Source: Pyrodictiaceae archaeon
GTDB taxonomy: Archaea; Thermoproteota; Thermoprotei_A; Sulfolobales; Pyrodictiaceae
NCBI GenBank assembly: GCA_027036135.1
Contig: JALVSY010000030.1
Location: 128,001 to 192,000 of the forward strand
DNA length: 64,000 nt
Reading direction: 5' to 3'
The translations under genes and the position numbers were made by a program. Under the pieces are notes generated by a model. The model had not been told where the DNA came from and searched no databases. It saw only the letters and a program-made list of their open reading frames with translations. Positions within the stretch are counted from its first letter, which is position 1. Each line of letters opens with the position of its first letter. Shown piece by piece: positions 1 to 64,000 of the stretch.

Positions 1-2
1 AT

Positions 3-911
3 ACCTGCAACACCTAGAACCTCTGCGCTGCGAAGCTCAAGGCTGGCACCGCGAACGGAGAACCCGCCATGAGGGCCACGAACCCATAGGTCATTAACTC
101 TAAGCACTATGTCCTTACGTACTCCACGCGGCAATGAACGCCGACGCTTAACTATCTCTGTTAGCCTTTTTATACGCTCCTCGCCAAACATATAGCTAAG
201 CAACTGATCAACATGCGCATCCTTTCTAGAAACTATGGCAACTAGCCTACCTCTCCTCATGACAGCTATACGCTCAGCGACTCTCAATGCCTCGCTTAGC
301 CTATGTGTTATAAAAACAACTCCCCTACCTTCGTCAGCAAGCTGCCTTGTCAGCGATAATAACTTATCAACCTCTATTGGAGAAAGATGCGTGGTGGGCT
401 CATCAAGCAACACTATGCTTGCATCAATTAATAAAGCTTTAAGAATTTCAACCTTTTGTCTTTCACCGAATGACAAGCTCCAAACGTAAGCACTAGGGTT
501 AATAGATAATCCATACTTCTTCTCCAGGTCCTCCAACTGCTTTCTCACTAAGCGAATACCATGCCTCTTACCTGCTAGGCGAGAAACCAGCACAAGGTTC
601 TCTAGAACAGTGAAATTGTCTATGAGCATAGGGTTTTGAGGTACTAGCGCTATTCCTTTCCTCATAGCGTCTCTTGGACTATTAAATATGACAGGCTCTC
701 CTCTAACAAGGATCTGGCCTTCTGTGGGCTTTATTAAACCAGCAGCGATGCTTACAAGGGTGGTCTTTCCAGCACCGTTTTCGCCAAGAAGTGCTAGAAC
801 CTCTCCTGGGTAAATATCGAGACTAACATCTTTATTAGCTACAACACCGCCCGGATATATTTTAGTAATATTCCTTAGCGATAAGAGGGGTCTCTTATCG
901 CCGTTATTCAC
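3..911 (-). CDS. Sugar/nucleoside ABC transporter ATP-binding protein (partial, runs off window start)
   Basis: Manual translation from GTG at 911: MNNGDKRPLLSLRNITKIYPGGVVANKDVSLDIYPGEVLALLGENGAGKTTL (Walker A), plus a LSFGERQKVEI signature. Confidence 0.85.
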   Translation of the reverse strand, partial: MNNGDKRPLLSLRNITKIYPGGVVANKDVSLDIYPGEVLALLGENGAGKTTLVSIAAGLIKPTEGQILVRGEPVIFNSPRDAMRKGIALVPQNPMLIDNFTVLENLVLVSRLAGKRHGIRLVRKQLEDLEKKYGLSINPSAYVWSLSFGERQKVEILKALLIDASIVLLDEPTTHLSPIEVDKLLSLTRQLADEGRGVVFITHRLSEALRVAERIAVMRRGRLVAIVSRKDAHVDQLLSYMFGEERIKRLTEIVKRRRSLPRGVRKDIVLRVNDLWVRGPHGGFSVRGASLELRSAEVLGVAG

Positions 912-1025
912 TAGTTGTTCCCTCTTATCTAGCCCCGATTAACCGTCACCAATGCACTATTGATTCCCTTGATGCAATTAGGAATCTAGTATCTTAGAGA
1001 AGAAAGACCAAGGAACCGATACGCA

Positions 1026-1267
1026 TTATTGCTTCTTATACCCTATCTCGCCGAGGAACTTCCTCAATGCCTCAACATTCCATTCCCACTTAGTTTTTCT
1101 TCTCTTATCTATGCGTATCCCTAGTCGACGAGCCTCCTCGATGCTGAGTCCTGCCTCCTTTATTTCCGGGATACTGAGCCCTCTCCCTATGCGTAGCCTG
1201 GGTCGGTGCCGCCATAGCGGAGGAGGCGTGGTTTCTTTACTATTGGCTTTGGTGCTTCTCCGCTCAT
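1026..1267 (-). CDS. rpl13e: 50S ribosomal protein L13e, interrupted by an apparent 1-nt frameshift near 1197
   Basis: C-terminal RIGRGLSIPEIKEAGLSIEEARRLGIRIDKRRKT is L13e-like. The expected N-terminus MSGEAPKPIVKKPRLLRYGGTDPG starts at ATG 1267 in another frame. Confidence 0.8.
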
Positions 1268-1394
1268 AATAGGGCACCCGTGCAGAGCACACTCTGGTTC
1301 GAGTGGTTTAAGACCTTTCGTTACATTTCACGAAGCTACTCAGTTCTTATCGCTAGATAGAAAATAGGCATAATACTTGGTAAAACAAAATGAC

Positions 1395-1883
1395 CTAGGT
1401 CTTTTCCCTAGTCCTGTTCTGTGAAAGTAGAGGAGATGCTGAGTCCTCTTTGCGGACACGTAGGACTAGGCTAGTGACTGTCCTCTTTATATATGGTACT
1501 TTGTTCACTCTTTTCACGAACTCATCAAGCTCTTTTACGTCGCGGAATCTGGCAACAACCGCTACATCATAGTCGCCAGTTATATCGTATACGGCTATGA
1601 CATTAGGCTCCGAGGCGAGTAGCTCCTCTGCATCAGTTATTCTCTCTCCATCGACTTGCAGCAACATGAGTGCTGTAATGCTATAACCTAGTGCATCGTA
1701 ATCAAGTATTATGGTGAAGCGCTTAATAGCTCCCATTCCTATGAGTTTTTGCAGCCTCATATGCACGGTTGAGACTGCGAGACCTAGCTCTCGGGATATT
1801 TCACGAATGCTCATTCTCGCATTAGATGCAAGTAGCTGCATAATCTTTACATCAATATCGTCAAGTCCCTTGGCACGGCCCAT
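1395..1883 (-). CDS. Lrp/AsnC family transcriptional regulator
   Basis: LDDIDVKIMQLLASNARMSIREISRELG HTH plus a RAM domain (YDITGDYDV). Start moved to ATG 1883. Confidence 0.9.
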   Translation of the reverse strand: MGRAKGLDDIDVKIMQLLASNARMSIREISRELGLAVSTVHMRLQKLIGMGAIKRFTIILDYDALGYSITALMLLQVDGERITDAEELLASEPNVIAVYDITGDYDVAVVARFRDVKELDEFVKRVNKVPYIKRTVTSLVLRVRKEDSASPLLSQNRTREKT

Positions 1884-2094
1884 GTCGCTGACTCCGAATA
1901 GTTGAGACTCAGCAACGACGTGCTTAAAATGTCTCTGCAAATTAGCCTCAACGACTAATACGTGTAGCAACTGCATCATCGTACGCAGAGGGATTAGAAA
2001 TAAAAAGGCACGACACAACCTTCCTAGTAGCTGATGTAGCTGATTGGATAAACACGGGTCTACGTGTGCTTGCCTAGAGGTGAACAAATAGACC

Positions 2095-2385
2095 TTGAGT
2101 AGACTACGTCGACTTGTCCTTGATGTATTAAAGCCCTTAAAGGAGCCCTCAATAGTTGATGTCGCTCTTGAGCTTAGCAAGCTCCCTGGCATAGACTCTG
2201 TCAATATAACCGTTAACGAGGTTGATGTTGAAACTCTAAGCCTCACCGTGGTAATAGAGGGCGAAAGCATAGACTTCGATTCTGTAAAAAGAGTACTGGA
2301 AGAAGTAGGAGCAGCTATTCACAGCATAGACCAGGTCGTTGCAGGGAAGAAAATAGTTGAAGTACCTCCACGCCCATCAGAGTAG
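2095..2385 (+). CDS. DUF211 family protein
   Basis: RRLVLDVLKP...GAAIHSIDQVVAG pattern; GAGGTGA RBS upstream. Confidence 0.8.
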   Translation: MSRLRRLVLDVLKPLKEPSIVDVALELSKLPGIDSVNITVNEVDVETLSLTVVIEGESIDFDSVKRVLEEVGAAIHSIDQVVAGKKIVEVPPRPSE

Positions 2386-2399
2386 AGCGGCGAGAAGCG

Positions 2400-2735
2400 A
2401 TGACTAATCAATATATCTCGATAGATGACTTTGCCAAAATCGATCTAAGAGTAGGGAAGATAATTGAGGCTGAGCACATCCCTGGAACAAAACTACTAAA
2501 ACTGATAGTTGATCTCGGCAACGAGAGAAGACAGATTATATCCGGTATAGCTGACTACTATAGACCAGAGGACATCATTGGTAAAAAAGTTGTTGTAGTT
2601 GCTAATTTGAAGCCGAAAAAGATTAGAGGATATCTAAGCGAGGGAATGATCCTAGCAGCTGGCTGCGAAAAAGGCCAACGCCCCGTCATCGTAACTGTCG
2701 GTGACGAAGCAGAGCCTGGGTGGAGAGTCTGCTAG
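2400..2735 (+). CDS. tRNA-binding OB-fold protein (MetRS C-terminal/Trbp111/CsaA family)
   Basis: IDDFAKIDLRVGKI, RQIISGI and NLKPKKIRGYLSEGMILAA motifs. Confidence 0.9.
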   Translation: MTNQYISIDDFAKIDLRVGKIIEAEHIPGTKLLKLIVDLGNERRQIISGIADYYRPEDIIGKKVVVVANLKPKKIRGYLSEGMILAAGCEKGQRPVIVTVGDEAEPGWRVC

Positions 2736-2929
2736 TGTCTATTCATCCTATAGAAGGGTGCAAGGGCCCGCACTAATAGCTCCTTAATACTGACTAAGGA
2801 CTACATAAGGATTCTCGGGTTTTATTGACTAGTGCCTTGATACTAAGTTTTCGTAATAACTTTATGGTCTCCTTTTAGACTTTATAGATATAGAACTTAT
2901 TACCTGGTTTTCATTGTTATGATAACCTG

Positions 2930-3439
2930 GTGAGAGAAGTGCAGTATCCATTTCTTCTCAGTACATGGGTAAAAGCAGAGCCAATGAAGGGAAAGAAGCT
3001 GGCAATAGTGGCTGCATGTCTACCCTTTGTTAATAAGGAACTATTCGAGAAAATAGCGAGAGATGATGAACGCGTAATATTGTTAGCCTGCCCCGAGAAA
3101 GAACCAGCACTGCACTATGGTAAGATAGCTAGCATGATTAGAAGCGTTAAGCCTTCATTGGTTGAGGTCTATAGTATTGATGGAAGCCCGCATTGCTTTA
3201 CTCTACATGCCTCTGTGAACGAGGCAGAGTACATCCTGGGCGAGAAGGTTCCTCGAAGACACTACGTAGTAGTAGATGGTAAGGAGCTAAGAGAGATAAG
3301 CCCTGATGCAGTGAGAGTTGCAAGGTACTTGCATATAGTAGACGAGGTTATTAGGGAGAAGCCAGAGCTGCTTAAGCATCTCGAGAAACATAGCCTGGAG
3401 TATAAGCAGGCTAAGAGACTCTCGTCAGAGAAGCGCTAA
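2930..3439 (+). CDS. Putative Fe-S/metal-binding protein
   Basis: Cys motifs AACLP, LACP and SPHC resemble the C-terminal domain of ferredoxin-associated proteins. Confidence 0.5.
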   Translation: MREVQYPFLLSTWVKAEPMKGKKLAIVAACLPFVNKELFEKIARDDERVILLACPEKEPALHYGKIASMIRSVKPSLVEVYSIDGSPHCFTLHASVNEAEYILGEKVPRRHYVVVDGKELREISPDAVRVARYLHIVDEVIREKPELLKHLEKHSLEYKQAKRLSSEKR

Positions 3440-3486
3440 CCTCATTAACATTTCTCCATATCTATTCTCTCCTCCTGGGACTGTTT

Positions 3487-4608
3487 TTGGGGACAATCTG
3501 TCTCCTAGGATTTGGCCGCATAGGCGAGATGACTGCGCAATTTCTGCGAGAAAGCGGGCTAGCACCAATAGTATTTGATGCATCGGGTGAACGGGTTAGG
3601 AGAGCTGAGCGCCTAGGCTTTGAAGCCCACCTCGCAGATGTAAGCGAATCCTCTGCGGCCGAGAGGGTTGCCGCCGAGTGTGATATAGTAGCAACAGCGC
3701 TACCAAGTAATGTCGCCGAGAAGGTGCTCTTGAACCTAATTAGTGCAAGCATACCAGTAATAGTTGACGTATCCTATCTGCGCGATCCACTGCTCTTCAA
3801 AGAAAAAGTCGTAGAGGCGAGGGTCAAGCTTTTTGTCGATACAGGGCTTGCACCCGGCTTATCAAATATGTTAGCTGCGAGAGCATGCGAGCAAATGGAT
3901 AAGTGCAATAGCGCTGAAATCTATGTTGGCGGTATAGAGGAGAAACAGACAACTCCTCTAGGCCTTGTAGCTTCTTGGTCTATAAGCGATCTCTTCGAAG
4001 AATATACGAGAAAAGCTAGGGCAAGGCTCCTTGGCCAAAACGTTCTCCTAGACCCAATAAATGATATGAAGAGACTAACTCTTCCAGGGCTTGGAGAGTT
4101 TGAGGCACTGCCAACGGATGGACTCAGAACACTTCTATTAACGCTACGAGACGTTGACAACCTTGTTGAGTATACGCTGCGCTACATAGGGCATGTAGCA
4201 GTTATAAAAATGCTTAGAGAAATGGGGCTCCTCGATACTCGTAGCTATGTTGTTGGGGGCTGCGCTGTATCTCCCCGAGACTTCTTCGTAAAGATGTTGG
4301 AGGAGCGACTACCGAAGAGAAATGACCGCGTTATACTCTATGTTAGGACCCAAGGCACTAAATCCGACAAGTACGTAACCATCGAGTATATTCTCGACGA
4401 GAATCAGAAGCAACTAGGCATAGAGAAACCAGTCCTAGCCTACTTGACTGGGCTCGTACATGCATGGTTCGTCATACAAGCCTCAAGAGGAGCAGGTCAT
4501 ATAGGCCTAAATGCTCCCGAGGAGCTTGCCGAAAATCTCAATGATCTCCTTAGATTCCTTGAGGCGCGGAACGTGCTTCTACAGAGAAGACAATGTGTTA
4601 TACAATAG
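3487..4608 (+). CDS. Saccharopine dehydrogenase / lysine 6-dehydrogenase family protein
   Basis: GFGRIG Rossmann motif, DTGLAPGLSN, TDGLRTL, YTLRY.GH. Confidence 0.8.
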   Translation: MGTICLLGFGRIGEMTAQFLRESGLAPIVFDASGERVRRAERLGFEAHLADVSESSAAERVAAECDIVATALPSNVAEKVLLNLISASIPVIVDVSYLRDPLLFKEKVVEARVKLFVDTGLAPGLSNMLAARACEQMDKCNSAEIYVGGIEEKQTTPLGLVASWSISDLFEEYTRKARARLLGQNVLLDPINDMKRLTLPGLGEFEALPTDGLRTLLLTLRDVDNLVEYTLRYIGHVAVIKMLREMGLLDTRSYVVGGCAVSPRDFFVKMLEERLPKRNDRVILYVRTQGTKSDKYVTIEYILDENQKQLGIEKPVLAYLTGLVHAWFVIQASRGAGHIGLNAPEELAENLNDLLRFLEARNVLLQRRQCVIQ

Positions 4609-4660
4609 GTTATTGAGTGAGGAAACATAAAGAGGGGGCAGCATAGAGCCTTTTGATACC

Positions 4661-4719
4661 GGGCTATGAGGACTGGTATTACCATTGAGTGGTGATAGAG
4701 CCCTTCCGCTACCGAGCCC
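4661..4719 (+). ncRNA. Box C/D guide sRNA (first of a tandem pair)
   Basis: Terminal stem GGGCT/AGCCC; C ATGAGGA 4666-72; guide CTGGTATTACCA; D' TTGA; C' GTGATAGA; guide GCCCTTCCGCTA; D CCGA 4712-15. Confidence 0.75.
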
Positions 4720-4781
4720 TGGCTGTGAAGACGGATTATCGGGCAGATACAAGATGAAGAATATACCCTCTGGCTGAGCCA
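4720..4781 (+). ncRNA. Box C/D guide sRNA (second of a tandem pair)
   Basis: Stem TGGCT/AGCCA; C GTGAAGA 4725-31; guide CGGATTATCGGG; D' CAGA; C' ATGAAGA; guide ATATACCCTCTGG; D CTGA 4774-77. Confidence 0.8.
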
Positions 4782-4797
4782 AGGGTGTAGCTGATAC

Positions 4798-5523
4798 ATG
4801 AAGAAGCCTCTAGTGATTCTCGAGAATGTTTTTAAGATATATGATACCGGTAAGGTTAGGACCTATGGTTTGAGGGGTTTAAGTCTAACCATATACGAGG
4901 GGGACTTTGTCGCGATAATGGGGCCTAGTGGCTCCGGTAAAACAACTCTCCTCAACATGATAGGGCTTCTTGATAAACCGAGTAGCGGGAGAATAGTACT
5001 TGCGGGAAAGGATGTCTCTAGGCTAGCTGATAAAGAGGCTGCACGGCTCAGAAATCGCTTAATCGGATTTGTTTTCCAGCAATTTAATCTAATAAATAGA
5101 TTAACTGTTTTCGAGAATATAGAACTACCTCTTATCCCGCGTGGTATTCCCCGAAAGAGGAGAAGAAAACTCGTAGTGAACGCTTTACTAAGTGTCGGTG
5201 GAGACTTATCGTGGCTTCCTAAGAAGCCTCTCGAGCTTAGTGGCGGACAACAACAACGCGTAGCAATTGCAAGAGCGATAGTGGGCTCACCGCGCCTCAT
5301 ACTAGCTGATGAGCCTACCGGAGCTCTTGACCGCAGAAGTGCTAGAGTCGTTGTAGAGACCTTTGTGAAGCTGAACAAGGTGGGTAATACAATAATAGTT
5401 GTAACACATGACCCAGAAATAGCTAACTGTACTAATACTATATACCAGATAAGAGATGGCATCATAATAGCGAGAGACGAGCCCGATCCAGAAAGGTGTA
5501 TACTTCAAACAGTTACGCCATAA
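4798..5523 (+). CDS. ABC transporter ATP-binding protein (LolD/MacB-type)
   Basis: GPSGSGKTT, LSGGQQQRVAIARA, ILADEPTGALD, VTHD. Confidence 0.92.
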   Translation: MKKPLVILENVFKIYDTGKVRTYGLRGLSLTIYEGDFVAIMGPSGSGKTTLLNMIGLLDKPSSGRIVLAGKDVSRLADKEAARLRNRLIGFVFQQFNLINRLTVFENIELPLIPRGIPRKRRRKLVVNALLSVGGDLSWLPKKPLELSGGQQQRVAIARAIVGSPRLILADEPTGALDRRSARVVVETFVKLNKVGNTIIVVTHDPEIANCTNTIYQIRDGIIIARDEPDPERCILQTVTP

Positions 5524-5574
5524 TTGGCTCCTCAACAATAAAATAAGTAAGGAAGCTGTAACTATACCCTCCTC

Positions 5575-8500
5575 TTGGGCAATACAATGCAGCTAAGGAG
5601 TAGAGGTATTATAATACTTTTGGGCATGACGAGTATAGTCTTTACCCTCTTGTACTCAGTACACATAGCAACTGCGTATACTGCACCTCGATGGAAATGG
5701 GTATACATACCAACATGCGGGGAGAACGAGACTAAGATAGGTATACGCTCGTATATAACTCCATTGCCCTATCCCGGGACGATGAATAATCAATTAATCA
5801 TAGAATTTCTAAATCCCGATAACGCCCAGTACAACATAACGCTTCACGTGTATCTTCCTTTAGGCTGGTTGCCAAGAACAACTAATAGGACAATAACCCT
5901 GATGCATGGGGTCACGGAGCTAGTTATACCAGGGCTATATGTACCTGAGGATACCCGGCCAGGCGAATATCAGCTAGGAATAGTCGTAGAGCGAGTCTGT
6001 AGTCAAGGCTCAGCTTGGAGGACTCTGTATGTTCCGGTCACGGTGTATCCGAAGCCGTTTCAAAGAATTAGGCTAGTCAATGCATCATGGAGTGATGGCT
6101 ACGCTTACCCAGGGCTACACGGAGAAACACTCGTGGTCAAGCTACGAAACGAGGGACCTTTCACAATAGTAAGTTATACGGCTACGATTCATCTCCCTGA
6201 GGGCATGTATGTATCAGGAACTAATCTAACAAGCTATACAATAAGAAGAACTGGTATTGAAATAAGGCCAGGAGACCTACTAGAGCTCAGAATACCGGTT
6301 GACATAGCAACTAGCATGGTACCCGGCACCGAGACCGTACAGCTCACACTAAACTCAACAATAGAGTACAATGGGGCATTACTACAAGAAAGCTTCTTAA
6401 TAAACATCAATGCAAAAATTAGCCGGATCCCATTATTATCATACAAGGTAATCGAAAAAGGCTGGGTTACTGGGGCTGCATTTCCTGGCGAGAAAGGGGC
6501 GGAAATGGTTCTTCGGGTCATAAACATGGACAAGTTCACCGCGACGAACGCGTATGTAACAATTAGGTTGCCGAAAGGAATGACAATAAATAATAAATCA
6601 GTACAAACAATAGTTCTCAGTAACATTGCAATAGGATACGGAAACGTACTCAACATACAAGCAAGAGTGAACATAAATAACGACCTAGAACCAGGAACAT
6701 ATTACGCGACAATTAATGCACTACTATACGGCAATGAGCCCAGCGGGGCGCGTGGTCTCCGAAGAATAGAGATCAAAGTACCACTACTAGTTTTACCAAA
6801 AACGAGTATTGATCTTAGGCTTATTAGTATCGAATGGAGTGATCACTATGCTTACCCTGGCGAGATAAATGCTGAGCTAAGCATCCTTTTGAGAAGCATG
6901 ACGAAGGCTACCATTAGTAATCTTGTCTTTAATTTGTCTATTCCAGCGCTAAATGTAACAAGAATAATCACGCCTAACCAGAGACTTGGTTTCGGCGACC
7001 TCTTAAGAATAAATACTCGCTTGACAATACCGACTAGCATTAAGCCCGAGAACTACCAAGTAATAATATCTGTAAGTGGCATAGTTAATCTAGATAACCA
7101 AGAATACATAGGTTTCACAAATATACTGAGCAAGTTAGCGATACGTAAACCGCCCAATGACTCGATCAAGATCCTGGGGACACGGTGGGAGAGCATAGTA
7201 ATTGGTAACGAGTCTTTTGCAGCTAGGCCCCAGGTGCTCATAGAGTACTGGGGTAAAGACAGAATTCGTTCACTCATTATAATGGTGACCAATGTTACTA
7301 ACGCAAAACTACGTGGCGATGTGACAAGCGAAGTAGTGACCTACAACACTATTCTAGAACCGGGAACTACTGAGTGGATTAACCTACCAATGCTTAACAT
7401 AACTGATGCAGAGAAGCCAGTCTCGCTTAGGCTAAGCATAATTGCAATAGCAACCACGCCCTCCGGAGGCACTTATAATTTAAGCATAACTCGTAAGATA
7501 GAGCTGCCAGTAGCTCTGGAGAAAGACGTGCTTAGAATAGCTAGTATAGAGTACGTTACTAAGCACTTGCTTCCGGGAGCCAGGAATGCTGAAATAGCAC
7601 TAAGGATCGCGAACACGGCTCCAGAGCCCATCTATATACTAGGCATTAAGCCGCTTGTGCACGGAATAAATGCCAGTATTGCTCAGAATAGCTGTACTAC
7701 GCCGCTACCTCCGGGACAAGCATGCACACTTACGTTGAGCCTCTCCATACCAAATAGCACCAAGCCAGGCAAGTATAAACTAAGTCTAATTATATGGTAT
7801 AGCTACCAGCGAGACAACACCGTTAGGACATCGTACCAGCTCCTAACCACAAATATAAGCATAGAGGATATTGAAAAATATGAGCCAAGCATACTCGTAC
7901 AAGCCTATTGGTCACCAGCACCAGGCGCTGAGCCTATTCCCGTCTTACCAGGAGACACTGCACCGCTTCAACTAGTCATCTATAACATGGGGCCGACTGA
8001 CGTAAAGGGTCTATATGTTGTGCTAAACGCTAAGAATATTGGTAGGGTGCGCTCAATCAGCCAGCCATGTAGCCTCATACCAGCTGGCTCTAGCTGTACA
8101 ATAACCGCTTACCTGGAAATTAATAAGAATCTTAGCCCTGGCACGTATCCCCTAGGAGTTAATGTATCCTACATATTCAATGACTACACAGTATACAAGG
8201 TCATAAGAAAGCAATACAGTATTAGTGTACGCGTGAATAGCGACAGTGATGCGATAAGGATTGTATATCCCTACTGGCTTACCCCACCCAGGCCTGGTAC
8301 ACGAAGCGCCGAACTAGCACTGTACATAGTAGCTGATCCACGCCTTGTAGAAAAAATATCGTCATTAAGCATAACACTGCCAAGAGCCCTATTCAATCCA
8401 GAAAACAACACCACCACCGTCATCGCAATGCCAGCAAGCTCTATGCTTACAAATACTCAGATGAGCCAACTACGCCGAATCGGGACACAAGTACTTCAAT

Positions 8501-9465
8501 CAATAATGCCTAAGGCGTTGACGCTCACTAGCCCCCAGATCTATATCGCAAAAGTCGGTATAAGGAAACACGTTGAGGGCGTATATAGAGCCGAAGTTGC
8601 TATTTACTGGGTAGATCATCTTGGTGTATTAAGAGAATCAACGTATACCGTCAATCTACCAATAATTGGTGGGACCCCCTATATAGAGGTACATCTCCCT
8701 GCTACCGCGTGGCTGAAGGGAGGCATAGCTAATCTAAGCATAAGTCTCACTAATACCGGGAATGCACCAATCTATAATGTCTATGTATCCCTCATTCCCG
8801 CTTCATACACGGCTTATCCAAGTAGATCAACAATATATATACCAGAAATGATGCCGAACCATATATACAATATAACTTATCGATTGAACTATAATCCTGC
8901 ATCTTTCGGTCAACAATCATCATATACATTTAGCGGAATCCTAGCAATACTCTATGAGACGCCAACCGGTCTACACCAATTCTTTAACACAACTATATCA
9001 GTAGTACTTAGGCCAGCAATAGAGCTAGAGCTTGGCTCGTTAAAGGCGAGTTGGCGAAACGGTAGCCTAGTTATTGAAGGAGTTATAGCCAATATCGGCG
9101 TAGAGCAGGCCAAGACGGTAAGCATAAGAGTAATTGCCGCGAATGCGAGCACGACGACACTTATAGGCGATATAGATGCTGGCAGCGAGGCTCCCTTCAG
9201 AGTAGTTATGCAGGCGCCATTTACGAAGAGCGTTAAACTAGAGCTTATCTATCACGATGCTTACGGCGCTAACTATAGTATTGTAAAAACTTTGAGTGTC
9301 GCGAAAGAGGAGGCTAAGATGAGCATAAAGACAAGCGCTAAGAGAGGAGGGCTACTAGGAACCCTTAAGGCTATTACAATCGTGCTTGTACTTGCTGCAG
9401 TTCTCTCTGTTCTTTACCTCTATAAAAGGACTAGGCAAAGCAGTATAGAGAGTGAGGCTGCTTGA
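5575..9465 (+). CDS. Large membrane-anchored surface protein with tandem Ig-like repeats (COG1361/S-layer-domain-like)
   Basis: N-terminal signal-like segment, repeated W-x(3-5)-AYPG-type motifs, many NxS/T sequons, C-terminal TM helix; lies between ABC ATPase and permease. Confidence 0.75.
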   Translation: MGNTMQLRSRGIIILLGMTSIVFTLLYSVHIATAYTAPRWKWVYIPTCGENETKIGIRSYITPLPYPGTMNNQLIIEFLNPDNAQYNITLHVYLPLGWLPRTTNRTITLMHGVTELVIPGLYVPEDTRPGEYQLGIVVERVCSQGSAWRTLYVPVTVYPKPFQRIRLVNASWSDGYAYPGLHGETLVVKLRNEGPFTIVSYTATIHLPEGMYVSGTNLTSYTIRRTGIEIRPGDLLELRIPVDIATSMVPGTETVQLTLNSTIEYNGALLQESFLININAKISRIPLLSYKVIEKGWVTGAAFPGEKGAEMVLRVINMDKFTATNAYVTIRLPKGMTINNKSVQTIVLSNIAIGYGNVLNIQARVNINNDLEPGTYYATINALLYGNEPSGARGLRRIEIKVPLLVLPKTSIDLRLISIEWSDHYAYPGEINAELSILLRSMTKATISNLVFNLSIPALNVTRIITPNQRLGFGDLLRINTRLTIPTSIKPENYQVIISVSGIVNLDNQEYIGFTNILSKLAIRKPPNDSIKILGTRWESIVIGNESFAARPQVLIEYWGKDRIRSLIIMVTNVTNAKLRGDVTSEVVTYNTILEPGTTEWINLPMLNITDAEKPVSLRLSIIAIATTPSGGTYNLSITRKIELPVALEKDVLRIASIEYVTKHLLPGARNAEIALRIANTAPEPIYILGIKPLVHGINASIAQNSCTTPLPPGQACTLTLSLSIPNSTKPGKYKLSLIIWYSYQRDNTVRTSYQLLTTNISIEDIEKYEPSILVQAYWSPAPGAEPIPVLPGDTAPLQLVIYNMGPTDVKGLYVVLNAKNIGRVRSISQPCSLIPAGSSCTITAYLEINKNLSPGTYPLGVNVSYIFNDYTVYKVIRKQYSISVRVNSDSDAIRIVYPYWLTPPRPGTRSAELALYIVADPRLVEKISSLSITLPRALFNPENNTTTVIAMPASSMLTNTQMSQLRRIGTQVLQSIMPKALTLTSPQIYIAKVGIRKHVEGVYRAEVAIYWVDHLGVLRESTYTVNLPIIGGTPYIEVHLPATAWLKGGIANLSISLTNTGNAPIYNVYVSLIPASYTAYPSRSTIYIPEMMPNHIYNITYRLNYNPASFGQQSSYTFSGILAILYETPTGLHQFFNTTISVVLRPAIELELGSLKASWRNGSLVIEGVIANIGVEQAKTVSIRVIAANASTTTLIGDIDAGSEAPFRVVMQAPFTKSVKLELIYHDAYGANYSIVKTLSVAKEEAKMSIKTSAKRGGLLGTLKAITIVLVLAAVLSVLYLYKRTRQSSIESEAA

Positions 9466-10679
9466 GGGCTTCTGAGATAATTGACTTGGTAAGACTAGCT
9501 ATACGTGTACTTAGTGAGAAAAAGACGAGAAGCATATTAACAATAATAGGGATAGCGATAGGACCTACTGCTTTAGTCGCTATACTTGGCGTCGTTGAGG
9601 GATATTCTAGCTACGTTATTAACCAGATCCAGGGGCTTGGCCAGGATTTCATAATTATTATTCCGCATGCCGGGTATACACTAACACAAAGCGACGTGGA
9701 AATGATAAAGGCTATGCCTGAAGTTAAGTACGTCACACCATTCTATAGTGCACGGGTAAAAATACTACGTGGTGGAAAATACATAGATGCCACGGCTTAC
9801 GCAGTCAACCTAAATGTGTTCTTCCATGCACTCAGGAAGCTCAGAATTGAGGAGGGAGAAATACCAGCGCCAAGCGACTTTATAGGCGCTGTTGTCGGCA
9901 AATTCATAGCCTTTGACGAAAAAGGTACACAGTACTACTCCATAGGTGATGTAATAACTCTCAAGTACTATGTGATAAGAGGGGGAAGGATCACTACAAA
10001 GACGGTTAATGTCATTATACGTGGTATTTTAGCTGAGTTCGGCAACGCGTTCTTCGTTAACCCGGATACAACTGTTTTCTTGCCTCTGGCTGCTGGCAGG
10101 AGACTCTTCGGTTTTACTAAGTGGAGTGGCTTAATCATAATAGTGAAAAAACCCATCTACGTTGAAGAAGTAACTAACAAGCTTAGAAACATCTATGGAG
10201 AAAGAGCGGCCGTGATCTCATTAATAGAAATCGCCCATGTGGTTTCGTCCATAACTGCTGCCATGAAGTTCGTTACGACTGCTGCTGGTAGCGCTGCTTT
10301 CATAGTAGCTGTTACCGGTATCGCGGCCTCTATGATAACATCGGTTATGGAGCGCACACGTGAAATAGGCGTGATGAAGGCAATAGGGTTCACTAATACA
10401 GAGATAATGGTATCAATGATGATGGAATCGCTTGTAATGAGCATCATAGGCGCTTCGATAGGCCTGATCCTCGGTACTGCTGGGGCATATCTGCTTGCAA
10501 GGCAGGGAATGACTATCCACGGAGCAGAGGCATTCGTTATAAGGGCTCCGCCGAAGATAACTCCAATGCTCCTAGGAGGCTCTTTCCTCGTCACAATAGT
10601 CGTTGGCGCCATTGGTGGTCTGATACCAGCATATCAAGCTGCTAGGATTCCTCCTGCCGTCGCACTCAGATATGAGTAA
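9462..10679 (+). CDS. ABC transporter permease (MacB/FtsX family)
   Basis: RSILTIIGIAIG, SVMERTREIGVMKAIG, PAYQAARIPPAVALRYE. Confidence 0.92.
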   Translation: MRASEIIDLVRLAIRVLSEKKTRSILTIIGIAIGPTALVAILGVVEGYSSYVINQIQGLGQDFIIIIPHAGYTLTQSDVEMIKAMPEVKYVTPFYSARVKILRGGKYIDATAYAVNLNVFFHALRKLRIEEGEIPAPSDFIGAVVGKFIAFDEKGTQYYSIGDVITLKYYVIRGGRITTKTVNVIIRGILAEFGNAFFVNPDTTVFLPLAAGRRLFGFTKWSGLIIIVKKPIYVEEVTNKLRNIYGERAAVISLIEIAHVVSSITAAMKFVTTAAGSAAFIVAVTGIAASMITSVMERTREIGVMKAIGFTNTEIMVSMMMESLVMSIIGASIGLILGTAGAYLLARQGMTIHGAEAFVIRAPPKITPMLLGGSFLVTIVVGAIGGLIPAYQAARIPPAVALRYE

Positions 10680-10746
10680 ATCTCTATGACACTATTTTAG
10701 TTCTTGACATATTCCCTCCTAAGCATAGAAGGGGGCCAGAGACCAA

Positions 10747-11061
10747 ATGAGTAGGGAGTATCGAGGGAAAAGAATAGTACTATGGCCCATTAATATCGAC
10801 TCAACCGCGTCTAGATCGGAGGGGCGCAAGATCCCGTTACGCGATGCTGTGCGTAAACCACGAGCCGAGGAAATAGTTGAAGCCGCTCAGAGACTCGGCC
10901 TAAACCCTGTCACGGAGAAGACGAGGTATCCGCGTAGATGGTGGGAGCAGACTACTCGCATAACAGTTGACAAGGCTGGCTCAAAGCTCGAAACCCTTAA
11001 GATAATAGCCAGGGAGGTCAAGAAGATCCGCAAGGAAAAGAAGCTACATAGAACCAGCTAG
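10747..11061 (+). CDS. srp19: Signal recognition particle 19 kDa protein
   Basis: IVLWPINIDSTASRSEGRKIP and YPRRWW motifs. Confidence 0.9.
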   Translation: MSREYRGKRIVLWPINIDSTASRSEGRKIPLRDAVRKPRAEEIVEAAQRLGLNPVTEKTRYPRRWWEQTTRITVDKAGSKLETLKIIAREVKKIRKEKKLHRTS

Positions 11062-11163
11062 TTTAGATATTTGTTCGCCGCGGGGAAACCACTATTACTC
11101 CAAACAGCGTCCTATGCCCTATCATGGAACCTTCTCCTCACTACTCCTTCGAGGTGACCCTAT

Positions 11164-13796
<2,633 letters not shown>

Positions 13797-13841
13797 TAAC
13801 AATACCACAAGAGGGTTTACGCCGCCAAGGGGGCGGAGGCC

Positions 13842-14150
13842 ATGCCTGGGACTAATCATAGCAGAAGATACTGGCTTCTTGCACGCCCGGGAATACTAAG
13901 AATACTCGCAATACTCTACGAGAATGGCTCAATGCCTCTTCACCATATACCACGCTATGGGATGGGAGTTGGGACGACCTATAGGAGTGCTAGAGAAGCC
14001 GCTATGCTTGGACTAATAAACTTATATCATTGCGGTAATAGTAAGTGTGCTAAGCTCACACCAGATGGCGAGAAGGTGGCTAAGAAGCTAAAGGAACTAC
14101 TCGACGTGCTTGAGGAGCTTAAGCTCATAGAGCCTAAGCCGACACAGTGA
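13842..14150 (+). CDS. Small winged-helix hypothetical protein
   Basis: LRILAILYENG...KLTPDGEKVAKKL wHTH-like pattern; GGAGG RBS. Confidence 0.55.
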   Translation: MPGTNHSRRYWLLARPGILRILAILYENGSMPLHHIPRYGMGVGTTYRSAREAAMLGLINLYHCGNSKCAKLTPDGEKVAKKLKELLDVLEELKLIEPKPTQ

Positions 14151-14210
14151 GAGCCCTAGTGCATATCATGCGTAAGGGATATCAATTACGTTCCTTCTAT
14201 CCTGTTCTCT

Positions 14211-14272
14211 GGGCCGTTGAGGAGCTGTCGCCCACACCGATCGATGCGGATGTCAGCCTGGCCCTGAGGCCC
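14211..14272 (+). ncRNA. Box C/D guide sRNA, antisense to the 3' end of the Fur gene
   Basis: Stem GGGCC/GGCCC; C TTGAGGA 14217-23; guide GCTGTCGCCCACA; D' CCGA; C' ATGCGGA; guide TGTCAGCCTGGCC; D CTGA 14264-67. Confidence 0.78.
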
Positions 14273-14708
14273 CGCACTCTACATAGAGTATCATATTTCG
14301 TATCCTTGCCTTGCCTAGCTTTGATGAAAGCTTTTCTTTTATAATATTTACAACCTCCTCGTCGTCCAGGTCGAAGGCCTTACCAGTATCTATACAGACT
14401 ACATTAATATGGTCATGTATATCGTCGTAACGAGTCTCGCCAGCCACATCAAAGCTCTTTATTAAGCCTAGTTGCTCAAGGAGCTGTAAATTGTTATACA
14501 CAGTACTTGGACTTATACCTGGCATCGAGGAACGTACCTTTTCCAATATCTGCATAAAACTTGGATGATCCTTTATGTTCTCAAAGACAATCTTAGCTAT
14601 AGCCAGTCTCTGAGCAGTTATTCTGAGCCCTCTACGCCTAAGCTCCATAACGAGTTTCGTGAGCTTCTCGTCAACATTGCCTTGTTCCAACAAGGACACC
14701 CGCAACAA
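14253..14708 (-). CDS. Fur/PerR family transcriptional regulator
   Basis: GLRITAQRLAI, HPS, ISPSTVYNNL, RYD..HDHINVVC. Confidence 0.88.
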   Translation of the reverse strand: MLRVSLLEQGNVDEKLTKLVMELRRRGLRITAQRLAIAKIVFENIKDHPSFMQILEKVRSSMPGISPSTVYNNLQLLEQLGLIKSFDVAGETRYDDIHDHINVVCIDTGKAFDLDDEEVVNIIKEKLSSKLGKARIRNMILYVECGASGPG

Positions 14709-14842
14709 GTTCTACCAAGTACCAGTTATGGTTTTGAACCTTGTATAAATTTTTCGGGAAACAACACAACCGGCAAAGAGTCATCGGCTAAAGGAATTAT
14801 CCTCATAGCCCATGGTGGGCTCTGGCTGGGGAGTACTCCTCA

Positions 14843-16213
14843 TCAATTACTGGGCTCGGCTTTCCTAACTATAAGTATGCTTCCATCCTTGTCTAGAACT
14901 ATTATATGGTCGCCCTTCTTTATTGGCTCGTCTCCCTTGTTAATTGCCTGCCAGTACTCGCCCTCAACCATTACAAAGCCAGTGCCTCCGACCGGGATAT
15001 CATCTATGGCCCTTCCACGTTTACCGATGACGCTAGGCGTGTAAACGGGTTTCATTCTCCATGCACGCACAGCCTTATAAATAACTATTGATGCTAAGCC
15101 GCTAAGAGGAAGTATTATTGCTAGAAGCGTATAGAATGCTGCACGCATAGCGCTACCTGCTATATAGACGGGCTTACTAGTAAACATCATAAAGGCTCCA
15201 ATGATTAAAAGTATTATACCAGTTATGCCGACAACGCCGAAGCCAGGTATAATAAAGAGCTCGATAAACAACATTACGAGCCCAGTGAGCAGAACCACTA
15301 CCGCTAATATACTCGTGCTAAAGCCATAGCTGAAGAAGCCCAAGATTATTAGCGCTAATGCGAGACTCACAAACGCCAAGTGATGAGTAGCCAAAGCCAA
15401 TAAGAGAATTATGAATCCAAGGCTTGTAAGCAGCGAGCCTATGAAGGGGTCTGATAACCAGTGCGCTAGCTTAAGCCCTGCTGGCATCTCGTAATAAATC
15501 AGCCTAACACTGTGAAGTACTATTACTTGCTCTCTGCCAAACATGTACACCGTCGAGCCATTAACCTTTGCAAGCAAATCACCTAGGTTAGTTGCAATAG
15601 CCTCTATTACATGGTACTTCTTTGCCTCCTCGGCATCAAGCACGAGGTTGTGATACACAAACGCCCTTGCTACAGTAGCATTCCGGTGATGCATCTTCAT
15701 ACAAACCTCTATCTCCTTATATACAGGGTTAAGGATCTTAGACTCGTTAACAGGCACGTATTCTCCCAAAGGACTCATCATAACTGGCTGGACTGCACCA
15801 ATAATGGTGCCTGGCTGCATTGCCGCATAATGTGTACACATAAGTATCATCGTACCAGCACTAACAGCCCACCTATCAACTACGTATCCTACTACAGGTA
15901 TAGGACTTTCGCGAAGAGTGGTTATTATCTTCAGAGCTGCCTCAAGACTACCTCCCGGAGTATTAAGCTCAAGTACGACTATCTTTGCCCCAATACTCTC
16001 AGCATAACTAATTAGTTGCGACACGTAATCAGCCACTGAGTCATCTATTACACCATTGATTCTACCCACAACCACGTAATCTACCTGGTTCTGTGCATAA
16101 GCCAAGACAACAATAAGTTTCAGTATAGCTCCAAGTACCAATACTGTTAATACAACATAGCCTTCTAGACGCCTTGCACGCACCAGCAACATAAATGGCC
16201 TCGCTACTCCCAA
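14843..16213 (-). CDS. nfeD: NfeD family membrane-bound serine protease (ClpP-like domain, TM region, OB fold)
   Basis: LNTPGGS, AVSAG, GTIIGAVQPV, IELFIIPGFG, VMVEGEYWQA. Confidence 0.88.
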   Translation of the reverse strand: MGVARPFMLLVRARRLEGYVVLTVLVLGAILKLIVVLAYAQNQVDYVVVGRINGVIDDSVADYVSQLISYAESIGAKIVVLELNTPGGSLEAALKIITTLRESPIPVVGYVVDRWAVSAGTMILMCTHYAAMQPGTIIGAVQPVMMSPLGEYVPVNESKILNPVYKEIEVCMKMHHRNATVARAFVYHNLVLDAEEAKKYHVIEAIATNLGDLLAKVNGSTVYMFGREQVIVLHSVRLIYYEMPAGLKLAHWLSDPFIGSLLTSLGFIILLLALATHHLAFVSLALALIILGFFSYGFSTSILAVVVLLTGLVMLFIELFIIPGFGVVGITGIILLIIGAFMMFTSKPVYIAGSAMRAAFYTLLAIILPLSGLASIVIYKAVRAWRMKPVYTPSVIGKRGRAIDDIPVGGTGFVMVEGEYWQAINKGDEPIKKGDHIIVLDKDGSILIVRKAEPSN

Positions 16214-16304
16214 TAACTCGTTACTTGTGTATCCAAGTATTAATATACTATATCAGAAATCCGATCAAATCTCCAATAGTTATGTGCACTATAAAGCTAT
16301 TCTC

Positions 16305-16529
16305 TTAACAAGTCTCAACACAAATAAAAATAATGAAAACAACGAGTGCAACGATGAGTAGGAATATAATTACCTTGACTAGCACGATTACAGCAAGATA
16401 CAGGATAGGGAAAACGATGCCAAATAGGATACTATACTTAATTATAGATGCTAGGTCCTCCTCCCGAGATAAGGCGTAAAGAACACCTATTACTATCCCA
16501 ATTATTGCTAGAAACGTTATCGGCCCTAT
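16305..16529 (-). CDS. Small hydrophobic membrane protein (putative ATA start; absent from the ORF track)
   Basis: Open frame IGPITFLAIIGIVIGVLYALSREEDLASIIKYSILFGIVFPILYLAVIVLVKVIIFLLIVALVVF... with GGTG about 7 nt upstream. Confidence 0.5.
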   Translation of the reverse strand: MGPITFLAIIGIVIGVLYALSREEDLASIIKYSILFGIVFPILYLAVIVLVKVIIFLLIVALVVFIIFICVETC

Positions 16530-16612
16530 GAACTACACCATATCTAGAACCAAACCTACACGGGCTAGAATAAAACTATTTGTTAGAAAATTGTCACCCC
16601 TGCTATAGACGG

Positions 16613-16816
16613 CTACACGGTTACCCTCCTAGGCTCCCTTCTCGGCGCAAACTCAAAGCCAGTTGGATGCTCCGGTATCCCCCAGAGCTCTCTTTTTAGT
16701 AGTTCCCTTACAGCTATTCTTATTGCCTCACTCCTACTGCTATACCTACCCATTTTAACTAGCTCATCAAGGCCCTCTAAGTACGTCTCCGGCATCTTAA
16801 CAGTTACGAGTCTCAT
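16613..16816 (-). CDS. CopG/ribbon-helix-helix transcriptional regulator
   Basis: MRLVTVKMPETYLEGLDELVKMGRYSSRSEAIRIAVRELL. Confidence 0.88.
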   Translation of the reverse strand: MRLVTVKMPETYLEGLDELVKMGRYSSRSEAIRIAVRELLKRELWGIPEHPTGFEFAPRREPRRVTV

Positions 16817-16954
16817 CTAGCCCCACCGCTAGGTACCATTTTGCTGATTAGTAGAGGGTTTAAACCCGAGGATGCTGTGTTACTTCTTCCACTGCTTCTC
16901 GTAGAACATCTAGAGATAGTGAATAAGAAAGGCAGGCAAGTAGAAGCTAGGGCC

Positions 16955-17314
16955 CTAGTCTGGGAAGAAGGCAGGCTTTTCAGCAAGGTCTATTATCGGG
17001 ACTGCTATCCAGCCGGGCTTAGTCCCCTTCGAGACCTCAACATGTTCTCCCTGGTCATCTACTTTGACTAGTAAGTAGTTACCATCACCGAGCTGATCTG
17101 AATCAATGTAGTAGTAGAGCATTGGTAGGCCATAGAGCTTATAGTAGTCGCGTAGGACAGCTATTATCCCATATATTTTCTTTCCGTCGCTATTGTTATA
17201 GCGAACAAGGTATGCTGGCTGCCCCAGACTTATTATTGTTGCAGCTATTCTTGCAAGGTCGTGTATGCTTGAGACTCTTACAGGTACCAGTTTCTCGCTC
17301 TGTGGCTCAGACAC
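16955..17314 (-). CDS. Conserved hypothetical protein
   Basis: Coding-like ORF in an apparent operon with the RHH gene; start moved to GTG 17314. Confidence 0.6.
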   Translation of the reverse strand: MSEPQSEKLVPVRVSSIHDLARIAATIISLGQPAYLVRYNNSDGKKIYGIIAVLRDYYKLYGLPMLYYYIDSDQLGDGNYLLVKVDDQGEHVEVSKGTKPGWIAVPIIDLAEKPAFFPD

Positions 17315-17398
17315 GCCTAGCCCCCAGAAGGTAACGGGGAAGCAGTGATAATTAAGCACTAAATATCATTAGCTTTAAGAGGGCTTCGTGTCATAGCT

Positions 17399-18214
17399 GT
17401 GCCTATGGGGCTTGGTTACATGTATTACGTGGTCATAGTTGGTCCAGCTGGTAGCGGTAAGTCTCATCTCGTTGATGCCTTGGGGGACTGGATGGAGTTT
17501 AACCAGCTAAGTGTCGCTAGGGTAAACCTTGATCCCGCAGCGGAGTGGATACCTTACGAGCCCGAGGTTGACGTAAGAGATTACGTCAGTACTCGAACAG
17601 TCATGGAGAAGTATAGGCTTGGTCCTAATGGCGCCTTGGTAGCCTCTATAGATATGTTAACCGAGCACTTGGATAAGATAAGGGAGGAAATCGAGGCAAC
17701 AAAAACGAACTATGTACTCATTGACACCCCTGGCCAGATGGAGCTATTCGCGTTCCGTGACACAGGGCCATACGTCCTCAAAGAAATAATCGGTGATAAC
17801 AGAGCCGTTGCTGTGTTTATTGTTGATGCAGTTTTCGCGTCAAATCCCAAGAGTCTTGCATCAAGCATATTCCTTGCAATGTCTACTAGACTTAGACTCG
17901 GACTCCCCCAGATTAATGCGGTAAGCAAGGCTGATCTACTACAACCGGAGAGAATGGAGGAAATAAACGAGGTTCTTAACAATCCTGACTCGCTTTACTC
18001 GGCACTCGTGTCAGCTGGGCTGGATCCGGGTCTCGCCGATGCTGCTGCACGGAGCCTTGAAGCCCTAATGCCAGAGGGGGATACAGCGCCAGCTGTTATT
18101 CGCTTCGTATCTGCTGTCTCGGGGTACGGTCTTGACGACCTCTATGCGGCTCTTCAACAAGTTCTAGCTGGAGGAGAGGACTTTTACACGGAGGAGCCTA
18201 ACCCAAGGCTATAA
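17399..18214 (+). CDS. GPN-loop GTPase
   Basis: GPAGSGKS, NLDPA, LGPNG, DTPGQMELF, SKAD. Confidence 0.92.
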   Translation: MPMGLGYMYYVVIVGPAGSGKSHLVDALGDWMEFNQLSVARVNLDPAAEWIPYEPEVDVRDYVSTRTVMEKYRLGPNGALVASIDMLTEHLDKIREEIEATKTNYVLIDTPGQMELFAFRDTGPYVLKEIIGDNRAVAVFIVDAVFASNPKSLASSIFLAMSTRLRLGLPQINAVSKADLLQPERMEEINEVLNNPDSLYSALVSAGLDPGLADAAARSLEALMPEGDTAPAVIRFVSAVSGYGLDDLYAALQQVLAGGEDFYTEEPNPRL

Positions 18215-19120
18215 CTCCTCGAGGCACCCGATTACCCTCCCTACTACTTGGTGCGCTGACTCGCCAAAGACGTATATCACTGGCTCGAGTCCGTAACCAC
18301 CTTTATCGGCTATGATATCTACTGGTGCATTATGTGAATTAATTATTTCTTCTATATTTCTTAGCAATTCGTCAGGGCTGCTATGAGGCCCGGAGAAGAG
18401 GACCACTAATCCCCTCTTTTTAAAGAAGTCTATGCATTTATCATTATACGCTATCACCATAGCTGCGCGCTTCCTAGGCCACTTCCTATGAACCGTTAGA
18501 AGTACTTGTGCAGTATGCCTGCTTCCCCCATAGACAGGTGAGCCTATTGTAACTACTTGTTTTCCTGCCTTAATTATCCCGCCAGTAAGCCCCACAACAT
18601 CCGAGACAGAGCTAGCACCATGCCTTACCGCTACTATATTAGAGCCAACATTGGGTACAACCATGTATGCTTTTGGATGCTGTGTAAACGCCTTTATAGC
18701 CTCCTCAACCTCTGCTACTACTATATCTTTTGATGGCGCAAAGGCTTGACGACATATATCACAGCCGAGCGGCAACCTAGGCTCTATCGCTCTATGAAAC
18801 TTACAGAGGTCCCCACGAGCCAGTACCGAGTTTACATAGCTGGTAAATGCACTGTAGTACTCCAGTATACTACCTCTTTCGAGTAAGGCAGATAAGAGAT
18901 CAATAATGCTCTTCGCCTCAACTATACTAAGGCCATACTTCTCCAGCTCGCCAAATAAGCTTTCTTTGCTGCGTCTAAGATACTTGCTCACCATTGGCTG
19001 TGACACGCCTAATAAACGCGCTATTCTCTCTTGGCTAAACCCTCTAGATGCAAGCTTATGTGCAATAAGCGCTTTGATTACTGGTGCAATGTATTTTGCT
19101 ACTAGCTCGTGCGGCAGCAA
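18209..19120 (-). CDS. HTH-ThiN fusion transcriptional regulator (ThiR-like)
   Basis: SQERIARLLGVSQPMVSKYL HTH, a C..H..C..C linker, and a ThiN-like domain (PNVGSNI, YGGSRHTA, DKGGYGLEP). Confidence 0.8.
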   Translation of the reverse strand: MLPHELVAKYIAPVIKALIAHKLASRGFSQERIARLLGVSQPMVSKYLRRSKESLFGELEKYGLSIVEAKSIIDLLSALLERGSILEYYSAFTSYVNSVLARGDLCKFHRAIEPRLPLGCDICRQAFAPSKDIVVAEVEEAIKAFTQHPKAYMVVPNVGSNIVAVRHGASSVSDVVGLTGGIIKAGKQVVTIGSPVYGGSRHTAQVLLTVHRKWPRKRAAMVIAYNDKCIDFFKKRGLVVLFSGPHSSPDELLRNIEEIINSHNAPVDIIADKGGYGLEPVIYVFGESAHQVVGRVIGCLEEL

Positions 19121-19268
19121 TGTAGCCCTCTCCTACCCCTACCAATACTTATGGAACTGTATGTTATGTGGTTCATAAAAACATTACTCCTATTAAGCAT
19201 CTACTCCATGCTATAAATTATGATAACCGTAATAGCGAAAATGCCCCGAGAACGGTGTTGAACCAATA

Positions 19269-20549
19269 GTGACTAAAAGCGGCACAACCCTCGTAAAGAA
19301 CAAGGGGTTTTCCTTGAGCCGGGTTCTCGGTAGGAAGGACTTAGATGAACTAAAGGACTACATTATTAGTCTTTATTCAAAATTTATCCCAGTAAAAGCA
19401 TTACCACCCGAGCTAGGAGGCGAGGGAGAGGCTAGAAGAGCAGAGATTCTAGAGGGGGAGCTAAGAGGACTTGGGCTCGAGGTAGAGCGCGTAGATGCTC
19501 CCGATGACAGAGTCCCAGATGGCTATAGACCGAATATAGCGGCCTTGCTAAGAGGGAAGCAAGGCAATAAGACTCTTTGGATAGTTGCTCACATGGATAC
19601 TGTTCCCGAAGGCGACATATCTCTTTGGAAGTACCCGCCGTATAAGGTGACTATCGAGGGTGACTACATTTACGGCAGAGGAGTAGAGGATGATGGCCAG
19701 GCAATAGTACTTGCACTCGGTGCTGCAAAGTACCTTGTTGAAAAAGGAGAGAAGCCGCGCATTAACCTAGGCATAGCATTTGTTAGCGATGAGGAGGTTG
19801 GAAGCCGTTATGGACTCCTATATTTGTTAAAGAAGGATATTTTTACGAGGTATAGCGAAGAAAACTATTTCCTCGTCCCCGATGCCGGCAGCCCCGATGG
19901 CTCAAAGGTAATAGTTGCAGAGAAACACATACTTCACTTCAAGGTAACAGTGAGGGGTAAACAAGCACATGCAAGCATGCCTCATGCGGGATTGAATGCG
20001 CATCGTCTTGGAATGATATTTAACCTAGGTCTCGACGAGGTTATTCACTCAACGCTCAGAGAGCACGATGATCTTTATGATCCTCCTGTGTCAACTTGTG
20101 AGCCCACCCGTAAAGAGGAAAATGTAGGCAATATCAACACTATCCCTGGGACTGACATCGTCTACTGGGACTGTAGAATACTCCCAAAAAGAGACATTAA
20201 AGACGTGGTAGAGACGCTGAAGTCTTATGCCTATTACTTTAGCTCGAGGACTGGTGCAAAAGTAGAGATAGACATACTAGGCTACGATGATGCAGGTGAG
20301 CCAACAAGCCTAGATAATGTCTTTGTAAAGAACTTTTTAGCATCAATAGAGGAGACTAGGGGCGTAAAACCAAAAGCCATCGGAATCGGGGGAGGCACTG
20401 TTGCTCGATACTTACGTAAACAAGGCTATCCTGCAATAGTATGGATGACTTGCGATGAAACTGCCCATCAACCTAATGAGTATACGAGGCTAAGCTATAT
20501 ACTGGCCGATATCGAGACCGTGCTCTACTACTTGTTAAGGAAGGCATAA
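19269..20549 (+). CDS. M20 family metallohydrolase (ArgE/DapE-like)
   Basis: AHMDTVP, GRGVEDD, DEEVGS, GKQAHAS, AHQPNE. Confidence 0.88.
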   Translation: MTKSGTTLVKNKGFSLSRVLGRKDLDELKDYIISLYSKFIPVKALPPELGGEGEARRAEILEGELRGLGLEVERVDAPDDRVPDGYRPNIAALLRGKQGNKTLWIVAHMDTVPEGDISLWKYPPYKVTIEGDYIYGRGVEDDGQAIVLALGAAKYLVEKGEKPRINLGIAFVSDEEVGSRYGLLYLLKKDIFTRYSEENYFLVPDAGSPDGSKVIVAEKHILHFKVTVRGKQAHASMPHAGLNAHRLGMIFNLGLDEVIHSTLREHDDLYDPPVSTCEPTRKEENVGNINTIPGTDIVYWDCRILPKRDIKDVVETLKSYAYYFSSRTGAKVEIDILGYDDAGEPTSLDNVFVKNFLASIEETRGVKPKAIGIGGGTVARYLRKQGYPAIVWMTCDETAHQPNEYTRLSYILADIETVLYYLLRKA

Positions 20550-20564
20550 ACTTCTCGGCACAAG

Positions 20565-21104
20565 TTGCAAGGAGGGACATTCCTAATGCCAAGACCGAGG
20601 CTTAGTCTAGGAAAATACTTCACTATTCCTTACTCTGTGTTTGAGATGTTGATGCAGATGCGGGGAGCAATTGACCCTGATAGTGGCCAGATAGTTTGTC
20701 ACTTCCTAGACTTAGGGGTAACAGTACTTGATACAGAAGGTGGCTCTGTCCCATTCATAGTAATTGATGGCTGCTTATTCGCGACATTTGGCAAGGAGAA
20801 CATCGAGAACATACTTGGTGCCGAAGCCGCTGTGGAAGTGGATAATATACGTGTTGATAGAGGAAGGATTGTGTTCGGTGATGTTGAGATAGATAATTAT
20901 TGGGGTCCTATAGCTCTAGCCTTTGCTGCCGAGACAGGTGCTCCTATAAAAACCTATAAGCTATACATAGACGTTGATGGCAAGGAGGCACCGATTGCAG
21001 CGATACTGGTTGAGAACACCGACGCAGGCCCAATGCTTATACTAATACCCAGGAGCTGTGAGTACGTAGAGGAAGGCGAGGAGAAGCCATTAACTCATCT
21101 CTAG
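20565..21104 (+). CDS. Hypothetical protein
   Basis: Acidic ORF directly after the M20 gene; GGAGG RBS before ATG 20586. Confidence 0.6.
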   Translation: MQGGTFLMPRPRLSLGKYFTIPYSVFEMLMQMRGAIDPDSGQIVCHFLDLGVTVLDTEGGSVPFIVIDGCLFATFGKENIENILGAEAAVEVDNIRVDRGRIVFGDVEIDNYWGPIALAFAAETGAPIKTYKLYIDVDGKEAPIAAILVENTDAGPMLILIPRSCEYVEEGEEKPLTHL

Positions 21105-21106
21105 CA

Positions 21107-21907
21107 CTATTTCCCGGGGCACTCGTTGCACTCACATAGTGTTCGTAGAGCTTCTGCCTCTACTGGGTGTAATCGAGGAGCAGTTACTATAAGACTATGA
21201 GGTGGCGAGGGAAACTCCTCTTCTAGTAACGTGCTTGGCTTACCAGCCTTGCACTTGGCGTCGGGAAGACCTGCACGTGCAACACCGACCAGTATAGCGG
21301 ATACTATACGAGGCTCCACTCTTCTTTCGGCTGCTAGTTCGTCCTCGAGTCTTAGCAATATCTCTACGGCTTCGTTTATCGTCATAGCCCTGTTCTCGTC
21401 GAGGCGTAGGTCAAGCAACACAAGGCTGTGAAGATTCCTAGCCATGTTATCCCATATGGTTTCTACGACGCTAAACGGCTTGAAAGCCTCCGGGTATACG
21501 AGTGTTATAGGGTGACAAAACTTGTAGAACTGGAGCCCAGTAGCATCTATTACAGCTTGTATACCGGAGACACCGGGGACTACCTCCACGTCAACACCTT
21601 TACTCACAGCCTCGAGAACGAGAGAGACATGAGTTGTAGCGAATAAGGGATCCCCCGGAACCAGTAAAACAACGTTAAGCATCTTAGCTTCCTCTATGAT
21701 CCTATGAGACTCGTTTTCGAGAAGCTTCCTACTAGCATGAATTACCTCGGCACCAGGGGCATAGACCTCAACATTGCTTCTTTCAAGGCCGGGAGCTATG
21801 CTTGTATAAGTATCTATGTAGACCTTGTCGGCACGTTTCAGTAACTCTATGGCTTTAAGGCTCAAATACTCTATTGAAGGGCCTGCACCTACAACATATA
21901 GCGCCAA
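21107..21907 (-). CDS. dph5: Diphthine synthase
   Basis: YIDTYTS, GDPLFATTH, GLQFYKF, LHSLVLLD, PPHSLIV. Confidence 0.92.
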   Translation of the reverse strand: MALYVVGAGPSIEYLSLKAIELLKRADKVYIDTYTSIAPGLERSNVEVYAPGAEVIHASRKLLENESHRIIEEAKMLNVVLLVPGDPLFATTHVSLVLEAVSKGVDVEVVPGVSGIQAVIDATGLQFYKFCHPITLVYPEAFKPFSVVETIWDNMARNLHSLVLLDLRLDENRAMTINEAVEILLRLEDELAAERRVEPRIVSAILVGVARAGLPDAKCKAGKPSTLLEEEFPSPPHSLIVTAPRLHPVEAEALRTLCECNECPGK

Positions 21908-21988
21908 GCTGTGCCTACCCTGTTACGCCCTATGTGCCAGCTGAGTAAAAATATGGAGAGCTACCGGGAGAACCTTGGTAGGAAGAGG

Positions 21989-22687
21989 ATGCGTCCCCGT
22001 CTCCTAGACCTTGTAGAAAAAGAGAGGCCCGTTCTACAAGTAGCTCTAGACTATACGAATCTCGAGGAAGCTCTGCGCCTTGCAACTGCTCTGCATAGGG
22101 AGCTGGGCGAGCATGCATGGATAGCAGAAGCTGGCACCCCCTTGATAAAAGCCGAGGGTATGAAGTCTGTGAGATTGCTCCATGCAAGCATTGACCCAGT
22201 GCACGTGATTGCTGATACAAAGACAGCTGATACAGGAGAGCTTGAAATAGGGCTTGCAGCCAATGCCGGAGCAAGCGCAGCAACAGTGCTAGCATGCACC
22301 CTTAATGAAACCATAGAAGCAGCTATAAGAGAGGCCCATAGCAGGGGTATAGCATTAGCCGCTGACATGATAGCAGTAAAGAATATCGAAGAAAGAGCAG
22401 AGCAGCTAGAATCACTAGGTGTTGATATAATCGAGCTCCACATAGGCATAGATGCACAAAGAGCCCTCGGAATGACAGCAGGAGACCTTGTCGAGCTAGT
22501 TAGAAAGCTATCAAAAAGACTCAAGCCCTACCTCGCAGTCGCTGGCGGAATAAACAAGAATACTGCACCGCAACTAGCTGAAGCAGGAGCAGACATAGTC
22601 ATTGTGGGAGGCGCAATAACCAAGAGCATAGACCCCGTAAGAGCAGCGAGAGATATCATCCACGCAATTAAGCGGAAACGGCAATAA
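21989..22687 (+). CDS. 3-hexulose-6-phosphate synthase (HPS/KGPDC family)
   Basis: LQVALD, EAGTPLIKAEG, ADTKTAD, HIGID, AVAGGI, IVGGAITK. Confidence 0.85.
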   Translation: MRPRLLDLVEKERPVLQVALDYTNLEEALRLATALHRELGEHAWIAEAGTPLIKAEGMKSVRLLHASIDPVHVIADTKTADTGELEIGLAANAGASAATVLACTLNETIEAAIREAHSRGIALAADMIAVKNIEERAEQLESLGVDIIELHIGIDAQRALGMTAGDLVELVRKLSKRLKPYLAVAGGINKNTAPQLAEAGADIVIVGGAITKSIDPVRAARDIIHAIKRKRQ

Positions 22688-22721
22688 AGACTTAACCCGG
22701 TAACCCCACGAGATTATTACC

Positions 22722-22728
22722 TATAAAA
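22722..22728 (+). promoter_or_regulatory. Putative TATA box of the tRNA-Val gene
   Basis: TATAAAA about 25 nt upstream of the tRNA 5' end. Confidence 0.4.
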
Positions 22729-22749
22729 TTGGAGCCCCTTTGGAGGGGC

Positions 22750-22827
22750 GGGCCCGTCGTCTAGCCTGGTTAGGACGCCGCCCTGACACGGCGGAGGTCC
22801 GGGGTTCAAATCCCCGCGGGCCCACCA
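22750..22827 (+). tRNA. tRNA-Val(GAC), intronless, CCA encoded
   Basis: Acceptor GGGCCCG/CGGGCCC, anticodon arm CCGCC-CTGACAC-GGCGG, T arm GGGG-TTCAAAT-CCCC, ends ACCA. Confidence 0.97.
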
Positions 22828-22983
22828 CTTATTACCTAGTTCTAGGGAGCCCTGCCATCATTTGTCATTATGTAGATTTGGTAGATACTACTAAGAGATA
22901 ATCCTTTGCCAAAACTCGTTAATACCTTCATGACTTTCCCCCTTCTTGGATAGGGCTTCCCCGTGCAGTAAGGTGTCTATACT

Positions 22984-24886
22984 TTGGTTAGGGAAAGACT
23001 AATTGAAGAGGAATACGATTACCTCAGTGTTTTAGAGAAAGTTATGGATAAAGGAATGCTTGGAAAGCTCCTAAGGATTAATGACTCGGAGCTACATAGA
23101 TGGATAGCTGATATAGTGAAGGTTGCGCAGCCAAGATCCGTTTACTTGATTACGGGCAGCGAGGAGGACTTCGAATATGTGCGTCGAGCTGCTATAAGGA
23201 ATCGTGAGGAAATACCGAGTAAGTACCCGAGGCACACTGTCCACTTCGATGGACCACACGATATTGCTAGGGATAGGAAGAATACGAGAATACTCTATCC
23301 AGGTGGAAAGGAGATTCCATTCATAAATACCCTTGATAGAGAGACTGGGCTTAGGGAGATAAAGAGCATAATCCCAGGCATGATGAAAGGGAGAGAGATG
23401 TTTGTTGGATTCTATTGCTTCGGGCCAAAGCACTCACCCTTCACCATGCACGCTGTACAGGTAACAGACTCCGCCTATGTCGAGCATAATGAGAACCTAC
23501 TATACCGCGTATGCTACGACGAGTTCGTGGAGAAAGCACCCAACTTGCACTATGCGCGTTTCCTCCACGCTACTGGCGAGAGAGACGAGCACGGCTGGGT
23601 AAAGAACATTGACAAGAGACGGATATACATAGACCTCATTGACTACACGGTGTACAGTGTTAATACCCAGTACGGCGGAAATACTATAGGCTTAAAGAAA
23701 CCCATGTTCAGGCTATGTATATACAAGGGTAGCCTCGAGGGCTGGCTATGCGAACACATGTTTATAGCAGGCATAAAGGGGCCAGGTGACAGAATAACGT
23801 ATTTCACCGGAGCATTCCCAGCCGGATGCGGTAAGACATCAACAACGTTCGCATCAGACACTGTTGTCGGAGACGACTTAGCCATAATAAAGCCATATAA
23901 CGGCGAGCCACGAGCCACGAACCCAGAGAAAGGCATGTTCGGCATAATTGATGGAGTTAACCCACGAGATGACCCAGCAACTCTATCGAATACTGACTAA
24001 CCCCGAATACGAGATAGTGTTCTCTAATGTTCTACTGACGAAGGATGGAGAAGTCTGGTGGAATGGCAAGGAGGGGGAACCGAGGCCCGGAATAAACTTT
24101 GCTGGCGAATGGTGGCCCGGAAAGAGAGATGAGAACGGCAACGAGATATCACCATCACACCCCAATGCAAGGTTTACGATACAGCTCGAGTACCTCGAAA
24201 GACTCGATCCCAGGTATAATGATCCTCATGGCGTCCCGGTAGGTGCAATGATATTTGGCGGACGCGATCCCGATACATGGGTCCCCGTGGAGGAGTCTTT
24301 CGACTGGATGCACGGCGTTATAACCAAGGCAGCTGCCCTAGAGTCGCAGAAAACTGCTGCAGTCCTAGGCAAGGCTGGCAAACTGGAGTTCAATCCCTTC
24401 GCGATACTCGATTTCCTACCAATATCCGTAGGAGCCTTCATAAAACTTCACCTAGATTTCGCGAAAAAGGTTGAGAAGCTACCAAGAATATTTGGGGTAA
24501 ACTACTTCCTTAAAGACGAGAAAGGAAACTATATCGCAGACAAGGTCGATAAAAGAGTATGGCTAAAATGGATGGAGCTAAGGGTGCACAACGAGGTAGA
24601 AGCACTAAGAACGTCAACAGGTCTTATACCAGTATACGATGACCTAGTAGAACTCTTCCGCAAACACCTAGACAAAGAATACTCTGAGGAACGCTACGAG
24701 AAGGAATTCGCCACTAGGATACCCCAGCACCTAGCAAAGATAGAGCGCATATGGAAGATCTACGAGGAGATACCAGACACGCCAAAGATACTCTTTGATG
24801 TCCTTCTAGAGCAGAAAAGGAGACTGAAAGAAGCCCAGAACAAGTGGGGCAACATAGTTTCGCCATTCAAGTACGATAAGGCATAA
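22984..24886 (+). CDS. pckG: GTP-dependent phosphoenolpyruvate carboxykinase, split by a frameshift near 23975
   Basis: 5' ORF has GWLCEHM, AFPAGCGKTS, VGDD and NPEKGMFG; 3' ORF has HPNARFT, FGGRD and VNYFLKD. Confidence 0.85.
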
Positions 24887-25004
24887 AATCTATTTATTAA
24901 CGTTTTTATACTATAATATACTAGAATCACTTTTAACAAAAACACAATAACCAATACCTTTACCCTGAGTATATAAAAGATAATAAAGTACAGGCTCCGT
25001 GATG

Positions 25005-25077
25005 CGGGGCTCTACCCATCCCCTCCCGAAAGGGGAGGGTCGTTAGCCGGGTCTCCGGGGTACTTCTTCACAGCCCG
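25005..25077. other. Structured non-coding element resembling an IS200/IS605 (tnpB) end remnant, or an ncRNA
   Basis: Perfect hairpin CCCTCCC-GAAAG-GGGAGGG (25021-39) nested in TACCC/GGGTA and GGGCT/AGCCC stems, between convergent genes. Confidence 0.45.
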
Positions 25078-25132
25078 TGTAGTAAAATGTTCCTCGAAAA
25101 CTATGTTATTATTTGCCTTTAATTAGGCTTCG

Positions 25133-25840
25133 TTACTTCTTTAGTATTATCCTCACGTCTACTGCGAGTGCGCCCTTGCCTTTCTCGTAGCTTAGTATCG
25201 GGTTTAGATCCATTTCGTTTATTTCTGGGTTTTCTTTCATTAGGTTTTGCACTGCCATGATTATCTTTATTAGCGAGTCTATGTCTCGTGGAGCTATATT
25301 CCTATACCCTCTAATTATCTTATATGCCTTGACTTCCTTTATCATTTCTTCGGCATCTTGTTCGCTGAAGGGGACTACTCTGAAGCTTACATCCTTGAAA
25401 ACTTCTATGAAGATACCACCCAGGCCGAACATTATTGCTGGGCCGAAGACGGGGTCCCTTATTGCACCGACTACTACTTCTATTGCACCTTTCGGTGCCA
25501 TTTTTTGTACAAGGATTCCTGTTATTCGTGCATCCGGGACGTGTTTTTTCACATTATTTATTATCTCGCTGAAGGCCTTTCGTACTTCGTCGGGGGTCGT
25601 GAGTCCTACTATTACGCCGCCTACATCGCTCTTGTGCACTATGTCTGGGCTAACGATTTTGAGTACTACTGGGTATCCTATTTTCTCCGCTATTTCTACT
25701 GCCTCGTCAGCTGTCTGGGCTAGACCGTATCCGGGGACTGGTACACCGTAGGCCTCTACGAGGGATAGGGCTTCGTGCTCGAGAAGCTTTGTTCTATTCT
25801 CTTGTAGTGCTTTTTCTATAATTTCACGAGGACTAGGCAA
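25133..25840 (-). CDS. ADP-forming acetate/acyl-CoA synthetase beta subunit (ATP-grasp)
   Basis: GYPVVLKIVSPDIVHKSDVGGV, DPVFGPAIMFGLGG, EMDLNP. Confidence 0.92.
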   Translation of the reverse strand: MPSPREIIEKALQENRTKLLEHEALSLVEAYGVPVPGYGLAQTADEAVEIAEKIGYPVVLKIVSPDIVHKSDVGGVIVGLTTPDEVRKAFSEIINNVKKHVPDARITGILVQKMAPKGAIEVVVGAIRDPVFGPAIMFGLGGIFIEVFKDVSFRVVPFSEQDAEEMIKEVKAYKIIRGYRNIAPRDIDSLIKIIMAVQNLMKENPEINEMDLNPILSYEKGKGALAVDVRIILKK

Positions 25841-25990
25841 AGCTAGGTGCCTCCACTGCTTAGGTCTCGCCAGGTATCACTGGTACTAGGCGTGCTGAAT
25901 TAATTAGGTTTAGCCGGGGAATACATCCGGACAAAAATACTCCCGGAAATTATATAGTGAAAATATATACAGTTATTGAGGAGACCCTCG

Positions 25991-26656
25991 TTACAATCTT
26001 TGTGTCGAATTATCTATATAGAGAAGGAGTTCAATTGTCTTTACCAATACGTAGATATAGCCCAGTGCAGCAATAGAGGCTAGCGCCCATAGCGGCTTAT
26101 TTAGCAATCCGAAGAGGAATACTAGGAATAGTCGCACGTCTCTACTCGCTATCCCAGGTACTCTACCTACTAGGACCGGATGTTTACCGGATATTTTCTC
26201 GCCCACACAATGCACATATGTTACCAATAGATCCCCGCTCATCGCAAGCAACGACAAAGTTGCCACAAGCACTGTAGGTGCGCCTTCGAGTAGAGCTGCT
26301 ATAGAAAGACCAACTATTACTGCTATATCTGCTAGGCGGTCAAGCATTGTGTCGAAAAGTGCTCCGCCTCGGCTCTGTTTATTGAGCGCCCTCGCGATCT
26401 CGCCGTCAACGCCATCGAGGATCGAGCCTAGCTGGACAAGCACGGCACCTAACCATGCTGGCCCTATCGCTAGAAATAAGCCGCCCAAGGCGGTTACTAG
26501 CGCTGAGATTATACTAACTGTGTCTGGGCTAGGCGGGTTATCTAGCCTTACTAATAACTTTGTAATTCTTGTTGACACCTTCCTATTAATATACCTGGAC
26601 ACTATGCCGTCGGTTGACTTTCTTAGCTGCTTATCTACGTAACCACTCAAGGACAT
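25991..26656 (-). CDS. CDP-alcohol phosphatidyltransferase, probable di-myo-inositol-phosphate-phosphate synthase (DIPPS)
   Basis: DGIVSRYINRKVS, DGVDGEIAR...G...DTMLDR, SRDVR; overlaps the NTP transferase gene. Confidence 0.8.
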   Translation of the reverse strand: MSLSGYVDKQLRKSTDGIVSRYINRKVSTRITKLLVRLDNPPSPDTVSIISALVTALGGLFLAIGPAWLGAVLVQLGSILDGVDGEIARALNKQSRGGALFDTMLDRLADIAVIVGLSIAALLEGAPTVLVATLSLLAMSGDLLVTYVHCVGEKISGKHPVLVGRVPGIASRDVRLFLVFLFGLLNKPLWALASIAALGYIYVLVKTIELLLYIDNSTQRL

Positions 26657-27383
26657 GGATTACCACCTCACGTCGCTTGCCTTTTTCTATTTCTTCTATA
26701 TCGGATACCGTGTCTACCTCTGTCCAGGGGAGCGAAGTGAACTCCGCTACGCCTAGTTTGTCCGTCTTCGCTAGGTTATTAGTTATCTCGTTTAGCTTTA
26801 TGACGGGCCTCGATATTAGTGATGTATTAGCTATGGTCCGGAGTATCTTAATTGGGTGAACTAAGTGTACACCGCTATCGATGTGGCTCCAGTACTGAAT
26901 ATTCTTGCCCACGGAGAAGCCTTGGAACCCGTTACTGGTTAGCTTCGTGGCCTCGTCTACCGCTATGAAGCGTGGAAACTTATCACCTGCTATAACATAG
27001 GGAAATGTATTTATTCTATCCATTAGCTTAGATGGTATATAAGCTGAGTAAATATGATCGCTCATGGACACATATGAATACTCTTCAAGAAAGCAGCTAG
27101 TTAAGCCTAGTAATAAGCTGAATCCATTCTCCTTCTCTGGCTTATCGTTTAGAACAATAATCGTTGAGCCCGGCCCAAGGATACTCTGAGATATTAGCTT
27201 TAATTCGTCTGCTATTCCCCGCCTAGTAACAATACATACCTCATCCACACCAAGGCTATGAAGAACAGATAAAGGATACCAGATCAGTGGATACCCGCTT
27301 ATTCTTAGAAGCTGCTTAGGCTTACCGATGCGACGACTAAGCCCAGCTGCGAGCACCAAGGCTCTCCTTATCAACCCTGTCAC
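26631..27383 (-). CDS. NTP transferase, probable inositol-1-phosphate cytidylyltransferase (IPCT)
   Basis: LAAGLSRRIGKPK, ENGFSL, MSDHIY, DEATK, WTEVDT. Confidence 0.78.
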   Translation of the reverse strand: MTGLIRRALVLAAGLSRRIGKPKQLLRISGYPLIWYPLSVLHSLGVDEVCIVTRRGIADELKLISQSILGPGSTIIVLNDKPEKENGFSLLLGLTSCFLEEYSYVSMSDHIYSAYIPSKLMDRINTFPYVIAGDKFPRFIAVDEATKLTSNGFQGFSVGKNIQYWSHIDSGVHLVHPIKILRTIANTSLISRPVIKLNEITNNLAKTDKLGVAEFTSLPWTEVDTVSDIEEIEKGKRREVVIHVLEWLRR

Positions 27384-27476
27384 CTCCGTTAACGAGATAT
27401 AGGGCTACAATCAATGACGCGGAATAATCCCTACCAATACATAATGCATCGCGGTAAGACAATTGCCGGGGATAGG

Positions 27477-27551
27477 AGGGGTCGCCTTCGCTGGGCTTCA
27501 GCACGAATCGTTATGCCTAGTTCTAAGTGTCGGTGGTTTCGCTCATCCCCT
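27477..27551 (-). ncRNA. Candidate K-turn RNA (degenerate C/D-like sRNA or leader element)
   Basis: Minus strand AGGGG-AT-GA-GC ... GC-GA-CCCCT K-turn geometry with an internal hairpin carrying CTGA; AATATAA about 28 nt upstream. Confidence 0.4.
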
Positions 27552-27660
27552 AAAAGCTTACCCTTACTTGATTCAAGCTTATATTGAGGCTTAGCTATAC
27601 CTGTATAGGTTAAGGAACAACTAGTAATTAATCAAGGCTGACTAAAATAGTGTAGGGTTT

Positions 27661-29547
27661 TTATCCAGCTTCGGGCGGTTTAGCCTTTCTTTCTTCGACT
27701 TTTACCGTCTCTCCTCTCTCTAGGCGGAGTCTTGCTGTCCTGGCTAGCTCTCTTATTATGTCTGTCTTTGTTACTACACCAGCTACTCTCCCTTCTTCAT
27801 CTACAACTGGCACTCCATCCACATTGTGCTGCTTCATAAGCTCTATGGCTTTGACAACGTCGTCGCTTGTCTTCACATAGACGTCTCGGAGCGGCACCAT
27901 AGCGTCAAGGACGAGTAGCGGTGTTACCTTCACGTAGCGACCTTTGCGCGCTGCGCCTTTGACTAGCTTTCTTACCCATATTAGGCGGCGGCTCTTGATA
28001 CCGGTTACTGCGTCCTCGTATGCTACAAAGGGCAACCTATTCGCTGATACCACGCCTAGTATCTTTGAGCCATCATAGACCGTTAGTGCATCTAAGTAGA
28101 ATGTTTGCATCTTCTTGACCGCGTGGTATAGGCTATGATGCGGGTGTACTATACCAATGCGGCCCGGCGTCATTATGTTCTCTACTTTTGCCCTACCAGC
28201 CATATGCTGCGCATATGCCTCTACTATATCATCCTTTGTTATGAAGCCTATGGGCTGACCTTTCTCATCCTCAACTATTGCTACCTCAGCTTTTGACTGC
28301 GTCATTAGGAGTGCTACTTTCTCTATGCTGTCATCGGCCTTTACCCGAGGTATATCAGTATCCATCACATAGTCTATGAGGTATCTATCATATACACGCC
28401 TCTTCCAGATGGGGCCTTTTAGGCCAATGGCCCTAAGCATTCCCCACTTGGTTACTACTCCCACTATTTGTCCCTTTTCATCAACTACTAGGAGGTAGTT
28501 GGTTCGGCAGCGGAGCATCATTCTCCGCGCATGCTCTATTGTATCATTTATTGTCACCGCTGGTAACTCGGGACGAGCTATGTTTGCTGCACTTATACCT
28601 GCAAGTGTCTCAACTGGTGGCTTTGCTACTAATACCTGCTGGAGCACTGTCTGGGTTGTGGTATAGGTTACTCTCTCCTCGGGCTTTACCTCTATTGGTA
28701 GTGCAGCTCTCTTAGCTGGTCTTACCCTACCGGGCTTTGCTCCCTCAATATAGGCTCTTGCTACATCGTATATTGTTAGGACGCCTATGAGCTTACCGCT
28801 TTCCTCGTCAATAACGGGTAGTATTGGGAAGTCATTTTCTACCATTATTTTGGCTGCATACTCTATCGGGGTCTCTGGTGTTGCCGCTGGCGCACCGCGC
28901 AGCATTATTGTGCGTACTTTTGCTACTGACTTGAGCCCCCTCTCGCTCTCCCTGTGGAAGAACCACCTACCGGTTGAAACGAATTCTCTGAGCGTTATGA
29001 GGCCTACCGGTATGGGCTCTTCCTTGCTCCTAACAACTACCTTTCCTAGCTTCCCATGATATACTAGGTCGCTCCACACACGGTTAACCCGCTCATCCTG
29101 GTATGTTATGTACTCCTCTATGTCCTCGGTAGTCATTACCTCTGTTACTGTCTCAGCTATTGGCTCGAATCCTGCAGCCATTAACCCCTTAACTATATCG
29201 GCAATACTCACAACGCCTATTACTACAGGGTTGTCTGGCGAATCAAGCACGGGTACAGCATAGACTTTTTCCTCGCGCATCCGCTGTACTACATCCTCTA
29301 TCTCGTCCTCCTTGTAAACAACAGGATAGTCTAAAGCAATATCCTTTGCGCGTAGATGCGAGTAATGGCTAGTTATTTGTATTACTTCCCTCCACGTCAC
29401 ATAGCCCTCATGCTTCATTTCTTTCTCGTTATTCACTATAACCGCTATCGGCTCCTCATTGTCCCTTAGCAACGCCCTAACCACTGTCGCGGGAGTATCA
29501 CCCGTTACCACCACACGGGGCTTCCTAGCAACCTCCCATATCTTCAC
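27661..29547 (-). CDS. Multi-CBS-domain protein (about 8 CBS motifs)
   Basis: Repeated hydrophobic-PVhD...hhGhhS/T..Dhh CBS motifs along the whole chain. Confidence 0.88.
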   Translation of the reverse strand: MKIWEVARKPRVVVTGDTPATVVRALLRDNEEPIAVIVNNEKEMKHEGYVTWREVIQITSHYSHLRAKDIALDYPVVYKEDEIEDVVQRMREEKVYAVPVLDSPDNPVVIGVVSIADIVKGLMAAGFEPIAETVTEVMTTEDIEEYITYQDERVNRVWSDLVYHGKLGKVVVRSKEEPIPVGLITLREFVSTGRWFFHRESERGLKSVAKVRTIMLRGAPAATPETPIEYAAKIMVENDFPILPVIDEESGKLIGVLTIYDVARAYIEGAKPGRVRPAKRAALPIEVKPEERVTYTTTQTVLQQVLVAKPPVETLAGISAANIARPELPAVTINDTIEHARRMMLRCRTNYLLVVDEKGQIVGVVTKWGMLRAIGLKGPIWKRRVYDRYLIDYVMDTDIPRVKADDSIEKVALLMTQSKAEVAIVEDEKGQPIGFITKDDIVEAYAQHMAGRAKVENIMTPGRIGIVHPHHSLYHAVKKMQTFYLDALTVYDGSKILGVVSANRLPFVAYEDAVTGIKSRRLIWVRKLVKGAARKGRYVKVTPLLVLDAMVPLRDVYVKTSDDVVKAIELMKQHNVDGVPVVDEEGRVAGVVTKTDIIRELARTARLRLERGETVKVEERKAKPPEAG

Positions 29548-29637
29548 CTAGCCTTCACCCCCCTTGAAGACATAGCTATGACCAGTATAAAAGAATCCAA
29601 CGCTCAAAAACAACTAAGCACGAATTCCAAGCCTCAT

Positions 29638-31074
29638 CTAGCAATGCACACTCCACTTACTACGAGAGCCTTTCTCACACAGTACCCTTACTAGGCCTGG
29701 AAGCCTAGGCTCGATTCCAAAATCAAGAAGTATCCTAATAGCAGCGTTTAGCCCCGCTACGCCATTTATCTCGCCACCAGGATAACTACTAGCACTACCA
29801 TGATATAGACAAGGTATTGAGGTTCTATAGTCGTTCCATCCAGGGACGGGGCGCTTATCAAACAAATACTTATCAATCATAGGCAAGTGATCTGGATGCC
29901 CCGTGTAATTACGGCAACAAACTACTTGGTTACGCGCATCACGTACATCATAAGTTTTTAAAGCTTTCTCGTTACTGCCCGGAGGAAGAACCTCAAATAC
30001 GTCCTCGGCAAAACCGCTAAACTGTACAAGGTACGTATCCCTCACGGGCTCTATATAGGTATACTCTCCACCATAGCTACTACTCCACTTGACATAAACT
30101 GGGGTCCCACGCCAACCAGGCTCTCGGGGAGGACTAGGCTTCTCCGAGAAGGCATAATCTATTCTCTTCACCCTGCTTCGCAAAGTAGTACTGTTCTTAG
30201 CATCCCCTATGCTACGAATCTCCCATTCCTCCAAGCGCTCATAGCCTCCGATATCTAGGAGCGACGTAATAGGGGCAGCAAAGAGTACTGCACGGCCATG
30301 TATCGTAGTGCCATCAGCTGTCTTTATACCTCGTACAACGCCTTCTTCGAACAAGAATTCCTCAACCCTGGTTCCTAGCAACATACTGGTACCGTTCTCT
30401 CCGAGTCTTTGTCTTAGGATTCTTGAGAAGGATAACATAGAGTATTTAGGCTGGCCCCATACATTATTATTCTGCATATAATATGCAAGCACGAACCCAC
30501 TTGCATCAAGCATTGACGGATATATAAAATAGTCCCAGTAACTTCTAGGCATATAGTCAGATAGGATTTCGCGAGCCGTTTTCGCGACCAGGTATGAGAC
30601 TCTGCATTTATCAAGTATTTGTACTGCTTCTTCCCGACTCGGGGCTATCGGGGTATAGTAGAGGCCATACTCCTTATAACATTTCCAAAATCTTCTAAGG
30701 TCTCTAAACAGATCCGCTATGTCTATGCCGTGTTCCTTGAACTCTGATACAAGCCTAGTTTCATCGCTCCACCAACGAAATACTATCTCGTCGTTCTCGT
30801 TGAGCTCAACCCAATTTGGCTCAGGATAATACATCTCGGGAAGAATTCTGAGCCACTCATTTAATTCTCTAGGGACAAGGCCGATAACATACGCAAACCT
30901 CGACGAGAAGACACCTGCAATGGTACGTGCACCAGCTAATCCACCAAGGGAATAATTTTGATCAACCAATAACACGCGTAGTCCATGCAGAGACAATACA
31001 GTGGAAGCTACGACCCCGTTATGCCCACCTCCTATTACTATCACGTCATAGTTAAAGCCCATGTCTAGCCCCAA
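29638..31074 (-). CDS. Phytoene dehydrogenase-like FAD-dependent oxidoreductase
   Basis: DVIVIGGGHNG, YRTSIPCLYHGSASSYPGGEINGVAG.NAA. Confidence 0.8.
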   Translation of the reverse strand: MGLDMGFNYDVIVIGGGHNGVVASTVLSLHGLRVLLVDQNYSLGGLAGARTIAGVFSSRFAYVIGLVPRELNEWLRILPEMYYPEPNWVELNENDEIVFRWWSDETRLVSEFKEHGIDIADLFRDLRRFWKCYKEYGLYYTPIAPSREEAVQILDKCRVSYLVAKTAREILSDYMPRSYWDYFIYPSMLDASGFVLAYYMQNNNVWGQPKYSMLSFSRILRQRLGENGTSMLLGTRVEEFLFEEGVVRGIKTADGTTIHGRAVLFAAPITSLLDIGGYERLEEWEIRSIGDAKNSTTLRSRVKRIDYAFSEKPSPPREPGWRGTPVYVKWSSSYGGEYTYIEPVRDTYLVQFSGFAEDVFEVLPPGSNEKALKTYDVRDARNQVVCCRNYTGHPDHLPMIDKYLFDKRPVPGWNDYRTSIPCLYHGSASSYPGGEINGVAGLNAAIRILLDFGIEPRLPGLVRVLCEKGSRSKWSVHC

Positions 31075-31157
31075 GGCACCAAGATGTAATAGACAAAAAT
31101 AACACTATACCCAACAGGGAGATGAACGGCCAGTATAGTTGCTGGAGAAACTGGAAT

Positions 31158-31220
31158 AAGATGATGAGGGCCTTTAGGCTCGAGGCTGTGCCGATGAACT
31201 AAGTACCCTCGGCTGAGACC
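31158..31220 (+). ncRNA. Box C/D guide sRNA upstream of speE
   Basis: C ATGATGA 31161-67; guide GGGCCTTTAGGC; D' TCGA; GGC/GCC mini-stem; C' GATGAAC; guide AAGTACCCTCGG; D CTGA 31213-16. Confidence 0.8.
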
Positions 31221-31280
31221 CAGGACTTATCCTTAACTTTTTATGAGACCGTTATCGGGTTCAGCACTAGGGGTAAGGAT

Positions 31281-32150
31281 ATGAACAATCACGATATTCT
31301 GCTTCTCTATCAGTATTCTGGGCCGCTTGCAACACTTTACTATTTAGACGAGATAATATACCAGACAAGGTCAAAGTATCAACGCATCATAGTTGCTAAG
31401 CTGCGGTACTTCGGCAAGACACTCATACTTGACGATCTCATTCAGAGCACAGAGTTCGACGAGTATATATATCATGAGGCACTTGTACATCCAGCAATGA
31501 CGCTGCATCCAAGTCCTAAGCGCGTCCTAATTCTTGGAGGCGGGGAAGGTGCGACTCTTAGAGAGGTTTTGAAACATAGCACTGTTGAGAAGGCTGTAAT
31601 GGTTGATATCGATGAAGTTGTTGTCGAGGTCTCTAAGAAGTATTTACCGGAGTGGCATCAAGGAGCCTTTGACGATAAACGTGCAGAAGTTGTAATAATG
31701 GATGGATTCGAATATGTTAAGCAAGCGGCTAGCTCTGGAACCAAATTCGATGTAATAATAATGGATTTGACTGATCCCTATGGATCAGAGATAGCCGCTC
31801 ATCTCTATAATACTAATGCATTCAAGCTGCTTAAGTCCGTGCTAGACGAAAACGGTGTCTTAGTGACACAGGCTGGCTGTTCTTCACTGTTCCCCCAGGA
31901 GTTCATTAAAGTGTATCGCGCTGCTAGCCAAGTATTCCATCACGTCTATGAATACGTTGCCTGGGTTCCCTCGTTTGCCTATATGAATAGCTTCATAATT
32001 GCTAGCGATAAACTAGACGCCATTAGCGTAAACGAAAAGACCATTGACAAACGTTTATCAGAAAGAGGCGTTGAAACCAAGTACTTTAACGGGAAACGCT
32101 ATCTGGCCATGTACTGGCTATCTCTACATAACGAGCCAATAAGAGGATAG
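31281..32150 (+). CDS. speE: Polyamine aminopropyltransferase (spermidine synthase family)
   Basis: SKYQRI, YHEALVHP, LILGGGEGATLREV, DLTDP. Confidence 0.92.
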   Translation: MNNHDILLLYQYSGPLATLYYLDEIIYQTRSKYQRIIVAKLRYFGKTLILDDLIQSTEFDEYIYHEALVHPAMTLHPSPKRVLILGGGEGATLREVLKHSTVEKAVMVDIDEVVVEVSKKYLPEWHQGAFDDKRAEVVIMDGFEYVKQAASSGTKFDVIIMDLTDPYGSEIAAHLYNTNAFKLLKSVLDENGVLVTQAGCSSLFPQEFIKVYRAASQVFHHVYEYVAWVPSFAYMNSFIIASDKLDAISVNEKTIDKRLSERGVETKYFNGKRYLAMYWLSLHNEPIRG

Positions 32151-32166
32151 AAAGAAAAGAGACTGG

Positions 32167-32568
32167 CTATGATTTCCTCATAAGTGTTTGTTCAAGGGAT
32201 GCTATTCTCTCACATATATTGATGACATTCTTTACTAGGTCTGGCGGTGTCTGGTAGAGATAGGCTCGTCCGCCTCGCCTTAGTGGATAGGGCCTTCTAA
32301 TCACTAGTGAACGGGCATATAGACTTCTTAGTGCTCTTCTTACTACTTCTGGATTACGGCCTAGGGCAGAGGCAATATCTTTTGCTATGCCTCCGCGCTC
32401 ATGAGATATGAGATAAGCCAGTACTTGTGCTTCTTCCTCGCTTAGCGAGAACACGCACTTCAGTACGCATCTTAGTCTCTGCGGATTAAATTCATATGGA
32501 ATTTGTCGCTGAAATGTTACTCTTCTATAAAATGTATCCGAGAATAAACCAGAATCCACTAAAGGCAC
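32167..32568 (-). CDS. TrmB-like HTH transcriptional regulator
   Basis: LKCVFSLSEEEAQVL, DIASALGR, GGRAYLY. Confidence 0.7.
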   Translation of the reverse strand: MPLVDSGLFSDTFYRRVTFQRQIPYEFNPQRLRCVLKCVFSLSEEEAQVLAYLISHERGGIAKDIASALGRNPEVVRRALRSLYARSLVIRRPYPLRRGGRAYLYQTPPDLVKNVINICERIASLEQTLMRKS

Positions 32569-32715
32569 CTCCAGTAAAGGGCTCCATATTTTATACTCCT
32601 CATTGTTTCCTAAAAACGGTAACGTGGGCTAAATATTAGAGAGTAGTACCTTATAGTGATTTGTCTAAGCAGTTAGGAAAAGTTCAGCAAAAGAGGATTA
32701 ATTAACACATTTTTG

Positions 32716-34404
32716 TTATATGCTTGTTAATCTTTTCACAACGAACTCTTTGTCTAGTAGTGCAAGCAAGGGAGCTGCCCTTGGCCCACTGTCTCTCCCT
32801 ATGAAGACCTTGTAGAAGTACTTATAGAACTCTTTGCGCTCCTTGTTGCTCCAATCCCTAGTATACTCTATAAGTGCTAATTTTATGCTATCCTCGCTCC
32901 ATTCGCTGAGTGATTCTAGGATTTTCCCCAATTCTCTCAACTTATCCCTATACTCTGTCGGTATCGAGGACAGCATCTCATCACTTATCTCCTCGAGGAT
33001 TTTTATGCGCATATAGCTTGGAGCATATAGCTGCGCCCATCTCTTGGCCCTAGGTAGGAGTGTCATAAGGCGCTGAATATCGAAGCTTGTCGGGTTTTCT
33101 GGCATGTGCCCGCTTCTCTTGAGCCTTTTTAGCGCTTCCTCGCGCCACATACTCTCTGGAAGTATCTGAGCTAAGATAGCTACGTGGCTATAAGGTGGCT
33201 GCGCAGGCATCTTCTCCGGTGGATTGCCACGAATGTAGCTTAGTTCATAACTCCTTTTCATCAATAAGTCTTCTTCGTCTTTCCCGCTTGACTCTACTCC
33301 GTAGTATATTCGCTCCGCTTTGTAATAGAGATTATAGTAGTTCGATACCTCGTGAAGACCTAGGCTTATTTTTCTCATGGGTGGTACTCGGAGGAAGAGG
33401 AAGCGCAAGATCTCGGGATGAGCTACCTCAAGCCATTCTCGCGGAGTAAATCCTACGAAGTCACTACTACTCATATCGGCCTCGCTGCCATCCGGTCTTC
33501 GCAGTGCAACCCATTCATAGGGTATCCCTTCGGGCGGAGCGACTCCAAAAAGCCCCGCTATTTCGTTAGCGCTATCTCTGCTACCACCAGGTGTTGCATG
33601 GTCTTTTCCATAAGGCTCAAAATCGACTCCTAAGGCCCACCAAACGCCAACCCATTCTATTCTCCAGTTAAGCTTGCCCTCCTCTATCGATGCCCAGTCC
33701 TCGTTACCGCAGTTCCTGCACTTATAGCGCACATTTTCATAATCATCGTCTACCTCGAGTGCCTCGGTTGAATCTATTCTACCACAACGCGAGCATACGG
33801 GCTCAAAGGGAATCCATCCCTCAGGGTAGGGTTTACGCCCTCTATACTTATTCACTACTTTACGGACCTCATCGCGTCGCCTAAGAACGTCTTTGACGAA
33901 TTTTCTTAGTTTTCCCCGATACATATCCGTCGTGGAGACAACCTCTACTTGTCCATCAGTGAACTCGTGCAAGTACGGGCCAAAGTCTAGCCAAAATCTC
34001 TCAACCCAGCTGCTTAATTCACCAAGTGGATCCGGTACACGTATTAGAGGCCACCCTATGTACTTCTTAGCCTTCTCCGGATCCTTGAACGCCTTTAGCT
34101 GACTTTCCTTACCCTTCCAGGCGTCTTGTGTATAGAGTGTCAAGTATTGTTTTATCCTTAGACCTCTCTCAGCAAGTATTCTACGCAGAACCTCGGGTAT
34201 AATCACCTCTCCTCTAAGTCTACCAACATGTTGAAGACCCGATACCGATAATCCTCCATTGAATACAAGGACTTCTTTGCTACGCTTTCTCAGCCTTTGT
34301 TCAAGCCAGTCAGCAAGAGCATCTATCCAGTGTTTTATGCCATCGCTTGTTCTTATAACTGGTTCTCTGAGAAATCTCTCTCTGCGGATCTCAGCCACGC
34401 TCAA
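32716..34404 (-). CDS. lysS: Lysyl-tRNA synthetase, class I
   Basis: SVSGLQHVG, GKLNWRIEW, EPYGKDH, DMSSS, GPRAA. Confidence 0.95.
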   Translation of the reverse strand: MSVAEIRRERFLREPVIRTSDGIKHWIDALADWLEQRLRKRSKEVLVFNGGLSVSGLQHVGRLRGEVIIPEVLRRILAERGLRIKQYLTLYTQDAWKGKESQLKAFKDPEKAKKYIGWPLIRVPDPLGELSSWVERFWLDFGPYLHEFTDGQVEVVSTTDMYRGKLRKFVKDVLRRRDEVRKVVNKYRGRKPYPEGWIPFEPVCSRCGRIDSTEALEVDDDYENVRYKCRNCGNEDWASIEEGKLNWRIEWVGVWWALGVDFEPYGKDHATPGGSRDSANEIAGLFGVAPPEGIPYEWVALRRPDGSEADMSSSDFVGFTPREWLEVAHPEILRFLFLRVPPMRKISLGLHEVSNYYNLYYKAERIYYGVESSGKDEEDLLMKRSYELSYIRGNPPEKMPAQPPYSHVAILAQILPESMWREEALKRLKRSGHMPENPTSFDIQRLMTLLPRAKRWAQLYAPSYMRIKILEEISDEMLSSIPTEYRDKLRELGKILESLSEWSEDSIKLALIEYTRDWSNKERKEFYKYFYKVFIGRDSGPRAAPLLALLDKEFVVKRLTSI

Positions 34405-34569
34405 CGCTAAGTCGCACCTACTTATAAGCCTCTATGTCTAGCCGAAAAAGCTGGTTCTAGAGCACCATTATTTAAGGATTTAATACGCATCTCTAACATT
34501 GCTAGTGGAAACAATGACCAGAAAGAATGGCAAAATATGGGTACTGATAAGAGTAAAACACGTTAATTG

Positions 34570-35499
34570 TTATTGCGCTGGTAGAGGAATGTTTAACTTC
34601 TGTACTAGCTCCTTATATCGATTCCTAACTGTTACCTCGGTTACGCCTGCCGCTGCTGCGATCTCCTTCTGCGTTCGGCGCTCTCCAAGCTCTAGTGCAG
34701 CAATGTATATAGCTGCCGCCGCGAGCCCGGCTGGGTCCTTTCCAGCTGTAAGGCCTAAGCGGCGAGCCTGGATTAGTATCTCTGCAGCTCTTCGCTCAAC
34801 CGCGGGGCTGAGCCGGAGAGCCGAAACTATTCTAGATACATACCTAACAGGATCAACTATAGGCATACGGAGTTTTAGCTCACGCACTATTAGCCTATAG
34901 CAACGAGCAACCTCTTTTCTTCCACCCTTAACAAGCTCTGCTATATCATCTATGCTCCTCGGTATACCACGTATTCTGCAAGCAGCATACACGGCTGCCG
35001 CAGCCATTGACTCCAAGCTGCGGCCGCGAACAAGACCCTTTTCTGCAGCTTGCCTATAGATCATCATTGCTGTATCAATAATGCTGCGTGGAAGATTAAG
35101 TGCATCAACAAACCTTGTTATCTCGCGCACTGCTTGCTCTATGTTCTTCTCAATACTTGTAGCTGCCCTGAGCTTGGCTTGGAGCCTGCGAAGACGACTT
35201 GCCTCAAGCCTTACACGAGCTTCAAGCTTACGACCGGATGCGTCACGATAGCTCGAGATGGTTGTTAATAGACCGTAGTCAGGTAATGTGTGAGTAAGTG
35301 GACTACCTACTCTGCTTCTCCGTGTCTTCTCTTCGGGAGTGTATGCACGCCACTCGGGGCCACTATCTATTACCTTCTCCTCTACTACTTCGCCTGTAAG
35401 TGTACATATATATTCTCCTCTTTCCTCATCAAATACTATGTACTCTGGTGGACACTCGCTTTGTCCGTGCTTTTCCTCGTTGAGAACCTCCTCTTCCAT
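34570..35499 (-). CDS. tfb: Transcription initiation factor IIB (TFB)
   Basis: IDSGPEWRAY B-reader, two cyclin folds, GVTEVTVRNRYKEL. Confidence 0.96.
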   Translation of the reverse strand: MEEEVLNEEKHGQSECPPEYIVFDEERGEYICTLTGEVVEEKVIDSGPEWRAYTPEEKTRRSRVGSPLTHTLPDYGLLTTISSYRDASGRKLEARVRLEASRLRRLQAKLRAATSIEKNIEQAVREITRFVDALNLPRSIIDTAMMIYRQAAEKGLVRGRSLESMAAAAVYAACRIRGIPRSIDDIAELVKGGRKEVARCYRLIVRELKLRMPIVDPVRYVSRIVSALRLSPAVERRAAEILIQARRLGLTAGKDPAGLAAAAIYIAALELGERRTQKEIAAAAGVTEVTVRNRYKELVQKLNIPLPAQ

Positions 35500-35672
35500 G
35501 CATATTACCCCTCACAGAGAAGCGAAACCCTTAAAGCCCGTAACATCCTATTCTCAAAGAATGGTATTATATACTTTTCCCTCAATAGAAAACGATAGAG
35601 CTGCACCGATTACACGAGTAACAATTATTACAAAAACAAGAATAATATTCAGAAAATAAGCAGAACTATTCC

Positions 35673-35984
35673 TTATTCAACTATTATTATATTTTCTTCA
35701 GGAAAGCCCATCTCTATTAGTATCTGCTTTACTCGATGACGGTGATCACCTTGCAGCTCTATATGCCCATTCTTATATGTCCCGCCCGTTGCTAGCCGGG
35801 ATTTCAGCTCCGATGCAAGTTTTTTCAAATCTATCTCTTTCTCGTCCAAGCCCTCTATTATTGTTACCTCTCGGCGATGCTTTCTTCGTTCAAGTCTTAT
35901 CTTTATAACTTGTTGCTCGCGTGCAAGTTGCTCACAAAGCTCTGGTGGAAGACCGCCACAGAGTGATGAGAGTTCTCCGCTCAT
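35673..35984 (-). CDS. sui1: Translation initiation factor SUI1 (aIF-1)
   Basis: [33 protein letters not shown]; start moved to ATG 35984. Confidence 0.92.
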
Positions 35985-36096
35985 AGGGTATGCATCCCTT
36001 ATCAAAGCTCTTATTCTCTTCGCTCCGCGCTCTGATTCGCCGAGAGTATTCTTATAAGGGTTTCGCGCAAGTATGCTGTCTGCGGGAGAGACTAGC

Positions 36097-36300
36097 ATGG
36101 AGTTATACGAGCCACGCGAAGGCGAGGAATTTGAGACTATTAAGGATAAAGGCTTGATCAGATATCGTTGTGGAAGATGCGGAATGGAGTTCACGGCCTT
36201 AGACCTGGAATATATGCCTAGTATTAAGTGTCCGTATTGCGGCTATCGTGTTGTCTACAAGGTCCGCCCTCCGGGCAGGAAACTAATAAAAGCCATATGA
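36097..36300 (+). CDS. rpoP: RNA polymerase subunit P (Rpo12)
   Basis: YRCGRCG...[17 protein letters not shown] zinc ribbon. Confidence 0.9.
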
Positions 36301-36368
36301 CAATACACAGTATTGATTACATAAGACCAATTCCTACGTTAAACACATCAATCACAGCAATGCTATTA

Positions 36369-37295
36369 TTATCTCCCTACCATCGCTGTTTTTAGCGCTA
36401 TTAGCTCTACCGCTGTTTTCGCAGCTAGTATAGATGTTATCCCACTACAGTCATGAGGTGGTGATACCTCTACTATATCCGCCGCCGATATATCTGTCCC
36501 AGACTCTAATATCACTTTATACAAGATGTCATAGAGCTGCCATGGTGCCAGGCCTTCAGGCTCGGGGTTACCAACCCCCGGCGCATAAGCCGGGTCAAAT
36601 ACGTCCATGTCAATGGATACATATAGGCTGTTACAGTTATTTCTATCAAGCCAGCGATGTGCCTTATTAATCACTCCTCTTACTCCAAGAAGCCTTATAT
36701 CTATCGGTGTAACGTATTCTACTCCCTTGCGCCTAGCATACTCAAGTTCTTCCCTACTAAACGCTCTAACACCAATCACCATTACGTTGCTAGGCCCGTA
36801 CTTCTCCACTATTCTCCTTAGCACACATGCATGACTATATGGGTCCTCCATATACTGGTCTCTGAGGTCAAAGTGGGCATCGAAAACTAGGAGACAAGTA
36901 CTATTATTAATTCTTTTACTAGCTGCATATGTAGCTATAGTTATTGTATGTTCTCCCCCTAAGGATAAGAGGAGCTTATCCTTATGCGAATCCATGGTCT
37001 CGTATACTACTTCCTCTATCCTCCGGAGTGCGTCCTGGGGATTAATGGGTAGCACTATATCTCCTAGATCACTTACACCATATTCATCAACGTCGCGTGA
37101 TGCGCGTAGCGAGTAGAACTCTATATTAGCTGCTGCCACGCGGATAGCCTGAGGCCCAAACCTTGATCCTGGGCGATAGCTTGAAGTAAAATCGTAGGGT
37201 ATACCAACTATAAGGGCCACCGCTTTCGAAGGTGGTACCTCTACTCCGCCAAAGACCATAGTGGCACGGCTAAGGTATAGGTCTGCGATGCCCAT
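36369..37295 (-). CDS. speB: Agmatinase / ureohydrolase
   Basis: PGSRFGP, GGEHTIT, DAHFD, SHAC, SIDMDVFDP.YAPGVGNPE. Confidence 0.9.
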   Translation of the reverse strand: MGIADLYLSRATMVFGGVEVPPSKAVALIVGIPYDFTSSYRPGSRFGPQAIRVAAANIEFYSLRASRDVDEYGVSDLGDIVLPINPQDALRRIEEVVYETMDSHKDKLLLSLGGEHTITIATYAASKRINNSTCLLVFDAHFDLRDQYMEDPYSHACVLRRIVEKYGPSNVMVIGVRAFSREELEYARRKGVEYVTPIDIRLLGVRGVINKAHRWLDRNNCNSLYVSIDMDVFDPAYAPGVGNPEPEGLAPWQLYDILYKVILESGTDISAADIVEVSPPHDCSGITSILAAKTAVELIALKTAMVGR

Positions 37296-37377
37296 TTCTC
37301 CGCACCTTGTAGAGTAGAATAGCCTAAAAGGTAGTATTATAGGCCCCTCGTACCTAGGGCTTGGCGGGGTAGATTCT

Positions 37378-39132
37378 ATGCAAGAAGATAAGCACGAGGC
37401 AATCATGGAGCTTGCAAAGAGGAGAGGCTTCTTCTGGCAAAGTTACGAAATCTACGGAGGGGTTGCAGGCTTCTATGATCTAGGCCCTCTCGGTGTTAGG
37501 CTTAAAGAAAAGATAATTTCCCTATGGCGCGAATTCTTTGTGAAGAAACATGCACACATAGTTGTGGAGATAGAGACACCTATTATAGCTCCAGCAAGAG
37601 TATTCGAGGCAAGCGGCCACCTAGAACACTTCACTGACCCTATCGTTGAGTGCCTCAAGTGCGGGAGGAAGTTCAGAGCTGATCACTTAATCGAGGAGAA
37701 ACTAGGGATCAAGGCCGAGGGCCTCAGTATAGAAGAGATGACAAAAATTATTCGTGAACATGATCTTCGCTGTCCTGTTTGTGGTGGTCCTCTTAGTGAC
37801 GTAAAACTCTTTAACCTACTATTTAAGACGACAATAGGTCCCTATAGCTCCAATACGGGGTATCTTAGGCCGGAAACCGCGCAAGGCATGTTTGTGTCAT
37901 TTAAGAGAGTCTACGAGGTTTCGAGAAAGAGGCTGCCCCTCGGAATAGCACAAATAGGGCGCGTTGCGAGAAACGAAATCTCGCCGAGACAGGGAATGCT
38001 CCGCTTAAGAGAGTTCACTATAGCGGAGATAGAGTTCTTCTTTGACCCCGAAGAGCCAGTAAGCGATGACATGTTCCGTGAGCTTCTCGACCAGTTACCG
38101 AGGAGAAAGATACGTATATTGACAGTTGAGGCTAAGAAGAAGGGCGAGGAGAAGCCCTTCGAGATTAACATAGAGGAGGCTATCCGGGAGAAGCTTATTC
38201 TTACACCATGGCTAGGATATTGGATGACTGTAGCACAGGAATATATGCATGCTCTAGGCATAGGTTATGACGAGATGTATTTTGATGAGAAAGCCCCGGA
38301 GGAGCGAGCCCACTATTCTGCTCAGACATTTGACCAACTTGTACGCGTCAGCAGATATGGCTGGATAGAGGTATCGGGACACTCATATAGGACGGACTAC
38401 GACCTCAGTCGGCATATGAGGTATAGCGGCGAAGATCTCAGAGTGTTCAAGCAGTACAAAGAGCCCCTCGTGGTCAAGAAGAAGCACTTACTATGGGATA
38501 AGGCCTGGATAGGGAGAACATATAGGTCAAGGGCTAGAGAAATCTTCGAGGCCTTATCGAGAATGAATCCTGAGGAGGTGCTTAAACAATTAGAGGAAAA
38601 AGGCTACTTGGAAATTGCTGGCGCGAAAATACCAAAGGATAAGATAAAGATCGTAGAGAAAGAGGAAAAGATTACTGGCAAGAGATTTATACCTCATGTA
38701 GCCGAGCCCTCCTTCGGCGTTGAAAGAATCCTATATGCTGTACTTGATCACGCATACACAGTAAAGGATGAGAGAGTTGTATTAAAGCTGCCTAGGCTAG
38801 TTGCACCCATCGATGTCGCCGTATTCCCCTTGGTCAAGGATGAGAACATTATACAAGTTGCTAGAAAGATATGGCTCAGCCTAATGAATAACGGGTTCTA
38901 CACAATCTATGACGAAGAAGACAGTATTGGGCGTAGATATGCACGCGTAGACGAAATCGGTGTACCTGCGGCAATAACTGTTGATTATCAATCGCTCGAA
39001 GACAACACGGTGACTTTACGAGATAGAGATACTTGGGAGCAAGTACGTATACGCATTAACAACGTGGTTGACGCTGTAAGGGACTTCCTAAGAGGAGCAA
39101 GCCTGGACGATATCAAGCATAAGTACGGTTAA
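37378..39132 (+). CDS. glyS: Glycyl-tRNA synthetase (alpha2 type)
   Basis: YLRPETAQG, RNEISPRQG, EPSFGVER, IGRRYARVDEIG. Confidence 0.96.
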   Translation: MQEDKHEAIMELAKRRGFFWQSYEIYGGVAGFYDLGPLGVRLKEKIISLWREFFVKKHAHIVVEIETPIIAPARVFEASGHLEHFTDPIVECLKCGRKFRADHLIEEKLGIKAEGLSIEEMTKIIREHDLRCPVCGGPLSDVKLFNLLFKTTIGPYSSNTGYLRPETAQGMFVSFKRVYEVSRKRLPLGIAQIGRVARNEISPRQGMLRLREFTIAEIEFFFDPEEPVSDDMFRELLDQLPRRKIRILTVEAKKKGEEKPFEINIEEAIREKLILTPWLGYWMTVAQEYMHALGIGYDEMYFDEKAPEERAHYSAQTFDQLVRVSRYGWIEVSGHSYRTDYDLSRHMRYSGEDLRVFKQYKEPLVVKKKHLLWDKAWIGRTYRSRAREIFEALSRMNPEEVLKQLEEKGYLEIAGAKIPKDKIKIVEKEEKITGKRFIPHVAEPSFGVERILYAVLDHAYTVKDERVVLKLPRLVAPIDVAVFPLVKDENIIQVARKIWLSLMNNGFYTIYDEEDSIGRRYARVDEIGVPAAITVDYQSLEDNTVTLRDRDTWEQVRIRINNVVDAVRDFLRGASLDDIKHKYG

Positions 39133-39222
39133 GCGTCAAGGCCGTTAAGATAAATACCACCCTTACCTCCTTATCTCTTCTTGGACTCATCCTCGTGTAG
39201 GCCATGTGAGGGGCAAGACGCA

Positions 39223-39609
39223 ATGGTTCCCCCAGAGAAGAAGCAACAAAATGAAGAGGAGCTCCCTAAGAGGAAAATTGATGTCAGAACAGCGTTATCG
39301 CTAATACCACCAGCTACTCAGCTCTTTGGCCAACAGAAGAAGCCCAGAGAGCGCAGGATTAGGCTTCGATTCCATAATGAGCTTAAAGAGGGCATTGCTA
39401 AAGTTAACCCAGATTTGCTGAAAGAGATAGGGGAAGGAGAATACATTGAAATAGTTGTAGCTGGTAGGCACCGATTCCAGTACAAAGTAGAAGTGGATGA
39501 AAACGTACCAGTTAACGAGGTATGGGTTAATGGAGCGAATCTACCAGAGTACGGTATAGCTGATAACTCCATAGCAACCGTTCGCGTCATAAAGAAGCAA
39601 GAAGCCTAG
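39223..39609 (+). CDS. Conserved hypothetical protein
   Basis: Coding-like ORF with a beta-rich C-terminal domain; start moved to ATG 39223. Confidence 0.6.
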   Translation: MVPPEKKQQNEEELPKRKIDVRTALSLIPPATQLFGQQKKPRERRIRLRFHNELKEGIAKVNPDLLKEIGEGEYIEIVVAGRHRFQYKVEVDENVPVNEVWVNGANLPEYGIADNSIATVRVIKKQEA

Positions 39610-39746
39610 GACCAAGCAGAGTGAATTAAGAAATACGCTGATATTCTGAACCTATGTCCTTTATTTAATACTTGTCCTCCTAGCGCAGAAATAATGCTAA
39701 ATGTAATAAGAGGCTCGCGCACTTTCCTCCGCGGTAGGGAGTCAAC

Positions 39747-40181
39747 ATGGCACAAGCTGATCCATATAAATTGTTAAGAACACTAGAGGATGTCACCGAT
39801 CTACATGCCAGGACAGTGAGAAAACTTAACAAGGTACTCAATAAACTAAGAAAAGATATAGAGGATCAAGAGCTGCAAATGCTTGCACTTAATTATATAC
39901 GTAGACTTAGAGTGCTGAGAAACAGGCTCGAGAAATCCCTTGGAGGCGAAGTAGATCTTGATAATGTTGAAGAAGAGGTTAGGTACAATATAGCTACACT
40001 GAGCGAGTACATGGTAATAGTCGGCACTGTGTACGAAAAGGAGCTTCTCAAAAAGGCGCTGTATCTTGCTAGGAAGGGGGCGCAACTATTAACCGAGAAT
40101 GTGGCATTAATGAAGGAAGACCTGGACAACATCGAGAGGCTTGTTGAGAAGCTTCAGAGAATAGTTGATAGGTATTACTAG
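39747..40181 (+). CDS. Hypothetical helical/coiled-coil protein
   Basis: Heptad-rich 144-aa ORF with RBS. Confidence 0.6.
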   Translation: MAQADPYKLLRTLEDVTDLHARTVRKLNKVLNKLRKDIEDQELQMLALNYIRRLRVLRNRLEKSLGGEVDLDNVEEEVRYNIATLSEYMVIVGTVYEKELLKKALYLARKGAQLLTENVALMKEDLDNIERLVEKLQRIVDRYY

Positions 40182-40192
40182 TATCCTAGTTG

Positions 40193-41764
40193 TTATTTAC
40201 ACTTAACTGTTCGTATCGGTATGGCCTCTATTACTCTATCGTTGAGTACACTTGTTATTCTTGCATCAACAATGCAGCGTTCTCTGAGGAACCCGCTTGG
40301 CTCCACTATTGTTACTGGCCCATGTGCAAGCGGATAAGCTATATATCCCTTATATCGTTTTGAATAATTAACTATAATGAGTCTTATTATCTGGCCTATG
40401 AGTTTCTTCTTCGATCTTCTGTTTAACTCTATTGCCTTAGCCTTTATCGGATGAACTTTATAGCTGCATGGCAAGATATCCGGGCTTATTTTCTCTAGGT
40501 AGGAGCCCGGTAAGGGGGTGAAGCGATATGCTGTTATTTTCTCTGCTCCGAGATTGTATAGTCGCTCCATGTATCTTAGGGTAAGCTTTATGGTCCTATC
40601 TGTTTCTCCTGGTAAACAATACATTATGTACACGTAAGGTCTTAGACCATGTTGTTTTAGAAGCTTAACTGCCCGGATTACCTCGCTGGTCGTTGCTGGT
40701 CGTGCTAAGGCTCGTAGAAGATTGTCATCGCCTACTTCAGCTCCTAGGTGAACCGGTGTACCCTTTAGATACCTTCCCAGGATGCTTGCGATCTCCTCGT
40801 TGACTAGATTGGGCTTTACATTCTCTATCATTATCTTCGCTTCTCCCGAGGAAACTTCGGGTATCGAGGTAAGCCGGGCTAATAGCGCCTTAATTGCCTC
40901 CTTGTTAGCAGGAGGCTCTCGCGGATTAGTGAGGGGCCTTGGCTCAACTAGCCAGTCTCTCCCATAGTCTAGGAAATCAGGGCCACTAAGCACGATACGT
41001 CTCACGCCTTTGTCTATTAACTGCTTCACCTCCTCGTAGACAAGCTCTATTGATCTACTTCTAGCATAGCCCCATAGATGAATTACACTACAGTATGCGC
41101 ATCCTGGGCGCGGCTTGCTGGGCAGAGAGCCTCTTGGCAAGATGTTTTCTAAGTGTGGGAAGTTGTAGTTACTGCAACCCCTAACAACCTCTACATAGAC
41201 CCTTGCCGCCCAGTATAGGGGATAACCTGTAATCACCCTTGTACTTGGCTTATAACGTTCCCATTCACGTCTAGGCATTATTGGGCATCGGGGATTTATC
41301 TCTACCTTGTCTCCGTGCCTATAAATTACTCCACATATTTCCCTTAGGTCATCTATATTGATCACTCCTTTGTCGATGTCTATTAGGCTAAATAGTTTCT
41401 CTAAAACGGGTTCGGATTCTCCATGTATGGCTAAGTCTGCGTCTACACGTGCTAAGGCCTCTGGGTCCGAGGTTATGGGTCCTCCCAGTATAACGAGAGA
41501 TGAATCGTTTATCGCTCTCCATCTTTTAATGAGCCTCGCCACCGAGCCTTCGTCAACACTCATGGCACTAATCATTAGGATCTTATAATTTTTAAAGATT
41601 TGTACATTATTTATTACTCTATCTATTGTATAGAGTTCCACATCAAGGCCGAGATTTTCTAAAACACCCGCAACAGTTCGTGGACCTGCTCCAATAACGT
41701 CCACAGTGACTACTCTCTTACCAAGATTGCTAGATGCCAGCGCGTCAACAAGCAGTATACTCAT
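40193..41764 (-). CDS. Radical SAM protein with B12-binding-like N-terminus and TRAM-like C-terminus
   Basis: VILGGP, EVVRGC...GCAYC, RSRS.E.V.EEV, YCLPGET. Confidence 0.8.
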   Translation of the reverse strand: MSILLVDALASSNLGKRVVTVDVIGAGPRTVAGVLENLGLDVELYTIDRVINNVQIFKNYKILMISAMSVDEGSVARLIKRWRAINDSSLVILGGPITSDPEALARVDADLAIHGESEPVLEKLFSLIDIDKGVINIDDLREICGVIYRHGDKVEINPRCPIMPRREWERYKPSTRVITGYPLYWAARVYVEVVRGCSNYNFPHLENILPRGSLPSKPRPGCAYCSVIHLWGYARSRSIELVYEEVKQLIDKGVRRIVLSGPDFLDYGRDWLVEPRPLTNPREPPANKEAIKALLARLTSIPEVSSGEAKIMIENVKPNLVNEEIASILGRYLKGTPVHLGAEVGDDNLLRALARPATTSEVIRAVKLLKQHGLRPYVYIMYCLPGETDRTIKLTLRYMERLYNLGAEKITAYRFTPLPGSYLEKISPDILPCSYKVHPIKAKAIELNRRSKKKLIGQIIRLIIVNYSKRYKGYIAYPLAHGPVTIVEPSGFLRERCIVDARITSVLNDRVIEAIPIRTVKCK

Positions 41765-41863
41765 TAGCTCTGCCCCTTAACCCCTTTTTCCTCGTTGACT
41801 GCTTTACTACTAATACCTCTATATACCTCTATCATAGGAGGAATGTAGCACGGGAGAAGGCTG

Positions 41864-42562
41864 TTGGGCGAGTACTACGACTACGACCTTGAGCGAAGGA
41901 AGCAGAGATCGCTAGCAGAGGAGAATCTTAACGAGCAGTTATTGGGAATGATTAGGACTGTTAGGAAGCCAGTAACTATGGTTCATGACCTCGCTGCAAA
42001 AATGATAGAGGGAAATGACTCTGAGCTAAAACAATTGTATGACGAGATTAAAAATGCTAAGGAGAACATTGAGAATATGAAAGAAGATGTTCTTACCTAC
42101 TTAGCTAGACTGGGAAACATACTGTTTACAAGTAATCTCTATAGGGATCTCTTCCTAGGCATAACGAGGGCAGCTCAAATAGCCGAGGGAATTGCCTATA
42201 GAGTATACCTCTTAACTAGCAATACAGGTAGAATAAATAATGAATTAATTATGAGAAATCTCGCTGAAATGACTAACAAGATACGTAACGAGTACGCTAT
42301 ACTAGAGAATGCGGCTGAAGTACTAACTACAAATCCTGAGAAGAGTTATGAAATTACACAAAACGTTTCCAGCATAGAAGACGAGATAGACACCCTTTAT
42401 AGAAAGCTAGCATACATGTTATACCGTGAATTAAAACATGACCTAGTCACACTGATGCTTATGCGAGACATAGTAGATATGATAGAGGAGCTTGCTGATA
42501 CATTGCGAGATGTAGCCGAAGATATAAAGTTCCTTGCCCTCTTCCAGGCAGCAAAGGCTTAG
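41864..42562 (+). CDS. DUF47/PhoU-like phosphate transport regulator
   Basis: Duplicated helical bundle with IEDEIDTLYR and MIEELAD..D. Confidence 0.75.
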   Translation: MGEYYDYDLERRKQRSLAEENLNEQLLGMIRTVRKPVTMVHDLAAKMIEGNDSELKQLYDEIKNAKENIENMKEDVLTYLARLGNILFTSNLYRDLFLGITRAAQIAEGIAYRVYLLTSNTGRINNELIMRNLAEMTNKIRNEYAILENAAEVLTTNPEKSYEITQNVSSIEDEIDTLYRKLAYMLYRELKHDLVTLMLMRDIVDMIEELADTLRDVAEDIKFLALFQAAKA

Positions 42563-42690
42563 AGTACTTAAGTAACCCATTCTTTATGCACACTTCCTAT
42601 TATGCCTTGCCTAGTTGAATTTAGCTCCATAACATTCTCTGCATAAACCTCAACACATATGCACTTTGTTAGAGGCAAGGGTGCAGATGA

Positions 42691-43251
42691 GTGTCTAGTA
42701 AAAAACGTATACGTGGGAGATTACTGGGCCTTCGCGTAATAGTATTTAACCACGATGACGCGAGGAGGCTATACGGCATGGGTTATTACGGGAAACCTCT
42801 AGGAATCGCAAAGCCACGTGATACAAATTTTGAGGCTCCTCTTGAGCTAAGCCTTGTTGAGGCACTGTATCTGTTAGAGAAAGGTGTTCTCGAAATAGTT
42901 GACGAGCGTGATAATATCGTATCAGTAGAGTCTCTCTTTATGCGCGGCGAGAAATCTATTCCTAAATTTGGTCTAATATATAAGGTGTACAAGGAGCTAC
43001 GAGATAGAGGATATGTTGTACGCTCTGGTCTAAAATTCGGTGCTGATTTTGCAGTATACGAGAAGGGGCCGGGTTTGGAGCATGCGCCTTACCTGGTTCA
43101 TGTTCTGGAGACGTCTGATATAATTGATCCTTTAGAGATAGTTAGGGCTGGAAGGCTTAGTCATAGTGTTCGTAAGGCTTTTATCTTAGCACTAGTGGGT
43201 CCAGGCAAGTCTCCAACAAGGTACATTATCTTTAGGTGGAGTAAGCTCTAA
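42691..43251 (+). CDS. endA: tRNA-splicing endonuclease, catalytic subunit
   Basis: GYYGKP, LSLVEALYL, GLKFGADFAVY, PGLEHA, GRLSHSVRK (Tyr/His/Lys triad). Confidence 0.93.
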   Translation: MSSKKRIRGRLLGLRVIVFNHDDARRLYGMGYYGKPLGIAKPRDTNFEAPLELSLVEALYLLEKGVLEIVDERDNIVSVESLFMRGEKSIPKFGLIYKVYKELRDRGYVVRSGLKFGADFAVYEKGPGLEHAPYLVHVLETSDIIDPLEIVRAGRLSHSVRKAFILALVGPGKSPTRYIIFRWSKL

Positions 43252-43377
43252 TAAATACTCCTATACACATACTTAGACGTGGCAAAGTCGGGAATACAGT
43301 AGCGGTAATGAGCTGCGTAGCTACATGACAAGCCTTGGTCACGGCCATAGAGAGGCCTGGTATGGGGTGACATAGTC

Positions 43378-43788
43378 TTGTCGTTTAGACGTGGAGGTCC
43401 TTCACGTAGGCCAAGAGAGAGAGAGGAAAGAGGAGGAAAACCTAGGCCAATGCCTCTCCCTGATGGCAGATGCAATCCTCTCTGCCCCTATTTCCGCTGC
43501 TTAAAGAATGCACTAACTGTGGTGCGTAAGCCCTCCCACGGGAAAATGCACCGTGTAGCTTATTGTAGATGGATAGGCGATGAATGTATAGGGGGCTCGT
43601 GCCAATATGCTGCATGTGCCTTGAAAGCCCTATTACCTGACGGTACGTGTCTCTATGCTAAGGAAAAGGGTCAAAAAGAGACACGAATAGAAGAGCTAGA
43701 GAGCGAGATAGCCAAAGAGGAGACCGAGATGTCTAAAGTAGAGCGACTAATGAAGAGAAGAGGCTACTACTTAGGCGACGAGTTCTAG
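43378..43788 (+). CDS. Cys-rich hypothetical protein with Arg-rich N-terminus
   Basis: CNPLCPYFRC...C.W..D.C...CQYA.C...PDG.C. Confidence 0.65.
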   Translation: MSFRRGGPSRRPREREERGGKPRPMPLPDGRCNPLCPYFRCLKNALTVVRKPSHGKMHRVAYCRWIGDECIGGSCQYAACALKALLPDGTCLYAKEKGQKETRIEELESEIAKEETEMSKVERLMKRRGYYLGDEF

Positions 43789-44375
43789 TTGATACCCCAC
43801 CGCTTGTACAAGTTATGCTCTATGCCGAGCACGTCAAGAACTTTCCCCACAACAAAGTCAACTATATCGTTCAGCGTTTTTGGCTTAGAATAGAACCCTG
43901 GTGCGGCAGGAAGAATTACAGCACCTGCTAGGCTTACTACGAGCATGTTACGTATCTCTATAGGACCTAAAGGAGTCTCCCGGATCACAAGAACAAGTTT
44001 TCTACGAAGCCGGAGCATTGATAATGCTGCGCGTGTTACTAGGTTATCTTGTATACCATGTGCGATCTTTGCTAAAGTATTCATACTACATGGTATAATA
44101 ACCATGGATTCTGGCGCACTGCTGCTGCTTGCATAAGGTGCTCTAAAGTCGTCATCCCTATATACATTACCAACATTGTTTCTCAAATACTCCTCGAGGT
44201 CAAGCCCTTCCTCGTGAGCCGCGACTTGGGCAGCAGCCTTACTATATATAACTGCAGCAAGTAGGTTCTTCTCGCGTAGTACCTCGATGAGCCTTATCGC
44301 GTATCTTATACCACTAGCCCCTGTAATTCCTACTAGCACGCCTCTGGAGATCCTACTCTTGCTCTGCCACGACAT
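43785..44375 (-). CDS. ubiX: Flavin prenyltransferase UbiX
   Basis: GITGASG, ASSS, PCSMNTLAKIA.G..DNL, RETPL, PGFYSKP. Confidence 0.92.
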   Translation of the reverse strand: MSWQSKSRISRGVLVGITGASGIRYAIRLIEVLREKNLLAAVIYSKAAAQVAAHEEGLDLEEYLRNNVGNVYRDDDFRAPYASSSSAPESMVIIPCSMNTLAKIAHGIQDNLVTRAALSMLRLRRKLVLVIRETPLGPIEIRNMLVVSLAGAVILPAAPGFYSKPKTLNDIVDFVVGKVLDVLGIEHNLYKRWGIN

Positions 44376-45105
44376 AGCCTAACCCTCCTAGCACGTATTT
44401 ACGACACACTATTCCCCTTACTCCATAGTGGTTATGTGATGCAATGTTCTCTATGAGTTTGCATAATTGTTCAACGCTTAGCCACCCCCTAAGACTCTTG
44501 CATAACCCTCTATAGTGTCGCCACTGTTTTGGCGCAAATAGGAGTGCTAAGATAGGAACAAAGAGACATACCCACGTCTTTACCGCTATAGACCTCATAG
44601 TTTCTCGTGGCAAGAAGATATCGCCAATCGCTATCCGTCCCTTATTGAGTATTCTTAGCATCTCAGCAACAGCATCGCCAAGATCCTTGAAGTCCCGTGC
44701 AGCGTAAAAAGCCGTGACCCCCGATACGGAGGAGGAGCGTAATGGAATATTCTCTGCAACTGCTACGATGCGGTCACAAAGAGCACTCGACGTAATGCTC
44801 TTTAACAATCTTGGAGATGGGTCAATCGCAACAATATATGATACCTGCTTACAAACATCAGCGATAACAGATACTGAGTCGCCGGGTCCAGCCCCTAAAT
44901 CAACTATAATTACCCTTCGCTGCTCATCGTTACCGTGCTGTATGTCCTTGCACATTTGCTTAATAGCGTCAAAGCGCACACGATTATCAAGCCCTAATGA
45001 CATTATTTTATTCATTCTACGATACGTATTAACAATGGCTTCTATGTCACGAACAATACACTCCCACGTATACTCGTCAAGCATTCGTGTAGCTCGCGAA
45101 GCCAT
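44353..45105 (-). CDS. UbiE/MenG-like SAM-dependent methyltransferase
   Basis: YRRMNKIMSLGLD, DLGAGPG, AENIP, EMLRIL. Confidence 0.75.
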   Translation of the reverse strand: MASRATRMLDEYTWECIVRDIEAIVNTYRRMNKIMSLGLDNRVRFDAIKQMCKDIQHGNDEQRRVIIVDLGAGPGDSVSVIADVCKQVSYIVAIDPSPRLLKSITSSALCDRIVAVAENIPLRSSSVSGVTAFYAARDFKDLGDAVAEMLRILNKGRIAIGDIFLPRETMRSIAVKTWVCLFVPILALLFAPKQWRHYRGLCKSLRGWLSVEQLCKLIENIASHNHYGVRGIVCRKYVLGGLGYVVAEQE

Positions 45106-45194
45106 GCTCTTCCCTAGCCCTTGTAAACACCGAGCACGCTTGGGCCCAAAAGTAATTAGCGAGGATCACAGAACTACTATAATAAGTAACATGG

Positions 45195-45785
45195 ATGGCC
45201 CCCAGGGCTCTCAGCAAACCAATGCATGAATCTCAAGTGCGTAGGGTGCTGATGGCCTTGAGGTTTGCTGGTATATTCGCTGTTTTGCCTCTGGCTGAGC
45301 TGGAGGCATATGATGTACCATGGGTTCCTACAAGGAGGCAGTTAATATCGCACATAATGAGGCTTGCTGCCTTATCGGAGAATGATGTATTTTATGACCT
45401 GGGGTGCGGCGATGGCAGAGTAGCTGTTGAAGCGGCTAAGCGTGGTGCCAAGGCTGTTTGTGTTGAGATTAGAAAGGATCTAATCGAGAAGGCCAAGGAG
45501 AATGCCAGGAAGAATAATGTCTACGAACGCATAGCGTTCATCAATGATAGCTTCTTTCACGTAGACTTAAGCGATGCCACTGTTGTATACATGTATCTAC
45601 TTACACGGGTAAATGCAGCGCTCAGACCTAAGCTAGAAAAAGAGCTAAAGCCTGGGACACGGGTGATTACTCTCGACTTCGAGATACCTAGATGGAAACC
45701 AGTACATGTAGAAAAACACTACATAGCAGGTCTTCTTAGGACCCTCTATCTATACATCGTTGGCATTAGTAACTTATCCCAGTAG
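45195..45785 (+). CDS. SAM-dependent methyltransferase, protein-lysine methyltransferase (aKMT/FAM173-like)
   Basis: VPWVPT, YDLGCGDGR, ATVVYMYL, LKPGTRV. Confidence 0.8.
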   Translation: MAPRALSKPMHESQVRRVLMALRFAGIFAVLPLAELEAYDVPWVPTRRQLISHIMRLAALSENDVFYDLGCGDGRVAVEAAKRGAKAVCVEIRKDLIEKAKENARKNNVYERIAFINDSFFHVDLSDATVVYMYLLTRVNAALRPKLEKELKPGTRVITLDFEIPRWKPVHVEKHYIAGLLRTLYLYIVGISNLSQ

Positions 45786-46721
45786 CATCGCAGCTATTAT
45801 TGGCAGGAGCATCGTTGCATCCCCGTAGATTACTACGTGCCTAGCTTTGGGTCTTATTTTACCCCAACTTATAGCCTCACGGGGATGAGCACCACTAAGA
45901 CTACCATCATACTCGACAGCTGTTGTTAGGTAAACGGCGCAGTCCAGGCCCTCCCTGAACTGTGCCCACCAGATGGTGTGATGCTTACTTATACCACCGC
46001 CTACGATCAACGCTACAGCCTTCTTTGCATGAAAGAATTTTTCAGCCATAACTTTCTCGTCTAGGAATGGATTGATCCTCAGCTCTTTATGCGTCTCGGT
46101 GTAAGTAAAGAGGGCTGTCCCAAAGGCTCCGTCGAGGTACCCAGGGACTATAATTGGTGTAGATGTCTTGTACGCCGCGTTGAGTATACTGTTAGAGTCA
46201 TTAATTCTTTTCCCAATCTCCCATATTATTTCGTATACCCCCCATTCTCTTCCTTTGTTGAGATCGTCTAGGGTCTCGTATACCTTTTTCTCTATTAGTG
46301 GTCCATAGTTCTCAACGGGTATGAATATGTTACCTAGCCTATGTATCTTGAGATCACGAAGAACCTTATCATCGGCTTCAAAGAAGCCCTTATAGTATGT
46401 TCCTCCAAAACTCCTAGCTATATCGTGGTCTAAGGTCCCACATGTAGTCACCACTAAATTAAATATCTTTTCTTGTATCAATTGTGCAAATATTCCTCTA
46501 AGCCCTGTTGCAACAAGATTAGCGGTGAACGATATAACTCTTAGATCGGCGTCTTTTAGACAATCTTTTAGTATCTTTATTCCTCTGACAAGGTGTCCCA
46601 CCATGAATCCATGAATGTCCTCGTACATTTTTACAAGCTCCTCAATAGTCATGCCAGGTGATATTCTGGCGTCCCTTACAGGTTCGTTTAGTACATCCTC
46701 TCTTCTCATGATATTCGCCAC
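45774..46721 (-). CDS. dys: Deoxyhypusine synthase
   Basis: TANLVATGLRG, GGGISKH, DGSLSGAHPREAISWGK, GDAT. Confidence 0.94.
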   Translation of the reverse strand: MANIMRREDVLNEPVRDARISPGMTIEELVKMYEDIHGFMVGHLVRGIKILKDCLKDADLRVISFTANLVATGLRGIFAQLIQEKIFNLVVTTCGTLDHDIARSFGGTYYKGFFEADDKVLRDLKIHRLGNIFIPVENYGPLIEKKVYETLDDLNKGREWGVYEIIWEIGKRINDSNSILNAAYKTSTPIIVPGYLDGAFGTALFTYTETHKELRINPFLDEKVMAEKFFHAKKAVALIVGGGISKHHTIWWAQFREGLDCAVYLTTAVEYDGSLSGAHPREAISWGKIRPKARHVVIYGDATMLLPIIAAMLLG

Positions 46722-46797
46722 TTCTTTTGTACCTCTCTGAGGCGATTTATTACTTGGCCGGGGCTAAGGCACCACGAGGCATCGGTGTGAGACCATT

Positions 46798-47523
46798 ATG
46801 AATAGCAGCAGTAAAGGTCTTAGTGGAAAACGTCGCTGGTATGCTAGTGAGAGAATAGCATTTAAATTACTAGATGAGACGGGTTATCATATTGTTGAGA
46901 CGCATAAGAAGATAGTCATTGATGGTGTTGAAGTCGGCGAAGTTGATGCCATAGCTCTGGGCCCGGATAATGAGTACTATGCTGTTGAGGTTAAGGCTGG
47001 AAGACTTGACGTGCATGGGGTTCGCCAGGTAGTTAGTAATGCTATGCTGCTGGGCATGAAGCCTCTAGCAATATGTAAGGGCTTTGCCGATGACGCAGCT
47101 AAGAAGGTTGCTGAGAAGCTAGGAGTTAAGGTTATTGAGCTTAGCGATGTATTCCTAGTCGATGCCGAGGAGCTAGAGGAGATAGTTTATGGCGCTGCTC
47201 TGGAAGCGTTCTCGGAGACTCTAAGAATACTAATTGATCCGGGCATAAAGGTACCAATAATATATCTAGATTATTTAAGATCCATAGCACGTAGTGATAA
47301 TCTCCACGATGCTGCTACAAGGCTTAATAAGGATGTCAAGGATCTTTTGCCCGTGTTTTCGTGGCTACGCTCGTTGTCGCCCATTGCAAGGAGAGGTGGA
47401 TATAAATCAATACGTTTGGTTGCATCACTGGTTTTGCTTAGGCTTCAGTTACAAGGGTTACTTGACTCACTTAGCCGTGATCTAGAAGCGTTTAGTAGAC
47501 TCGCGGAAAGGCTAGGGGTGTAA
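46798..47523 (+). CDS. PD-(D/E)XK restriction endonuclease-like protein
   Basis: SERIA...GEVDAIA...AVEVKAG motif. Confidence 0.7.
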   Translation: MNSSSKGLSGKRRWYASERIAFKLLDETGYHIVETHKKIVIDGVEVGEVDAIALGPDNEYYAVEVKAGRLDVHGVRQVVSNAMLLGMKPLAICKGFADDAAKKVAEKLGVKVIELSDVFLVDAEELEEIVYGAALEAFSETLRILIDPGIKVPIIYLDYLRSIARSDNLHDAATRLNKDVKDLLPVFSWLRSLSPIARRGGYKSIRLVASLVLLRLQLQGLLDSLSRDLEAFSRLAERLGV

Positions 47524-47527
47524 TTTC

Positions 47528-48274
47528 TTGAACCCAAAGGAGGTCAAGGCTTCTATTAGGCAGAGGATTTGGAAACTCTTAGAGGAGCAGAACATAGCTC
47601 GTTTCCCTAGACCAGTCTATGGACGGATACCTAACTTTGCCGGGGCCCGTGAAGCAGCAATGAATCTCGCTAAGACTCATATCTGGAAAGAGGCGCGTAT
47701 AGTGAAGGTTAACCCTGATTCTCCGCAGAAATGGGTTAGGTTGATGGCGCTTCGGCAAGGCAAGCTACTAGTAATGGCGACGCCACGGATTAGAGAAGGG
47801 TTCATAATTCTTGATCCAAGCAAAATACCTTCGTTTCTTTATGAGAAGGCTGCAACAATACGCGGAGCCTTTCAGCTAGGGCAAAAGATAGGGCTAGACG
47901 AGCTGAGGGAACTGGGAGGTATTGACCTAATAGTTACTGGCTCTGTTGCTGTCGACCGACAAGGGCATCGCATAGGTAAGGGAGAGGGGTATGCTGAATT
48001 GGAGTATGCTATTCTTCGCGAGCTTGGACTAGTCGGCGATGATACACCCATAGCGACAACTGTTCATGACGTACAAATAGTTGAACGGATTCCACGTGAA
48101 CCTTATGACTTAGTTGTTGACTACATAGCTACTCCGACGCGGATTATTGAGACCCTTTCTGGCGAGAAGAAGCCTCCTGGAATACTATGGGATATGCTGC
48201 CATGTGAGAAAATGAGGAAAATTCCTATACTCATGGAGCTCGCTAGACGTAAAGGAGTTAAAAAGCAATGCTAG
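47528..48274 (+). CDS. 5-formyltetrahydrofolate cyclo-ligase paralog (COG0212/MTHFSD-like)
   Basis: RIPNFAGA, KVNPDSPQ, GSVAVD, RIGKGEGYAELE. Confidence 0.88.
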   Translation: MNPKEVKASIRQRIWKLLEEQNIARFPRPVYGRIPNFAGAREAAMNLAKTHIWKEARIVKVNPDSPQKWVRLMALRQGKLLVMATPRIREGFIILDPSKIPSFLYEKAATIRGAFQLGQKIGLDELRELGGIDLIVTGSVAVDRQGHRIGKGEGYAELEYAILRELGLVGDDTPIATTVHDVQIVERIPREPYDLVVDYIATPTRIIETLSGEKKPPGILWDMLPCEKMRKIPILMELARRKGVKKQC

Positions 48275-48278
48275 ATAC

Positions 48279-49475
48279 TTAGAGAACAGTACCCGGCTCT
48301 ACCCCGTATCGCTTGACTAGTTCATTGTAATCGATGAAGCATAGCGGATCATCTCCCCATTCATCCCCGGTAAGTGCTAGGGCTCTTCCACGGCTTCCTC
48401 CTCCACATATTCTCCTAAATGGACACTTACCGCATCTCTCGCCGCGCAGGTATTTCTCTATATTTATAAACGGCTTTAGTTTCTCATTATCAGGTCTAAG
48501 TATCTCTGAAAGACTTTGCTCCCTTAGGTTGCCTAGACTCACCCAGTCTATGAACTGACAGGGCTTAACCTCCCCATCAGGGTATATGCTTATGCTCTTG
48601 CGTCCACAGTTGCCCTGTGCGTCTAGCATCTTGATGTATTGGAGAAACTCTTCTCTGTTCTTGGCTAGTAGCGAGGCTATATAGAAGCCCATGAATTGCG
48701 CACGCACAACTAGTATCTCCATGTCGTCTGCATATTTTCGGGCCTCATCTATGAGTACATGTGCTAATTTCTTTAGCTGATCATGGCTCGGTAACAAGTC
48801 CTTGATGAAAGCGCCACGACCAACGGTGTCAAGGATATAGAGACTTACTCTCCTTATTCCATTGTCGTGTGCCCACTTGAGTATGGCTGGCACCTCGTCC
48901 ACGTTAAACTTGGTGATAGTAGTACGTATTCCGACATCGATGCCTGCTTCCAGGGAGTTCTTTATACCTCTAACAGCTGCCTCAAAGGCTCCCTTGACGC
49001 CACGGAAGTAGTCATGCCTAGCTGGTACAATGCTATCTATTGATATACCTACGTATACGAATCCATAAGATGCTAGTTTATGGGCTATATCGCGTGTTAT
49101 TAGAGTCCCATTGGTGCTAAGTGAGAGCTTTGGTCTTTGCTTATTAGCCATGGGTTCAACTATTTCCCAGAAGTCCTCGCGTACGAGTGGTTCGCCCCCA
49201 GAGAGTATAACTAATGGTATTCCTATCTTGACAGTCTCCTCAGCTACTCTTCTTGCCTCCTCCGTTGTTAACTCGTATCTATCATCGTACTGGCCCGCGC
49301 TTATATAACAATGTATGCACTTCAAGTTGCACTTGTAGGTTATGTTCCAGAAGACTATGGGTCTTAGGATATCACTGAATCTAGATGGCTTACGTGGCCC
49401 GTAATGACCCTTTATCCTAGTTGATACTGTTCCTTTCCCTGTAACCATAACGGTAACCGGGATCAACGGTCTCAC
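48279..49475 (-). CDS. ahbC: Radical SAM/SPASM protein, AhbC-like (alternative heme biosynthesis)
   Basis: WNITYKCNLKCIHCY, SGGEP, SPASM CGKCPFRRICGG; operon context. Confidence 0.7.
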   Translation of the reverse strand: MRPLIPVTVMVTGKGTVSTRIKGHYGPRKPSRFSDILRPIVFWNITYKCNLKCIHCYISAGQYDDRYELTTEEARRVAEETVKIGIPLVILSGGEPLVREDFWEIVEPMANKQRPKLSLSTNGTLITRDIAHKLASYGFVYVGISIDSIVPARHDYFRGVKGAFEAAVRGIKNSLEAGIDVGIRTTITKFNVDEVPAILKWAHDNGIRRVSLYILDTVGRGAFIKDLLPSHDQLKKLAHVLIDEARKYADDMEILVVRAQFMGFYIASLLAKNREEFLQYIKMLDAQGNCGRKSISIYPDGEVKPCQFIDWVSLGNLREQSLSEILRPDNEKLKPFINIEKYLRGERCGKCPFRRICGGGSRGRALALTGDEWGDDPLCFIDYNELVKRYGVEPGTVL

Positions 49476-49490
49476 CTAGAATAGCCTATA

Positions 49491-50483
49491 TCACCTAATT
49501 ATGCCGGGCAGTAGGTCTCTTAGACTTATTATTTGTAAATAGTCCTTTACGTAGGGGCTTTCATCGAGTTTTTCGTAGACCGGTCTCAGCCTAGTCTCAT
49601 CAACCGCGTGTACCATCATATAGCAGTTGTGTCTCCACTTTTCGGGCGGCCATGGCTCCCTAAGAACAACGTGTGTTGCCTCCGGCACGTTATCCGTGAC
49701 CCACTCGCACAGCTCGGTCTCTTTTGTCGCAGGTTGCATTACGACCATGGCGTTATAGGTAAACCCTGCTCTATGACCATCAAGTGCCGCGCCAGGGTCG
49801 CCTAGTACTCCCTTCTCTAGGAGCATCTTCGCTATTTCGACTAGTCTTTCTTCGTCTAGTCCATATTTTGTTGCTAGCTCTTTATAGGGCTCTCGTTTAA
49901 GTGGTAGTACTCTAAGTGCTCTAACAAGGTTGGTGTCAAGGCCCAGCTCGCTAGGTGATGGTGGGTTCTCAACTATCTTGCTAAAGGGTCCTGCTCTGCT
50001 AACTCCTTTTTCGAGGTCGTATTTTACGCTAAGTCTGTAGACGCGTTTACTCCATAGTATGACGAAGTCTGCTTTGTTCTGGGTGGCGAGTTTCTCTATT
50101 TTGTTTTTGAGTGCTTCTTTGTTCTTATCGCGGACAACCACCCAGAGGTTATAGTAGGGATGATTCCTTATATAGCTATGCGTTGTTGTGAAGTTCTTAA
50201 GAATCTCGTTTGCTAGTTTCTCCGGCTCATCGGTTCTAAATGCTACGAGTGCAGCTACCTCTCTATAAGACTTGTAATTGACGTAGAAGCCTATTCGCTT
50301 AAGTATTCCTAGCTCTCTCATCTTCTTAGCAACACCGATTATCTCGTCAACACTAGTTCCTAGACGCTTAGCTACTACATCGAATGGCTTAGATACTAGT
50401 GGGAAATTGTACTGTAGCTCCATTAGCACACGTTTTTCGGTATCACTCATACATGTTATCAAAGGCTGAACCCCCTTGTCCAA
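49491..50483 (-). CDS. ahbAB: Fused siroheme decarboxylase AhbA/AhbB (NirDL-like)
   Basis: Two Lrp-like modules: LQYNFPLVSKPF / HSYIR...NLW and LPLKREPY / THVVLR...YMMVH. Confidence 0.8.
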   Translation of the reverse strand: MDKGVQPLITCMSDTEKRVLMELQYNFPLVSKPFDVVAKRLGTSVDEIIGVAKKMRELGILKRIGFYVNYKSYREVAALVAFRTDEPEKLANEILKNFTTTHSYIRNHPYYNLWVVVRDKNKEALKNKIEKLATQNKADFVILWSKRVYRLSVKYDLEKGVSRAGPFSKIVENPPSPSELGLDTNLVRALRVLPLKREPYKELATKYGLDEERLVEIAKMLLEKGVLGDPGAALDGHRAGFTYNAMVVMQPATKETELCEWVTDNVPEATHVVLREPWPPEKWRHNCYMMVHAVDETRLRPVYEKLDESPYVKDYLQIISLRDLLPGIIR

Positions 50484-50496
50484 GTAGCTTAGTCGG

Positions 50497-51723
50497 CTAG
50501 CTCCTCGATGGCTTAACAGGTAGAATTAGGCGTAGACCTTCAATTTTGGATGAGTATTCCGAGATATTGATTCCAAGTTTTTGGACAAGTTCTGTAAACT
50601 CTCCAGGCTGATAGGGGCATGCAGGATCCTCGCCCAGAGGGTCAGCTTTCAGGGTATAGGCGCGTGCTCTGCTTCCACCGCATATGTCTCTGAACTCGCA
50701 TATTCCGCATCTGCCCTTGAACTCGGCTGAGCGGATCTTTCGTAGGACGGGATGCGTTCTATATATCTCAACGAGGCTCTTCGTCCTGACATTCCCCAAG
50801 GGGTATGGCATGAAGCCACTAGGGTACACGGTACCGTCGTACGCGATAAAGATTATCCCCTTACCGTCACGTGTCCCCGTAGTAGCTACCATAGGACGTG
50901 TCTTTGGTTCTCCTAGCAATTCCTTGAGCCTATTATGCAGGTAGTCATAGAGCTTGCCTAGTCTAAAGAACTTCATGTAATCTATGCCCCTAGACTCCAA
51001 AATAAGACGCGTCAGAGCTATGCGCCTAAACATTGGGCCCTCTGTTGTTCTTACAACTATGCCGTATTTTGATACATCGTATAAGAAGTTGCTGACATCC
51101 TCCCACTCCTGCGGTGTTAGATCTAGTTCTTTTTGTGCACGTCCGACGGGTATAAGGTAGAAGACCTCCCACGTCTTAATACCTATATCATTTAGTAACT
51201 TAGCGATATCTGCCAAGTCTCTGGCATTATCACGCATTACGGCTGTATTTACTTGTACACGTATACCTCTCTCTACCATTTGCTTAAGTATGTTAACTGT
51301 TCTTTGGAAGTGACCCGGTATACCCCTAATATTGTCGTGGATCTCTGGTCTACTTCCATCAAGGCTTATGCTAACACTTATTTCCCTAGACTCTATCTCG
51401 TTAAGAGAGTTCTCTAAGATATTCGTCACGGCTGGAGCTAATGCGACCCTTACCTTTCTTTCAATCGCGTAGTCTACTAGTTCCCAAATATCTTTGCGCA
51501 TTAGCGGGTCTCCACCAGTGAATACTAGTATTGGGCTTGGTTGCCCGAACCTTGCTACGTCGTCTATCAGTTTCTTGCCTTCTTCTGTGTTTAGCTCACC
51601 TGGTAGCGGGTTGAGTATCGCGGATGCTCTGCAATGTTTACAAGCTAGCTTACAAGCCTTGGTTGTTTCCCAGAATACTAGTAAGGGCTTTTCGTCGAAA
51701 GGCCATCTCGTGGCGGTATGCAT
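50497..51723 (-). CDS. ahbD: Radical SAM/SPASM protein, AhbD-like heme synthase
   Basis: WETTKACKLACKHCRA, TGGDP, GRCGICEFRDICGGSRARA; start moved to ATG 51723. Confidence 0.65.
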   Translation of the reverse strand: MHTATRWPFDEKPLLVFWETTKACKLACKHCRASAILNPLPGELNTEEGKKLIDDVARFGQPSPILVFTGGDPLMRKDIWELVDYAIERKVRVALAPAVTNILENSLNEIESREISVSISLDGSRPEIHDNIRGIPGHFQRTVNILKQMVERGIRVQVNTAVMRDNARDLADIAKLLNDIGIKTWEVFYLIPVGRAQKELDLTPQEWEDVSNFLYDVSKYGIVVRTTEGPMFRRIALTRLILESRGIDYMKFFRLGKLYDYLHNRLKELLGEPKTRPMVATTGTRDGKGIIFIAYDGTVYPSGFMPYPLGNVRTKSLVEIYRTHPVLRKIRSAEFKGRCGICEFRDICGGSRARAYTLKADPLGEDPACPYQPGEFTELVQKLGINISEYSSKIEGLRLILPVKPSRS

Positions 51724-51802
51724 ACTGGTACCCTCTATCCATGATGTAAACACTTGTTTAAGCTGAGACAATCTTATATAATTTTTCACTGAATGATTTG
51801 CG

Positions 51803-51862
51803 CGGATGATGAGGCTAGACGACGCAGAGTTTCCTCAATGAAGAGGCGCTGGGGGCTGAACA
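51803..51862 (+). ncRNA. Box C/D guide sRNA with a tRNA-complementary D' guide
   Basis: C ATGATGA 51806-12; guide GGCTAGACGACG; D' CAGA; C' ATGAAGA; guide GGCGCTGGGGG; D CTGA 51856-59; TTATATA about 27 nt upstream. Confidence 0.88.
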
Positions 51863-51869
51863 CCTAGCT

Positions 51870-53198
51870 CTATGGGACTAGTCTCTCAGGGTCCCTTGGC
51901 AACAGCCTTGCCTCTCTGATATTGCCGAGACCAAGGAACTGCATTACTACGCGCTCTAGCCCTATTCCTGCACCTCCGTGAGGTGGTGCACCGTAGCGGA
52001 ACATAGCTAGATACCATTCAAAGTTCTTTGGGTTAAGACCCTTCTCTTGAAGCTGGCTAACAAGTACCTCATAGCGATGCTCACGCTGTCCTCCCGTAGC
52101 TATCTCTAGCCCACGGAATAACAGATCAAAACTATATGTCCAATCGGGTTCATCGCTCTTCCTCATCGTATAGAATGGACGAACCTTCCAGGGATACTCC
52201 GTGACGAAAACCAGGGGTGAACCATACTCTTTGAGCACTATTTCTCCGAGCTTTCGCTCAGCCTCACTGCTTAGATCCTCGCCTTCTTCTATGCTTACCC
52301 CTGCACTTCTTAGGAGTTTATAGGCCTCACGTATCGTGATTCTCGGTACAGTGCGCGGCACCTCCATTAAGGCATCGGAGAAATACTCTTGAACCCTATC
52401 CTTATATTTTCCTAAAGCCGACCTTATCATTGACAGCACGGCGTTCTCCGCCACTTTCATCACATCCTCGTAGCTATCTATGAACCCCATCTCGAAGTCC
52501 ACGCTTGTGTACTCAGTTAGATGTCTAGTAGTGTGATGTGGTTCTGCCCTAAAGGCAGGCCCTACCTCAAATACCTTCTCGAACCCGGCTATTACGCCCA
52601 TTTGTTTATAGAGCTGGGGCGACTGGGCCAAAAATGCTGGGCGATCAAAATATACTATGCTAAAAACCTCTGCTCCACCCTCGGTGGCTGCGCCAACTAT
52701 TTTAGAGGTATAGATCTCAATGAATCCGTTGCTGTGGAAGAATTCTCGAGCAGCTCGAGCCATTTCTGCTTCAACAAGGAATATGAGTTGGTTCCGAGGA
52801 TGACGTAAGTCAAGGAAGCGCCAGTCAAGTCTCTTTGCAAGAGTTGTTTTACTTGGGTCTTTTATATCAATAGGTAGCGGTTCTGCCCTCGAATATACTA
52901 CGAGTTCCTCAACTACTATCTCTCTACCACCAAGTGCAGCCTTGCTCTCAACAAGGGTTCCTCTAGCCCCGATAACGCTCTCTGGCGATAACTTCTTTGC
53001 CTCCCTCCAGGCGGTTTCGGACACGTTTTTCTTTACAACCAGCTGCATTTTACCAGTTCTATCCCTAAGCACTATGAATACTAGCTTACCATGTACTCTT
53101 ATTGTGTCGACCCAACCTGCTACGACGTATTTTTCCCCTATCTTTGCGTTCTGAAGTAGCTCTGCAATGTACCTTCGTTCAGCAAGTCGTATAGCCAT
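51870..53198 (-). CDS. aspS: Aspartyl-tRNA synthetase (archaeal type)
   Basis: RLDWRFLDLR, LAQSPQLYKQ, FRAE, GAPPHGGAGIGLER. Confidence 0.95.
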   Translation of the reverse strand: MAIRLAERRYIAELLQNAKIGEKYVVAGWVDTIRVHGKLVFIVLRDRTGKMQLVVKKNVSETAWREAKKLSPESVIGARGTLVESKAALGGREIVVEELVVYSRAEPLPIDIKDPSKTTLAKRLDWRFLDLRHPRNQLIFLVEAEMARAAREFFHSNGFIEIYTSKIVGAATEGGAEVFSIVYFDRPAFLAQSPQLYKQMGVIAGFEKVFEVGPAFRAEPHHTTRHLTEYTSVDFEMGFIDSYEDVMKVAENAVLSMIRSALGKYKDRVQEYFSDALMEVPRTVPRITIREAYKLLRSAGVSIEEGEDLSSEAERKLGEIVLKEYGSPLVFVTEYPWKVRPFYTMRKSDEPDWTYSFDLLFRGLEIATGGQREHRYEVLVSQLQEKGLNPKNFEWYLAMFRYGAPPHGGAGIGLERVVMQFLGLGNIREARLLPRDPERLVP

Positions 53199-53350
53199 TC
53201 CCGCACCCGGACTAGAGCCGCAGCACTGTACCTTTAAGACTTAATTCTCAAAGAAGGTGCTAGGCGTATCACACACCAGCGCCGGAAAACAAGCCACGCG
53301 AACAATATATACAAGCATTAATTCGATGCCAGAACTGTAAGTGCACGTGG

Positions 53351-54301
53351 TTATCTTTTCTCATACCTTATTTCGTTCACGAACTCGTCTATACTACGAT
53401 AGATATCTAGAATATCCGTATCAGTTACTCCCCCTTCTATTGTTTGCCTAGAGGCTTGCCGTATTATAGCTACTATCTTCGCGTTTACGCTTGACGCTAC
53501 TTTTGCTGACTCAGAGACCTTCTTTAACAATATCTTCTCCTTTGATGCACTTAGGACTATAACCATTCTTTCCTTATCCACGCGGGCAACAGCATCTGGC
53601 GGCGCGCGCTTTGTCTCAACGAGTTCTCCTCCTAAATCCTTGATAGCACTTGATAACCTCTCTAGGCGAGAGCTAATGTAGCGACGCTGCTTAGGAATAT
53701 ATCGGTTCTTTTCCTCCTCTTCAAGGATATTTATTGGGCGAAAAACCTTGTCTCCAAACACTTCCATTAGCCGCAGAGCTGTCTGTAGCGATACATCTGT
53801 TTCCTCTCTCTCATACATGTATACGGCTCTGCGACTCACGCTGAGTAGGACCGCTAAGTCACCCAGTCCATATCCTTTACGCTCTCTCTCGACACGTAGC
53901 TTCTCTCCGTCAACACGCATGTAGTAATTGCCTTGTCTTTTCACCACGTATATTGAGTTTTCAAGTGTTGATCTTAAGCCACCAACTCCAACTATGAATA
54001 TACCCGACTTCTCGTGAGCAACAATATCGTCTATCTCTTCACCATTATCATTATTAGCTACAACTAGGCCAACTGCACCTAAGATGTTACTACAATCTCT
54101 TAGCTCGCTAAGCTCGCCTGGCCTTAGGTCACTAGTATCATTAACTACCTTTATCATCAACGGTTTTCGTTCCTCGTGGGATGCAACGATGTCTATGCTT
54201 CTCTTATTATGGTCCTCCGGGTATACTATGCGCTGAACCCGGTACCCATGTATAGTAAGCAACCGTATTGTGTCATCAAGCACACTGTTTATCTTATCCA
54301 C
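53351..54301 (-). CDS. Archaeal HTH transcriptional regulator (COG1395-like)
   Basis: SIDIVA N-domain plus Xre HTH DGEKLRVERERKGYGLGDLAVLLSVSRRAVYMYE. Confidence 0.8.
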   Translation of the reverse strand: MDKINSVLDDTIRLLTIHGYRVQRIVYPEDHNKRSIDIVASHEERKPLMIKVVNDTSDLRPGELSELRDCSNILGAVGLVVANNDNGEEIDDIVAHEKSGIFIVGVGGLRSTLENSIYVVKRQGNYYMRVDGEKLRVERERKGYGLGDLAVLLSVSRRAVYMYEREETDVSLQTALRLMEVFGDKVFRPINILEEEEKNRYIPKQRRYISSRLERLSSAIKDLGGELVETKRAPPDAVARVDKERMVIVLSASKEKILLKKVSESAKVASSVNAKIVAIIRQASRQTIEGGVTDTDILDIYRSIDEFVNEIRYEKR

Positions 54302-54752
54302 GGTTCGCTTGCCCCGCTTCCCCGTTAAGGTTATATACTATAGATACCATTATAAGGGTTTTAAAAAGTGAGAGGAGCTTATGCATTTCTATATCACGTA
54401 TCTCCCATAGCTCTCCTGCTAGACTTCCGCGAAGAATATAATGAAGAGCACGGGCAGCCCATGTATCAGGTTTTATTAGTTCAAAGTGCCTGGTAGTACC
54501 GCTTCTTTTATACAAAAATACCCACGGAAACTTTACTAGTCTATGAATATACCAAGGCAATATTCTTGCCATTCTCTCTAGCTCATCCTTATCAAAGCTA
54601 TGAAAAATCCCAGAGACTAAGTACACGCCTGGATTAGGAGATTCTAATAGCTCACGGAGACTCCTATACTCGCGGGGAGTATTGCTTTTGAAAAATTGTT
54701 CCTCTCTGTAAACCTTGGTGTATATTATTCGCCATATTTTGTCCGCGCTCAT
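54294..54752 (-). CDS. DUF61 family protein
   Basis: PREYRSLRELLES.P...H.FDKDELE pattern, downstream of fibrillarin. Confidence 0.65.
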   Translation of the reverse strand: MSADKIWRIIYTKVYREEQFFKSNTPREYRSLRELLESPNPGVYLVSGIFHSFDKDELERMARILPWYIHRLVKFPWVFLYKRSGTTRHFELIKPDTWAARALHYILRGSLAGELWEIRDIEMHKLLSLFKTLIMVSIVYNLNGEAGQANRG

Positions 54753-54806
54753 GCCTATTTTGTTCCTCAGCTATTAGAGATTCGTATGAAAAACATGTGT
54801 TCTAGG

Positions 54807-55511
54807 TTACTTTGATGGCTTGTACCTGGCATAGACCATTGCGTGGTCTTTGTCGAATGGCTCTAAGTGCACCATGTCTACTATCTCGAATCCTCGTTCA
54901 CGTAGAACGTTTATCTCGTGTTTGAATACTTCACTAGGCTCCTTGGTTACATCAATACTTCTTGCCTTGATGGCTAGAAGTAGGTATCCGTTTTCCTTTA
55001 GGAAGTAGTCAGCATTATCAGCTACTATTGCTGCTTGTTCAGGCTGGGCCACATCAGCATAGATTCCGTCAACAAGTTCCACTATATGACGATACTCATA
55101 CGGTTTCCTGGCATCATTTAGCAATGGGTACATATTGGGCCTGGTTTCACATACCGCTACTAGTTCTCTCATAACTCTAGGCGCAACATCAAGTGCATAT
55201 ACCTTGCCCTCTGGGCCCACAATATCAGATACATGGCTTGGAGTTGTACCAGTTGCAGCACCGAGGTATAGTATGCGATGACCCCTCTGTATTGGTAGCT
55301 CCTCTATCCCCTTTAGTAGAGCTGCTGCGAGCTTGCTTCGATACGGATTCCATTCCCTGAGCTCTAGTTCTCCCCACTTGAAGAGTCGTTCACCGTAAAC
55401 TCTCTTACCAGGAGCAAGGTTTACCGTAGCTAGCCTAGTGGAGCCGTCCTCTAGCTCAACTATGTATACTCCCTTATACTTTTCATGCTCTTTTACACTT
55501 ACAACCTCCAT
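54807..55511 (-). CDS. flpA: Fibrillarin (C/D sRNP 2'-O-methyltransferase)
   Basis: [42 protein letters not shown]. Confidence 0.96.
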
Positions 55512-55567
55512 CTACATCCCCTCTAACCCGAGAATTGTAACAGTAAATAAGAGTCTTGGATAAGGGA

Positions 55568-56818
55568 TTATCTCCTGCCCTTTCCTCTGCCACCTTTTCT
55601 TCTTCCACGTCTTCCTCTGCGAGGCCTTGCGGGCTTTGCTGGCTTGACTTCCTCCTTCTTCCTCTTCGGGGGCTTGGCGTAGATTCTCTTTATCTCTTCT
55701 ATTCTCTTGCGTAGAGCTTCTTTCAGCTTATCTCCTATGAACCTGCCGGTGAAGTAATCTACCTTTGCGGCTATGGCGAGCTTAGCTGCTAGAGCCCTAG
55801 CTATCTTACCTCTCTGCCACCTAGGGCTTCTATGTATGTCTGGGTACTGGAATATGACTCCATGCTTTGGCGGTTTACCTCCTGTTCTTAGTGCTCGGAA
55901 TAGTGCCTTCTCTGCACCTAGTACTTGTATAGTGCTTGCGGGCAGGAAGGCTAGCTCCTCTAGGCTACCAGCTAGGCTTATGAGCCTCGCACCGAGTAGT
56001 GGACCAACAAGCGCTGTTATGTTTGGCGCGACTTCTTTCATTACTTGGGCTATGTAGTCTGACAAGTCTCTCCTAAGCTTGTATAGGTCTAGAGTTATTC
56101 TTGCGAGTCTCTGCATAGGCTCTATATCGAACTCGGGGTAGTCTGCACCCATACTCTTCTTTGCTGCCTCTGCTATTTTGCGTGCCTTCTCCTCGCTAAA
56201 GCCCAGCTTTACTAGGTTCTCAACTGTTATATTATCTCTATGACCAAGCTCCGCCACTATGCGCACATAGTCCTCGTGCTCTCTTACTAGGTCATCGAGT
56301 TCGGGAAAGTGTAGGCTGTACCATTCGCGAAGCCTTGCTGCGAACAAATTGGTTGTTTTGTCTATATCGTCTATGGCTCTTATAGCCTGTGCTGCTAATA
56401 GGTCGCGCTTTTGTGCAGCTCTTCTAAGCTTTCTACGTGTTAGCTCTAGCGTAAATTCGTGTAGGAGGCTGTAGAAATCCTCTATGCTCTTAACGAATCC
56501 GGTGTCAACGGCTATTTCTGCTGCCTTCTCTCTAACATACCTAGCTATAGCATTAGCTGGCTCAACTGATACCTCGAATCCTTTTCCTGATGCTATCCTT
56601 GCCTCCTCATTTGTCTCAACTACTAGCTCCTTTATTCCCATCTCCTTAAGCTTCTCGAGCAAGTTGAGAAATGCCGCTGCAGCCTCGCCACGTTCTATCT
56701 TAAGGGCTTCCTCAACCATGTCGTCAAGGTTTTTGGGCCCATGTACATATGCAACTATATCCTTATTCTCGTTCACCGCATAGCTACCAGTTAAATGGTC
56801 AACAACATAGATTTTCAT
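55568..56818 (-). CDS. nop5: C/D sRNP protein Nop5 (Nop56/58)
   Basis: REWYSLHFPEL, PASTIQVLGAEKALFR, PKHGVIFQ; GGAGGT RBS before ATG 56818. Confidence 0.96.
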   Translation of the reverse strand: MKIYVVDHLTGSYAVNENKDIVAYVHGPKNLDDMVEEALKIERGEAAAAFLNLLEKLKEMGIKELVVETNEEARIASGKGFEVSVEPANAIARYVREKAAEIAVDTGFVKSIEDFYSLLHEFTLELTRRKLRRAAQKRDLLAAQAIRAIDDIDKTTNLFAARLREWYSLHFPELDDLVREHEDYVRIVAELGHRDNITVENLVKLGFSEEKARKIAEAAKKSMGADYPEFDIEPMQRLARITLDLYKLRRDLSDYIAQVMKEVAPNITALVGPLLGARLISLAGSLEELAFLPASTIQVLGAEKALFRALRTGGKPPKHGVIFQYPDIHRSPRWQRGKIARALAAKLAIAAKVDYFTGRFIGDKLKEALRKRIEEIKRIYAKPPKRKKEEVKPAKPARPRRGRRGRRKGGRGKGRR

Positions 56819-56918
56819 GACTGCTTTTACCTCCTTTCTAAACCCATTAGTTGCTAGCATTGCAGAGGAGACTATTTTAAGCATTCGTTTTTACTTATGA
56901 AAAGAGGGGCTTATCAAC

Positions 56919-57275
56919 ATGAACGAGAAATCAGATGAGCCGCACCAGCTTCCGGAGAACAAGAAGCTTGCTATATTCGAGGGAGAGGCCCGTGTAGGTG
57001 AAGTGATGCAGGGTATACAAGCGATTCAGTTAAGACCCGAGGACCTATCAAGCCCCATAGCATTGCAAATGGCTTTGTCTAGAATGTATGAAGCAGTAAT
57101 GAAGATGCTTGAATCTGGGCCAAAGAAGCGCTACATAGCAGAGGTCAGATTTACTGATAGCCTAGGGAACCCAGTTTCCTTTGCTGTTGATCTGGGCGAA
57201 TCACCTCCACCTTTCTCAAGGGATAAAGTAAGGGCTAGAATAATAATCGAAATATTTGAGGAAGAAGAGAGCTAG
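56919..57275 (+). CDS. Hypothetical protein
   Basis: Coding-like ORF with RBS, divergent from nop5. Confidence 0.6.
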   Translation: MNEKSDEPHQLPENKKLAIFEGEARVGEVMQGIQAIQLRPEDLSSPIALQMALSRMYEAVMKMLESGPKKRYIAEVRFTDSLGNPVSFAVDLGESPPPFSRDKVRARIIIEIFEEEES

Positions 57276-57682
57276 CTATTAGGAATACATTTTATTCTAA
57301 ATCCGAGTCTTTCAATAACACTACTTAATTCTGCGCACGCATTGCTATCGGAGAGCATTATTGCTGCATTAGTTTCATCATAGTATGCGTCAATACCTCT
57401 GCGCTTCAAGCGATTAGCCAAGTAATGACCTAGAGCTCTTCCTAGTACACTGTCTACGTCTTTAACTTTATAGACTAATGGCCTAACTCTTTCTAGATAA
57501 CCTTGTCTAACAAGTGTTCTCAATAATCTTGAGGCTAGTCTCTTTGAACCCGTTAGCACATATAGCACGTCAATCGCTTCGCCAGCATTTATTTCTTCTA
57601 GGCCATTGTTTTTAGCATAAAGTAGAAGCATATAATATGCTAAGAATTCCCTTCTCTTAGGCCATCTCTTCGTAATGCCCAT
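57272..57682 (-). CDS. Winged-helix hypothetical protein
   Basis: ASRLLRTLVRQGYLERV...YKV wHTH-like pattern. Confidence 0.55.
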   Translation of the reverse strand: MGITKRWPKRREFLAYYMLLLYAKNNGLEEINAGEAIDVLYVLTGSKRLASRLLRTLVRQGYLERVRPLVYKVKDVDSVLGRALGHYLANRLKRRGIDAYYDETNAAIMLSDSNACAELSSVIERLGFRIKCIPNS

Positions 57683-57758
57683 ACTCTTCCACGCTCTCCA
57701 TTAATCAAGAAGTGCCTTGAACCTATTAACCCCCATTCACGTTATTTCGCAACGGATA

Positions 57759-57824
57759 CCGATGAGGAACCATGTAAGGGTTGAGCCCCTATTAAGCTAT
57801 GATATATAACCAGGCTGCTGAGGG
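57759..57824 (+). ncRNA. Box C/D guide sRNA with both guides matching tRNA-Val sequences
   Basis: C ATGAGGA 57762-68; guide ACCATGTAAGGG; D' TTGA; C' ATGATAT; guide ATAACCAGGCTG; D CTGA 57818-21. Confidence 0.78.
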
Positions 57825-57831
57825 CAGCGAT

Positions 57832-58590
57832 ATGCCGACCTATGATAAAGGTGACTACGCTATACCCATTGAGCATATAATTAATATGAGCGATGATTAT
57901 TTTCTCCAACTTATAAGCAGCATGTTAGGCTTAAATGATTGCGACTGCACTATGGTTGACTACCCATCAATCGTATCTGCTAGGGTGGGTAGGCATGTTA
58001 TAGATATTGTATTAGGTCAAGGAAGTATTGTTTGCAAACAAGGATGCAAGGAAATAGCCCAAATAGGCATACCAGTGGTTACACTCGCGTCCTCTAGCTG
58101 GGTCTACGGCCGCATAATCAAGCATAGAAAATGCTTTGTGACAGAAAAGTCTTTGGAACATATCTCAAAGCTTTCTCCAATACTCAGAGATAGCATAAAC
58201 TGGGTAATTACGAGCTTTAATGACCTCATGGAGCGTGTTGCTAAGGAGAAAGTTAAGGCGTTCTCGTTTATTCTTCCTGAATATGGTCCTCTTAGCTTTG
58301 TGCAAACTAAGTGCTGCGGACAACTTTACTCTCCAAATCCTTTACTGCATCCAGGCGCCGTTTTTGGAAAATCACGAGAAGAAGTATGCGTAAAAACATG
58401 TACTAAGATACTGGGTCCTTTCAGAAAGAAAATTATGCCCGTACTATCTATCGGAGAAGATCCAATCATTGCTCTTTATCAGGGCATGGGAGAACTTCTC
58501 CTAGCGAGTATTGCTCTTAACGATATACCTAATAACATAACCAAATCGCTTATACTTTCGCTAATTTATACATGCAGTGAAGGAGATTAG
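57832..58590 (+). CDS. Cys-rich hypothetical protein
   Basis: Long ORF overlapping taw3; start moved to ATG 57832, downstream of the sRNA. Confidence 0.55.
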   Translation: MPTYDKGDYAIPIEHIINMSDDYFLQLISSMLGLNDCDCTMVDYPSIVSARVGRHVIDIVLGQGSIVCKQGCKEIAQIGIPVVTLASSSWVYGRIIKHRKCFVTEKSLEHISKLSPILRDSINWVITSFNDLMERVAKEKVKAFSFILPEYGPLSFVQTKCCGQLYSPNPLLHPGAVFGKSREEVCVKTCTKILGPFRKKIMPVLSIGEDPIIALYQGMGELLLASIALNDIPNNITKSLILSLIYTCSEGD

Positions 58591-59254
58591 AATGAATACG
58601 CTTATTCCTACAAACTGCAACTCTACTAATTGGATTAATATACGCAATAAATTTCTAGAATCTCTTAGAGAGGCTATGACAAGACACCTCATAGACGAAG
58701 ACATAATAGACATACTGATGCTGCTGAACTCGATACCTTGTATTGTCACATCAAGTTCTTGTAGCGGACGCATAGCGTTATTTGCAGCCAATGCTCCAGG
58801 AGATAAAAAGAGAGGAGGAATAGTTGCTAAATGGCATAAACCCATAAGAGTGGATGAGTTACTTCAAGTCCTTAGAGGAGCTAGACTTGACAATTATAAA
58901 TTTGTATGGGTATCTGCGCAGCCATTAATATTAGCTCTCTATACTTGTAGCTTGCCTATTGCTAACGAGCTACTTAGAGTAGCTGAGCGTCTAGGATTAA
59001 AGTACTCCGGGATGAAGATTAGAGAAGACGCGATCTACATAATGATCTTGGGAACAGAGAGAGTAGATATCCCATTACGCGTAGATAATAATATTTTTAT
59101 AGACTTAGATAATATTAAAGAAATTAGTTCTATCGTTAATATTCTTAATACTTATTTAGTGCTAGCTAAGAGAAAATTAGCTAGGTTAAAGAGGGGGCTA
59201 GCTGCATCACTAACTTTGGTTAGGAGGGAATGTGAAGAAGCTACCCTATACTGA
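58577..59254 (+). CDS. taw3: tRNA(Phe) wyosine-derivative methyltransferase Taw3/TYW3
   Basis: IDEDI, TSSSCSGRI, KWH, QPLIL, G.K.SG, TERVDIPL. Confidence 0.88.
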   Translation: MKEIRMNTLIPTNCNSTNWINIRNKFLESLREAMTRHLIDEDIIDILMLLNSIPCIVTSSSCSGRIALFAANAPGDKKRGGIVAKWHKPIRVDELLQVLRGARLDNYKFVWVSAQPLILALYTCSLPIANELLRVAERLGLKYSGMKIREDAIYIMILGTERVDIPLRVDNNIFIDLDNIKEISSIVNILNTYLVLAKRKLARLKRGLAASLTLVRRECEEATLY

Positions 59255-59284
59255 TTGGATGATGATTATCGACCTCACGGATTA
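59229..59284 (+). ncRNA. Box C/D guide sRNA overlapping the taw3 stop codon
   Basis: C GTGAAGA 59232-38; guide AGCTACCCTATA; D' CTGA (contains the TGA stop); C' ATGATGA; guide TTATCGACCTCA; D CGGA 59278-81. Confidence 0.7.
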
Positions 59285-60160
59285 GAGAAGTCCTAGGAGA
59301 AATGCTAGGCCTCCTAATAGGAATCCCGCTTTTAGAGCACTTCGAGCTTTCTTGGATGCTTCTATAAGGGATTCCTCATCACTATGTTTCAGTAATGCTG
59401 CTACAGAATACAGTATCGTTGCGTCAACACCAATAGCGAATACGAGATATAGGATATTGTATATCCTAGTGAACCATGGTAATGGACTTATTATAACGAC
59501 TAGCAGCAGTAAGATTGAAGCTATTATAGCTGCCTTTCTTGGTCCAAGAGTTACAGCTAGCGTATATATATTAGCATGCGCATCACCCTTTACATCTTCT
59601 ATTCCCTTTACTATTTCTCTTCCCAGTACAAGAAGGAACGCATAGAATACCGGTATGAGTACTAGTGCGGGTACTTGCTTATTAAGTACAACGGCTGCAA
59701 AGAAGCCGCCAAACAATATAGTCGCAGCAGACTCTACAGCAACTGATATATTCCCAATAAACCCGGTTCGCTTTATCCAACGTGAATATTCATGGACTAG
59801 TAAGGTGCTAATAAGGCTAAATACAAGTATATAGACGGAGTAGGCAGCACTAATCAGGAGGCCTCCAAGGAAAAGAGAGTATGCGAGTACACGTGCATCT
59901 CTACGTCTAACCGCCCCCCGAACTATTGGTCTCCAAGGCTTAGATATTGCGTCGGTCTCCACGTCATAATAGTCGTTTATTACATACCCTCCTGCCGCAA
60001 TTAATACAACTATCAGTGATGCCGCAACACACGTGAGCCAGCTAGGATAGTAATGCACATACTTAATTACGGCACCGTAACCAATTATGGTGGTTAGAAA
60101 CGATACTAGAAGATTATGTGGCCTAAGCAGTTCTAAGTAGCCTCTGAACATATCATTCAT
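59282..60160 (-). CDS. Digeranylgeranylglyceryl phosphate synthase (UbiA family)
   Basis: LLRPHN, GYVINDYYDVETDAISKPWRP, GREIVKGIEDVKGD. Confidence 0.88.
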   Translation of the reverse strand: MNDMFRGYLELLRPHNLLVSFLTTIIGYGAVIKYVHYYPSWLTCVAASLIVVLIAAGGYVINDYYDVETDAISKPWRPIVRGAVRRRDARVLAYSLFLGGLLISAAYSVYILVFSLISTLLVHEYSRWIKRTGFIGNISVAVESAATILFGGFFAAVVLNKQVPALVLIPVFYAFLLVLGREIVKGIEDVKGDAHANIYTLAVTLGPRKAAIIASILLLLVVIISPLPWFTRIYNILYLVFAIGVDATILYSVAALLKHSDEESLIEASKKARSALKAGFLLGGLAFLLGLL

Positions 60161-60291
60161 AATATTCTACGCACCCAGGGGCTGCATACCAAGTATTTTT
60201 AGCTTTTAGGTTCTTCCCTTAGCGCTGTATACTTTCGCTTATCTCCCATAGAGGTTGAAAGCTTAAGGAGCATTAGTACCGGGGCAAAGAT

Positions 60292-60543
60292 ATGAAATAT
60301 ACATTGCTCATTAATGCAGCACGGATTATAACACAGAGGAGGATATTATACATGAGATGGATTGATGACAATAGGATAACTGCAGCCGTTAAGGGTGAGA
60401 ACAAAACCTACTTTGTCACGCTTAATTTAAGAAGCGGTAAGGCGTGGTGTACTTGTCCAGGCTATTATTTCAGAGGTTATTGTAAGCACATTATAGCTGT
60501 TAAGACCTATGTTTCAAGGAGGCTAGGCATAACATTTACCTAG
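60292..60543 (+). CDS. Small SWIM zinc-finger protein
   Basis: YFVTL...CTCPGYYFRGYCKHIIAV (CxC...CxH). Confidence 0.8.
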   Translation: MKYTLLINAARIITQRRILYMRWIDDNRITAAVKGENKTYFVTLNLRSGKAWCTCPGYYFRGYCKHIIAVKTYVSRRLGITFT

Positions 60544-60552
60544 CATTAGTAG

Positions 60553-60610
60553 GGGGTCAGCCGAAACCTCCTTCATCAATATTCTCAGAGTGAGTCGTAC
60601 ACATCATTTC
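60553..60610 (-). ncRNA. Box C/D guide sRNA (minus strand)
   Basis: Minus strand: C ATGATGT (60607-01); guide GTACGACTCACT; D' CTGA; C' TTGATGA; guide AGGAGGTTTCGG; D CTGA (60560-57). Confidence 0.85.
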
Positions 60611-60679
60611 CAAGGCTAAAGGATCCATACCGTTTAACTAATTAACCTTTTAGTCCTATACTAATACCATACTTATGTC

Positions 60680-61630
60680 ATGGTGAGCTATTACCTAATG
60701 GTATCAGCTGGAACTGGAATTAATAGAATTAATATCTACGAATATGAGTTTACAAGAGGCTTCCCTATTCCTGGGTTTATTATACGGCATATACTGGGCT
60801 CTAGTGACAATAAAGTTGTCCTTAGATTTGATTTAAACGTAGCCTATGAAGTTGAGAAAAAACAAAACAATATATTCATTATGAAATTACTTATTAATAA
60901 TAATAATATATTAAGAAAAATTGAAATTTATAAAAATATATTTAATAATAAGATAGATGATAATTCTATGTATATAATTATGAATAACAATATTTATAAG
61001 ATAGAAATATTTCTAAATAATACTTATGCAAAACTTTATATATCACCATCTATGAGATCATCAACACTAAACATAAATGGAATACATATGCATCAAATAA
61101 TAAAAATGTCACCCTACAGAGACTCAGAAAGGAAAGCCTACTATGCTAGGATACGTAGAGGAGATAGGGTACTCGACATATGTACGGGACTTGGATATAC
61201 CGCTATTGCTGCACTCAAGAGAGGCGCAAGTAGTATAGTTACAATAGAGATTAGCAACCATGTACTAGGTCTCGCTGAGGTCAATCCTTGGAGTTTTTAC
61301 CTTAATTCAGATAAAATCACAATTATTAATAATGATGCACTAAATATTCTCCCGAGGATGCGCGATAATATATTCGATAGGGTAATTCATGACCCTCCAC
61401 GATTCAACATTGCAGGAGAGCTATATAGCCTTAGTTTTTATAAAGAGATTTACCGGGTTCTCAAGCCTGGTGGTTTGCTTTTTCACTATACTGGTCAACC
61501 GCTGAAAAATCGCGGTAGGGGTCTGGGGCCCATAATTAAGGGCATTAAGACGAGACTACAGCAAGCTGGCTTTATAGTACTACGCTATATCCGGGAAGTA
61601 TATGGTTTTGTAGCTGCTAAGCCCCGTTAG
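60680..61630 (+). CDS. Archaeal SAM-dependent methyltransferase (COG2521-like) with an extremely AT-rich internal segment
   Basis: INGIHMH, VLDICTGLGYTAI, NPWS, IHDPPRF..AGELYS, LFHYTG. Confidence 0.85.
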   Translation: MVSYYLMVSAGTGINRINIYEYEFTRGFPIPGFIIRHILGSSDNKVVLRFDLNVAYEVEKKQNNIFIMKLLINNNNILRKIEIYKNIFNNKIDDNSMYIIMNNNIYKIEIFLNNTYAKLYISPSMRSSTLNINGIHMHQIIKMSPYRDSERKAYYARIRRGDRVLDICTGLGYTAIAALKRGASSIVTIEISNHVLGLAEVNPWSFYLNSDKITIINNDALNILPRMRDNIFDRVIHDPPRFNIAGELYSLSFYKEIYRVLKPGGLLFHYTGQPLKNRGRGLGPIIKGIKTRLQQAGFIVLRYIREVYGFVAAKPR

Positions 61631-61682
61631 GGAGGACTAGCATTAAATACTCCTAATTCAACGTATAGAGACTAAGCTATCG

Positions 61683-62522
61683 GTGCCTCTCTTGGAGCGT
61701 GTAAGCTTTCCTCCTCTCCCTTCAGAGAAAGCTGATATCGGAGTTATAGGTGGAAGCGGTCTCTATGATCCGGGTATACTGGAGGAGACCAAGGAGATTA
61801 AGGTATACACGCCATATGGGGAGCCTAGCGACTACATTATACTTGGTACATTAAAGGGACGGAGAGTAGCATTTTTACCGAGGCATGGTCGGGGTCACCG
61901 AATACCTCCACATAGAATCAACTATAGGGCTAATATATGGGCTTTGAAGATGCTTGGCGTTAAATGGATTATCTCGGTTTCCGCTGTGGGCTCGCTTAGA
62001 GAGGATTATAAACCAGGCGACATTGTTGTACCAGACCAGTTCATCGACATGACTAAAAAGAGAGAATATACGTTCTTTGATCAAGGTGTTGTAGCACATA
62101 TTAGTATGGCTGATCCCTTCTGCGAGCATCTAAGAAAGTACTTGATAGAGACTGCCAAGGAGCTTGGTTATAGAGTTCACGGAAAAGGAACGTATATATG
62201 TATTGAGGGACCGAGGTTCTCTACAAGAGCTGAGAGCCGGATATGGCGAGACGTATTTAAAGCAGATATAATAGGCATGACACTAGTACCTGAGGTTAAC
62301 CTTGCCTGCGAGGCTCAGCTCTGCTATGCTACGCTAGCACTAGTAACTGATTACGATGTATGGGCGGAACATCCAGTAACCGCGGAAGAAGTTGCTAGGG
62401 TAATGCAGGAGAACACCGAGAAGGCAAAAAGGATACTATATGAGCTTATACCACGCCTGCTAGAAAAACCAGACCCAGGGTTGTGTAGTTGCTGCAAATC
62501 CCTGGAAACAGCATTGCTCTAA
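61683..62522 (+). CDS. mtnP: 5'-methylthioadenosine phosphorylase
   Basis: [35 protein letters not shown]; C-terminal CSCC. Confidence 0.93.
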
Positions 62523-63466
62523 GAGAAATATCCCAACGAGACATAACTAGATTAGAGAATGTACTAGCTCAGCGAGTAAAGGGTATCGATGAGATATTGG
62601 CAGAACCGTATGACACAATTTATGTTTCCTTTCTTGGCGCTGGGCTAGCTCAAGCAGCCGCCGAGCTGGTTTACTGGCCTCTTCGCCAACTTAGTGAAAG
62701 GAATATCCGCTTAGTCTCTGGAGAAGAAATACTATATCATACCCTGCCATACCATGATGAACACTCGCTAGTAATATTGTTTGGAGAACCTGGTACAGAG
62801 AACCTCGTAGCTAAGACAGCGACCACAGTTAGACTAACAGGTAACAACCTCGTTTCATTTACAGCACCACTGCCAGCTACATTATCCCAGTACTTACCCG
62901 AGCATAGAGTAGAGATAAGTGAAGAACCTATATCAATTGCCTTCATAGTAGCAGCAGCGAAGCTAGTGACAATACTTGTTGACAAGTATGGCGGGATTAA
63001 GATACGTAGAAATAGAGTAAGGGATGAATATAATAATATAGCTCAGATCTACGACGACTTATTAGAGAAATATTCACAAACATTATCAAATATTACATCG
63101 AAACTAAGAAGAGAGAACACAACAATAACCATTTACTCATCCCCCACGCTAATGCCAGCTTCACACATATTCGAGTGGTGCCTCTCCCTAGAAAAATACA
63201 CTCCAAGAGTATATAACTTATCAGCTATACTATCACATATATTAATAAGTAATTCAAACCAACAAAGCAACAACATAGCACTATTTCTACTAACAGACGT
63301 CGAGACAGATATACTCCGAGAAGCCAAGTTCAAGCTAACATTTCTTCAGAGACAAAGCATAGAGACCATCGAGCTAATAATGCATACAGATCCACTAACG
63401 GCTCCGCTCTATGCATCACTTATCTTAATCAAGGCTTGTACAGAGCTAAGGAAAACGAGAAAGTAA
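62489..63466 (+). CDS. Divergent SIS-domain-like hypothetical protein
   Basis: Long ORF between mtnP and a RimK-like gene; alpha/beta pattern FLGAG..Q.AAE; start uncertain. Confidence 0.5.
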
Positions 63467-64000
63467 ATGGTGCTAGCTGTGCCCAAGATAGCTGTATTAC
63501 ATTACTCGCCAAAACCATCCTGGAGTTCAAGGAGGTTGTTAAAAGCTTTATCAGATAAGGGTGCAACATCAATATACATGTTATGGTCATATCTATCGTC
63601 AGAGGTAGGGCAGAGGTGCCCTGTAAAGTATCAAAACAAGTGCCTAGACGTTGACGCAATCATCGTGAGAGGCTTTGGGCAGGGGCTAACTATAGAACAA
63701 TATCAATTTAGGATAGCTGTGCTACGAGCTGCAGAGGACTCAGGAGTGCTCATAGTGAATCCTGTCGAGGGTATCATAAATGCGAGAGATAAGTTCACAA
63801 GCCTAAGGATCCTATCCTCTAAGGGTCTACCAGTACCTAGGACCATTGTTACGGAAAACCCGACTATCGCGTTACACTTTGTCGAGCAAGTAGGAGATAC
63901 AGTGATTAAACCAATAATAGGCAGTCTCGGCTTGGGCTCGTTCCGGGTAAGCGATATCGATACAGCCTATCATGTTATTAATGTCCTTCTAAGAGCTAAT
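63467..64000 (+). CDS. RimK/LysX family ATP-grasp ligase (partial)
   Basis: Manual translation: VNPVEGIINARDKFTSLRILSSKGLPVPRT...VIKPIIGSLGLG. Confidence 0.85.
   Translation, partial: MVLAVPKIAVLHYSPKPSWSSRRLLKALSDKGATSIYMLWSYLSSEVGQRCPVKYQNKCLDVDAIIVRGFGQGLTIEQYQFRIAVLRAAEDSGVLIVNPVEGIINARDKFTSLRILSSKGLPVPRTIVTENPTIALHFVEQVGDTVIKPIIGSLGLGSFRVSDIDTAYHVINVLLRAN

Follow-up and report, generated by a model that had tools for sequence, protein, structure and literature searches.

A 64,000-nt stretch of an archaeal genome, here called the window, was analyzed for a predicted small RNA gene and its surroundings. The window is G000:C30:128001-192000, and the genome to which it belongs (G000) comprises 40 contigs, is 2.2 Mb in length, and has 50% G+C content. 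A predicted box C/D sRNA gene of ~66 nt lies on the forward strand at ~57758-57825 and reads in the order C box, guide, D′ box, loop, C′ box, guide, D box. Upstream, reverse-strand genes encode fibrillarin (54807..55511; PF01269, 355.6 bits), Nop5 (55568..56884; PF01798, 253.8 bits), and, as the immediate neighbor, a putative small HTH protein with weak Pfam matches only (57272..57682). Downstream, on the forward strand, a conserved 252-aa ORF (57832..58590) starts 10 nt past the D box. Its last 14 nt are overlapped by a gene for a TYW3/Taw3-type tRNA wyosine methyltransferase homolog (58577..59254, + strand; PF02676, 123 bits; NCBIfam Taw3, 96.7 bits, below the cut-off of 200). The 252-aa product has no Pfam or NCBIfam family match and no usable protein-atlas match; its gene sits between the tRNA-directed sRNA and the Taw3-type gene. 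The sole tRNA found in the window is tRNA-Val(GAC) (22750..22827, + strand), identified using ARAGORN and Rfam.

The consensus of the C box is RUGAUGA and that of the D box CUGA, and spacers of ~12 nt between C and D′ and between C′ and D are typical of archaeal box C/D sRNAs. The C box of the window copy, ATGAGGA (57762..57768), matches the consensus at six of seven positions, the variant being position 5. It is followed on the same strand by the 12-nt D′ guide ACCATGTAAGGG (57769..57780), the D′ box TTGA (57781..57784), a 14-nt variable loop GCCCCTATTAAGCT (57785..57798), the C′ box ATGATAT (57799..57805), the 12-nt D guide ATAACCAGGCTG (57806..57817), and the D box CTGA (57818..57821). Boxes were assigned from the sequence, with alignment A1 in addition for the C′ box. 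Both spacers measure 12 nt with no deviation. The internal D′ and C′ boxes are degenerate and retain their GA dinucleotides, and the layout is that of a symmetric double guide. The terminal stem of the C/D K-turn pairs ACC (57758..57760) with GGG, followed by C, at 57822..57824, the latter strand being placed by stem covariation. G57761 and the first two bases of the C box would make the 3-nt bulge of this K-turn. The ends of the loop, GC...GC, form the short stem of the C′/D′ K-turn, and U1 of the D′ box can, as read from the sequence, pair with A6 of the C′ box. This anatomy is established, and the same elements that the original prediction had laid out at 57759-57824 were found when the sequence was read again.

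The start of the downstream gene was corrected from 57799 to 57832. Homologs do not conserve the ATG at 57799, which falls within the C′ box, and the 263-aa ORF that begins there thus has a spurious 11-codon extension. It had been proposed that the ORF track hides the sRNA within such an N-terminal extension, and the conserved start at 57832 bears this out. An ORF of at least 238 aa starts 5–28 nt past the D box in 16 of 20 loci examined, with products that are similar by eye. The segment ATGATATATAAC at 57799-57810, which comprises the C′ box and the beginning of the D guide, is TATA-like and is absent from most homologs. Read by eye, it suggests that the sRNA gene may overlap the promoter of a leaderless downstream mRNA.

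The C/D and C′/D′ motifs of such RNAs fold as K-turns that bind L7Ae, and Nop5 and fibrillarin assemble thereon. The protein machinery is present, L7Ae also being encoded in the genome (PF01248, 112 bits). The Nop5 ORF is 0.9 kb away from the sRNA and the fibrillarin ORF 2.3 kb. Spacing between sRNA and fibrillarin is 2.1–2.5 kb in 13 genomes of family f1 and ~16–31 kb in the genomes of family f13 that were compared. Like spacing was found at 11 of 80 public fibrillarin loci, all within the 12 closest. The position of the sRNA near nop5-fibrillarin may reflect either functional linkage or plain synteny.

Homologs were sought using BLASTN with a 91-nt query against 40 relatives. Matches were obtained in 17 genomes and are confined to the proposed RNA (query positions ~15–80); flanks and loop are unrelated. 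All 18 BLAST homologs, window copy included, were parsed as C(7)-12-D′(4)-loop(8–21 nt)-C′(7)-12-D(4), and the D′ guide core CCATGTAAGG is identical in 17 of the 18. Invariant columns of alignment A1 are the GA cores of the boxes, the guide cores, and T, G, and A at C′ positions 2–4. Positions 2–11 are conserved in both guides of this alignment, and positions 1 and 12 are variable. Structural work indicates that archaeal C/D RNPs form at most ~10 guide-target pairs, a limit that the conserved 2–11 pattern fits.

Covariation was observed in both K-turn stems. The terminal stem (alignment columns 1–3 with 72–74) is 88% paired, and two of its three pairs change on both sides. The internal stem (columns 28–30 with 45–47) is 82% paired, with two-sided changes at all three of its pairs: GC...GC in the window is replaced in homologs by GG/CC, CC/GG, CGGC/GCCG, or CTA/TAG. 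Over the K-turn stems, 85% of cells are paired versus 63% in shuffles, the covariation score is 0.499 versus 0.163, and the observed values were reached by 0 of 500 shuffles. Sliding the 3′ stem partners drops pairing to 36–50%. Judged from these sequence comparisons, conservation and covariation place the element far beyond chance, and it is almost certainly a real box C/D sRNA.

A covariance model, R1, was used for a wider search. With R1, the RNA was recovered from 18 of the 19 genomes in family f1, and 118 of 151 genomes of the order gave a match at E ≤ 0.01; the weakest of these matches may be other C/D RNAs. The order searched evidently also contains genomes labelled Desulfurococcales and Sulfolobales. 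Forty-nine further R1 matches were inspected by sequence in batches of 17, 20, and 12. These come from families f1, f2, f3, f4, f7, f8, f10, f12, and f13 of the order and from families f15, f16, and f17 of the class, and in all 49 the first guide retains GTAAG and the second (A/G)(A/G)(C/T)(C/T)(A/G)GGC. At E ≤ 1e-4, R1 found no match in class families f14 (0/7) and f18 (0/9). Of 67 parsed homologs, 60 have an xTGAxxx C box immediately ahead of the 12-nt spacer, 53 keep the D′ register (xxGA straight after 12 nt), and 58 have their D box in register.

Three tRNA-Val genes, UAC, GAC, and CAC, were found in the genome using ARAGORN. Their sequences differ at nucleotide 34 only, and introns are absent from all three. 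The D′ target, tRNA-Val(UAC), is encoded at G000:C30:108686-108763, 19 kb upstream of the window, and tRNA-Val(CAC) on contig C16. Positions 30–41 of tRNA-Val(UAC) are CCCTTACACGGC. The D′ guide pairs with 10 of these 12 nucleotides, and guide A faces C38 and C41. Pairing is contiguous for eight nucleotides from the D′ side, and the core (guide positions 2–11 against tRNA nucleotides 31–40) is paired at 9 of 10 positions, the exception being guide A against C38. Conserved between this genome and its close relatives, this A·C mismatch leaves the D′ duplex core with seven contiguous pairs plus two, close to the minimum for archaeal guides. The original prediction had called for aligning the guides with tRNA-Val(UAC) extracted from the genome; in that alignment CCCUUACA is present at 30–37. 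The D′ guide therefore puts U34 at N+5, the nucleotide paired five upstream of the box, and can discriminate isoacceptors. tRNA-Val(GAC) is not a predicted D′ substrate because its nucleotide 34 is G facing guide A. Its sequences, CCCTGACACGGC at 22781-22792 and TAGCCTGGTTA at 22762-22772, agree letter for letter with those first given.

The D guide was aligned with T13–A21 (TAGCCTGGTTA) and forms 11 of 12 pairs, with one G·U at position 13. Its core is fully paired (10/10), guide positions 2–11 facing tRNA-Val nucleotides 14–21 (AGCCUGGUUA), and C17 is at N+5, as had been claimed. tRNA-Val(GAC) is accordingly listed here as a predicted D-guide substrate at C17. The target scan covered 16S and 23S rRNA and every ARAGORN tRNA <220 nt, spliced and unspliced, in all 64 targets that total 10,085 nt. 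Among these stable RNAs, both guides score best on tRNA-Val(UAC). The D guide also pairs at 11/12 with tRNA-Thr(GGU) and at 10/12 with several others, Ile, Pro, Cys, Ser, and Met tRNAs among them. The description of the RNA as dedicated to tRNA-Val therefore goes a little too far for the D guide of this genome. Matches to rRNA were considered and set aside, the best being 9/12 for the D′ guide and 10/12, G·U pairs included, for the D guide. An alternative target with U at the mismatch was also sought: the exact 10-mer CCTTACATGG occurs at three other genomic places, none in stable RNA, and ~4 genomic occurrences are expected by chance on our own estimate.

The ACCA end of the guide had been proposed to pair with a 37/38 intron. 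This proposal fails, as tRNA-Val(UAC) is intronless and guide A against C38 is a plain A·C mismatch. An intron does occur elsewhere, in one genus only. In genus g53 of family f13, tRNA-Val(UAC) carries a 14–15-nt intron beside the anticodon (at L152 of G145 and L162 of G117), and the guide of this genus pairs equally with the intron-bearing pre-tRNA and the mature tRNA. In the genome of the window, ARAGORN called two intron-containing genes as tRNA-Stop(tta) (G000:C7:282279-282396) and tRNA-Pyl(cta) (G000:C30:291222-291330). Both are probably ordinary tRNAs with a misjudged intron position.

Random 12-mers were scored against the same 64 targets. Ten of 10 Watson-Crick pairs over positions 2–11 with a paired N+5, the score of the D guide at C17, were reached by 18 of 3000. 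The score of the D′ guide at U34 is 9 of 10 with a Watson-Crick N+5, and at least 9 of 10 was reached by 374 of 3000, so that the D′ match is weak taken alone. Both guides thus have at least 9 bp and a Watson-Crick pair at N+5. On tRNA-Val(UAC) itself, a random core reaches at least 9 of 10 at a rate of 0.0017 (200,000 trials). The telling point is that one 78-nt RNA is hit by both guides.

The sRNA and its own tRNA-Val(UAC) were obtained together for 37 genomes. Mean Watson-Crick pairs over guide positions 2–11 are 9.24 for the D′ guide and 9.38 for the D guide. tRNA position 38 is A in 18 genomes and faces guide U in all 18; it is C in 19 genomes, facing guide A in 16, G in 2, and U in 1. 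At position 37, G (7 genomes) faces guide C in 6 and U in 1, and A (30 genomes) faces guide U in 28 and A in 2. In the D-loop, C at position 17a (2 genomes) faces guide G in both, U at 17a (35 genomes) faces guide A in all 35, and C at 20a (4 genomes) faces guide G in 3 and A in 1. Both guides keep step with their own tRNA-Val(UAC) as it changes, at no fewer than four target positions (37, 38, 17a, and 20a). The guide A opposite U34 is unchanged in all homologs compared. In G106, the D-loop that matches its D guide is present in the UAC isoacceptor alone among Val tRNAs, which argues that the sRNA follows tRNA-Val(UAC) in particular. The genomes are related and not independent, so these covariation counts overstate the number of independent events. 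Guide-target co-evolution is nonetheless taken, from the aligned sequences, as the decisive evidence. The case is an unusually clear natural one: the target tRNA hardly varies, and the guide mirrors each of the few changes it has undergone.

Several irregularities accompany this pattern. The A·C38 mismatch (guide A57777) is kept in 16 of 19 C38 genomes, though a pairing G is used in G153 and G051. A D′ box with xxGA in the 12-nt register is missing from 14 of 67 homologs. The D′ box is shifted by one base in G011, G017, G009, G016, G020, G078, and G060, and is degenerate, with no GA, in G051, G196, G128, G201, G163, and G121. D′ spacers of 11 or 13 nt with an unchanged guide core were found at loci L088, L089, L093, L097, L099, L136, and L137. 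Were the N+5 rule strict, such spacers would present A35 or U33, not U34, for methylation. The D box is shifted by one in family f16 and genus g29, which moves N+5 from 17 to 17a; the loci recorded with such a shift and an unchanged core are L134, L135, L178-L180, L185, and L186.

Taken together, the sRNA likely guides Um34 in tRNA-Val(UAC) and Cm17 in tRNA-Val. From its anatomy and conservation, we infer that it is expressed as a small RNA, assembles into an RNP, and directs both methylations. L7Ae would bind both K-turns, followed by Nop5 and fibrillarin. The D′ guide would pair with nucleotides 31–40 of tRNA-Val(UAC), opening the anticodon stem-loop and placing the ribose of wobble U34, paired five upstream of D′, in the fibrillarin active site. 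The product at position 34 would be Um34 or the 2′-O-methyl form of a base-modified U. As the Val genes differ only at nucleotide 34 and N+5 must be Watson-Crick, modification of position 34 should be specific to the UAC isoacceptor. The D guide would pair with D-loop nucleotides 14–21 with C17 at N+5, giving Cm17; in this genome it fits all three tRNA-Val species and possibly tRNA-Thr(GGU) too. Because both sites are buried in folded tRNA, the substrate of the RNP is probably nascent tRNA or tRNA that has yet to fold. The gain would likely be rigidity of the wobble nucleotide and D-loop at very high growth temperature.

Three other explanations were weighed. A real C/D sRNA in which the D guide alone is active, as a general Cm17 D-loop guide, with the D′ guide an orphan or a binding anchor, is unlikely. 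It draws on the fuller core pairing of the D guide (10/10 versus 9/10 with an internal A·C mismatch for D′), on the fit of the D guide to Thr(GGU), Ile, Pro, Cys, Ser, and Met tRNAs at 10–11/12, and on the off-register or degenerate D′ box in 14 of 67 homologs. Single-guide use is also common elsewhere, at ~80% of tRNA-targeting sRNAs in Pyrobaculum as described by Lui et al. (2018, PMC6009581). However, conservation of D′ guide positions 2–11 equals that of the D guide, and in several lineages the D′ guide has changed in step with tRNA positions 37 and 38. The D guide of G106, moreover, follows the D-loop specific to Val(UAC) and not that of other Val tRNAs. Some of the same irregularities would suit an RNP that acts mainly as an RNA chaperone or in quality control of tRNA-Val(UAC), holding two segments, with methylation secondary or absent: the sites that the two guides bind lie 17 nt apart on a single small RNA, most C38 genomes (16/19) retain the A·C mismatch, and the methylation register is not strict in those 14 homologs. 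This reading is very improbable, since U34 is exactly at N+5 in 53 of 67 homologs, the guide A facing U34 is never altered, and no observation demands more than standard guide function.

It is scarcely credible that there is no RNA gene here and that the element is a promoter or 5′-UTR element of the downstream conserved ORF, with boxes arising by chance. The element does end 10 nt upstream of the conserved start codon, and the segment of C′ box and guide, ATGATATATAA, is TATA-box-like when read by eye and lies ~25 nt upstream of the ATG at 57832. However, a different gene follows the element in G005 and G145, no long ORF follows it in G009 and G031, and copies in family f13 retain both guides in another context. 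The stems covary, the guides change in step with a tRNA whose gene is at another genomic locus, and a promoter would account for none of these observations. A dual guide for U34 and C17 of tRNA-Val(UAC) is thus the preferred reading.

A second C/D-like RNA is encoded in the same genome at G000:C7 ~424084-424134 (+ strand). It consists of ATGATGA, 12 nt, a weak D′ box, ATGAAGA, 12 nt, and CTGA. Its D guide pairs at 11/12 with tRNA-Val(CAC), with C34 at N+5, and its other guide fits best to 23S rRNA with several G·U pairs. The alignment suggests that Val(UAC) and Val(CAC) each have their own wobble guide in this genome. In its target, C34 of tRNA-Val, the second RNA parallels Pyrobaculum sR45, which is known here by its description.

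Rfam 15 at gathering thresholds identified tRNA only, and no C/D family, across the whole window. The best sub-threshold matches were sR34 (13.7 bits versus 40) and sR9 (12.4 bits versus 36), and Rfam models of Pyrococcus sRNAs match at box level only, at 8–14 bits versus gathering thresholds of 35–54. Full-text literature searches turned up neither this family nor a named guide for U34 of tRNA-Val(UAC); the supplements of Lui 2018, Dennis 2015, and Wolff 2020 may list this RNA, for example, as an orphan. The main account of Dennis et al. (2015, PMC4644070) covers 489 sRNAs, for which tRNA complementarities are described as not compiled.

The closest known arrangement is a Sulfolobus C/D sRNA that guides U34 and G18 of tRNA-Gln(UUG), both methylations having been observed according to Wolff et al. 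(2020, PMC7668247). It is credited to Ziesche et al. 2004, as cited there and in Somme et al. (2014, PMC4105751). Like the window RNA, it is a dual guide on one tRNA with wobble U34 and a D-loop nucleotide as sites. By its description it is set apart in acting on Gln and not Val, and on G18 and not C17, and with a different tRNA and D-loop site its guides must differ. In Pyrobaculum, the position-34 guides described by Lui et al. (2018, PMC6009581) each have a single tRNA target: sR26 for Trp, sR27 for U34 of Gln, sR45 for C34 of Val, and sR46 for U34 of Thr. That account calls it rare for both guides to act on one tRNA and gives sR46 as such a case. The window RNA resembles sR45, sR27, and sR46 as an isoacceptor-specific wobble guide, and sR46 in having both guides on the same tRNA. 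It differs from sR45, compared by description only, in targeting U34 of Val(UAC) and not C34 of tRNA-Val.

More distant parallels are also described. Four Pyrococcus guides for position 34 are summarized by Breuer et al. (2021, PMC7994747). These share with the window RNA the C/D-guided 2′-O-methylation of the first anticodon base; by that summary, they belong to Euryarchaeota and act on other tRNAs, the Trp guide being an intron of its own target. Human SNORD97 and SCARNA97 guide Cm34 of elongator tRNA-Met (Vitali and Kiss 2019, PMC6601510) and are likewise C/D RNPs that act on a tRNA wobble ribose. As described there, they are eukaryotic, and two cooperating guides in different nuclear bodies act on C34 of tRNA-Met. 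Given the published wobble guides and the tRNA-Gln dual guide, both the mechanism and the dual-guide layout are already known, and the window sRNA reveals no new mechanism. It apparently represents a deeply conserved, undescribed sRNA family of a well-known kind.

The family yields two specific predictions for hyperthermophilic Thermoproteota: Um34 confined to tRNA-Val(UAC), and Cm17 in tRNA-Val. A methyl, most probably 2′-O, on C or A at position 17 of Sulfolobus acidocaldarius tRNAs is described by Wolff et al. (2020, PMC7668247), who also state that a few monomethylated tRNA nucleotides of this species still await a guide or enzyme. The RNA is a candidate guide for this orphan position-17 methylation. 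A broader view, held tentatively and rather doubtful at present, is that a single dual-guide sRNA has tracked tRNA-Val(UAC) across an entire class of Thermoproteota, would rank among the oldest and most stable tRNA guides, and would be the missing position-17 guide. On this view, the retained A·C38 mismatch and the pair of binding sites on one 78-nt substrate may indicate that the RNP handles the unfolded tRNA as a unit. If so, the two methylations could be cooperative or sequential with built-in product release, as opposed to the work of two independent guides.
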